This document shows, one piece after another, positions 1-39,376 of a stretch of 39,376 nucleotides of DNA. The DNA comes from a candidate division WOR-3 bacterium. GTDB lineage: Bacteria; Hydrothermota; Tepidihabitantia; Tepidihabitantales; DTDR01. Made by a program: the position numbers and the translations under genes. Position 1 is the first letter of the stretch. Each line of letters begins with the position of its first letter. Under the pieces are notes generated by a model, which searched no databases, was not told the origin of the DNA, and saw nothing but the letters and a program-made list of their open reading frames with translations. The DNA is taken from positions 1-39,376 of the forward strand of contig JBDRVN010000010.1 in the NCBI GenBank assembly GCA_039801885.1, given 5' to 3'.

Positions 1-3000
1 GTTGATTCAATACCGGAATCTACTGCTATTTCTCCAAGGGCAGTCGTTAAAAATTATGGAAATTTAGTTGAGACATTTAATGTTCGTTTTAAAATCGGTA
101 ATGTTTACGATACAACAGTTCAAGTATTTTCATTAGAGCCGGATTCCAGTCGGGAAATTACTTTTGCTCCCCAATGGATTTCAATAAGAGGAAATTATTT
201 GGTCTCTTGTTCAACTGAATTGGTTTTGGATGATAACAATAGTAATGATAAAAAAGATACTAATTTATTAGTTTATGCTTATGATATTGGTGTTACTGAG
301 ATTTTAGAACCAAAAGGTTATTTATATGAAGGTAATCTTATTTTGCCAAAAGCAAAAGTGAAGAATTTTGGCAACCGACCTGTTTCCTGTTCTATCTATT
401 TTGCCATTGGTGATACTTGGCGGCAAGCATATGTGTCAATCCTTTTACCTGATAGCGAAAGGATAATTACATTCACCCCCGGTTGGCAGGCATATCGGGG
501 CTTTTATATTGTAAAATGTTCAACAGATTTAATAAATGATATGTATCATTACAACGATGTCTTAATTGATTCGGTAAAGGTTTTACCGGCAACCAGAATG
601 GCAATCTATTTCCAAGACTTTAATAGTAGTTGGAGCACTGTCTCACCGCCTCCCGGTTGGCGAATATACTTTACTGGTGATACTTCGGAAAATGATTGGC
701 ATCGGAAATTAGCAAATCAAGCACCTTGGACTCAAAATCCAACACCTTATCCAGCAATTTTCTATCGCTATACTTCTGATTCTCCTGATTCTTTAATCTC
801 TCCTACTATAAATTGTCAGGCTTTTAGAAATATCCTGCTTAAAGTTAATATGAATTTTAAAAAACGGGGAAATAATTACACTGCCAAGATTATGGGTCGA
901 GATAATCTTTTTGATGCCTGGTATTTGATTAAGGAATATACCGATAATTTTGGACCAGCAATTGATTCCTTTAGATTGCCATGGGCTGATGGTAAAAGCG
1001 AAGTAGAAATTGCTTTTGTTTTTGAAGGTAATTTAGAAGATATCTATTATTGGTGTCTTGATGATTTTGGACTTTATGGCGATACTGTTTATGATTATGA
1101 TGTTACTGTCTTAGAAGCAATATCGCCAAGAAGTTTTGAATTACCTCAACCAATTCCCATCAATTGTAAGATTGCTAATATTGGTAGACAAGATATCCCT
1201 GCTTGCACAGCGATTGCTTTGATTAAAGATACCTTTGGCAATTTTGTTTATAATGATAGTGTTATAACTCCGATTAATAGTGGTGAGACATTGACTATTA
1301 GTTTTACTGGTTGGATTCCGGATACCGGTCATTATCAAGTAAAGTTCTTTGCCCAAATTGGTGGTGATGAAAATCCCTTTAATGATACAATAACCTATTC
1401 CTGTTATGTTAATTGGGAAAAACTTTATTATTATGATGATGGTATTGCCTATCGGGATACTGCCTTCTATCTTTTTGACCAAGGAATGGGTGTAAGGTAT
1501 ATTCCAGAAATGTATCCGGCAACAATTAAAGAGGCTCATTTATATTTAAATATTGATACGATAAGTTATGCCAATCGTTTTAAGATTAGAATTGTAAAAG
1601 ATAATGGTCCGGATTCTTCACCAGGAACAATGCTTTATGAAAGTCCAGAAATTGCTGGGTTTACCGGTTGGAATAGTTTTCAATTGCCAATTCAATTGAC
1701 AATTGATTCCGGTGGTTTTTATATCTTCTATCTCCAAACTGACGATATGAATAATACGCCGAAATTGGCAAGAGATAGGGCTCGCGCAATTTCTGCTCTT
1801 CATAGATACTATTTTGTTGATGATGGTGATTCACTTTTCTATAAGAAAGATACGACAAATGGTGATTGGATGATTAGGGTTGTTATTGATTATCAACAGT
1901 ATATGCCGCCACCATTCCCAGACTGGCGGGTTAATTTTGTTTATCGACCAAGAGGTGAATTAGGATTAAGACCAAAAGGTATTAGTTATAAACCAATGGC
2001 AGTTATCCAAAATGTTTCTACTTGGACGGTTACTAACGCACCGGTTAGTTGTACAATTTATGATTCTTTAATGAATGTGGTTTATAATTCCTATCATACG
2101 GTTCCTTCGCTTGGGGCTAACGAAGTTCTTTTTGATACCTTCTTACCTTATTGGCAACCACAATTAGGTGGTAAGTATTATGTAAAATTTATAACCCATG
2201 TTCCTGGAGATAACAATTTTGATAACGATACCGCAACTAAGATAATTTATATTGCACCACCCCTTTATACTGGTGGACCTGACCACGGATTTTATCGCCA
2301 TTTCTGGATTGATTCGGATACAGTTGGTGGTCCACAATTTAGTTGGATTGATACAACAAATACATTTAGATTAATCACTGAAGGAGATAATGCCGTTGTC
2401 GGAATTAATTTGCCCTTTAATTTTGAGTTTTATGAGACTACTTATAATTACTTATGGATTGGAGTTGATGGTTTTGTTGCCTTTGGTGAGAGACCGCAAG
2501 GAACTGGGAACAATACCCAAATTCCCTATTATTCAAGTCCAAACAATGCCATTTTTGCCTATTGGGATGATTTGATTTGTGGTAGAGATTTCGGTGGAGG
2601 TAGTATTTCTTATAAAGTTATTGGTGAAAAACCAGAGAGGAAAGTAGTTGTCATCTATCAAAATATGAGAAGGAAAGGAACAAATTATCAAGACCCAAAA
2701 GCCGGCATTACCTTTGAAATTATCTTGCAAGAGAATGGCAATATCATTGTTCAATATTTAGATGTCCATTGTGGCGATAGAAGGTTTAATTATGGAAGAA
2801 GCGCTTCGGTCGGTATTGAAGATTCTACCGGCAACATTGGTTTAGAATATCTTTATGGTGAAGGGAAGATACCTCATAATTATCCCGGAAATAAATTAAC
2901 CGATAGTTTGGCAATCTCTTTCTATCGCTATTTCAAAGATTGTGGAATTGTTAGATTAATTTCACCAAGAAGAGGAACCTTTATTGGCGATATAAGACCA

Positions 3001-4488
3001 AATTATCTTGTGAAGAATTTGGGAACTTTGAATGCTGACACATTAAAAGGATATGCGAAAATCTTTGATAACTTTAATAACCTTATCTATTTTGATTCAG
3101 TAATTACTAATTTAAATGCTGGTGACTCAATTAATTTAACCTTTCCATTAATCAATCTATCTTATGGCCGTTACACAATCGCTTGTTCTTTATGGACAAG
3201 TGAGGATATATATCCCGAAAACGATACTTTAACATTGAAATTTGAAGTTAACAAATGGATAGAACTGGCACCGATACCAAGAGGTTCTTATAACCGAAGA
3301 GTAAAGTGGGGAGCAATTGCTTATGTGCCAAATGAAAGAAGGGTTTATGCTTTGAAAGGTGCTAATACTAATGAATTTTGGTATTATGATGTAGAAAAGG
3401 ATACTTGGGATACGATGCCTTCCTTACCTGATTCTTCAATTTATACTCATAAAAGAAGAAGAGTAAAATATGGTTGTGCAATGACTTATTCACCTGCGGA
3501 TAACAGAATTTATGTAACAAAAGGCGGCAGAGGACAAGAATTTTACGCCTTTGATTTGGCAAGTAGAGCCTGGACTGAATTATGCACAATTCCGAAATTG
3601 GCACCAACTTTAAGGGTTTATGGCTTTGGTAAGGGAACTGCTTTGGTTTATGAACCTAATACGCAGATGATTTACGCTACAAAGGGAAGTAATACTAATG
3701 AATTCTGGGTATATAATCCTTTAACTAATCGTTGGGCAAAAAAAGCAGAAGTTCCCAGGGTTCCTTCTTTAAAAACTTGTGGTATTGGTACAGCAATGAC
3801 CGCTGGTGATGGCAGAATCTATTTAGTAAAAGGTAAAAATACCTATGATTTCTATTCCTATAATCCAGTTACTGATTCCTGGAAGGAATTAAGATCGGTT
3901 ACTTTTAAACCAAGCGGTAAACGGGTTACAAAGGGCGCAGCAATTACTTATTTCAATAATAAAGTCTATCTCGTTAAAGGCGGTAATTCCCAAGATTTTG
4001 TCTCTTATGATGTCTTTGCTGATTCTTGGGTGGTGAAAGATACCGTACCAAGAGGTCGTTATAAGAGAAAGATAAAGCAAGGTGCGGCAATGACCTGTTC
4101 AGATGACGGAATTATCTATCTCTTTAAAGGCGGCAATGTTAATGAATTCTGGGCATATTCAACACAATTTGATACCATCTTTACTTTAACTTCACCGACA
4201 TTAAAGAAGTCAATAATGGAAGAAGAAGTTAAGAAATTAGAAGAAGCCTTTGGAGTTAAGATTTATCCTAATCCCGCAACAAAAGTCATTTATTTCAAGA
4301 TAAATAACACAAGCGATATAAAAGAAATCAAAATCTATAATTCCATTGGTTCAGTAGTTAAAGATATTAAAATTACCAAAAAAGGAATATATTACTGGAA
4401 CTTTAAAAAAGAAAAAATACCAAAAGGAATTTATCTCATCAAGATAAAAGGTAAAGAAGAAAGGAAAATAAAAGTTATTTTAATGTAA
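1..4488 (+). CDS. Large secreted/surface protein (5'-truncated): repeated CARDB-like Ig domains, Kelch-like beta-propeller, C-terminal T9SS type A-like sorting domain
   Basis: Frame is open from base 1 (VDSIPESTAISPRAVVKNYGN...), so the true start lies upstream of the window. Recurrent 'D(I/V)GV..I..P...VKN.G...D.N..ND' CARDB-like units, six 'Y..KG.N..(E/D)F..Y' Kelch-like repeats, and a tail 'IYPNPA...IKIYNSIGSVVK...KGIYLIKI'. Confidence 0.85.
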   Translation, partial: VDSIPESTAISPRAVVKNYGNLVETFNVRFKIGNVYDTTVQVFSLEPDSSREITFAPQWISIRGNYLVSCSTELVLDDNNSNDKKDTNLLVYAYDIGVTEILEPKGYLYEGNLILPKAKVKNFGNRPVSCSIYFAIGDTWRQAYVSILLPDSERIITFTPGWQAYRGFYIVKCSTDLINDMYHYNDVLIDSVKVLPATRMAIYFQDFNSSWSTVSPPPGWRIYFTGDTSENDWHRKLANQAPWTQNPTPYPAIFYRYTSDSPDSLISPTINCQAFRNILLKVNMNFKKRGNNYTAKIMGRDNLFDAWYLIKEYTDNFGPAIDSFRLPWADGKSEVEIAFVFEGNLEDIYYWCLDDFGLYGDTVYDYDVTVLEAISPRSFELPQPIPINCKIANIGRQDIPACTAIALIKDTFGNFVYNDSVITPINSGETLTISFTGWIPDTGHYQVKFFAQIGGDENPFNDTITYSCYVNWEKLYYYDDGIAYRDTAFYLFDQGMGVRYIPEMYPATIKEAHLYLNIDTISYANRFKIRIVKDNGPDSSPGTMLYESPEIAGFTGWNSFQLPIQLTIDSGGFYIFYLQTDDMNNTPKLARDRARAISALHRYYFVDDGDSLFYKKDTTNGDWMIRVVIDYQQYMPPPFPDWRVNFVYRPRGELGLRPKGISYKPMAVIQNVSTWTVTNAPVSCTIYDSLMNVVYNSYHTVPSLGANEVLFDTFLPYWQPQLGGKYYVKFITHVPGDNNFDNDTATKIIYIAPPLYTGGPDHGFYRHFWIDSDTVGGPQFSWIDTTNTFRLITEGDNAVVGINLPFNFEFYETTYNYLWIGVDGFVAFGERPQGTGNNTQIPYYSSPNNAIFAYWDDLICGRDFGGGSISYKVIGEKPERKVVVIYQNMRRKGTNYQDPKAGITFEIILQENGNIIVQYLDVHCGDRRFNYGRSASVGIEDSTGNIGLEYLYGEGKIPHNYPGNKLTDSLAISFYRYFKDCGIVRLISPRRGTFIGDIRPNYLVKNLGTLNADTLKGYAKIFDNFNNLIYFDSVITNLNAGDSINLTFPLINLSYGRYTIACSLWTSEDIYPENDTLTLKFEVNKWIELAPIPRGSYNRRVKWGAIAYVPNERRVYALKGANTNEFWYYDVEKDTWDTMPSLPDSSIYTHKRRRVKYGCAMTYSPADNRIYVTKGGRGQEFYAFDLASRAWTELCTIPKLAPTLRVYGFGKGTALVYEPNTQMIYATKGSNTNEFWVYNPLTNRWAKKAEVPRVPSLKTCGIGTAMTAGDGRIYLVKGKNTYDFYSYNPVTDSWKELRSVTFKPSGKRVTKGAAITYFNNKVYLVKGGNSQDFVSYDVFADSWVVKDTVPRGRYKRKIKQGAAMTCSDDGIIYLFKGGNVNEFWAYSTQFDTIFTLTSPTLKKSIMEEEVKKLEEAFGVKIYPNPATKVIYFKINNTSDIKEIKIYNSIGSVVKDIKITKKGIYYWNFKKEKIPKGIYLIKIKGKEERKIKVILM

Positions 4489-5964
4489 AAATTTAGTATT
4501 TCGCTTTAAGATAACTAATTTCTCTAATTTATTGGAGTATAAAAAATAAATACCGTATTTTAGTTTTTCTATTTTTCTTCCGGTAGCATCAAAGATAGAA
4601 TTGAAATCTCTTTTTGGTAAATTCTTATTTTCTTTCAAAGAAGTGGTAAAGGTATCGCCTTCTAAACAATAGACAAAACCTGGCTGGGTTTGGAATTGAT
4701 TACCAGCAAGCACATCATCTAAATTATCGCCATTCACATCTCTTATACTTCTTACAGAATTTACCCAACCAATCGTATTATATTGCCAGATTATTTGTCC
4801 ATTGCTACCTTCTAAAACATAAATATTACCGTCACCAGAGCCGGCAACAACATCTTTTTTACCATTTAAATTGACATCGCCAATCGGATAAACTGTCCAA
4901 ACCATACCACCGGTTGGTCTTCGCCAGATTTCGTTACCGGTTCTGCCGTCCAAAAAGATTACCGCATAATTCATTGAGCCAACAATCACTTCCCAAATAC
5001 TATCACCATTAATATCTTCCAAAACTTCAATCCTCATTCCATCATTACCAATATCTCTTTGCCAGATTACCTGTCCGTTACTTCCTTCTAAACAGAAAAT
5101 AATATTACTCCAAGAAGATGCCAACGCATCATCAATTCCATTGCCATTAACATCGGGAATTGACCTAACACAATAGACGTCGCCACCAGTATTAAAAGAC
5201 CAAAGGATAGTTGGGTTATTTCCTCGGCTATTACCACTGATACAATAAATTCTTCTATCTGTTCCATTTCCCCAGGCACCAGCCAAGACATCATCATAAC
5301 CATCATTATTTACATCCCTAATTGAATGAACTGAGCCAATCGCATCTTCTGCCCGAAATCGCCAGATTATATTACCGGTTCTTCCGGAAAAACAGAATAC
5401 TGTTTGGCAATCGGTTCCAGTACCAGCAATTACTTCCCAAATACTATCGCCATCAATATCTCTTAATGGATTTACCGAATAGACCCAACCTGAACCATAA
5501 GGGTCATTATAGGTATTATAAGACCAAATTGTGCTGCCATCGCGCCCGCTAATCGCAAAAATTGTCCTACCACCCCAAGCAGTTCCTAAAAGGGCATCGC
5601 CATAACCATCGTTATTTAAATCAGGGATATAAGAGATACATTGGTCGCCCCAACCACCACTATTACTCAATCCACCTTGCGGCCAGACTGCCCAAATTGT
5701 CTCACCACTATTTCCTGAAAGACAAAAGAAATGGGCATTACCAGTTGCACCGGCATCATAAGATTCTGCCAAAACATCAGGATAGCCATCATTATTCACA
5801 TCAAAGAATTCCGAAACACATTCCATATCGTCAATCCCTTGAAAAGTCCAAAGAAGATGTTGGAGATAGATTTTATAACTACTTTCAATACGCATCTCCT
5901 CTAAAACTTTTACATTATTATCAGGGATTTGAAAGATTAAAATAAAGGTTAATAAAAAATTCAT
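4480..5964 (-). CDS. Secreted FG-GAP/PQQ-like beta-propeller repeat protein with degenerate T9SS-like C-terminal tail
   Basis: Hydrophobic N-terminus. About eight repeats of 'D(V/I/L)N.DG..D(V/A)L.G' plus 'CL.G..G..IW'. Tail 'IFDATGRKI....GIYFL....KLVILK'. SD AAGGAGG upstream on the minus strand. Confidence 0.8.
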   Translation of the reverse strand: MNFLLTFILIFQIPDNNVKVLEEMRIESSYKIYLQHLLWTFQGIDDMECVSEFFDVNNDGYPDVLAESYDAGATGNAHFFCLSGNSGETIWAVWPQGGLSNSGGWGDQCISYIPDLNNDGYGDALLGTAWGGRTIFAISGRDGSTIWSYNTYNDPYGSGWVYSVNPLRDIDGDSIWEVIAGTGTDCQTVFCFSGRTGNIIWRFRAEDAIGSVHSIRDVNNDGYDDVLAGAWGNGTDRRIYCISGNSRGNNPTILWSFNTGGDVYCVRSIPDVNGNGIDDALASSWSNIIFCLEGSNGQVIWQRDIGNDGMRIEVLEDINGDSIWEVIVGSMNYAVIFLDGRTGNEIWRRPTGGMVWTVYPIGDVNLNGKKDVVAGSGDGNIYVLEGSNGQIIWQYNTIGWVNSVRSIRDVNGDNLDDVLAGNQFQTQPGFVYCLEGDTFTTSLKENKNLPKRDFNSIFDATGRKIEKLKYGIYFLYSNKLEKLVILKRNTKFLH

Positions 5965-5976
5965 CTTTGCCTCCTT

Positions 5977-8900
5977 TTAAATAATATTAAACAATTTTTT
6001 AACTAATAAATCAATTTCCTTTTCTAATTTTTCTATTTCCTTATCCTTTCCTTCTTCTTTCAATTTATGACATTCTTTTGAAAGATAAGAAATTTGTTTA
6101 TGGATTTCATTATTTGGGTCAAATTTGGGAATGCCGATATGTTCCATTACTAAAGGTGTGCCAAAACCCCTACCAGGTGAAGAGAAGGATTTAACAAATT
6201 CTCGGACAGGATTTGAATTGATAATCGCACAGAGATAATGGGCTTCGGATTCGTTATTTGTTGGGATAAATGCTGTAGTCTCAAGTGAAATAGCAGTTTT
6301 AAATCCAAAGGGAGTTTTTAATTGAGAAATTACGACGGCTATTAAATCGTTAGTCATACGTTTCCAAACCACTTTATAACGAGCAAAGGTTTCCTCTGAA
6401 ATGTTAAATTGACTGTAAAAGGGAGCATTGACTTGCTTGTGATATTTTTTGTATAATGGACGGTTTAAAAGGATATCTTTGAATTTTAGGAGATAATTAT
6501 AAGTTCTTGGATAATTTTTCTGCATAAAATCTTCTGGATAGCCACGTCGGGTTTTTGGGTTCTGGACTACTAACATAAAAATTTGTGGTTTTACTTTCCA
6601 TCTTTCTATATCCGCCCCCCGAATGGCCGGATAAACTAAATTTTGTTCTATTCTTTCCTCAACTTGTTGAATTTTTAATTTTCCTTCTTCAGTTAAATTG
6701 CGAATAATCAAATCCCCATTTGACAAAATCTGCTTTATTTTCAGCCAAAAAACACCATAAGGATTTGGATTCGCACCTAAAATGGCTTTGTAATAATTTT
6801 TACCTTTAATGCCTGATAGTTTTTCTAATTCAGCAGATTGAGTTTGCCATGCTCCAACATTGGTTTTAATTGGTTTTGCTATTAGTTTCTTTCTATCTAA
6901 TGAATCTAAAACTTCATCTAATAATTTATCAGTAGGAATTTTACTTACTCTTTTTTTTCTTGTCCAAACAAAATAGGGTAACGGATATTTTGTTTTCTCA
7001 CCTTTTTTAAGAATTATCATTGCCGTCTTATTTGCTGCTCCTTCAAATGGTTTAATAGCAACTAAATCGTGGGCTTTTATTACTTTTAAATATTCTTTAT
7101 CTCCAATTTGAAATCTTCTGAATCCTTCACCAGCACCTTTTGACTTAAAAACTTCTTGGGTTATTAGAAATCCCAATTTACCATTATTATTTAAATAATT
7201 ATCGCAAGAAGCATAAGTAAAAAGCATTGAGAAATCTTTTTTGCCTCCGCCGAGACGTGTTTGAAAACCTTTTAAAGAAAATAATCCATATTCTTTCCAA
7301 AGTTGAAGAGTAGCATTACGATATTCTTCTGAAAGATAATCCCATCTAATCCAAGGTGGATTACCAACGAGAAAATCAAACTTTCCTGCTATCATTGGCG
7401 CAAAGGCATTTTTTAGAAATCTTGCCCAAATACCATTTTTATTTTCTTTTTCTAAATCTAAAATCTCTTTATAAAAATTCTCAATTATCTTTTCATTTGG
7501 CTTAAATAAAATTCCTGCTTTTTTGAAATGTTCCATCGCAATTTTAGGTTCAATCTGATTTTTTACATCTCTTTCTATTAAGGAAGCAGCCGTTTTTATA
7601 TATTCAGGATTTTTTATCCAAACAGCAGGAATGTGAAATTCTTTTATTGAAGTTTTTATTGTAATTTCACCAAAAGAAAGATTGTAATTAGTGCCAATTC
7701 TTTCTGGCCATAAAACCGAATCACAAAGATAAACAGGAATTTCAATATTACCACCTTTATCAATATATTCATTTACTAATTCACCTAAAGAAAGAAGATA
7801 ATTTGTTCGGCAAGAAATTACTGCTAAAGGATTTAAATCAAATCCCCAAATATTATTTAATATCCTTTTAATAATCTCAATATTTGGATAATCTTTTTCT
7901 TTTCCATATTTTATTGCCCTTTGGATTGCTAATACTAAGAAAGTGCCTGAACCGCAGGCTGGGTCAAGTAATCTTTTATCAATATTACCATCATAGCCAA
8001 CTTCTTCTAATACCAACTCGGCCAGCCAATCAGGAGTATAATATTCACCCAAATTATGTCTTATTTCCTTCGGAACTAAATATTGATATAGTTTTTTAAG
8101 AAGGTCTCTTGTTAAATCTGGTTCAATTATGTTTGTTGCCGGTTCAAACTCTTCTAAACCGCGAAGAATTTCTCTAATCGCATCTTTCAATTCGGGCGAA
8201 TCCAAAGCAGAAAGATACCAACAAAAGAAATCTCCTTCTAAAAAATTGGTAATACCTTTTTGAGCATAAATACTACCATCTTCAATCTCTGCTAATTCTC
8301 TTTTAAGTTCTTCGTCAGAAAGATTGATAAGACGAGAGACAAAAGAGGAAGAGAAAGAACTTTCTCTTAAAGTTAGTATTTCAGCAGTTAAGAGTTTCAT
8401 TAAAAAGGTAAAATAAGTATGAATAGAAAACAAAATCTCTTGAAAATTAAAATCTTTCCTTATGGTATAAATCTGATAAAATCTATCTATTCCTTTACCA
8501 TAACTACTATTAAAACCTTCGCCATAAACAATTCCAAATAATCTCTTCCACTCATCAAAATAAGTTTTTGTTTTGGTTTGATTTCCCCAGTGTTTTAAAG
8601 CATTTAAAAAAGCAGGAATGACATCAGCAGCAATTCCTTTCTCACCAAATTTTTTAGAGAGATTATCAGCAGTTAAGGGAATACGAGATAAACCACGTAA
8701 ATGGATTAAAAAGGTTTTAGCGGTTTCCAGATTAAAATCATAAGGTCCTTCAATAATAAAATCTTTCTCATCGAGTTCTATTTTTGGTCTCTCTTTCTTT
8801 CCTCTATAACGAACAAAAAAGATTTTATAACCATCAAAACCAACGCCAATATATTTTGCTTCGTAGATAAAAAGCTCTTTTTTCTCTTCTTCTGAAAATC

Positions 8901-9189
8901 CTTTGATATATTTTACCAATTGTTCAAAGGCATTATCAATTGCTTTTTTACTTCTAAAGGCATTGGGATGCTCATATTCAATAATTAATTTTCCGTGCAC
9001 CGCATCAGGACGACCAGTATAAATAGATTTTTCATATTGAGTAAAATATTTTAAATTTAAGGATTTTTTAATTGGTTCCAGAATCTTTTCAAAACCAATC
9101 CTTAAATCTTCCTCATTCTTTGTCTGCCTTAGAAGTTTTTTAGTTTCTTCTACTAATTTATCAGCCAAAGAAAATAAATCCTCTTTCAT
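5977..9189 (-). CDS. Type IIG (Eco57I-like) restriction-modification fusion: N-terminal nuclease, N6-adenine methyltransferase, C-terminal specificity region
   Basis: GEYYTP, LDPACGSGTFL (motif I), GFDLNPLAV and VGNPPW (motif IV). N-terminal 'RPDAVHGKLIIEYE' PD-(D/E)xK-like motif. 1070 aa. Confidence 0.85.
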   Translation of the reverse strand: MKEDLFSLADKLVEETKKLLRQTKNEEDLRIGFEKILEPIKKSLNLKYFTQYEKSIYTGRPDAVHGKLIIEYEHPNAFRSKKAIDNAFEQLVKYIKGFSEEEKKELFIYEAKYIGVGFDGYKIFFVRYRGKKERPKIELDEKDFIIEGPYDFNLETAKTFLIHLRGLSRIPLTADNLSKKFGEKGIAADVIPAFLNALKHWGNQTKTKTYFDEWKRLFGIVYGEGFNSSYGKGIDRFYQIYTIRKDFNFQEILFSIHTYFTFLMKLLTAEILTLRESSFSSSFVSRLINLSDEELKRELAEIEDGSIYAQKGITNFLEGDFFCWYLSALDSPELKDAIREILRGLEEFEPATNIIEPDLTRDLLKKLYQYLVPKEIRHNLGEYYTPDWLAELVLEEVGYDGNIDKRLLDPACGSGTFLVLAIQRAIKYGKEKDYPNIEIIKRILNNIWGFDLNPLAVISCRTNYLLSLGELVNEYIDKGGNIEIPVYLCDSVLWPERIGTNYNLSFGEITIKTSIKEFHIPAVWIKNPEYIKTAASLIERDVKNQIEPKIAMEHFKKAGILFKPNEKIIENFYKEILDLEKENKNGIWARFLKNAFAPMIAGKFDFLVGNPPWIRWDYLSEEYRNATLQLWKEYGLFSLKGFQTRLGGGKKDFSMLFTYASCDNYLNNNGKLGFLITQEVFKSKGAGEGFRRFQIGDKEYLKVIKAHDLVAIKPFEGAANKTAMIILKKGEKTKYPLPYFVWTRKKRVSKIPTDKLLDEVLDSLDRKKLIAKPIKTNVGAWQTQSAELEKLSGIKGKNYYKAILGANPNPYGVFWLKIKQILSNGDLIIRNLTEEGKLKIQQVEERIEQNLVYPAIRGADIERWKVKPQIFMLVVQNPKTRRGYPEDFMQKNYPRTYNYLLKFKDILLNRPLYKKYHKQVNAPFYSQFNISEETFARYKVVWKRMTNDLIAVVISQLKTPFGFKTAISLETTAFIPTNNESEAHYLCAIINSNPVREFVKSFSSPGRGFGTPLVMEHIGIPKFDPNNEIHKQISYLSKECHKLKEEGKDKEIEKLEKEIDLLVKKLFNII

Positions 9190-9195
9190 ATTTTA

Positions 9196-9224
9196 AATAT
9201 AAACATTTTTTTAAGAAATATCAA
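9196..9224 (-). promoter_or_regulatory. sigma70-type promoter of the R-M gene (leaderless configuration)
   Basis: TTGATA-N17-TATATT, then 6 nt to ATG; no SD. Confidence 0.5.
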
Positions 9225-9250
9225 TAATATTAATCAATTTGGAAATTATT

Positions 9251-9550
9251 AGGATATTTACCAGAATTAATATCTAAGAGCCTCCGAAGATTACCAACAA
9301 TATGCCTCCAAATAAAACATTTATAAAGACGAATAACAAAGCACCTATTAAAACGAATGATAACACTCTTATGAAGGCGAATAATAATATGCTTTTTAAG
9401 AACAACGATAAGAGACTTCCAAAGACGAACATAAGAGCATAGGGGGAGCCGTTCCCTATCTTTCTTTTGAAATTGAGATAAATATTTGAAATATAAAGAC
9501 TTAGAAGAAATTTCCTGTCTTAAAAATTTTGCATGGGATGCCAATTTTTA
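9251..9550. repeat. Dispersed intergenic repeat, copy 1, with an internal degenerate 24-bp tandem array
   Basis: Shares exact blocks AAGACGAACATAAG (9422-9435), CGTTCCCTAT (9450-9459), CTTAAAAATTTT and GATGCCAATTTT (9537-9548) with 25605-25840. Five 24-bp units at 9321-9440. Confidence 0.8.
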
Positions 9551-9575
9551 AATGTCCTTTTTGAATTATTTATTT

Positions 9576-9603
9576 TTGACTTTTTATTTATTTATTTTAT
9601 AAT
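9576..9603 (+). promoter_or_regulatory. sigma70-type promoter of the hbd operon
   Basis: TTGACT-N16-TATAAT, followed by SD AGGAGG before ATG 9634. Confidence 0.6.
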
Positions 9604-9633
9604 TTATTTAATTTAAATAAATAGGAGGTCGAG

Positions 9634-10482
9634 ATGATTAATAAAGTTGGTGTTTTAGGTGCCGGGACTATGGGCAGCGGTATTTGTCAAATTTTCGCAC
9701 AAAAAGGTTATCAAGTAATAATGGTTGATTTGACAAATGAGATTTTAGAAAGAGGGCTTGCTGGCATCAAAAAGAGTTTAGAGAAATTTTTAGAGAAAGG
9801 AAAGATTACAAAAGAGGATAAAGAGGCAACTTTACAAATAATTAAAACCGCTACCAATAAAGATGAGTTAAAAGATTGCGATATAATTATTGAGGCGATT
9901 ATTGAGAATAAAGAAGAAAAGAAGAAAGCCTTTTCTTATTTAGATAAAATCTGTAAGAAGGAAGCAATTTTTGCTTCTAATACTTCAACAATTTCTATTA
10001 CCGAATTGGCAAGTGCCACAAATCGACCCGAAAAATTTATTGGTATGCATTTTATGAATCCGGTTCCTTTGATGGCATTGGTCGAGGTAATAAGAGGTTT
10101 AAGAACTGATGAAAAAGTTGTGGAAATTGTTGTTGATTTGGCAAAGAAACTTGGTAAAGTACCGGTGGTGGTTAATGATTCTCCGGGTTTTGTTTCTAAT
10201 CGGGTTTTGATGCCAATGATTAATGAAGCAATTTATTGTCTTTATGAAGGGATTGCAACAAAAGAAGCCATTGATGATATTATGAAATTAGGGATGAATC
10301 ATCCAATTGGTCCATTGGCCTTGGCTGATTTAATTGGTTTAGATGTTGTTTTGGCAATCTTAGAAGTTTTAGAAAAGGATTTAGGGGATCCGAAATATCG
10401 TCCTTGTCCCTTATTAAAAAAGATGGTGAATGCCGGATTTTTGGGAAGAAAGACAAAAAGGGGATTTTATGAGTACCAATAA
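9634..10482 (+). CDS. hbd: 3-hydroxybutyryl-CoA dehydrogenase
   Basis: GAGTMGSGI Rossmann motif, [39 protein letters not shown]. Confidence 0.92.
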
Positions 10483-10720
10483 GAAAAAATGGGAATATAA
10501 GTTGAAAGTATTAGAAGTTCATAGTCATCCAATCTTGGCTTTGGGAAGGTGGCAGATTGAGGACGATAATAAGCAGATGATCAAAGAATTTCCTAATGTA
10601 GAAAATTATATTAATAAACTTGGCGAAGAAGGCTGGGAACTGGTGGGTACCGCTCCTGGTTCAGATAGTCAAGGAACAATCACCAAGGTGCTTTTGATTT
10701 TTAAGCGAGAAAAATTATAA
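10469..10720 (+). CDS. DUF4177-like small protein (83 aa)
   Basis: 'KWEYK...[11 protein letters not shown]...LIFKRE' pattern. Start moved to ATG 10469, which has AAGGGG upstream and overlaps the hbd stop. Confidence 0.7.
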
Positions 10721-10721
10721 T

Positions 10722-11204
10722 TTGTCTTTAAATATTATTGATTGGCTTTCTATCGGAATTATTACGGTTTTTGGTGGTATTCAATTTTTAAGAAGTTTAG
10801 ATAATTTAAGTCTTATCTTTTACGAAACCGGAGGAATTATTTTTGCTTGTTATTTTAGTAATATTATTTTTAAAAAATTTTCTAACAATCCCTTTTCTTA
10901 TCTTTTTTCGTTTATCATTATTTTAATTATTTCTTTTTTTCTTTCTCGGATTATAAATAATTTCTTTTCTTTCTCATTGGGAATTTTTACCTATCTTTTT
11001 GGTCTTTTTTTAGGAATTACTTTTTCTTGGGCGCTATGTCATGCGGTATTAAAAACAATTCTTATTTTTTATAAAAATAATCCGGATTTAATTTATCTTT
11101 ATAAGAAATCAATCTTTGTTTCACAAATCCTTTTCTTTGGTTTCTTTCGAGAACTTTTGGCATTCTTAATAAGTGTCCGATATAATATTTTCCGCTTTGA
11201 CTAA
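10722..11204 (+). CDS. CvpA-like inner-membrane protein
   Basis: N-terminal 'NIIDWL..II', about four hydrophobic segments, 'LFGLFLG', 'KKS' late motif, 160 aa, TTG start. Confidence 0.5.
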   Translation: MSLNIIDWLSIGIITVFGGIQFLRSLDNLSLIFYETGGIIFACYFSNIIFKKFSNNPFSYLFSFIIILIISFFLSRIINNFFSFSLGIFTYLFGLFLGITFSWALCHAVLKTILIFYKNNPDLIYLYKKSIFVSQILFFGFFRELLAFLISVRYNIFRFD

Positions 11205-11650
11205 TGAAAAATATTTTGGCAATTGATTTTGGTTTAAAAAGGGTAGGATTTGCCTTAGGGAATGAGGAAAAGAGATATGTTTATGGTTATAAAACAATAG
11301 AAATTAATAATCTTAATGATTTGCTTAAAAAGATTTTACAGATTGTGAAGGAAAAAGAGATTAGTAAAATTATTATTGGCTATCCAAAAGGTTTAAAAGG
11401 AGAGGAGACCGAAAGGGGAAAATTGGTGAAAAAATTTAAAGAAAAACTGGAAAAAGTGATTGATAAAGAGGTAATTTTATTTGACGAACGATACACAACC
11501 GATTTGGCAAAAAAGATTATTTTCCCTAAAGATTTTAAAAAAACCGGATTAAAAAAGAAAAAAAGTATGAAAAGAGAGATAAATCTTTTATCAGCAATTT
11601 TACTTTTGGAAAGTTATTTAAAAGGTGAAGAAAAAGAGAGAGAAGATTGA
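11204..11650 (+). CDS. ruvX: Holliday junction resolvase-like / pre-16S rRNA nuclease YqgF
   Basis: 'ILAIDFGLKRVGFA', 'IIIGYP', 'DERYTT'; next to mltG as usual. Confidence 0.9.
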   Translation: MKNILAIDFGLKRVGFALGNEEKRYVYGYKTIEINNLNDLLKKILQIVKEKEISKIIIGYPKGLKGEETERGKLVKKFKEKLEKVIDKEVILFDERYTTDLAKKIIFPKDFKKTGLKKKKSMKREINLLSAILLLESYLKGEEKERED

Positions 11651-12593
11651 AAAGATTTCTTTAATTTTTTTGACTTCTCTTTTTATTCTTTTTCATCAAT
11701 TTTTTATTAAAGATAAGGTAGGCGAAAAGATAAAGATTTTTATTCCTAAAAATTTATCTTTAAAAGAAATTGGTGATTTATTAAAAGAGAAAGGTGTAAT
11801 AAAAAGAAGATGGTTATTTTTTCTTTATACAAAGATTTTTTTTAAAGAAAAATCATTAAGATACGGTTATTATCAACTTCCGAAAAATTTTTCCGAGTTT
11901 AAAATTTTATTACTATTATTAAAAAAATATTCAATACCAGTTTTTGTTACGATACCGGAAGGTTTAACCTTGGAAGAGATCGCGGGAATTTTAGAAAAGA
12001 AGGGCGTATGCCCTAAAGAAGAATTTCTTAAATATGCTACTTCTCCGGATGTTTTGAAGAAATATAATATTTTCTTTCCTACTGCCGAAGGATTTTTGTT
12101 TCCTGATTCTTACGAATTCTTTACTAATTCTTCACCAGAGGTTATCTTTGATAAAATGTGCCGTCGGTTTTGGCAAATCTATTTGGATTTAAAAAGAAGG
12201 TATAAAACTAATTTATCAGATTCAACAATCATTATTTTAGCATCCATTGTTGAGAAGGAAGCGAAGGTTGATTACGAAAGACCAATAATTGCTTCGGTAT
12301 TTTTAAATCGTTTAAAAAAAAGAATGCGTTTAGAATCTTGTGCGACAGTTGAATACCTTTTAAAGGAAAGAAAGAGAATATTAAGTAAGGAAGATTTAAA
12401 AATCAATTCTCCCTATAATACTTATCTTTATAAAGGACTACCGCCAACCCCGATTTGTAATCCCTCTAAAAAATCCTTAATAGCTGTTTTAAACCCTAAA
12501 AAGACCGATTATTATTACTTCTTTACCAAAGATGGAATTACCCATATCTTTTCTAAAACTTATTTAGAACATTTAAAGAAAATAAAACATTGA
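11625..12593 (+). CDS. mltG: Endolytic transglycosylase MltG
   Basis: N-terminal TM, TIPEG, EGFLFPDSY, LASIVEKEA, SPYNTY..KGLPPTPICNP. Confidence 0.92.
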   Translation: MKKKREKIEKISLIFLTSLFILFHQFFIKDKVGEKIKIFIPKNLSLKEIGDLLKEKGVIKRRWLFFLYTKIFFKEKSLRYGYYQLPKNFSEFKILLLLLKKYSIPVFVTIPEGLTLEEIAGILEKKGVCPKEEFLKYATSPDVLKKYNIFFPTAEGFLFPDSYEFFTNSSPEVIFDKMCRRFWQIYLDLKRRYKTNLSDSTIIILASIVEKEAKVDYERPIIASVFLNRLKKRMRLESCATVEYLLKERKRILSKEDLKINSPYNTYLYKGLPPTPICNPSKKSLIAVLNPKKTDYYYFFTKDGITHIFSKTYLEHLKKIKH

Positions 12594-12599
12594 CAAATA

Positions 12600-12627
12600 T
12601 TGATTTTTTTGAAAAAATTATTATAAT
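12600..12627 (+). promoter_or_regulatory. sigma70-type promoter of gyrB (leaderless or near-leaderless)
   Basis: TTGATT-N16-TATAAT, 8 nt to ATG; no SD. Confidence 0.55.
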
Positions 12628-12629
12628 AA

Positions 12630-15583
<2,954 letters not shown>

Positions 15584-16819
15584 TTATCTCATTCCTTGTT
15601 GTCCAAAGGAAGTAAGAATATTCATATAAGGCATAATAACCGCAATGATAATAAATACCACACCAATTCCCATTACGAGAATTAGTACCGGTTCAATTAA
15701 ACCAGTTAAATTTTTAGCGATTCTTTCTACTTCATTATCATAATAATCAGCCACTTGTCTGAGCATATCGTCTAAAGCACCAGATTCTTCGCCGGTAGCA
15801 ACCATTTGGACAACCATTGGTGGAAAGACATTGCTTTCTCTCATTGGCGGAGCAATTCCTCTTCCTCGGCGAACACTTTCGGCAATTGCATCAATATGTT
15901 GAGAAATATAGGCATTGCCAACAGTTTTTGAAACTAACGCTAAACTTCTTAAAATTGGTAAACCAGTTCTATCCAAGGTTTCAAACATTCGGGCAAAACG
16001 AGCAAGAACCATTTGATAAATTAAAGGACCGGCAATGGGAATTTTCAATTTTACTCGATCCCACCACAGTCTTCCACCTTTTGTTCTGATAAACATATAA
16101 AAGATAAGACCAAGAATTGCTAACAAGAAGAGGCCAGTGAACCAATAATTTTTCATAAAAGTAACAAAAGTAATAAGGATTCTGGTTGGTGTCGGTACCT
16201 TTGTTCCTAAACCAGTTAAAAGCATAATAAATTTAGGTAAAACAAAAGTTGAAAGAACAATAACTGCGACAACCATACCGACAAGCAAAATTATTGGATA
16301 ACGCAAAGCTGACATAACTTCACTTCTTAATCTTCTTTCGTGTTCTAATAAATCAGCCAAACGATTCAGAATTTCATCCAAGACGCCACCAGTTTCACCA
16401 GCCCAAACAGAATTGACATATAATTCATTAAAAATTCTTGGATATTTTGCCATTGCTTGGGATAAGGAAGCACCACCCATTAAATCTTTTCTAATTCCAT
16501 CAAGGGCTTTAGCCAAAGCTGCTGACCGAGTTTGCGCCTGTAAGGCACTAATTGCCGAAAGCATTGGTAAGCCAGCTTTATGAAGAGTAACAAATTGGCG
16601 AGTGAAATTTATTAAATCAATAGCCTTTACCCTTCCCATAAAGAGCGCGTCTAAAGAGAAACCACCGCCACCGGTTGCTTGCTTAATCTCTTTAACTTGC
16701 AAAGGGATATAACCTAAAGCATCAAGTTTTTCGATTACGCTATTCACATCGCTTCCTTCAACTGTTCCAGTTAAAACCTTACCTTCTCGGTCTCTTACCT
16801 TATATGAAAATAAAGGCAT
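15584..16819 (-). CDS. pilC: Type II secretion F family / type IV pilus platform protein
   Basis: 'MPLFSYKVRD..GK...G', AGETGGVLDEIL.RLA, VATGEESGALDDML, LIEP; three TM segments. Confidence 0.88.
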   Translation of the reverse strand: MPLFSYKVRDREGKVLTGTVEGSDVNSVIEKLDALGYIPLQVKEIKQATGGGGFSLDALFMGRVKAIDLINFTRQFVTLHKAGLPMLSAISALQAQTRSAALAKALDGIRKDLMGGASLSQAMAKYPRIFNELYVNSVWAGETGGVLDEILNRLADLLEHERRLRSEVMSALRYPIILLVGMVVAVIVLSTFVLPKFIMLLTGLGTKVPTPTRILITFVTFMKNYWFTGLFLLAILGLIFYMFIRTKGGRLWWDRVKLKIPIAGPLIYQMVLARFARMFETLDRTGLPILRSLALVSKTVGNAYISQHIDAIAESVRRGRGIAPPMRESNVFPPMVVQMVATGEESGALDDMLRQVADYYDNEVERIAKNLTGLIEPVLILVMGIGVVFIIIAVIMPYMNILTSFGQQGMR

Positions 16820-16842
16820 TAAGCCTCCTTTTTAATTTTTAA

Positions 16843-18411
16843 TTAAATTACAATTTTTTCTGCTTCTCTCATTACTTCTTCTACAGTGGTAATTCCCATA
16901 AGAACTTTCTTTATACCATCTTCCCAAAGGGTATCCATACCACTTTCTTTTGCCAACATCCTTACAGCACTGGTTGGTGGTCTAGTAACAATTAACTCTC
17001 TCATTTTTTCATCAACTTTCATAACTTCAAATAAGCCAATTCTTCCATAATAACCAGTATAACGACAGTGTTCACAACCCTTGCCGCGATACAAAATAGT
17101 ATCTTTAGGTAATTCTAATTCTTCTAAGACCTTTGGTGAAGGTTTATACTCTTCTTTACATTTTGGACAAATTCTTCTTACTAATCTTTGTGCTAAAACT
17201 CCTTCTGTTGCCGAAGCCACTAAGAAAGGCTCAATTCCCATATCAATCAAACGGTTGATTGTTCCCGGTGCGTCATTAGTGTGGATTGTTGAAAAGACTA
17301 ATTGACCGGTTAAGGAAGCACGGATAGCCACCGTTGCGGTATCTCGGTCACGAATCTCCCCGATAAAAATAACATCCGGGTCTTGACGCAAAATATGCCG
17401 TAATCCGACAAGATAGGTATAGCCAGCTCGTTCATTAACTTGAGATTGACAAAGTCCATCAATATCATATTCTACCGGGTCCTCAATAGTAATAATATTT
17501 TTTTCGGCACCGCGGATTTCTTGTAAAATTGCGTAAAGGGTGGTTGTCTTTCCTGAACCGGTTGGTCCAGTTACTAAGATAACGCCGTGAGGTTTTCTAA
17601 TCATCTCTCGCAAAACTTGTAACCTTTCCGGTAAAAGTCCTAATTCATCCATAGATAAAAGCCTTACCCGGTCTAAAATACGCATTACTACTTTTTCACC
17701 ATAAGTGGTGGGGAAGGTAGAAACACGGAAGTCAATTTCCCGACCGTCAACAATTGCGGCATAACGACCATCCTGGGGCAATCGTTTTTCAGCGATATTC
17801 ATTCTTGACATAATTTTAATACGGGAGACAACAGCTAATTGTAAGGCTTTCTTCGGAGCAACAACCGGATGTAAGACGCCATCAATTCTAAATCTTACCT
17901 GTAAACCTTCTCTTGTTGGTTCAATATGAATATCTGATGCTCTTTCTCTTACTGCTCTAATAATCAATTGGTTTACCCATCTTACCACCGGTGCTTCAGA
18001 AGCTAATTCTTCAAGTTTTTTAGGAGTTAAATCAAGTTCGGCTGCTACTTCTCCTTCACCTAAAGGTTCAATAGTTTCCACTTCCGGTTCGTCAGGAATA
18101 TCCGGTGGCTGGGTTTGAGCATAATATTCATTTAATATTTGATAGAGGTCTAATTCCTTACAAACCATTACTTGTAAATCCATTCCGGAAAATCTACGGA
18201 TTTCATCAATAGAATAAATATTCGATGGGTCAACCATTGCTACTACCAAGGCATTTCCGGATTTAAAAAGAGGAACAAATTTATGGGCTCTCAAAAATTC
18301 TTCCGGAAACATTTTCATTACTTCAACATCAATTTTAAATGCGGTTAAATCAACAAACGGCACACCATATTTCTGTTCTAACTCAAAACCAATGTTATCT
18401 TCTTGAGCCAT
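16843..18411 (-). CDS. pilB: GspE/PilB family assembly ATPase
   Basis: ASDIHIEP, GPTGSGKTTT, TIEDPVE, LRQDPDVIFIGEIRD, HTNDA, CPKC...CEHC Zn motif. Confidence 0.9.
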   Translation of the reverse strand: MAQEDNIGFELEQKYGVPFVDLTAFKIDVEVMKMFPEEFLRAHKFVPLFKSGNALVVAMVDPSNIYSIDEIRRFSGMDLQVMVCKELDLYQILNEYYAQTQPPDIPDEPEVETIEPLGEGEVAAELDLTPKKLEELASEAPVVRWVNQLIIRAVRERASDIHIEPTREGLQVRFRIDGVLHPVVAPKKALQLAVVSRIKIMSRMNIAEKRLPQDGRYAAIVDGREIDFRVSTFPTTYGEKVVMRILDRVRLLSMDELGLLPERLQVLREMIRKPHGVILVTGPTGSGKTTTLYAILQEIRGAEKNIITIEDPVEYDIDGLCQSQVNERAGYTYLVGLRHILRQDPDVIFIGEIRDRDTATVAIRASLTGQLVFSTIHTNDAPGTINRLIDMGIEPFLVASATEGVLAQRLVRRICPKCKEEYKPSPKVLEELELPKDTILYRGKGCEHCRYTGYYGRIGLFEVMKVDEKMRELIVTRPPTSAVRMLAKESGMDTLWEDGIKKVLMGITTVEEVMREAEKIVI

Positions 18412-18451
18412 AAATTCACCCCCTTACCAATAATACATTTACTTCTATAAA

Positions 18452-18480
18452 ATTATAGGATAAAAAACTTAAAAAGTCAA
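18452..18480 (-). promoter_or_regulatory. sigma70-type promoter of pilB-pilC
   Basis: TTGACT-N17-TATAAT, then RBS TGGTAAGGGGGTGAA before ATG. Confidence 0.6.
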
Positions 18481-18483
18481 TAA

Positions 18484-19785
18484 TTATTTTAGTTTTAAAA
18501 CCTCCCGATAGCCAACTAAATCTAAGAACCCGTGTCCAGAAATATTTATTACTATTACTTTCTTTAATCCTTCTTCTTTTGCTCTTAAAGCTTCGTCAAT
18601 GGCAAAAGCGATTGCGTAAGAAGATTCCGGAGCCGGTAAGAACCCTTCACATTCAATAAACATTTTTGCCCTTTCAAAAACATATTTTTCATCCGCCGGA
18701 TAAGAGATGGTTTCAATTAAGTTATGATGCCTTAAAAAACTAATAATCGGAGCTGCGGCATGATACCTTAAACCATCAGCTTTAATTGGCTTCATCTTTA
18801 TTTTATGACCTAAAGTATACATTTTTAATAAAGGAGTAAACTCACCATAATCAGCAAAATCATATTCATATTTTCCTTTTGAAAGATTAGGAGCTACTTC
18901 ACTTTGACAGGCAACGAATCTAATTTTCTTTTTATTTTTTAATACTTCACCAATAAAGGGTAAAGTAAAACCACCAAAATTAGAACCGCCACCTAAGCAA
19001 GCAGCCATAATATCGGGTTCGACACCAATTTTTTCTAATTGCTTTTTGGTTTCTAAACCAATAATTGTTTGGTGTAAAAGCACATGATTTAGTACTGAGC
19101 CGAGACAATAAATAGCATCTTCATTTTTTAAAGCATCTTCTATCCCTTCGGAAATAGCAATTGCTAAGGAACCAGGGTGATTAGGGTTCTTTTTATATAA
19201 TTTTTTCCCAACCTCAGTTTTTGGACTGGGTGAGGGATAAACTTCGGCACCAAGAAGTTGCATTAAAGTTCTTCTCTCTTTTTTCCATTTATAAACTGCC
19301 CTAACCCAATAAATAGTACATTTTAAACCCAATAAGGCAGCTCCGTAAGCTAAAGCAGTTCCCCATTGTCCAGCGCCAGTTTCGGTTGTCACTCTTTTAT
19401 AACCTTCCTTTTTGGCATAATAACATTGGGCCAAAGCGGTATTTACTTTATGGCTTCCGGTTGGGCTAAAGAATTCGGCTTTATAATAAATCTGCGCCGG
19501 AGTTTGAAGCCTTTTTTCTAAATTTATCGCCCGGAATAAAGGTCTTGGTCTGCCAGCTTGAAGATATAATTCCCTTAATTCTTCCGGGATTGGTACCCAT
19601 TCTTCTTGAGACATTTCTTGTTTTAAACATTCGTTAATTAAAATTTTTGATAAATTTTTTAATCGGGATTCTCCCTTTTCCGGATCTTTTGGTGGCGGTA
19701 AAGGTTCGGGTAAAACTGGTAAAATATTATACCATCTATCGGGTATTTCTTCCGGTGAAAGGTTTATCTGTCTTATTGGCTTCAT
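18484..19785 (-). CDS. trpB2: TrpB2-type tryptophan synthase beta chain (PLP enzyme), stand-alone
   Basis: IPDRWYNI, SPTGSHKVNTA (PLP Lys), TETGAGQWG, GSLAIAISE, LGSVLNHV, GGGSNFGG, NISGHG. Confidence 0.88.
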   Translation of the reverse strand: MKPIRQINLSPEEIPDRWYNILPVLPEPLPPPKDPEKGESRLKNLSKILINECLKQEMSQEEWVPIPEELRELYLQAGRPRPLFRAINLEKRLQTPAQIYYKAEFFSPTGSHKVNTALAQCYYAKKEGYKRVTTETGAGQWGTALAYGAALLGLKCTIYWVRAVYKWKKERRTLMQLLGAEVYPSPSPKTEVGKKLYKKNPNHPGSLAIAISEGIEDALKNEDAIYCLGSVLNHVLLHQTIIGLETKKQLEKIGVEPDIMAACLGGGSNFGGFTLPFIGEVLKNKKKIRFVACQSEVAPNLSKGKYEYDFADYGEFTPLLKMYTLGHKIKMKPIKADGLRYHAAAPIISFLRHHNLIETISYPADEKYVFERAKMFIECEGFLPAPESSYAIAFAIDEALRAKEEGLKKVIVINISGHGFLDLVGYREVLKLK

Positions 19786-19806
19786 ATTTCCTCCATTTAA
19801 GTTTTA

Positions 19807-19869
19807 ATTTTAATAAAATATTATTTAAAGTCAAATATTATTGACAAATAGAAAAATTTTTGTTAAAAT
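19807..19869. promoter_or_regulatory. Back-to-back divergent sigma70-type promoters (trpB2 and the 72-aa gene)
   Basis: Minus: TTGACT-N16-TAAAAT (19834-19807). Plus: TTGACA-N17-TAAAAT with an extended TG (19841-19869). Confidence 0.6.
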
Positions 19870-19895
19870 ATTATAGAAGCAAGCAGGAGGTGAAA

Positions 19896-20114
19896 ATGCG
19901 AGGGTTGATTGAAAAGGCTTTATTTTTGAAACCTTCCCAAACAAAAAAATTTTTTACGCGAATAAATGATGATAAAGAATTTCTTTTTTATCTTTTTCTT
20001 TCTCCCAAAGGCGTATGGGAATTGCTCTGTTATAAAACTACTGGTGAAAGAATTTGGCGGGCAGCAAATTTAAAAAAGGAGGATCTTTTTGAACTTATTG
20101 GTGAATTTTTTTAA
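19896..20114 (+). CDS. Hypothetical 72-aa protein (MRGLIEKALF...)
   Basis: Own promoter and strong SD AGGAGGTG before ATG 19896; no family recognised. Confidence 0.7.
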   Translation: MRGLIEKALFLKPSQTKKFFTRINDDKEFLFYLFLSPKGVWELLCYKTTGERIWRAANLKKEDLFELIGEFF

Positions 20115-20532
20115 AACTTATTAAATTTAAACCGATATCTGGAAAAGGTTTTCTCATTAGTTTTTTATCTATTAAGAATAAAAAAATTTCTAAGGTAGCA
20201 CTAACTTTTGCTGAAAAGAGATGGCCACCAAAAATTTTAAATTTTTTATCAGAAATAATGATATGAGCATGAATAAAAATTTCCCTCTTTAAATAAGAAA
20301 TGTTGCCAATTAATGAAACAATTTCGCACTCTCTTCTGTGTTCTTTTTTTAAATACTCTTTTTTTACTAAATCATAATAGCCAATTATAAAATCTTTACC
20401 GGCTCCGATACCATAAAAAAAGGCGCCTTTTATATTCTTTTCTTTGGAAAAATTTTTTAAAGAACTAATAATCTCTTCGCCTTTTTCCAAACGTAAAAAA
20501 TAGATAGTTTTATTAATTCTTTTGATTTCCAT
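20095..20532 (-). CDS. PPC/DUF296 domain protein
   Basis: 'LRLEKGEEI..SL', GIGA, 'EIVSLIGNI', HAH, GGHL, ATLE. Confidence 0.85.
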   Translation of the reverse strand: MEIKRINKTIYFLRLEKGEEIISSLKNFSKEKNIKGAFFYGIGAGKDFIIGYYDLVKKEYLKKEHRRECEIVSLIGNISYLKREIFIHAHIIISDKKFKIFGGHLFSAKVSATLEIFLFLIDKKLMRKPFPDIGLNLISFKKIHQ

Positions 20533-21040
20533 TTACTTTTAAAAAATAAATAAAATAATCTAAAAATGATAAGACAATGAAAATCCAGGTTAAATAAGTA
20601 ATAATTAAAAGTTCTTTTTGACGATTGAGAAGCGTAGCTAGAATAAGAAGGGCAAAGAGAAAACCGGTTATTTTCCCTAAAATCGAAGATTTAGAAATAA
20701 CATTTTTTTTTCTCATCAAAAAGATAAAACCAGCAGTAATAAGTAAATCACGAATTATTATTGCTGCGACAATTTTAAAATCAAGGTTCTTAGTTATTAC
20801 TAAGGTAACTAAAATTGTTCCTACCCAAATTTTATCAACCAAATGATCAAGAATTTTGCCTAAATCGGAAACTTGATTTAACTTGCGGGCTAGATAACCA
20901 TCAAAGGCATCGGTTAACCAAGAGAGAGAAATAAAAATTAAACTAAGAGAAAATAAATTTTTAGACAAGAAGAGCAAGATTAAAGGTAAAAAAATTAAGC
21001 GAGAGATACTTAAAATATTCGGAATTGTTAAAATCCCCAT
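20513..21040 (-). CDS. CDP-alcohol phosphatidyltransferase (PgsA-like)
   Basis: TIPNILSISR, TDAFDGYLARKLNQVSDLGKILDHLVDK. Confidence 0.88.
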   Translation of the reverse strand: MGILTIPNILSISRLIFLPLILLFLSKNLFSLSLIFISLSWLTDAFDGYLARKLNQVSDLGKILDHLVDKIWVGTILVTLVITKNLDFKIVAAIIIRDLLITAGFIFLMRKKNVISKSSILGKITGFLFALLILATLLNRQKELLIITYLTWIFIVLSFLDYFIYFLKVNGNQKN

Positions 21041-21861
21041 TTCAATTTTTTCTTCAAAATATCAAAATAGGTTCTTTCTTTTTTATTAACCAAAAGAAAA
21101 TAACTTTTTGCTTTTTCTAATAATACTTCTTCACCCAAGTTTAATAAAAAGACCCGTTGGCCATCTAAAACTAAATTGGCGGGCAGATTTTTTTCTCCCA
21201 AAAGAAGTTTTAATTTAAAGTTTCCAGGTAAAATTAATGGGCGACTGGCTAATAAGTGAGGTGCAATTGGTGTTATTACAAATATTTCCGAAAAAGGATG
21301 AACAATCGGACCACCGCAAGCTAAAGAATAAGCAGTAGAACCGGTTGGAGTTGAGACAATAATTCCGTCGCCGTTAAATTTATTAATAAATTCATTATTG
21401 ACATAAAGTTTTATTTCAATCATTCTTAAAGAACTTCCCATATTAATAACGACATCGTTCAATACAAAAAATTCTTCATTTTTGAAATTTACTTTAATAA
21501 GCATTCTCTTTTCAATTATTACTTCTTTTTTTAAAAAATCTTCAATTGCTTTTATTCTTTCTTCTTTAGAAAAGGTTGTTAAAAATCCTAAACTTCCTAA
21601 ATTAATGCCAATTGTTGGTATTTCTCTTCCCCTTAAAATTTTAGCAGTTCTTAAAATTGTTCCGTCCCCACCAATGGCAATAATAAAATCTATTTTTTCC
21701 AGATTTTCTTCCAAATTTCCAAAATTATTATAACCCAAATATTCTTTCTCTTCTTTTATAAAAAGAGGTTCAACATTATTTTTAATAAGATAATTTACAA
21801 TTTCTTCGGTAATTTTTTTTATCTCTTCCTTCTTTAAATTAATAACCAAACCGGCTTTCAT
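21028..21861 (-). CDS. nadK: NAD(+) kinase
   Basis: GGDGTIL, GINLGSLGFL, LND, DGIIVSTPTGSTAYSL. Confidence 0.93.
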   Translation of the reverse strand: MKAGLVINLKKEEIKKITEEIVNYLIKNNVEPLFIKEEKEYLGYNNFGNLEENLEKIDFIIAIGGDGTILRTAKILRGREIPTIGINLGSLGFLTTFSKEERIKAIEDFLKKEVIIEKRMLIKVNFKNEEFFVLNDVVINMGSSLRMIEIKLYVNNEFINKFNGDGIIVSTPTGSTAYSLACGGPIVHPFSEIFVITPIAPHLLASRPLILPGNFKLKLLLGEKNLPANLVLDGQRVFLLNLGEEVLLEKAKSYFLLVNKKERTYFDILKKKLKWGF

Positions 21862-21862
21862 C

Positions 21863-22681
21863 TCAAGAGATTATAACAAATCTAATTTTTTTTGCTAAGG
21901 AATTAATAAAAATAAAAGAAGAATATAATTCTTTAGCATATTCATAAATTTTTATTGGGTGTTCGCTATCAATTTCTAAAAAAATTTTCCCCTTTTGGGA
22001 AAGAAAATTTTTCCCTTCCTTTAAAATTCTTTTAATTATTACAAGACCGTCTTCGCCCCCATATAAAGCTTTTTTATCTTCATAGTTTTTAACTGTCTTA
22101 GGAAGTTTTTCATAATCTTTTTTATTAATATAAGGTGGATTAGAAACAATCAAATCAAATTTATTTAAGTATTTCTGATAATTGGGAAAATAAAATAGAT
22201 CAGCGTAAAATAATTTAATCCGATTTTCCAAAGAATATTTTTCAATATTTTTTTTAGCTACTCTTAATGCTTTTTTTGATATATCCGTACCAATAATTAA
22301 AGCCTCTTTAAATATTCGGGCAAGAGCGATTGTTAAACTTCCGGTCCCCACGCCGATATCAATGATATATTTTACTTTTTTTTGGTTATAATTTTCTAAT
22401 AAAGAAATAAGTAATTCGGTTTCTGCCCGCGGAATAAAAACCCCTTTTTCAATAAATAATTCTAAATCTAAAAAATAGGCTTTTTTCAAAAGATAGGGAA
22501 GAGGAATTTCATCTTTTTTCTTTTCGCAAATATTAATAACTTTTTTAATTTTATTTTTTGGTAATTTTTCACTCAAATAGATTTGATAAATTTTCTTCTC
22601 AAATACACTTGCAAGGATAAAGTTAAATTCTTCTTCTTTTAAATTATATCTTTTTTTAATTGCCAATAATTCTTTATTCAT
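21863..22681 (-). CDS. prmC: Release factor glutamine methyltransferase
   Basis: [30 protein letters not shown]; directly downstream of prfA. Confidence 0.92.
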
Positions 22682-23744
22682 TCAAAATTTTCTCAAATTC
22701 TTTTTCTTGTAATTGGTTGATAAGAAGGTCTAAATCACCTTCTAAGATTTTATCAAGTTCATAAATAGTAAGATTGATCCGATGGTCAGTAACCCGATTT
22801 TGAGGAAAGTTATAGGTTCTAATCTTTTCTGCTCTTTCACCAGTGCCAATCTGTTTTTTCCTCTCTTTATCTATTTCTTCCTTTTGCTTAGATCTTTCGG
22901 CTGCTAATAGGCGGGCTTTAAGAATTTTCATTGCCTTTTGCCGATTTTGGTATTGGGAGCGTTCATCTTGACAACTGACAACTATGCCGGTTGGCAAATG
23001 GGTTATTCTTACTGCTGAATCAGTAACATTTACATGTTGACCACCTTTAGAACTTGCTCGGAATACTTCAATTTTTAAATCTTCCTCTTTAATATCAATT
23101 TCTACCTCTTTCGGTTCTATTAATACTGCAACGGTAACGGTGGAAGTATGAATTCTTCCGGAAGCCTCGGTAATGGGAATTCTTTGAACTCGATGAACGC
23201 CTTGTTCAAAACGAAGATGATTATATGCGCCTTCTCCGCTCACTAAGAAAATTATCTCTTTGGCTCCACCTAAATCGGATGGCCGAAAAGAAAGGATTTC
23301 GTATTTAAACCCTTTCTTATCTAAATATTTTTGGTACATTTTGAATAAATCCATAGCAAAAAGGGCACTTTCTTCTCCACCAGCCGCTGGTCGAATCTCA
23401 ATTATACAGTTTCTCTTTAAATCTTCGCCTTGGGGAAGAAAATAATAAAAAAGTTCTTTTTCCAGTTCCTTTATATCTTTTTTTAATTTTTCTTCTTCTT
23501 CTAAAAGATATTTATAAGTCTCTTTATCACAATTCTCTTTCATTCTATCAATCTCTTCTATTTCCTTTTCCTTCTTTTTTAAATTTTCATATTTTTCTAA
23601 AATATTCTTTAATTCCTTATATTCCTTTCCTAATTCCTCTAATAATTTAGGACTATTAATAACTTCTTTTTCACTAAATTTTTTATCAATTTCCTTTAAT
23701 TTTTCTTTTATTATATTAATTTTTTCTTCCCATTTGATTTTCAT
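22674..23744 (-). CDS. prfA: Peptide chain release factor 1
   Basis: [12 protein letters not shown] (PxT motif), [18 protein letters not shown]. Start moved to ATG 23744 (MKIKWEEK), just after the upstream stop. Confidence 0.93.
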
Positions 23745-23746
23745 AG

Positions 23747-24643
23747 TTAAAAAATAACCATTTTTCCATCTTTTATAAATCCCCAAGCCATATCCTTAGT
23801 TGTATAACCATGACCAACGTTTCCTTTCGCATCCACACCAATTACACCGCATAAGCAATTTCTTTTTTTTAGTTCTTCCATTATAATATTGATAGCTGTT
23901 TGGATATCATAATTTTTTACTAATTCGCAAACTTCTTTAGCAACAAAATTTTTTACAATACTTTCACCATGACCTGTGGCTGATACACCGGCCAAGGGAG
24001 TAGCATATGTTCCGGTTCCAATAATTGCGCTGTCACCAATTCTTCCTGGTAATTTTCCTCTTATTCCGCCCGAAGAGGTAGCGACCGCAATTATTCCGTA
24101 TCGGTCTAAAGCACATGCGCCAACTGTTCCAAAATTTTCTTCTTTTTTTAGATTTTTATAGATATAGATTAATTTTTTAAAACTTGGAAAATAAAGATGT
24201 TCCTCTTTTTCAATTAATTTTTTAAGTTTCTCTACTTCCTTTTCTGTTTTTGGGTTATATTCGGGAAAATCCATTGCTTTGGCAAATCTATTAGCTCCTT
24301 CGCCAACAAGCAATAGATGGTCAGTTTCTTCCATAATCTTTCTTGCTAACAAAACTGGATTTTTGACATTTTTAATTGCTCCGCAAGCGCCAAAATGACC
24401 TTCGCTTGTCATTATCGAAGCATCCATTTCTACTTCAAACAAAAGATTAAGAACCGAACCGGTTCCGGCATTAAAAGTTGGATTGTCTTCCAATTCACAA
24501 ACTGCGGCACAAACCGCATCAATTCCTTTTCCATCCTTTGCTAAAATCTGCCATCCTTTTATCAGTGCTTTTTCGATCCCCTTTTTTGCTCCTTCTTTTT
24601 CTTCAATTTTTCCTGCACCACCGTGAACAATTAAGGCAATCAT
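23747..24643 (-). CDS. Isoaspartyl peptidase / L-asparaginase (Ntn hydrolase)
   Basis: [33 protein letters not shown]. Confidence 0.9.
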
Positions 24644-25473
24644 TTACCCTCCTTTTGACAATTAGGACAAAAATAGGAAGAACGATTATTAATTTTTATC
24701 CTCGTAATTTTACTATTACATTTCACACATTTTTCTCCTTCTTTTCTAAAAACTTTCAAATAATGTTGAAAAGAACCTTCTTTACTATTGGGTCTTAAAT
24801 AATCACTTATGGAAGTTCCTTTTTTTTTAATAGCGACTTTAATAATTTTTTTTAAACATTTAACAAGCTTCTTTATTTCGTAGTCCTTTAAAGAATAACC
24901 TTTCCTTTTGGGATGGATTTTTGCACAAAAAAGGGCTTCATCAGAGTAGATATTTCCTACACCACAAGCAATTTTTTGGTCTAAAAGCAAACTTTTTATA
25001 TTGGTATTACGATTTTTAATCTTTTCTTTCAGATATTGGAAATTAAATCCCGGCATTAAAGGTTCTCTGCCAAGATTATTTAAAGAAGAAAGATTTTCGG
25101 GCAATTGGCTCTTAGGGTAAAGATAAACTCTTCCTAACAATCTTGGCTCGGCAAATGACAAAACTCCGTTATTAAACAAAAATTTAATTCGGCTATACTT
25201 TATTTCCTCTTTTGGATTTTCATTATAAATAAGCCTACCGGATAACCGTAGATGAAAGGTTAGATTATAATTTCCTGAGAGTTTAAAAGTTAAATATTTC
25301 CCTTTCCTATCAATATCCAAGATTTTTTTATTAATAATCTCCTTTAAAAAATCTTTAGGTTTTGGATAGCCAATAATTCTTTTATTTTCTAATTTCACAC
25401 CAATAAATTTTTTATTAATTAAAAGAGATTTTAACTCATTTTTTATCGTTTCTACCTCTGGTAATTCTGGCAT
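24640..25473 (-). CDS. mutM: Formamidopyrimidine-DNA glycosylase
   Basis: MPELPEVETI, RKGKYL, LLDQK..GVGNIYSDEAL, C-terminal CVKC...CPNCQ zinc finger. Confidence 0.95.
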   Translation of the reverse strand: MPELPEVETIKNELKSLLINKKFIGVKLENKRIIGYPKPKDFLKEIINKKILDIDRKGKYLTFKLSGNYNLTFHLRLSGRLIYNENPKEEIKYSRIKFLFNNGVLSFAEPRLLGRVYLYPKSQLPENLSSLNNLGREPLMPGFNFQYLKEKIKNRNTNIKSLLLDQKIACGVGNIYSDEALFCAKIHPKRKGYSLKDYEIKKLVKCLKKIIKVAIKKKGTSISDYLRPNSKEGSFQHYLKVFRKEGEKCVKCNSKITRIKINNRSSYFCPNCQKEGK

Positions 25474-25480
25474 TTTTATA

Positions 25481-25508
25481 ATTTTATATAAAAGATTAGA
25501 TTTGTCAA
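25481..25508 (-). promoter_or_regulatory. sigma70-type promoter of the mutM operon (leaderless configuration)
   Basis: TTGACA-N16-TAAAAT, 7 nt to ATG; no SD. Confidence 0.55.
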
Positions 25509-25604
25509 ATTTTAAAATAGTATATGCAAAACCCTTATTTAAATAATAATTTTAAGTAATAATATGTCTAAAATATTGGAAAATTCTGTCTTTAAATTAT
25601 CAGT

Positions 25605-25840
25605 AAGATTTTTATCAAGATTAATATTTATATACTTACGAAGTTTATTGGTAATATGCCTTTAAAATTTATTAATAGAATATCTCTAAAAATGAAGATT
25701 AAGATACTTTGTAAGACGAACATAAGGCATAAAGGGATGCGTTCCCTATTTTTATTATAAATTTAAAATAAGTTTTTAAAAAACAAACACTTATAAGAAA
25801 ATTTCGCTTAAAAATTTTTGGCATCCGATGCCAATTTTAA
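25605..25840. repeat. Dispersed intergenic repeat, copy 2
   Basis: Same orientation and same exact blocks as 9251-9550; ends in the palindrome TTGGCATC-C-GATGCCAA. Confidence 0.8.
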
Positions 25841-25919
25841 ATTTTCTTATCAGATTGCTAAGACATTTTATTACTTTTTATCTTTATTAACTTACCTTAA
25901 CACATTTACTTTATATTTA

Positions 25920-25947
25920 TTGACAAAAAGAAAATTTTAATTAAAAT
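25920..25947 (+). promoter_or_regulatory. sigma70-type promoter of the beta-barrel gene
   Basis: TTGACA-N16-TAAAAT; SD AAGGAGG downstream. Confidence 0.6.
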
Positions 25948-25968
25948 AAAAAGTTAAAAGGAGGAAGA

Positions 25969-26445
25969 ATGAGAAAGTTATTAGGTTTTATTTTAGGTAT
26001 TTTATTAATTACTAATTTATCAGCATTAACCTTAAGCGCGGGAATTGGTTTGGAGGATTTGGGTAATGATGTTTATCTTCAGATAAAGGGTGACGCTATT
26101 CTGCCGATTGTCTCTTTCTTAGATTATCGTGTTGGCCTCTTGATTTTTAATTTGAAAGACAAAGATATAACATTAGGCACAGGAATTGATAATGATATGC
26201 TTGTTAAAATTTCTGTACCTTTTCTTTTTCAACTTTATATTCCCTGTGGTTTTTCATTTTATTTTAATGATGCGAAATCTTTAAATTTAAATGGTGGAGT
26301 TGGCTTAGAAAAAGAACTCGGTTTCTTAAAGGGTTATTTAGAAGGCGGATTAAGATACTATTATTTTAAAATTGGTGGAACTTCTCAAAGTAAAACTCGA
26401 TTTTATCTTCAAGGAGGTATTAGAATACCTTTAGAAATATTGTAA
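25969..26445 (+). CDS. Probable small outer-membrane beta-barrel protein
   Basis: Signal peptide MRKLLGFILGILLITNLSA; alternating amphipathic strands (LNGGVGLE, GYLEGGLRY, FYLQGGIRI). Confidence 0.6.
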   Translation: MRKLLGFILGILLITNLSALTLSAGIGLEDLGNDVYLQIKGDAILPIVSFLDYRVGLLIFNLKDKDITLGTGIDNDMLVKISVPFLFQLYIPCGFSFYFNDAKSLNLNGGVGLEKELGFLKGYLEGGLRYYYFKIGGTSQSKTRFYLQGGIRIPLEIL

Positions 26446-26474
26446 TTGATTATTTAAAACTTATTTCTTAAAAT
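26446..26474 (+). promoter_or_regulatory. sigma70-type promoter of the activase cluster (leaderless configuration)
   Basis: TTGATT-N17-TAAAAT, 7 nt to ATG 26482; no SD. Confidence 0.5.
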
Positions 26475-26481
26475 TTAGTTA

Positions 26482-27363
26482 ATGAAAAGGAAAATAGGAA
26501 TTATTCGGGCTTTACTTTATTACCGATATGGCGATTTCTTTATAAATTTCTTTAAATATCTTGACATTGATTATCTTTTATCACCGAAAACAGATAAAGA
26601 TTTGATTGATTTAGGTGTGAAAAATTCTTCTTCGGAGGTTTGTTTGCCATTAAAAGTTGCTTGTGGTCATTTGCTTTATTTAAAAGATAAAGTTGACTAT
26701 CTTTTTATTCCGAAAATTATTTATCCCTATGAAAACCTTTATACCTGTCCCAAAATGATGGGACTACCAACAATTGCTTGGTATCTTTGTGGTAAAGAAA
26801 AGGTAATTTCACCAACCATAAAAAGAAATTTCTTTTTACCTCTATTTTTTATTGGCTTAAAATTTAGAAAAAATCCTTTTAAGATAATTTTTGCTTATTT
26901 AAAAGCAAAAAGTGAAAGTAAGGAGAAAAAGTCTCTCTCCTTTGATAACAAAAATTTAAAAGTGGCGATTATTAGCCATTTTTATAATATTTATGATAAA
27001 GAAATAGGTAATGTTTTAATTGAGACTTTTAAAAAGGAAGGTTTTTCCGTTTATTTAAAAGATGATTTGGATGAGAAAATTTTAAGAAAGAAAGATGGTT
27101 TTGCTAAAAATATTCGCTGGGCTTTTGAAAGAGAGTTATATAATGCTTTTAAGCATTACTTGGATAAAGTTGATGGAGTATGTTTCTTCTTTTCTTTTGC
27201 CTGCGGACCAGATTCTTTAATTGGCGAAATAATGGCAAGGGAAGCAAAGGAGAAAGAAATTCCTTTTTTGACACTTGTTTTTGATGAACATTCGGGAAAA
27301 GAGGGGATGATAACAAGGATCGAAGCCTTTTGTGAAATGATTAAAAAAAAGAAAAATTTATGA
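26482..27363 (+). CDS. DUF2229 / acyl-CoA dehydratase activase-related protein
   Basis: 'KIGI.RALLYY', 'EVCLPLKVACGH', 'TCPKMMGLP', 'FACGPDS', 'DEHSG...TRIEAF'. Confidence 0.8.
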   Translation: MKRKIGIIRALLYYRYGDFFINFFKYLDIDYLLSPKTDKDLIDLGVKNSSSEVCLPLKVACGHLLYLKDKVDYLFIPKIIYPYENLYTCPKMMGLPTIAWYLCGKEKVISPTIKRNFFLPLFFIGLKFRKNPFKIIFAYLKAKSESKEKKSLSFDNKNLKVAIISHFYNIYDKEIGNVLIETFKKEGFSVYLKDDLDEKILRKKDGFAKNIRWAFERELYNAFKHYLDKVDGVCFFFSFACGPDSLIGEIMAREAKEKEIPFLTLVFDEHSGKEGMITRIEAFCEMIKKKKNL

Positions 27364-28433
27364 AGGCAGCCTTTCCTTATATTGGCTATTATTCAATTGC
27401 CTTGAAAGATTTTTTAACTGCTTTGGGAACAGAAGTTTGTTTACCGCCGCAATTAACAAAAAGAACCTTAGAATTAGGAGTGAAATATTCACCGGAAATG
27501 GTCTGTTTGCCTTTTAAAATCACTTTAGGAAATTTTATTGAAGCCCTAGAGAGGGGAGCCGATACTTTGTTTATGGCTGCTGGTGCGCGGAAATGTCGTT
27601 TTGGTTATTATCATTATCTTCAAGAAAAGATTTTAAGAGAATTAGGTTATCAATTTAAATTTTATTCGGTTTCTCAATATTCGCCCTATGAATTTATTTT
27701 TGAAAAGATACCACAAATTTTTAATGTCTCTCCACTAAAAGTTTTGAAGGCATTATACTTAATGATTAAGAAAAGTGAACTTTGTGAGAATTTTAAAAAT
27801 TGTTTAAGGGTAATAAGAGCCATTGATTATCAGAAATCTTTAATGTTTGAAAAAGAATATTTTAAAAAGGTTGAAGAAGTTAAAAAAATAAAAGAGATTA
27901 ATGCTTTAAATAGAGAGTTAAGAGGAGTTAGAAGAAAATGGCTAAAAGAGAATGGAATTAAATTAAGAATTGGTTTAGTGGGTGAGATTTATTTTTTGTT
28001 AGAGGATTTTGCTAATCAAGAATTGGAAAAAGAGCTGGCTAAATTTGGTGTTTTGGTATTGTCAAAAAGAAGTCTTTATCGTCGCCTAAGACATCTTTTA
28101 AAAATTGAAGCGGATTTTTTGAAAATTTATTATTATGCTCAAAAATACTTAGCTACTTCACCAGGTGGCGAGGCTTTACACACAATTGGTGAAGCCGTTG
28201 ATTTTATAAAAAAAGGTGTAGATGGAATAATTCATATTTTTCCTTTTACTTGTATGCCGGAAAATATTGTGCTTCATTCTTTAGAGAAGATAAGCGAAGA
28301 TTATGATGTTCCGCTTCTTTCTTTATCTTTTGATGAACACACTTCCAAAACAGGAATTTTAACAAGGATTGAAGCTTTTTTAGAATTAGTAAAAAGGAGA
28401 AAAAGAAATGGCAACGGTTTGTATCGGTATTGA
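27360..28433 (+). CDS. 2-hydroxyacyl-CoA dehydratase-like (CoA protein activase partner) protein
   Basis: 'SPEMVCLPFKITLG', 'CRFGYY', 'GLVGEIY', 'PFTCMPE', 'DEHTSKTGILTRIEAF'. Confidence 0.8.
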   Translation: MKAAFPYIGYYSIALKDFLTALGTEVCLPPQLTKRTLELGVKYSPEMVCLPFKITLGNFIEALERGADTLFMAAGARKCRFGYYHYLQEKILRELGYQFKFYSVSQYSPYEFIFEKIPQIFNVSPLKVLKALYLMIKKSELCENFKNCLRVIRAIDYQKSLMFEKEYFKKVEEVKKIKEINALNRELRGVRRKWLKENGIKLRIGLVGEIYFLLEDFANQELEKELAKFGVLVLSKRSLYRRLRHLLKIEADFLKIYYYAQKYLATSPGGEALHTIGEAVDFIKKGVDGIIHIFPFTCMPENIVLHSLEKISEDYDVPLLSLSFDEHTSKTGILTRIEAFLELVKRRKRNGNGLYRY

Positions 28434-29361
28434 TGTGGGTTCAATATCTACTAAAGGTGTTGTTTTAGATAATAACTTTAATGTAATTACTTATGAATAT
28501 TTAAGGACAAAAGGAAGACCGATAGAAGCAGTTTTAAATTTAATAAAGGTTTTTAAAGAGCGAGTTGGCAATAATGTAAAGTTTGGTGGCGTAGGAACTA
28601 CTGGTAGTGGTCGAAGATTAGCTGGTGTAATGATTGGTGCTGACATTGTAAAAAATGAGATTATTGCCCACGCCATTGCTGCTTCTCATTTTTATCCTAA
28701 TTGTCAAACAGTAATTGAGATCGGTGGGCAGGATTCAAAGATTATTATATTAAGAAACGGAATTCCCGTTGATTTTGCAATGAATACCGTCTGTGCTGCT
28801 GGAACCGGTTCTTTCCTTGACCATCAAGCACAGAGATTAGGGATACCAATTGAAGAATTTGGTAAATTAGCATTAAAAGCCAAAACAAAAGTTAATATTG
28901 CTGGTCGTTGTACTGTCTTTGCGGAAAGTGATATGATTCACAAAGCCCAATTAGGATTTCCAATTGAAAGTATTATCGCTGGACTTTGTGAAGCAATCGT
29001 AAGGAATTATTTAAATGTGGTTGCCAAGGGTAAAGATATAAAACCATTAATTTTGTTCCAAGGTGGAGTGGCAGCAAATATTGGTGTTAAAGAAGCCTTT
29101 AAAAAGGAATTAAAAGAGGAAATAATTGTGCCAGAATATTTTTTGGTAATGGGAGCAATTGGTGCCGCAATTTTAGCAAAAGAAGAGACTAATGGCAATG
29201 GAAGTAAATTTTATGGTTTTGAAATATCAAATTGCGATTTTGAGACGAAGGCAATAGAATGTAATGGTTGCGCTAATCGTTGCGAAATAATTCATACCTA
29301 TCGTGACGAGGAACTCATTGATATTTATGGCGACAGATGCGGTAAATGGTCCGGTGGATAA
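28408..29361 (+). CDS. Acyl-CoA dehydratase activase (BadF/BadG/BcrA/BcrD ASKHA ATPase, Fe-S)
   Basis: GIDVGSISTK, TTGSGR, EIGGQDSK, MNTVCAAGTGSFL, RCTVFAESD, FQGGVAAN; C-terminal CNGCANRC...CGKW. Confidence 0.9.
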   Translation: MATVCIGIDVGSISTKGVVLDNNFNVITYEYLRTKGRPIEAVLNLIKVFKERVGNNVKFGGVGTTGSGRRLAGVMIGADIVKNEIIAHAIAASHFYPNCQTVIEIGGQDSKIIILRNGIPVDFAMNTVCAAGTGSFLDHQAQRLGIPIEEFGKLALKAKTKVNIAGRCTVFAESDMIHKAQLGFPIESIIAGLCEAIVRNYLNVVAKGKDIKPLILFQGGVAANIGVKEAFKKELKEEIIVPEYFLVMGAIGAAILAKEETNGNGSKFYGFEISNCDFETKAIECNGCANRCEIIHTYRDEELIDIYGDRCGKWSGG

Positions 29362-29405
29362 ATCAACCCATTTATCTTCTTAATAAGAAATAGTATAGGA
29401 GTCCG

Positions 29406-29482
29406 TTATAAGGTTAACTCTATATGTAAATAAACTCTTAATTTTCAATCGGTTATATTTATATAACCCCCAAACCTTATAA
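29406..29482. repeat. Nested inverted-repeat element
   Basis: TTATAAGGTT (29406-29415) / AACCTTATAA (29473-29482) enclosing GGTTATAT-TT-ATATAACC (29451-29468). Confidence 0.55.
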
Positions 29483-29506
29483 AAGTTCATTTTAGCTTCT
29501 TTAATA

Positions 29507-29535
29507 TTTACAAAATCTTAATTTTTAATTATTAT
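29507..29535 (+). promoter_or_regulatory. sigma70-type promoter of rbfA (leaderless configuration)
   Basis: TTTACA-N17-TATTAT, 5 nt to ATG; no SD. Confidence 0.5.
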
Positions 29536-29540
29536 ATATA

Positions 29541-29903
29541 ATGAAGGAAAGAATTAAAAGGGTTAGCGAACTTTTAAAAGAGACGATTGCCGAAATTATT
29601 TTAAAAGAATTTGATAATCCCTATCTTGGTTTTATAACAATTACCGCAGTAAAAATGACAAAGGATTTAAAAAAAGCGATCATCTTTTTTACTTGTTACG
29701 GAAATGAAGAGAACGAATTAAGAGCAGAGAAAATTTTAAATGAGAGCAAGGGTTATATAAAAGAAAGACTATCAAGTAAAATTGTTTTGAAATATATGCC
29801 GGATTTAAAATTTGAAATTGATGAAGGGTTAAGAAAACAAGAAAGGATTGATAGATTGCTTAAAGAATTAAAAAATGATGAGAGGAATAGTTTTGGTGAA
29901 TAA
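29541..29903 (+). CDS. rbfA: Ribosome-binding factor A
   Basis: 'RIKRVSELLK', 'TITAVKMTKDLKKA', 'LKYMPDLKFEID'; precedes truB. Confidence 0.9.
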   Translation: MKERIKRVSELLKETIAEIILKEFDNPYLGFITITAVKMTKDLKKAIIFFTCYGNEENELRAEKILNESKGYIKERLSSKIVLKYMPDLKFEIDEGLRKQERIDRLLKELKNDERNSFGE

Positions 29904-30747
29904 GGAAGTAGGTATTTCTTCTTATGATTTAATCAGAATTGTGAAAAATCAAATCGGTAACGATTTCAAAATCGGGCATTCCGGTACCTTAGATCCTTTG
30001 GCTTGCGGAGTTATTATTTTGTTATTTAACGAAGCAACAAAAATAAGCAATTTCTTAATGGATTACGAAAAAGAATATGTTGGCGTAATAAAATTGGGAA
30101 TAGAGACTGATACCAATGATATAACTGGTAATGTAATAGAAAGAAAAAAGGTTCCGAATTTAAAAAAGGAAGAAATAGGGGAGATCTTAAAAAATTTTTC
30201 TGGAAAAATTAGTCAAGAACCACCAATATATTCAGCAATTAAAATTAAAGGAAAGCCAAGTTATTTAAAAGCTAGGAAGAAAGAAGAGATTGTTTTTAAA
30301 AAGAGATTGGTAGAATGTTATAAGATCGAATTGATTGATTATTTTAGAGATACAATTTTAATAAAAGCAGTGGTTGGTAAAGGATTTTATTTACGCTCTT
30401 TAGCAAGAGATATTGGTAAAGAAATTGGTTGTGGCGGTACATTGGCGGGTTTAAAAAGAGTTAGAATCGGTAAATGGCAGATTGAAGATTGTTTAAAAAC
30501 TTGGGAACTTTCTTATGAAAATATCAAAAAAAATTTAATTTCAATAAAAGATGCTCTTTACAAGTTTAAAGAATATTTTTATAATAAAAAGGCGATGCAA
30601 GAGTTTAAGAAAGAAAAAAAACTTTTTTGTGAAGATAATAGTTTTGGCTATTGTAAAGTGATTTCTGAGGATGAGAAAATTTTGGTTATTGGTGAGAAAG
30701 AAAATAATTTCATAAAGTTTTTAAAATTAATTTATGAAGATAATTAA
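29875..30747 (+). CDS. truB: tRNA pseudouridine(55) synthase
   Basis: KIGHSGTLDPLACG, QEPPIYSAIK, GFYLRSLARDIG. Confidence 0.93.
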   Translation: MMRGIVLVNKEVGISSYDLIRIVKNQIGNDFKIGHSGTLDPLACGVIILLFNEATKISNFLMDYEKEYVGVIKLGIETDTNDITGNVIERKKVPNLKKEEIGEILKNFSGKISQEPPIYSAIKIKGKPSYLKARKKEEIVFKKRLVECYKIELIDYFRDTILIKAVVGKGFYLRSLARDIGKEIGCGGTLAGLKRVRIGKWQIEDCLKTWELSYENIKKNLISIKDALYKFKEYFYNKKAMQEFKKEKKLFCEDNSFGYCKVISEDEKILVIGEKENNFIKFLKLIYEDN

Positions 30748-31702
30748 AGAAAAAGAAGGAGAAGAATTTAAAAATAGTGTTATTACCATCGGTGGGTTTG
30801 ATGGTGTCCATTTTGCCCATCGGATAATAATTGAAAAATTGATAAAAAGTAAAGAAGAGTTAAAGATTTTTTGTGGGTTAGTTACTTTTGAGCCTTTACC
30901 TTATTTATATTTTCATCCGGACTTTCATTTTCTTTTAACACCTCTTTCGGAAAAGATAAAAATTTTAGAAAACTTAGGATTGGATTTTCTTTATATATAT
31001 AATTTTAATGATTTCTTTGCCAATTTAGAACCTTTAGAATTTTTAAATAAATTAAAAAAGGATTTATTGCCCCAAAAAATTATTATTGGTAGCGATTTTC
31101 ATTTTGGTAAAGAGAAAAAGGGCGATGTGAAACTTTTGAAAAATTTCTGTGAAAAGGAAGGCATATTTATTGAGGTTATCTTGCCAATCAAAAAAACTGG
31201 AATTGAGGTGAAGAGTACTACTATTAGAGAGAAATTGATATTGGGAAATATTAGAATTGCTAATCTTCTTTTGGGGCGGGAATATTCAATAAAAGGAAGA
31301 GTTATTAAAGGAACAGGTAGAGGAACTTTGATTGGGTATCCAACTGCTAATTTGGAATTATTAGAAAAAAATAAATTAATACCTCAAGATGGAGTTTATG
31401 CTGGTAAAGTTGTAATTGAGGGCGAAAATAAAATTTGCTTAGGAGTATTAAATATTGGTGAGAGACCAACTTTTTGTGAAGGGAAAAGAAATATTGAAGT
31501 TCATATCTTGAATTTTAAGAAAGATATTTTGGGTAAGGAGTTAGAAGTTTTTTTTATCCAAAGGATAAGACACGAATTTAAATTTGAAAATGTTGAGAAG
31601 TTAAAAGAGAGGATAAAAGAAGATATTGAAGAAAGTATTAAAATATTTAAAAAGGAGAAACTATGGGAAGAAGATGCGAAATTTGTGGAAAAACCCCAGT
31701 AG
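30734..31702 (+). CDS. ribF: Bifunctional riboflavin kinase / FAD synthetase
   Basis: [37 protein letters not shown]. Confidence 0.93.
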
Positions 31703-31851
31703 TGGGTCACAATATTAGTCATGCTCATAATGTAACTAAAAGGAGATTCGATCCTAACTTACAAAAAATAAAAATCAAAATTGGTGAAAAAGTAAAAAAA
31801 GCATGGGTTTGTACTCGTTGCATTAAAAGTAATAAAGTAATAAAAGCATAG
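31663..31851 (+). CDS. rpmB: 50S ribosomal protein L28 (Zn-binding form)
   Basis: [10 protein letters not shown]...[16 protein letters not shown]...[15 protein letters not shown]. Confidence 0.95.
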
Positions 31852-31859
31852 GAGGATTA

Positions 31860-32810
31860 ATGAAAGTATTGATTACTGGCATTACTGGTTTTGTTGGTAG
31901 CCATTTAGCAGAATATCTTTTATCAAAAAATTATGAAATTTATGGTACTTATCGTTGGCGGAGTCGAATGGAAAATATTATTCATATTAAAGAAAAGTTA
32001 AAACTTTATGAATGCGACTTAAAAGATGCCGCAGCAGTTTATAATCTAATAAAAGAGATTAAACCTGATATGATTTTTCATTTAGCCGCTCAAAGTTATG
32101 TGCCGATGTCTTGGGCTTGTCCTTCGGAAACAATTACTACCAATGTGGTTAGTCAAATAAATATTTTAGAATCAGTGAGAAATTTAAAACTTGACTCTTT
32201 AATTCATATCGCTGGTTCTTCTGAAGAATATGGATTAGTCTATGAAAACGAAGTGCCAATTAAAGAGACGAATCCTTTAAGACCTTTAAGTCCTTATGGA
32301 GTAAGTAAAGTGGCTCAAGATTTGCTTGGTTATCAATATTATAAAAGTTATGATCTAAAAATTATAAGAACCAGAGCCTTTAATCATGAGGGGCCACGAA
32401 GGGGAGAAGTATTTGTAACTTCTAATTTTGCTAAACAGATTGCTGAAATTGAAAAAGGAAAAAGAAAGCCAGTTATTTATGTTGGTAATCTTGAAGCGGT
32501 ACGTGATTTTACAGATGTTCGGGATGTTGTGAGAGCTTATTATTTAGTATTAACTAAAGGAAAAGTAGGTGAGGTTTACAATATCGCTTCCGGAAAAGGT
32601 TATAAAATAAAAGAAATTTTAGATTTTTATCTGAGAAAAAGTAAAGTTAAGGTAGGAGTGAAAGTGGATGAAAAAAGATTAAGACCTTCAGATGTAGAAC
32701 TTTTAATTGGTGATGCCACAAAGATAAAAGAAGAATGTGGTTGGCAACCAGAGATACCAATTGAAAAGACTTTAGAAGATTTACTTAATTACTGGCGAGA
32801 AAGAGTTTAA
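31860..32810 (+). CDS. GDP-mannose 4,6-dehydratase family SDR (Gmd-like)
   Basis: LITGITGFVG, HLAAQSYV, SSEEYG, SPYGVSK, FNHEGPRRGEVFVT, LRPSDV. Confidence 0.75.
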   Translation: MKVLITGITGFVGSHLAEYLLSKNYEIYGTYRWRSRMENIIHIKEKLKLYECDLKDAAAVYNLIKEIKPDMIFHLAAQSYVPMSWACPSETITTNVVSQINILESVRNLKLDSLIHIAGSSEEYGLVYENEVPIKETNPLRPLSPYGVSKVAQDLLGYQYYKSYDLKIIRTRAFNHEGPRRGEVFVTSNFAKQIAEIEKGKRKPVIYVGNLEAVRDFTDVRDVVRAYYLVLTKGKVGEVYNIASGKGYKIKEILDFYLRKSKVKVGVKVDEKRLRPSDVELLIGDATKIKEECGWQPEIPIEKTLEDLLNYWRERV

Positions 32811-33743
32811 ATGAAAATTTTGATAACCGGGAGCGAAGGCTTTGCTGGAGGATATCTTTTCAATTTATTGTTCAATAAAGGTTACGAAGTTTACGGCACT
32901 TATTATGCCTTACCAAATAAGATTGAGATAAAGAAGAATCTCTTTTTTTTAGATATTAGAAAAAAGGAAGATGTTAAGAATTTATTAGAAAAAATAAAAC
33001 CAGAAGGAATTTTCCATCTTGCTGCTCAAACTTCTGTAGCTTTCTCTTATAAAGAGGAGTATTTAACTTATGAGGTAAATACTTTAGGAACTTTAAATCT
33101 TATCTGGGCAATGAAGGAATTGGCTCTTAAATCTCGCTTTATTTATATTTCTACTGCCGAAGTTTATGGTCAATTAAAAGAAAATAAAAAAGCGAAGGAG
33201 GATGAGGAATTAAATCCGATAAGTCCCTATGCTTTAAGTAAATTTTTTGCGGAAAAGGTTGTTCAATATTATGTAAAAATTTATGATATTGATGCTTTAA
33301 TTTTAAGACCTTTTAGTCATACTGGAATTGGCCAAGACGAAAATTTCTTTTTTCCTTACTGTTGTAAAAAAATTGCTGAGATAGAAAAAAAGCAAATTCC
33401 ACCGGTTTTAGAAGTAGGTAATTTAGAAGTAGAAAGAGATTATTTAGCTGTCGAGGATGTTGTGGAAGCCTATTATCTTGCCTTTATCTATGGTAAAAAA
33501 GGCGAAGTCTATAACATCACAAATGGCAAGCCAATAAAATTAAAGGATGCGTTGGAGTTTTTATTAAATCAAACTACTGTAGAAATCAAAGTAATTTCTT
33601 CTGAGGAGAAAAAAAGAAAATGGGATATTACCTTTCTTTCCGGCGATAATACTAAATTTAAGAATTTAACAAGATTTGAACCAAGATTAGAAATTAAAGA
33701 TACTTTAATAAGAATGCTTGATTATTACCGAAAAGAAATTTAA
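32811..33743 (+). CDS. GDP-sugar SDR, Rmd-like (GDP-4-keto-6-deoxy-D-mannose reductase)
   Basis: LITGSEGFAG, HLAAQTSV, SPYALSK, RPFSHTGIGQ, GNLEVERDY. Confidence 0.65.
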   Translation: MKILITGSEGFAGGYLFNLLFNKGYEVYGTYYALPNKIEIKKNLFFLDIRKKEDVKNLLEKIKPEGIFHLAAQTSVAFSYKEEYLTYEVNTLGTLNLIWAMKELALKSRFIYISTAEVYGQLKENKKAKEDEELNPISPYALSKFFAEKVVQYYVKIYDIDALILRPFSHTGIGQDENFFFPYCCKKIAEIEKKQIPPVLEVGNLEVERDYLAVEDVVEAYYLAFIYGKKGEVYNITNGKPIKLKDALEFLLNQTTVEIKVISSEEKKRKWDITFLSGDNTKFKNLTRFEPRLEIKDTLIRMLDYYRKEI

Positions 33744-34138
33744 TCAGGAAGGATTTTAAGATAGACCTTTCTTTCCCGAGGTCCGTCAAATTCACACAAA
33801 AAAACTCCTTGCCAAGTACCCAAAATAATTTTTTTATTTTCAAAAAAGATAATAGCAAAAGAGTTGATTAAAGAAGTTTTAATGTGAGCATCAGCATTGC
33901 CTTCGGTATGCTCATAAGATCCGTTTTTAGGAACCAAACGAGATAAGAGATTATTTATATCACTAACTACTGACGGGTCGTAATTTTCGTTAATAGTTAT
34001 TCCGCAAGTCGTATGTGGCACATAAAGATAACAAATCCCGGAATTTATTCCACTTTTACTTATTACTTCTTCAATTTTTTGGGTTATATCAACAAAAGCA
34101 ATTTTTTTGGGCGTAGTAATTTTTAAAGTGTAATACAT
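33740..34138 (-). CDS. yjbQ: YjbQ (UPF0047) family protein
   Basis: VPHTTCGITINEN, HTEGNADAHIK, LGTWQGVFLCEFDGPR. Confidence 0.9.
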   Translation of the reverse strand: MYYTLKITTPKKIAFVDITQKIEEVISKSGINSGICYLYVPHTTCGITINENYDPSVVSDINNLLSRLVPKNGSYEHTEGNADAHIKTSLINSFAIIFFENKKIILGTWQGVFLCEFDGPRERKVYLKILPD

Positions 34139-34141
34139 TTT

Positions 34142-34426
34142 TCAATACAATTTTTGATATTGATGATCTAAAATTGTTAAATGGGGGTAGCTTTCTAAGA
34201 ATTTTAGTAGATTGCTTTTAGTTTTTAAAGAAGCATTAAAAGAGGTATTGATAAAACAGATTGCTAATTTAGAACGTTGCCATAAATCTTGATAATCCAT
34301 TTCCAATATTGAAATATTAAATTCTTTTTTTAGACGAGCAAACAAAGAATTAATGAATTTCCTTTTATCTTTCAAGGATTGACCATTACCGCAAAGACAA
34401 TCAACAATTAATAAACCAACAGTCAT
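34142..34426 (-). CDS. DUF503 (YlxP) family protein
   Basis: 'SLKDKR......LKKEFNISI.E...QDLWQRS'; usual position after infB. Confidence 0.85.
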   Translation of the reverse strand: MTVGLLIVDCLCGNGQSLKDKRKFINSLFARLKKEFNISILEMDYQDLWQRSKLAICFINTSFNASLKTKSNLLKFLESYPHLTILDHQYQKLY

Positions 34427-36466
34427 TTATTCTTCAATATAACATTCCAATAAATCTTCTTCTTGCAAATCCTCAAGTCCACTAATACCAATTCCGCATT
34501 CGTAATTTGCCTCAACTTCTTTTACATCTTCTTTAAATCTTTTTAAAGAAGTTATTTTTCCTTTAAAAATTTCGGTATCTTTTCTGAGAACTTTGATAAT
34601 ACCATCTTTTATTACTTTTCCTTCTAAAACAAAAGCGCCGGCTACTAAACCTACTCCTTTTATATTAAATACTTTTCTCACGATTGCTTTACCAATTAGT
34701 ACTTCTTTCTTCTCTTCTTCTAAAAGACCTAACATTGCTGCCCGGATGTCATCGATTGCTTGATAAATAATGTTATAGGTTCTTATTTCAATTTTCTGTC
34801 GGTCAGCAATTTCTTGAGCATCGCTTAAAGGAGATACATGATAACCAACAACAATTGCTTCAGAAGCAGCAGCCAATAATATATCTGATTTAGTAATTGC
34901 GCCGATTCCGGCATGAATAATTTTGATTTTTACTTCTTCTAAGGATAATTCTTCCAAGGCATGTTTTATTGCTTCTAAAGACCCCATCACATCAGCTTTT
35001 AAAACAATTTTTAGCTCTTTAATCTCGCCTTTTTGAATTTTCTCTTGAATTGATTGTAAGGTTAATTTTTTTTGTAATTTTAATTTTTCATTTTGTTTTT
35101 CTAATTTTCGTCTTTGGGCTAATTCGCGAGCAATTTTTTCATTTTCTACAACAATAAACCTTTCGCTCGGCTCGGGGATTTCTGAAAAACCAGTAATTTG
35201 ACAAGGATTAGCCGGATCGCTAAATTCAATTCTTTTAAACTTATCGGGCAAAACATCAAATATATCCCTTACCTTTCCGTAAGTTTCTCCACAGACAAAA
35301 AAATTTCCTCTCTCAATTCTTCCTTCATAAGTTAAAACTGTACTAACAATTCCCCTTCCTTTATCAATTCGGCTGTCAATTACTACTCCTTTCCCTAAGC
35401 CTTCAAAAGGTGCTTTAAGGTTTGCTATATGGCTGACTAAAAGAATTGCATCTAATAAATCATCTATACCGTAACCGGTATAAGCAGAGGTTTCAACAGC
35501 AATTACATCGCCACCATATCCTTCAACCCGAATTCCGTAATTGGCTAGTTGGGCTTTTACTCTTTCCGGATTGGCATCAGATAGGTCGATTTTCGTAATT
35601 GCGACAATTATTGGCACACCGGCTGCCCGAGCATGATTTATTGCTTCTTCAGTTTGAGGTTTTACCCCTTCGTTAGCAGCTACTACTAAAATAGCGATGT
35701 CGGTTACTTGAATTCCCATTGCTCTCATCGCTGTAAATGCTTCGTGTCCAGGAGTATCAAGGAAGATAATCTTTTCATTTTTGTAATTAACTACCGAAAC
35801 TCCTACGTGTTGAGTGATTCTACCAACTTCTTTCTCAGCAATTTTTGTTTTTCTAATACAATCTAATAATGTTGTTTTTCCATGGTCGACATGACCAATA
35901 ACAGTTACTACTGGTGGTCGAGGTTGTAAAATAATTCCTTCTAATTTTTTTTCAATAGGTGTTTCTTCTCTTACAATAATTTCCTTCTTGAATTCATCAG
36001 CAAGTAGATAAATAGTATCTAAATCTAATCGTTGATTAATAGTGGCAATTAAACCTAATTTTAAACAGGCTTTGATAATATCGGTGGGTAATACATCAAA
36101 AGCAGCAGCCAGTTGGGAAACAGTCATAAAAGGGATAACCTCAATTTTAAGTTTTTCTGACGGTTTTGTTTCTTTCTTCTCAATTTTTTTAATTTTTATA
36201 GTTGGCTTTTGTGCTTTACTTTCATTTGGTTTAATTTGTTGTTCTTTTTTCCCTTCTTTTAACTCTTCTTTTTTTTCAATTTTACCGGCATATAATTTTT
36301 CTTCTTCTTTAATTTTTCTTCTTATTGCTTCATATTCTTCAAGGGTAACAAAAGAAGTGTATCCCCTTTCTTTAAATCCCAACTCTCTTAACAAATTAAC
36401 AATTGCCTTTGGTGAAAGATTTAATTTCTTGGCAACTTCATTTACTTTCAAACGTTCGGTTTTCAT
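34427..36466 (-). CDS. infB: Translation initiation factor IF-2
   Basis: RPPVVTVIGHVDHGKTTLLD, DTPGHEAF, KADVMGSLEAI, SLKRFKEDVKEV...ECGI. Confidence 0.96.
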   Translation of the reverse strand: MKTERLKVNEVAKKLNLSPKAIVNLLRELGFKERGYTSFVTLEEYEAIRRKIKEEEKLYAGKIEKKEELKEGKKEQQIKPNESKAQKPTIKIKKIEKKETKPSEKLKIEVIPFMTVSQLAAAFDVLPTDIIKACLKLGLIATINQRLDLDTIYLLADEFKKEIIVREETPIEKKLEGIILQPRPPVVTVIGHVDHGKTTLLDCIRKTKIAEKEVGRITQHVGVSVVNYKNEKIIFLDTPGHEAFTAMRAMGIQVTDIAILVVAANEGVKPQTEEAINHARAAGVPIIVAITKIDLSDANPERVKAQLANYGIRVEGYGGDVIAVETSAYTGYGIDDLLDAILLVSHIANLKAPFEGLGKGVVIDSRIDKGRGIVSTVLTYEGRIERGNFFVCGETYGKVRDIFDVLPDKFKRIEFSDPANPCQITGFSEIPEPSERFIVVENEKIARELAQRRKLEKQNEKLKLQKKLTLQSIQEKIQKGEIKELKIVLKADVMGSLEAIKHALEELSLEEVKIKIIHAGIGAITKSDILLAAASEAIVVGYHVSPLSDAQEIADRQKIEIRTYNIIYQAIDDIRAAMLGLLEEEKKEVLIGKAIVRKVFNIKGVGLVAGAFVLEGKVIKDGIIKVLRKDTEIFKGKITSLKRFKEDVKEVEANYECGIGISGLEDLQEEDLLECYIEE

Positions 36467-36470
36467 AAAA

Positions 36471-37748
36471 TTAAGTTCTGCTCTCCTCTTGAGTTCCTTG
36501 GGCGAAAAATTTTTCCTTTATCTTTTCTTCAACATCTTTTTTTAATTTTTTTACCTGCTCAATATCATAATTGATAAATTTACTTATATTTTCATCAGGA
36601 GTGGTTAATAAGTCAAAGGCATTTAGGATTTGGTTTTCAGCTAATTTTTCTAAAAGAATATCAGAAAGGTCTAACTCTTTTAACGAAATAGTTTTTGCTT
36701 TTTCTTTTACTTGTCTATCTAAATAATCACTTAATTTTAAAATTTCAATATTGGCACCGGTTACCCGACTCGCTAGATTAACATTGTTACCCTTTTTCCC
36801 AACAGCAATTGGATAATCGCTATCAGGAACAATTACCATATATTTATCATTTTCTTTTATTACCTCTTTTACTTTTGCTGGACTTAATGCCCGAGCAATA
36901 AAGATTTTCAAATCTTTCGACCATTGGATAATATCAATTTTTTCCTCACCAAGTTCTTTTAAAACATTTTCAATTCTTGAACGTTTGAATCCCACACAGG
37001 CACCAACCGGGTCAATTTTTTCATCTTCGGAATGAACAGCAATTTTTGTTCGAACTCCGGGAATCCGAGCAATTGCTTTAATTTGAATTATATTTTGTTG
37101 AATTTCTGGAACTTCCTTTGCTAAAAGTTTTTTTACAAATTCTTGATGGGTTCGTGATAAATGAACTCTTGGTCCCAAAGGAGTTTTTTCGACTTTCGTA
37201 ACATAAGCTTTTATAACCGCTCCTTGTCGCAATCGGTCAGATTTTAAATAATCCTGCGGTAAAAGATAACCTTCTACAGCGCCTAAATTAACAATGACCC
37301 GATCTTTAGTAATTTGATAGATTGTACCGGAAGTGATTTCTTTTTCCTTCTTTTTAAACTCTTCATATAATTTATTTTTCTCAACCGAACGAAGTCGATT
37401 TACCAATTCATCGGCAGCTTTCTGAATGGTAGAACGGCCAACTTCATTTAGAGGTAAAGGCACTTTAATTTTATCACCAATTTTAGCATCCAGATTAATT
37501 GCTTTAGCCTCTTCTAAAGAAATTTCTTTACCAAATTTTATTACTGATTCAACTACGATTTTATTTAGAAAAATTTTAATTTGCCCTCTTTCTAAATCAA
37601 TTTCTACCTCTGGTTCCGAATCTTGACCGTATCTTTTCTTAAGCCCAACAACTAAACTTTCTTTTAAAGCTTCGTTAACATATAGGACATCAACATTTCT
37701 TTTTCGGGCAATTTCACTGAGATAATTTAAAATTTCTTCTTTTTTCAT
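36471..37748 (-). CDS. nusA: Transcription elongation factor NusA
   Basis: LSRTH...EVPEI, ARIPGVRTKIAV, DPVGACVG, AVGKKGNNVNLAS. Confidence 0.95.
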   Translation of the reverse strand: MKKEEILNYLSEIARKRNVDVLYVNEALKESLVVGLKKRYGQDSEPEVEIDLERGQIKIFLNKIVVESVIKFGKEISLEEAKAINLDAKIGDKIKVPLPLNEVGRSTIQKAADELVNRLRSVEKNKLYEEFKKKEKEITSGTIYQITKDRVIVNLGAVEGYLLPQDYLKSDRLRQGAVIKAYVTKVEKTPLGPRVHLSRTHQEFVKKLLAKEVPEIQQNIIQIKAIARIPGVRTKIAVHSEDEKIDPVGACVGFKRSRIENVLKELGEEKIDIIQWSKDLKIFIARALSPAKVKEVIKENDKYMVIVPDSDYPIAVGKKGNNVNLASRVTGANIEILKLSDYLDRQVKEKAKTISLKELDLSDILLEKLAENQILNAFDLLTTPDENISKFINYDIEQVKKLKKDVEEKIKEKFFAQGTQEESRT

Positions 37749-38215
37749 TTTTTAAACAACTCCTTAGTAGTTACTTTTATCTCGGCTTTTTTTATTTCTA
37801 AATAATTAATATTTATAATCTCGCCCGGTTTCACATTAGAACCTTCTAAAGTTTTTAAAGTGATTAGTTGGTTATCAGCATTTAAAAGTTCGCCATAAAT
37901 GTATTCATTCTCTTTTTGAACTATTATCTTCTTGCCAATCGCTTTTTTAAAATGCTCGACATTTTTTAATTTTCTTTCCACACCAGGAGAAGAAACTTCT
38001 AAGACATAAGAATGTGGTATCAAATCCAAAGTATCTAATTTTAGCGATAATAAATTAGATACTTCTTCACATGTATTAATTGTTACTCCACCAAGCATAT
38101 CAATATAAACTCTTAAATTTTTACCATCATATTCTACATCATATAATTCTAATCCCATTTCATTCACTATCTTGAAAATTAAATTATATATTTCTTCCGA
38201 TAATTTTTTTCCCAT
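37745..38215 (-). CDS. rimP: Ribosome maturation factor RimP
   Basis: LRVYID..GGVTI..CE.VS, YVLEVSSPGVERKL. Confidence 0.93.
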   Translation of the reverse strand: MGKKLSEEIYNLIFKIVNEMGLELYDVEYDGKNLRVYIDMLGGVTINTCEEVSNLLSLKLDTLDLIPHSYVLEVSSPGVERKLKNVEHFKKAIGKKIIVQKENEYIYGELLNADNQLITLKTLEGSNVKPGEIININYLEIKKAEIKVTTKELFKK

Positions 38216-38222
38216 AAAAATA

Positions 38223-38250
38223 ATTATAATATACTTAAAATAAAAGTCAA
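38223..38250 (-). promoter_or_regulatory. sigma70-type promoter of rimP-nusA-infB (leaderless configuration)
   Basis: TTGACT-N16-TATAAT, 7 nt to ATG; no SD. Confidence 0.6.
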
Positions 38251-38269
38251 GATATAATTTTAAATAATT

Positions 38270-38460
38270 AAAAATGTGTCACATTTTTGGTAACTTATTG
38301 AAATTATATAACTTAAATAAATATTATTTATTTAAAATTTTGTCTTGTCGCACTTTTGTAAGGGAATTTATTTTTAGATAACAATTAAAGTTTTAATAAA
38401 ATCATCAAAAATCAATGTTTTTTTAATTTTTTATTTCTCTTTTTGGCATACTTTTTGATT
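38270..38460 (+). promoter_or_regulatory. Putative sigma54-type promoter with upstream activator-like sites
   Basis: TGGCAT-ACTTT-TTGAT at 38444-38459 (GG-N10-GA; the -12 C is replaced by A). Palindrome AAAAATGTG-T-CACATTTTT at 38270-38288. Direct repeats TGTCACATTTTTGGTAA and TGTCGCACTTTTGTAA. IHF-like TAACTTATTGAAA at 38291-38303. Confidence 0.45.
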
Positions 38461-38469
38461 TATATTATA

Positions 38470-38848
38470 CAAATAAAAAGGTTCTTTGAAAAGTAGGTAA
38501 ATAAAAAGAATAAGATTGCTCGCATTTTCACCTCCTTACCACATTGTTTGGGATGTAGTGCGAATTTTTCGAAGGGAGGATAAGAGAATAAGAATTATGA
38601 GTTCGGGTTCACATGGCTAGCGCTACATCCCAAATAAGATTCGGGGGTCTAAAATTAGCCTCCCTTTTGAGTTCATAGCCCAGTCCTCATTTTTAGGCCC
38701 CCGTTAACTTTGAGGGGGAGGAGGAGATGAAAAAAAAGGGCGCTGGTATTACTGAGTGAAACCGTTCAAAAAAATAGAGGATGCCACCTCTTAATAATAT
38801 TTTAGAGGCGAGACGAACGGACCCAGGGTACCAGTAGCCCTTTTTTTT
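38470..38848 (+). ncRNA. Candidate structured non-coding RNA or long leader (unknown family)
   Basis: GC-richer than its flanks. boxA-like GTTCTTTGAAAA at 38481-38492. Stems 38544-38561/38620-38637, 38642-38654/38691-38703 and 38730-38767/38815-38848. G-U wobbles favour the + strand. Ends in a U-tract. Ends are approximate. Confidence 0.6.
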
Positions 38849-38889
38849 AGTTTTTTTTAAGATGGATAATGAATAAAAGGAGGGGTGGG

Positions 38890-39376
38890 GTGAAGAAATT
38901 TTCCCTTTTATTAATTTTGTTCTTCGCTTGTTTAGAAAAACCAAAATTACCAGAATGGGATACAGAAATAACAATTCCCTTATTTAAAAAAAATTTTACA
39001 ATCTTTTCTTTTTTAGATTCTCATTACTTTATTTTTAATTCTGATTCAACCTTTAATTTTTTTTATCAAAGTAGTTTTGATACGATTTTTCCGATAACAA
39101 AAATTAATTTTAACATCGATAGATTTAATAGTAATTATTATTTTAATAATTTTGAAATTTGTGATACTTTTTATACTGAAATAATTATTAATATTGAGGA
39201 GATTTTAGGGGTTATGATTTCTGATAGTTTTATTATTTTACCACCAATAAATCTACAAAAAGAATTACAAAAAGTAATTATTATAAACAATTTTCATCGA
39301 GGTATTATTGAAAAATGTTTTTTGACTTTAGACATCGAAAATCATTCACCAATAAATTTTAGATGTTTTGGAATCA
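38890..39376 (+). CDS. Putative lipoprotein (3'-truncated; absent from the ORF track)
   Basis: GTG start after AAGGAGG; MKKFSLLLILFFA-C lipobox-like signal, then LEKPKLPEWDTEITIPL...; frame open to the end of the window. Confidence 0.75.
   Translation, partial: MKKFSLLLILFFACLEKPKLPEWDTEITIPLFKKNFTIFSFLDSHYFIFNSDSTFNFFYQSSFDTIFPITKINFNIDRFNSNYYFNNFEICDTFYTEIIINIEEILGVMISDSFIILPPINLQKELQKVIIINNFHRGIIEKCFLTLDIENHSPINFRCFGI

Follow-up and report, generated by a model that had tools for sequence, protein, structure and literature searches.

The segment from about 38470 to 38848 on the + strand of the window (the whole 39,376-nt stretch of DNA analysed here) is a structured RNA of ~375 nt and belongs to a new family without an Rfam entry. 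Its best-conserved block is the segment that a first-pass annotation had singled out for its anti-Shine-Dalgarno (anti-SD) core, designated seed A here. In this genus, seed A and a second element in a hairpin loop, designated seed B, match a small number of genes for surface proteins and pili at their ribosome-binding site (RBS) regions, which suggests antisense control. We regard the RNA family as real and new, and antisense control in trans as plausible, its chances being roughly even.

The RNA and its parts

The presence of a conserved non-coding RNA at 38470-38848, as first annotated, is borne out by conservation and by compensatory changes. The RNA was conserved over its full length in 5/5 genus genomes, with 77-92% identity, and compensatory changes were found in 11 of the 92 predicted pairs. 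The U-G pairs fit the + strand only, and the fold of this strand gave z = -4.1 vs -3.2 for the minus strand. When the window was searched with the 4227 models of Rfam 15, no match was obtained at the gathering threshold and only chance-level matches appeared at E up to 10; the six sister loci gave no Rfam match at E up to 0.1. The ARAGORN scan of the window for tRNA and tmRNA returned no genes. A 16S fragment or pseudogene was rejected as an identity for the segment, which shares only TCACCTCCTT with the organism's own 16S rRNA in a window that holds no small-subunit (SSU) match. We also discarded a small + strand ORF starting from an internal ATG (38727) as non-coding, because its length and frame vary between species. 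Full-text literature searches listed no paper on this RNA; background is provided by work on anti-SD sequestration in Bacteroidetes ribosomes (PMC7797042).

The RNA is single-copy and spans three or more families within a single order, and a covariance model based on hairpin P2 detected one copy per genome in 26 of the 132 genomes of the class. Regardless of any pairing in trans, these data describe a large, covarying, single-copy RNA family that is not in Rfam 15.

The RNA is preceded by a sigma-54-type promoter (Table 1). The consensus of sigma-54 promoters is TGGCAC-N5-TTGCW, and TGGCACGGTAAATGC, TGGCATAAGATATGC and TGGCAC-N5-[AT]TGC stand at the same place in sister families, the element being conserved across four families. 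The genome encodes rpoN, and judging from these sequences the promoter is probably used by sigma-54. G007, G043, G036 and G012 have motifs of the TGTCGCA or GACGCAC type about as far upstream of their promoters, and these upstream motifs may be sigma-54 enhancer sites of the TGTCGCAC type.

Seed A lies directly 5' of the first hairpin, P1 (stem 38547-38562 / 38621-38634), just as originally described. A free seed was not supported: both the minimum-free-energy and the consensus folds predicted seed A to be paired within the RNA, with 38487-38500 and 38712-38733, at an opening cost of 9-11 kcal/mol. The 3' part of the GGTTCTTTGAAAAGTAGGTAAA box is predicted to pair with 38515-38530, in an RNAalifold helix that shows UG/CG and UG/UA variation. 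Seed B, in the loop of P2, is accessible, with an opening cost of 1.8-2.6 kcal/mol. P1 is replaced by far larger domains in sister families. The 3' domain, which BLAST detected in f3 as well, contains an invariant loop GGATGCCACCTC (38779-38790) and then T8 (38841-38848); this T-run is missing from the f2 sequences read, and a terminator-like 3' domain is found in f1 only. Within the 3' domain, mutually exclusive AGAGG / CCTCT / AGAGG pairings are visible at 38776-38810.

Table 1 Features of the RNA locus and of candidate target sites in the window
Feature	Position	Strand	Remarks
Candidate enhancer (activator) site, motif TGTCGCACTTT	38346..38356	+	~90 nt upstream of the -24/-12 element
Sigma-54-type promoter TGGCATACTTTTTGA (GG-N10-GA)	38444..38458	+	Block invariant in 6/6 genus copies
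Conserved box GGTTCTTTGAAAAGTAGGTAAA	38480..38501	+	Kept in families f1, f2, f3 and f4
Seed A	38519..38541	+	Anti-SD core flanked by the complement of spacer, start codon and 4 nt
Hairpin P1	38547..38634	+	Apical part variable; three compensatory pairs in G002
Hairpin P2	38642..38703	+	Invariant 35-nt loop; stem variation U-G / U-A, C-G / U-G
Seed B, open loop segment (TGAGGACTGGGC...)	38668..38689	+	Antisense to mRNA 5' ends
Purine-rich SD-like strand GAGGGGGAGGAGGAGATGAAAA	38712..38733	+	Internal partner of seed A, just 3' of P2
3' domain, long irregular hairpin	38738..38848	+	Many compensatory pairs
Start of lipoprotein gene	38890..39376	+	GTG 38890, SD AAAGGAGG at 38876-38883; runs off the contig and continues in G000:C26
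Start region of 72-aa orphan gene	19885..19902	+	CDS 19896-20114; candidate seed A target
Start region of pilB	18415..18429	-	CDS 16843-18411; candidate seed A target

A contig from an RNA library (run X1, from a relative) covers 38523-38844 and 151 nt of the next gene. Because it reads through into that gene, the contig fits a leader as well as it fits a small RNA. A single contig of this kind shows neither strand nor ends, and the fact that it stops at 38523 hints weakly, at most, at the 5' end of the RNA; run X2 gave no cover and is uninformative.

Complementarity of the two seeds to mRNA start regions

We recovered both of the pairings that had drawn attention to seed A. CTCGCATTTTCACCTCCT at 38519-38536 (+) is the exact 18-nt reverse complement of the orphan start region, and with up to 2 mismatches allowed these two sites alone matched in the window, vs 0 expected from 100 shuffles. 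TTCACCTCCTTACCA (38527-38541) pairs over 15 nt with the pilB start region through 14 Watson-Crick pairs and 1 G-U pair, the single mismatch being a minus-strand G opposite a U of seed A; 4 nt separate the site from the start codon downstream (ATG 18411-18409), in a gene whose product has T2SSE and MshEN domains. A second exact complement of the seed A 18-mer was located on another contig, at C19:25151-25168. The core of the seed had been equated with the 3' end of bacterial 16S rRNA. In this genome the 16S 3' end reads ...GGATCACCTCCTTT and has TCACCTCCTT in common with seed A, so that the identity covers 10 of the 11 bases claimed. Counted genome-wide, GGAGGTGA occurs 30 times; GGAGGTGAAAATG occurs 4 times, once at the RNA locus and with CGAG next in 2 of the 3 other cases; and TGGTAAGG.GGTGA occurs twice, at the RNA locus and at pilB.

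When seed A was scored by RNAduplex against 1286 start regions, taken from gene starts of a crude ORF caller, the orphan ranked 2 and pilB ranked 6, so the two proposed targets do stand out genome-wide. The top scores ranged from -29 to -34, with -38.0 for the C19 gene after its start was corrected, against a mean of -10.0 (sd 5.2). The first-pass annotation had further suggested that leaderless housekeeping mRNAs might be spared; in a crude count, a 5-mer SD was present at 291 of 1285 first-ATG starts. It had been cautioned that only the flanks of the seed can be target-specific, and the flanks indeed matter: 0 of 100 flank-shuffled seeds equalled the real one. In these shuffles, which kept CACCTCCT, the top-5 mean was -25.0 vs -33.6 for the real seed, and at most 3 sites scored -28 or better vs 7 for the real seed; this result is partly generic, because the complement of the seed has the make-up of an ideal start region, with SD, A-rich spacer and AUG. 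CGA codons at position 2 were not enriched (13/131 vs 10.6% overall).

The complementarity of seed A reaches 18-24 nt, across the spacer and the start codon into the coding sequence. After subtraction of opening costs, net energies remained favourable, at about -16.5 for the orphan and -14.6 for pilB, and -33.7 for C11, a seed B site. The large targets are functionally alike, being surface proteins with Por_Secre_tail, CARDB and SBBP; the MRVI genes among the targets are paralogue-like and their matches are therefore not independent.

Seed B is complementary to C11:8636-8657 over 22/22 nt, to C5 over 16/16 nt, and to the C19 leader and two C22 leaders over 12-15 nt; the scores were -43.9 for C11, -36.5 for C5 and -29.8 for the next best. 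Exact TGAGGACTGGGC sites numbered 17 in the five sister genomes, 5 of them being the RNA itself. The remaining 12/12 all lie at gene 5' ends in the sense orientation, vs 0 for the reversed control pattern. T9SS cargo genes are among the seed B matches, and the C19-type mRNA has both seed A and seed B sites in G000 and G005.

Variation in relatives and the lipoprotein gene

The conservation anticipated for seed A was observed, its 23 nt being invariant in 5/6 genus copies in the alignment, and f3 and f4 retain the core. The sixth copy, in G004, has one extra T (T5 vs T4 elsewhere), and the orphan and C41-type start regions of G004 carry A5. In G001, G002 and G005 the orphan site differs by changes of A to G, each facing a U. 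The pair that seed position 38518 makes with the C41-type target is G-C in G003, G-U in G000 and G005, and A-U in G002. Complementarity is retained in the five sister species, with G-U-preserving changes and the one matched insertion, and these may reflect the covariation of seed and targets that had also been anticipated. Against covariation are the exceptions in the genus, namely A5 in the C41 target of G000 vs a T4 seed, an A.G mismatch at 38518 in G004, and loss of CGAG from the G003 and G004 orphans; moreover, start regions are conserved in any case, which counts against reading these patterns as pairing in trans. No comparable targets emerged in the genomes of f2 or f3. Searches with 18-mers of the f3 seeds, exact or with at most 3 mismatches, returned the RNA itself and one 3-mismatch match; 12-mers with 1 mismatch did not exceed the reversed control in frequency, with 0/26 at a convincing gene start. 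In five f2 genomes the P2 loop gave self matches only, and 2-mismatch matches were no commoner than with the reversed control.

A stand-alone small RNA, as proposed, was not supported for the wider family across the order. There the RNA measures 600-850 nt and precedes, as the 5' leader, a conserved gene for a lipoprotein of 640-700 aa, and the genus RNA of ~375 nt is a shrunken member of this leader family. The lipoprotein gene was found in 35 of the 66 genomes of the order; its product belongs to no Pfam family and appears in the Protein Atlas as hypothetical only. Upstream of this gene, on the same strand, the P2 motif was present at 14/14 f2 loci and at the 1/1 f3 locus. In f4, with one locus, the 3'-loop motif was the only one present, and neither motif was found at the f5 loci (0/7). 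The neighbours of the RNA locus are rimP-nusA-infB. The family is a concrete target for work on structure and function, since its type of promoter is clear and it is always partnered by one gene, which has no assigned function.

These observations bear on an intramolecular or cis role, which we consider a serious possibility while leaning against it. Seed A would then be only a strand of a leader helix, and its complementarity to other start regions a by-product of its being a near-ideal start-region complement; alternatively, it could be an anti-SD acting in cis, which would pair by turns with the SD-like strand inside the RNA and with the SD AAAGGAGG of the downstream lipoprotein gene. Internal pairing of seed A is predicted for each of the six genus copies, and likewise for f3 and f4. 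In f2, a closing helix at the position matching seed A, though slightly upstream, shows strong covariation: 122 of 141 cells are paired, at least 5 positions are compensatory, and its 3' strand takes the position of the GAGGGGGAGGAGGAGATGAAAA strand. The sequence of this helix is not an anti-SD, the f2 homologue of the 3' half of seed A reading yCCUUGCCGCAUCGC, and the seed B sequence is largely ancestral in the RNA family. The invariance of the seeds accordingly has a family-wide cause unrelated to the targets. The RNA adjoins the lipoprotein gene with no space for a separate promoter, and the synteny of gene and RNA across families, the extension of the library contig into the gene, the missing T-run of f2 and the f2 and f3 searches without trans targets all point the same way. 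In 5/6 genus copies, moreover, the downstream SD is complementary to the seed over 9 nt (AAGGAGGTG). A purely internal role nevertheless leaves unexplained why matches of 18-24 nt continue beyond the start codon, where the coding sequences are unrelated, and why the T5/A5 insertions of G004 correspond. Nor does it account for the location of 12/12 seed B sites, in sense orientation, at the 5' ends of mRNAs, or for the invariance of the seed strand while its internal partner varies and contains mismatches. As judged by eye, the f2 helix also has no third complementary copy near the start region of the gene.

Pairing in trans, its competitors and known systems

The shared stretches of 18-24 nt might instead have arisen at the DNA level, as short inverted duplications, gene-conversion tracts or recombination sites that involve no RNA pairing. 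Exact identities of 18-22 nt at several loci would agree with such an origin, as would the 20 nt shared by the orphan and C19 start regions, 2 nt of which are not complementary to the seed, and the same order of two motifs on the minus strand of the locus and in the C19 leader. We consider it improbable, since the changes are G-U-tolerant as expected for RNA pairing, by eye the RNA and the C19 leader are unrelated in their middle portions, the seed B sequence is ancestral in the family, and no rearrangement was seen among the six syntenic genomes; the tracts are also shorter than usual for homologous exchange. Site-specific inversion at the shared 22-mer was set aside, as recombinants would be expected to part genes from their promoters.

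More doubtful still is a mimic of the 16S 3' tail, in which the helix resembling an SD:anti-SD duplex would divert whatever protein or ribosomal site binds the 16S 3' end or the SD duplex, with no mRNA pairing. The segment is identical to the organism's own 16S tail over 10-11 nt in f1 and f3, and an SD-like strand is its pairing partner in f1, f3 and f4; a second such helix (AAGGGGGUGCC / GGCACCUCCUU) exists in the 5' module of f3 and f2, and rimP-nusA-infB are the neighbours. The main closing helix of f2, however, is not SD-like, similarity to 16S rRNA ends with the core and Rfam gives no SSU match, and a decoy of this kind explains neither the start-codon-side flank of seed A nor seed B. 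We give hardly any credence to a functional minus strand, where AAGGAGGTGAAAATG precedes an open frame of 21 codons and a strong SD with an ATG (38533 to 38468) would direct synthesis of a 21-aa hydrophobic peptide, as in a type I toxin-like gene, and rejected this ORF because the conserved block lies in different frames in G000 and G001 in the alignment, the ATG is ACG in G011, the ORF is below the 50-aa listing limit, no promoter-like sequence is seen by eye upstream on the minus strand, and the G-U pairs and the arrangement of promoter and terminator favour the + strand.

The explanation we prefer is an RNA of the leader family with seeds that pair in trans to a few mRNA start regions, a reading we would hold and doubt in about equal measure. 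The RNA would start at the sigma-54-type promoter and end in the terminator-like 3' domain (to 38848). In the folded RNA, seed A would be double-stranded, its 5' half with 38487-38500 and its anti-SD half with the start-region-like strand at 38712-38733, closing the P1-P2 domain. In this genus, seed A appears to have been extended to a full 'anti-start-region' made up of the anti-SD and the complement of the A-rich spacer, the AUG and the next codon. Once opened, it could pair in trans and occlude the SD and the start codon, as the first-pass annotation had proposed, the candidate targets being MRVI-type T9SS cargo (C19, C41), a small MRVI protein (C60), a C34 protein, the orphan and pilB. Seed B, in the open P2 loop, may act in the same way at extreme 5' ends or start regions (C11, C5, C19, C22).

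A bolder version of trans pairing, which we hold only tentatively and think rather unlikely as a whole, is that an ancient, order-wide, sigma-54-driven leader RNA was co-opted by a single genus with small genomes and there became the master regulator, by antisense pairing, of the cell surface. Its two elements, one auto-inhibited by an internal start-region mimic and the other loop-exposed, would shut off T9SS cargo, a KaiC-like ATPase, the orphan and the pilus ATPase, and the mRNAs would have evolved 12-24-nt complementarity to a pre-existing RNA. To our knowledge, no RNA regulators have been described in this uncultured lineage. If trans pairing is true, its targets would form the first post-transcriptional regulon in an uncultured lineage with T9SS-sorted proteins (Por_Secre_tail), and sigma-54 signalling would be linked to pili and secreted surface proteins. 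It would further illustrate how a large leader RNA can lend a structural helix strand and a conserved loop to antisense pairing, the mRNAs having adapted to an RNA already in existence.

In its proposed action the RNA resembles RNAIII of Staphylococcus aureus, a large multi-hairpin RNA in which C/U-rich stretches pair with the SD/start regions of several surface-protein mRNAs; a loop-loop contact combined with an extended duplex is also the mode expected for seed B and the C11 hairpin. The two have no relation in sequence or in Rfam, and the RNA described here differs in its sigma-54-type promoter, in having one seed buried in a long-range helix and in being a gene leader in the wider family, and is known from its sequence and predicted fold. 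RsaE/RoxS and LhrC are RNAs of ~100 nt with several conserved C/U-rich, SD-complementary motifs whose seeds lie in unpaired loops. Such motifs, and surface proteins among the predicted targets, are common to them and our RNA, which in contrast measures 375-850 nt and has 18-24 nt of complementarity across the spacer and start codon.

Cis-acting anti-SD leaders serve as expression platforms of riboswitches or thermosensors. The locus is like them in that one transcript carries an anti-SD strand together with an SD-like competitor inside the RNA and a true SD downstream, with conserved synteny; it differs in having no known aptamer in Rfam, in the ~350 nt between anti-SD and SD, and in that f2 members have no anti-SD at the equivalent place. 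OLE, GOLLD, ROOL, HEARO and raiA are large structured bacterial RNAs, which we assume to be among the Rfam families scanned. Our family is comparable to them in size, in its many conserved and covarying helices, in occurring once per genome over a restricted taxonomic range and in keeping the same neighbouring gene, but the window and the six sister loci match none of the 4227 models. Sigma-54-dependent small RNAs include Qrr and GlmY/GlmZ. Like these, the RNA is a candidate regulator preceded by a promoter of the -24/-12 type, whose use here is deduced from its letters; in contrast to them, it is much larger and unrelated in sequence and structure.

A conserved RNA ahead of a lipoprotein gene

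The window contains a structured RNA, conserved and present in a single copy, that has a sigma-54-type promoter and precedes a conserved gene. The locus stands out in G+C content (41-47% vs 14-25% in its surroundings) and its full length is kept in 5/5 genus genomes (77-92% identity), and RNAalifold on six copies gave 92 pairs, 11 with compensatory changes. Against shuffles the fold scored z = -4.1 on the + strand and -3.2 on the minus strand, and several consensus U-G pairs would turn into C.A on the opposite strand. An invariant promoter-type block, TTTGGCATAnTTTTTGA, lies upstream of the RNA in the alignment of the genus copies. In the sister families the corresponding place holds TGGCACGGTAAATGC, TGGCATAAGATATGC or TGGCAC-N5-[AT]TGC, elements that fit the -24/-12 sigma-54 consensus; rpoN was found in the source genome (G000), and about 90 nt upstream of this element the genus' own family (f1) and sister families f2, f3 and f4 share a TGTCGCAC-like motif. 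A tRNA or tmRNA identity was ruled out. No Rfam family matched the locus, permissive thresholds included, or the larger sister-family versions, and by this comparison the candidate RNA is a member of no catalogued family; no publication on it was listed by our paper searches.

Features of the RNA locus and related sites (C10 is the window; all contigs from G000 unless stated)
Feature	Contig	Position	Strand	Details
G+C island	C10	38440-38850		inside 670-nt spacer between divergent rimP-nusA-infB operon and + strand lipoprotein gene
Box	C10	38480-38501	+	GGTTCTTTGAAAAG..., first element of RNA (5' to 3')
Flagged segment (seed A)	C10	38519-38541	+	follows box
CTCGCATTTTCACCTCCT	C10	38519-38536	+	complement at 19885-19902
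TTCACCTCCTTACCA	C10	38527-38541	+	complement at 18415-18429
Hairpin P1				follows seed A
Hairpin P2				follows P1; invariant 35-nt loop, then purine-rich strand
P2-loop segment (seed B)	C10	38668-38689	+	
AGAGG / CCTCT / AGAGG	C10	38776-38810		3' domain
RNA 3' end				long hairpin with invariant loop GGATGCCACCTC, then T8
Lipoprotein start region	C10	38876-38895		alignment A3 columns 985-1003; AGGAG[G/T]TG.G.GTGAA, GTG start
Lipoprotein gene, resumed	C26	3-1163		query residues 108-494
Second lipoprotein copy	G007:C62	3574-5031		
Second lipoprotein copy	G032:C110	3215-4666		
pilB	C10	16843-18411	-	
72-aa orphan gene	C10	19896-20114	+	
Second seed A 18-mer complement	C19	25151-25168		
Leader L146	C19	25157-25270		surface-protein gene
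Leader L148	C22	8107-8224		surface-protein gene
Leader L153	C22	1000-1111		surface-protein gene
Leader L147	C41	9544-9650		surface-protein gene

In sister families the same RNA measures about 560-850 nt, carries additional domains and in every case ends 10-100 nt ahead of the start of the same 640-700-aa lipoprotein gene, which is present in 35/66 genomes of the order. The P2 motif lies upstream of this gene at 14/14 f2 loci and at the one f3 locus; at the only f4 locus just the 3'-loop motif was present, and at the seven f5 loci neither motif was found upstream of the gene. A P2 covariance model returned exactly one copy in 26/132 genomes of the class, all from f1, f2 and f3. Because the f2 sequences read lack the T-run, we take the RNA to be the gene's 5' leader in the wider family. 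A sediment RNA library held one 459-nt contig, from a relative, that covers 38523-38545 and 38635-38844 and extends 151 nt into the lipoprotein gene; it is compatible with co-transcription of RNA and gene, with the strand not indicated.

The three short stretches of the 3' domain, all invariant within the genus, allow two mutually exclusive small hairpins, which could form a switch. The lipoprotein start region is kept across families, which is unusual for start regions at such divergence. The gene is cut by the contig end (39376) and resumes on C26, which probably places C10 and C26 side by side. In two genomes a second, more distant copy of the gene is present.

Complementarity to gene start regions

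Judged by sequence, the RNA has exceptional complementarity to a few start regions, kept across the genus. The first-pass annotation had matched seed A to the start regions of the orphan gene and pilB, and both matches were reproduced. The 18-nt complement is exact, has no comparable counterpart in shuffles and spans the SD, ATG and 4 further nt of the orphan ORF; the pilB match, whose one mismatch is G-U at the RNA level, falls on the SD region of a gene for a T2SSE/MshEN ATPase, and this gene adjoins a T2SSF gene. The orphan ORF is without a Pfam family and is kept in 5/5 sister species (74-96% identity). These matches are not generic: across the 1.56-Mb genome GGAGGTGA occurs only 30 times, GGAGGTGAAAATG occurs four times (the RNA locus among them, with CGAG following in 2/3 others) and TGGTAAGG.GGTGA is restricted to the RNA locus and pilB.

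A whole-genome scan for exact RNA matches revealed the second 18-mer complement, which reaches 22 nt if one G-U is allowed; here starts a gene whose 1457-aa product is of the SBBP / Por_Secre_tail type. When 38515-38545 was ranked with RNAduplex against 1286 crude gene starts of G000 (mean -10.0, sd 5.2), the orphan and pilB were among the best six: C41 -33.9, orphan -33.6, C34 -32.5, C60 -30.0, C15 -29.3 and pilB -28.8. The C41 product is a CARDB/Kelch protein with a T9SS-type tail below cut-off. Over these starts, the scores of seed A correlate with those of the 16S tail at 0.67. The suggested target specificity of the flanks stood in part: 0/100 flank-shuffled seeds retaining CACCTCCT reached the real values, a result that is partly generic because the 5' flank of seed A complements an A-rich spacer and AUG.

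The complementarity persists across sister species. The pilB site is TGGTAAGGAGGTGAA-like throughout the genus; in G001 and G002 it is perfect over 15-16 nt, and in G003-G005 it has 1-2 changes; in the orphan site of G001, G002 and G005 the sole change type is A to G opposite U. The C41-type match reaches 24 nt in G002, and its pair with position 38518 is G-C in G003, G-U in G000 and G005, A-U in G002 and A.G in G004. Seed and target changes agree in some genomes and not in others: the extra T found in seed A of G004 alone is mirrored by an extra A in the orphan and C41-type starts, but C41 of G000 carries A5 opposite a T4 seed, and CGAG is lost from the G003 and G004 orphans. Each of G002-G005 also carries a second T2SSE ATPase paralogue (L085-L088), 49-51% identical to pilB.

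On C11, the SD, ATG and 6 further nt of a GH123-like gene are complementary to seed B at 22/22 nt; on C5, a KaiC-like gene is complementary to it at 16/16 nt. In the C19 leader and two C22 leaders the complement of the 12-nt core of seed B, TGAGGACTGGGC, occupies the 5' end, 9-14 nt past TTGACx-N17-TATAAT promoters, and C19-type mRNA carries both seed A and seed B sites in G000 and G005. In five sister genomes, 12/12 non-self exact seed B sites are sense-oriented and lie where genes have their 5' ends; the reversed control pattern gave 0 matches. Seed B is predicted to be accessible (opening cost 1.8-2.6 kcal/mol). With both partners opened, net energies were about -16.5 (orphan), -14.6 (pilB), -17 (C19), -25 (C5) and -34 (C11).

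Pairing within the RNA and competing readings

Prediction and covariation both place the flagged segment in an internal helix. Seed A is predicted not to be a free seed, since it is fully paired in the MFE and consensus folds (opening cost 9-11 kcal/mol): 38515-38530 pairs with 38487-38500, and CCUCCUUACC (38531-38540) with GGGGGAGGAGG (38712-38722), or in an alternative register UUUUCACCUCCU with AGGAGAUGAAAA. The f3 equivalent is AGGAGGUGAU vs AUCACCUCCU; two bases 5' of the CACC core, a compensatory exchange gives A-U in f3 where f1 has U-A. In f2, a helix of sequences quite unlike those of f1 joins the region directly following the box with the one directly following P2 (GGUCUGCCGGGC / GCCCGGCAGACC and variants), with 122/141 cells paired and two-sided changes at at least 5 positions in 10 sequences; the f2 counterpart of the seed A 3' half, yCCUUGCCGCAUCGC, is conserved and not anti-SD. 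A closing helix is thus common to the family, and the SD:anti-SD-like version of it in f1, f3 and f4 is derived.

We give even chances to base-pairing of the RNA in trans with target mRNAs in this genus, blocking initiation. The RNA would be freed at the T8 terminator or kept as part of the leader. Seed B would make first contact via the open P2 loop, with a loop-loop start likely at C11 because that site is itself a hairpin; seed A would pair with mRNAs once its own helix opens, and pairing of either seed would cover the SD and start codon. Such a mode would resemble that of RNAIII-type or CU-rich-seed sRNAs, but the RNA differs in size, promoter type, leader role and buried seed.

The main rival, somewhat less probable, is an effect confined to the same transcript, with the flagged segment serving only as one strand of a helix or as a cis anti-SD of the lipoprotein gene. 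Besides the burial of seed A and the covariation exceptions, several findings weigh against trans pairing. Both the 3' half of seed A and the sequence of seed B go back to the ancestor of the RNA family, so their invariance needs no targets; no comparable complementary sites were found in f3 and f2 genomes; the MRVI-type genes (those of T9SS cargo proteins on C19 and C41 and of a small protein on C60) are related to each other and thus not independent hits; enrichment of CGA at codon 2 was looked for and none was found; and start regions would be conserved even without such pairing.

Mimicry of the 16S tail is a minor reading; the organism's own 16S rRNA ends in ...GGATCACCTCCTTT, so seed A shares with its anti-SD tail 10 nt of the core noted at first pass. 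DNA-level repeats and a functional minus-strand peptide are likewise minor explanations.

Other SD-like elements

Longer RNAs carry an extra 5' module (L078 ~1370-1470 in G007, f3; the 5' parts of L112 and L113 in G028 and G036, f2) whose helix again pairs an SD-like with an anti-SD-like strand (AAGGGGGUGCC / GGCACCUCCUU in f3, GAAGGGAGUGCC / GGCACUCCCUUC in f2); the GGTTCTTT box is duplicated in the f3 RNA. A third gene class (M..EDWAQ...) has TGAGGACTGGGC in its first codons, again a start region, around 1501 in L035 (G004:C86), L030 (G003:C13) and L031 (G002:C18); no exact copy was seen in G000 (91% complete).

Large T9SS-type surface-protein genes on C19, C22 (two) and C41 have in common leaders of ~100 nt, also found in G002, G003, G004 and G005. 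Each has a hairpin loop GGGG(G)TGG followed downstream by (T)CACCC, an arrangement suggestive of a cis SD-like / anti-SD-like switch. Both C22 leaders (8190-8210, 1077-1097) have, after the 5' motif, a 3-codon mini-ORF, ATG CCC AAA TAA, within a GGGC/GCCC hairpin; the C19 leader is without it.
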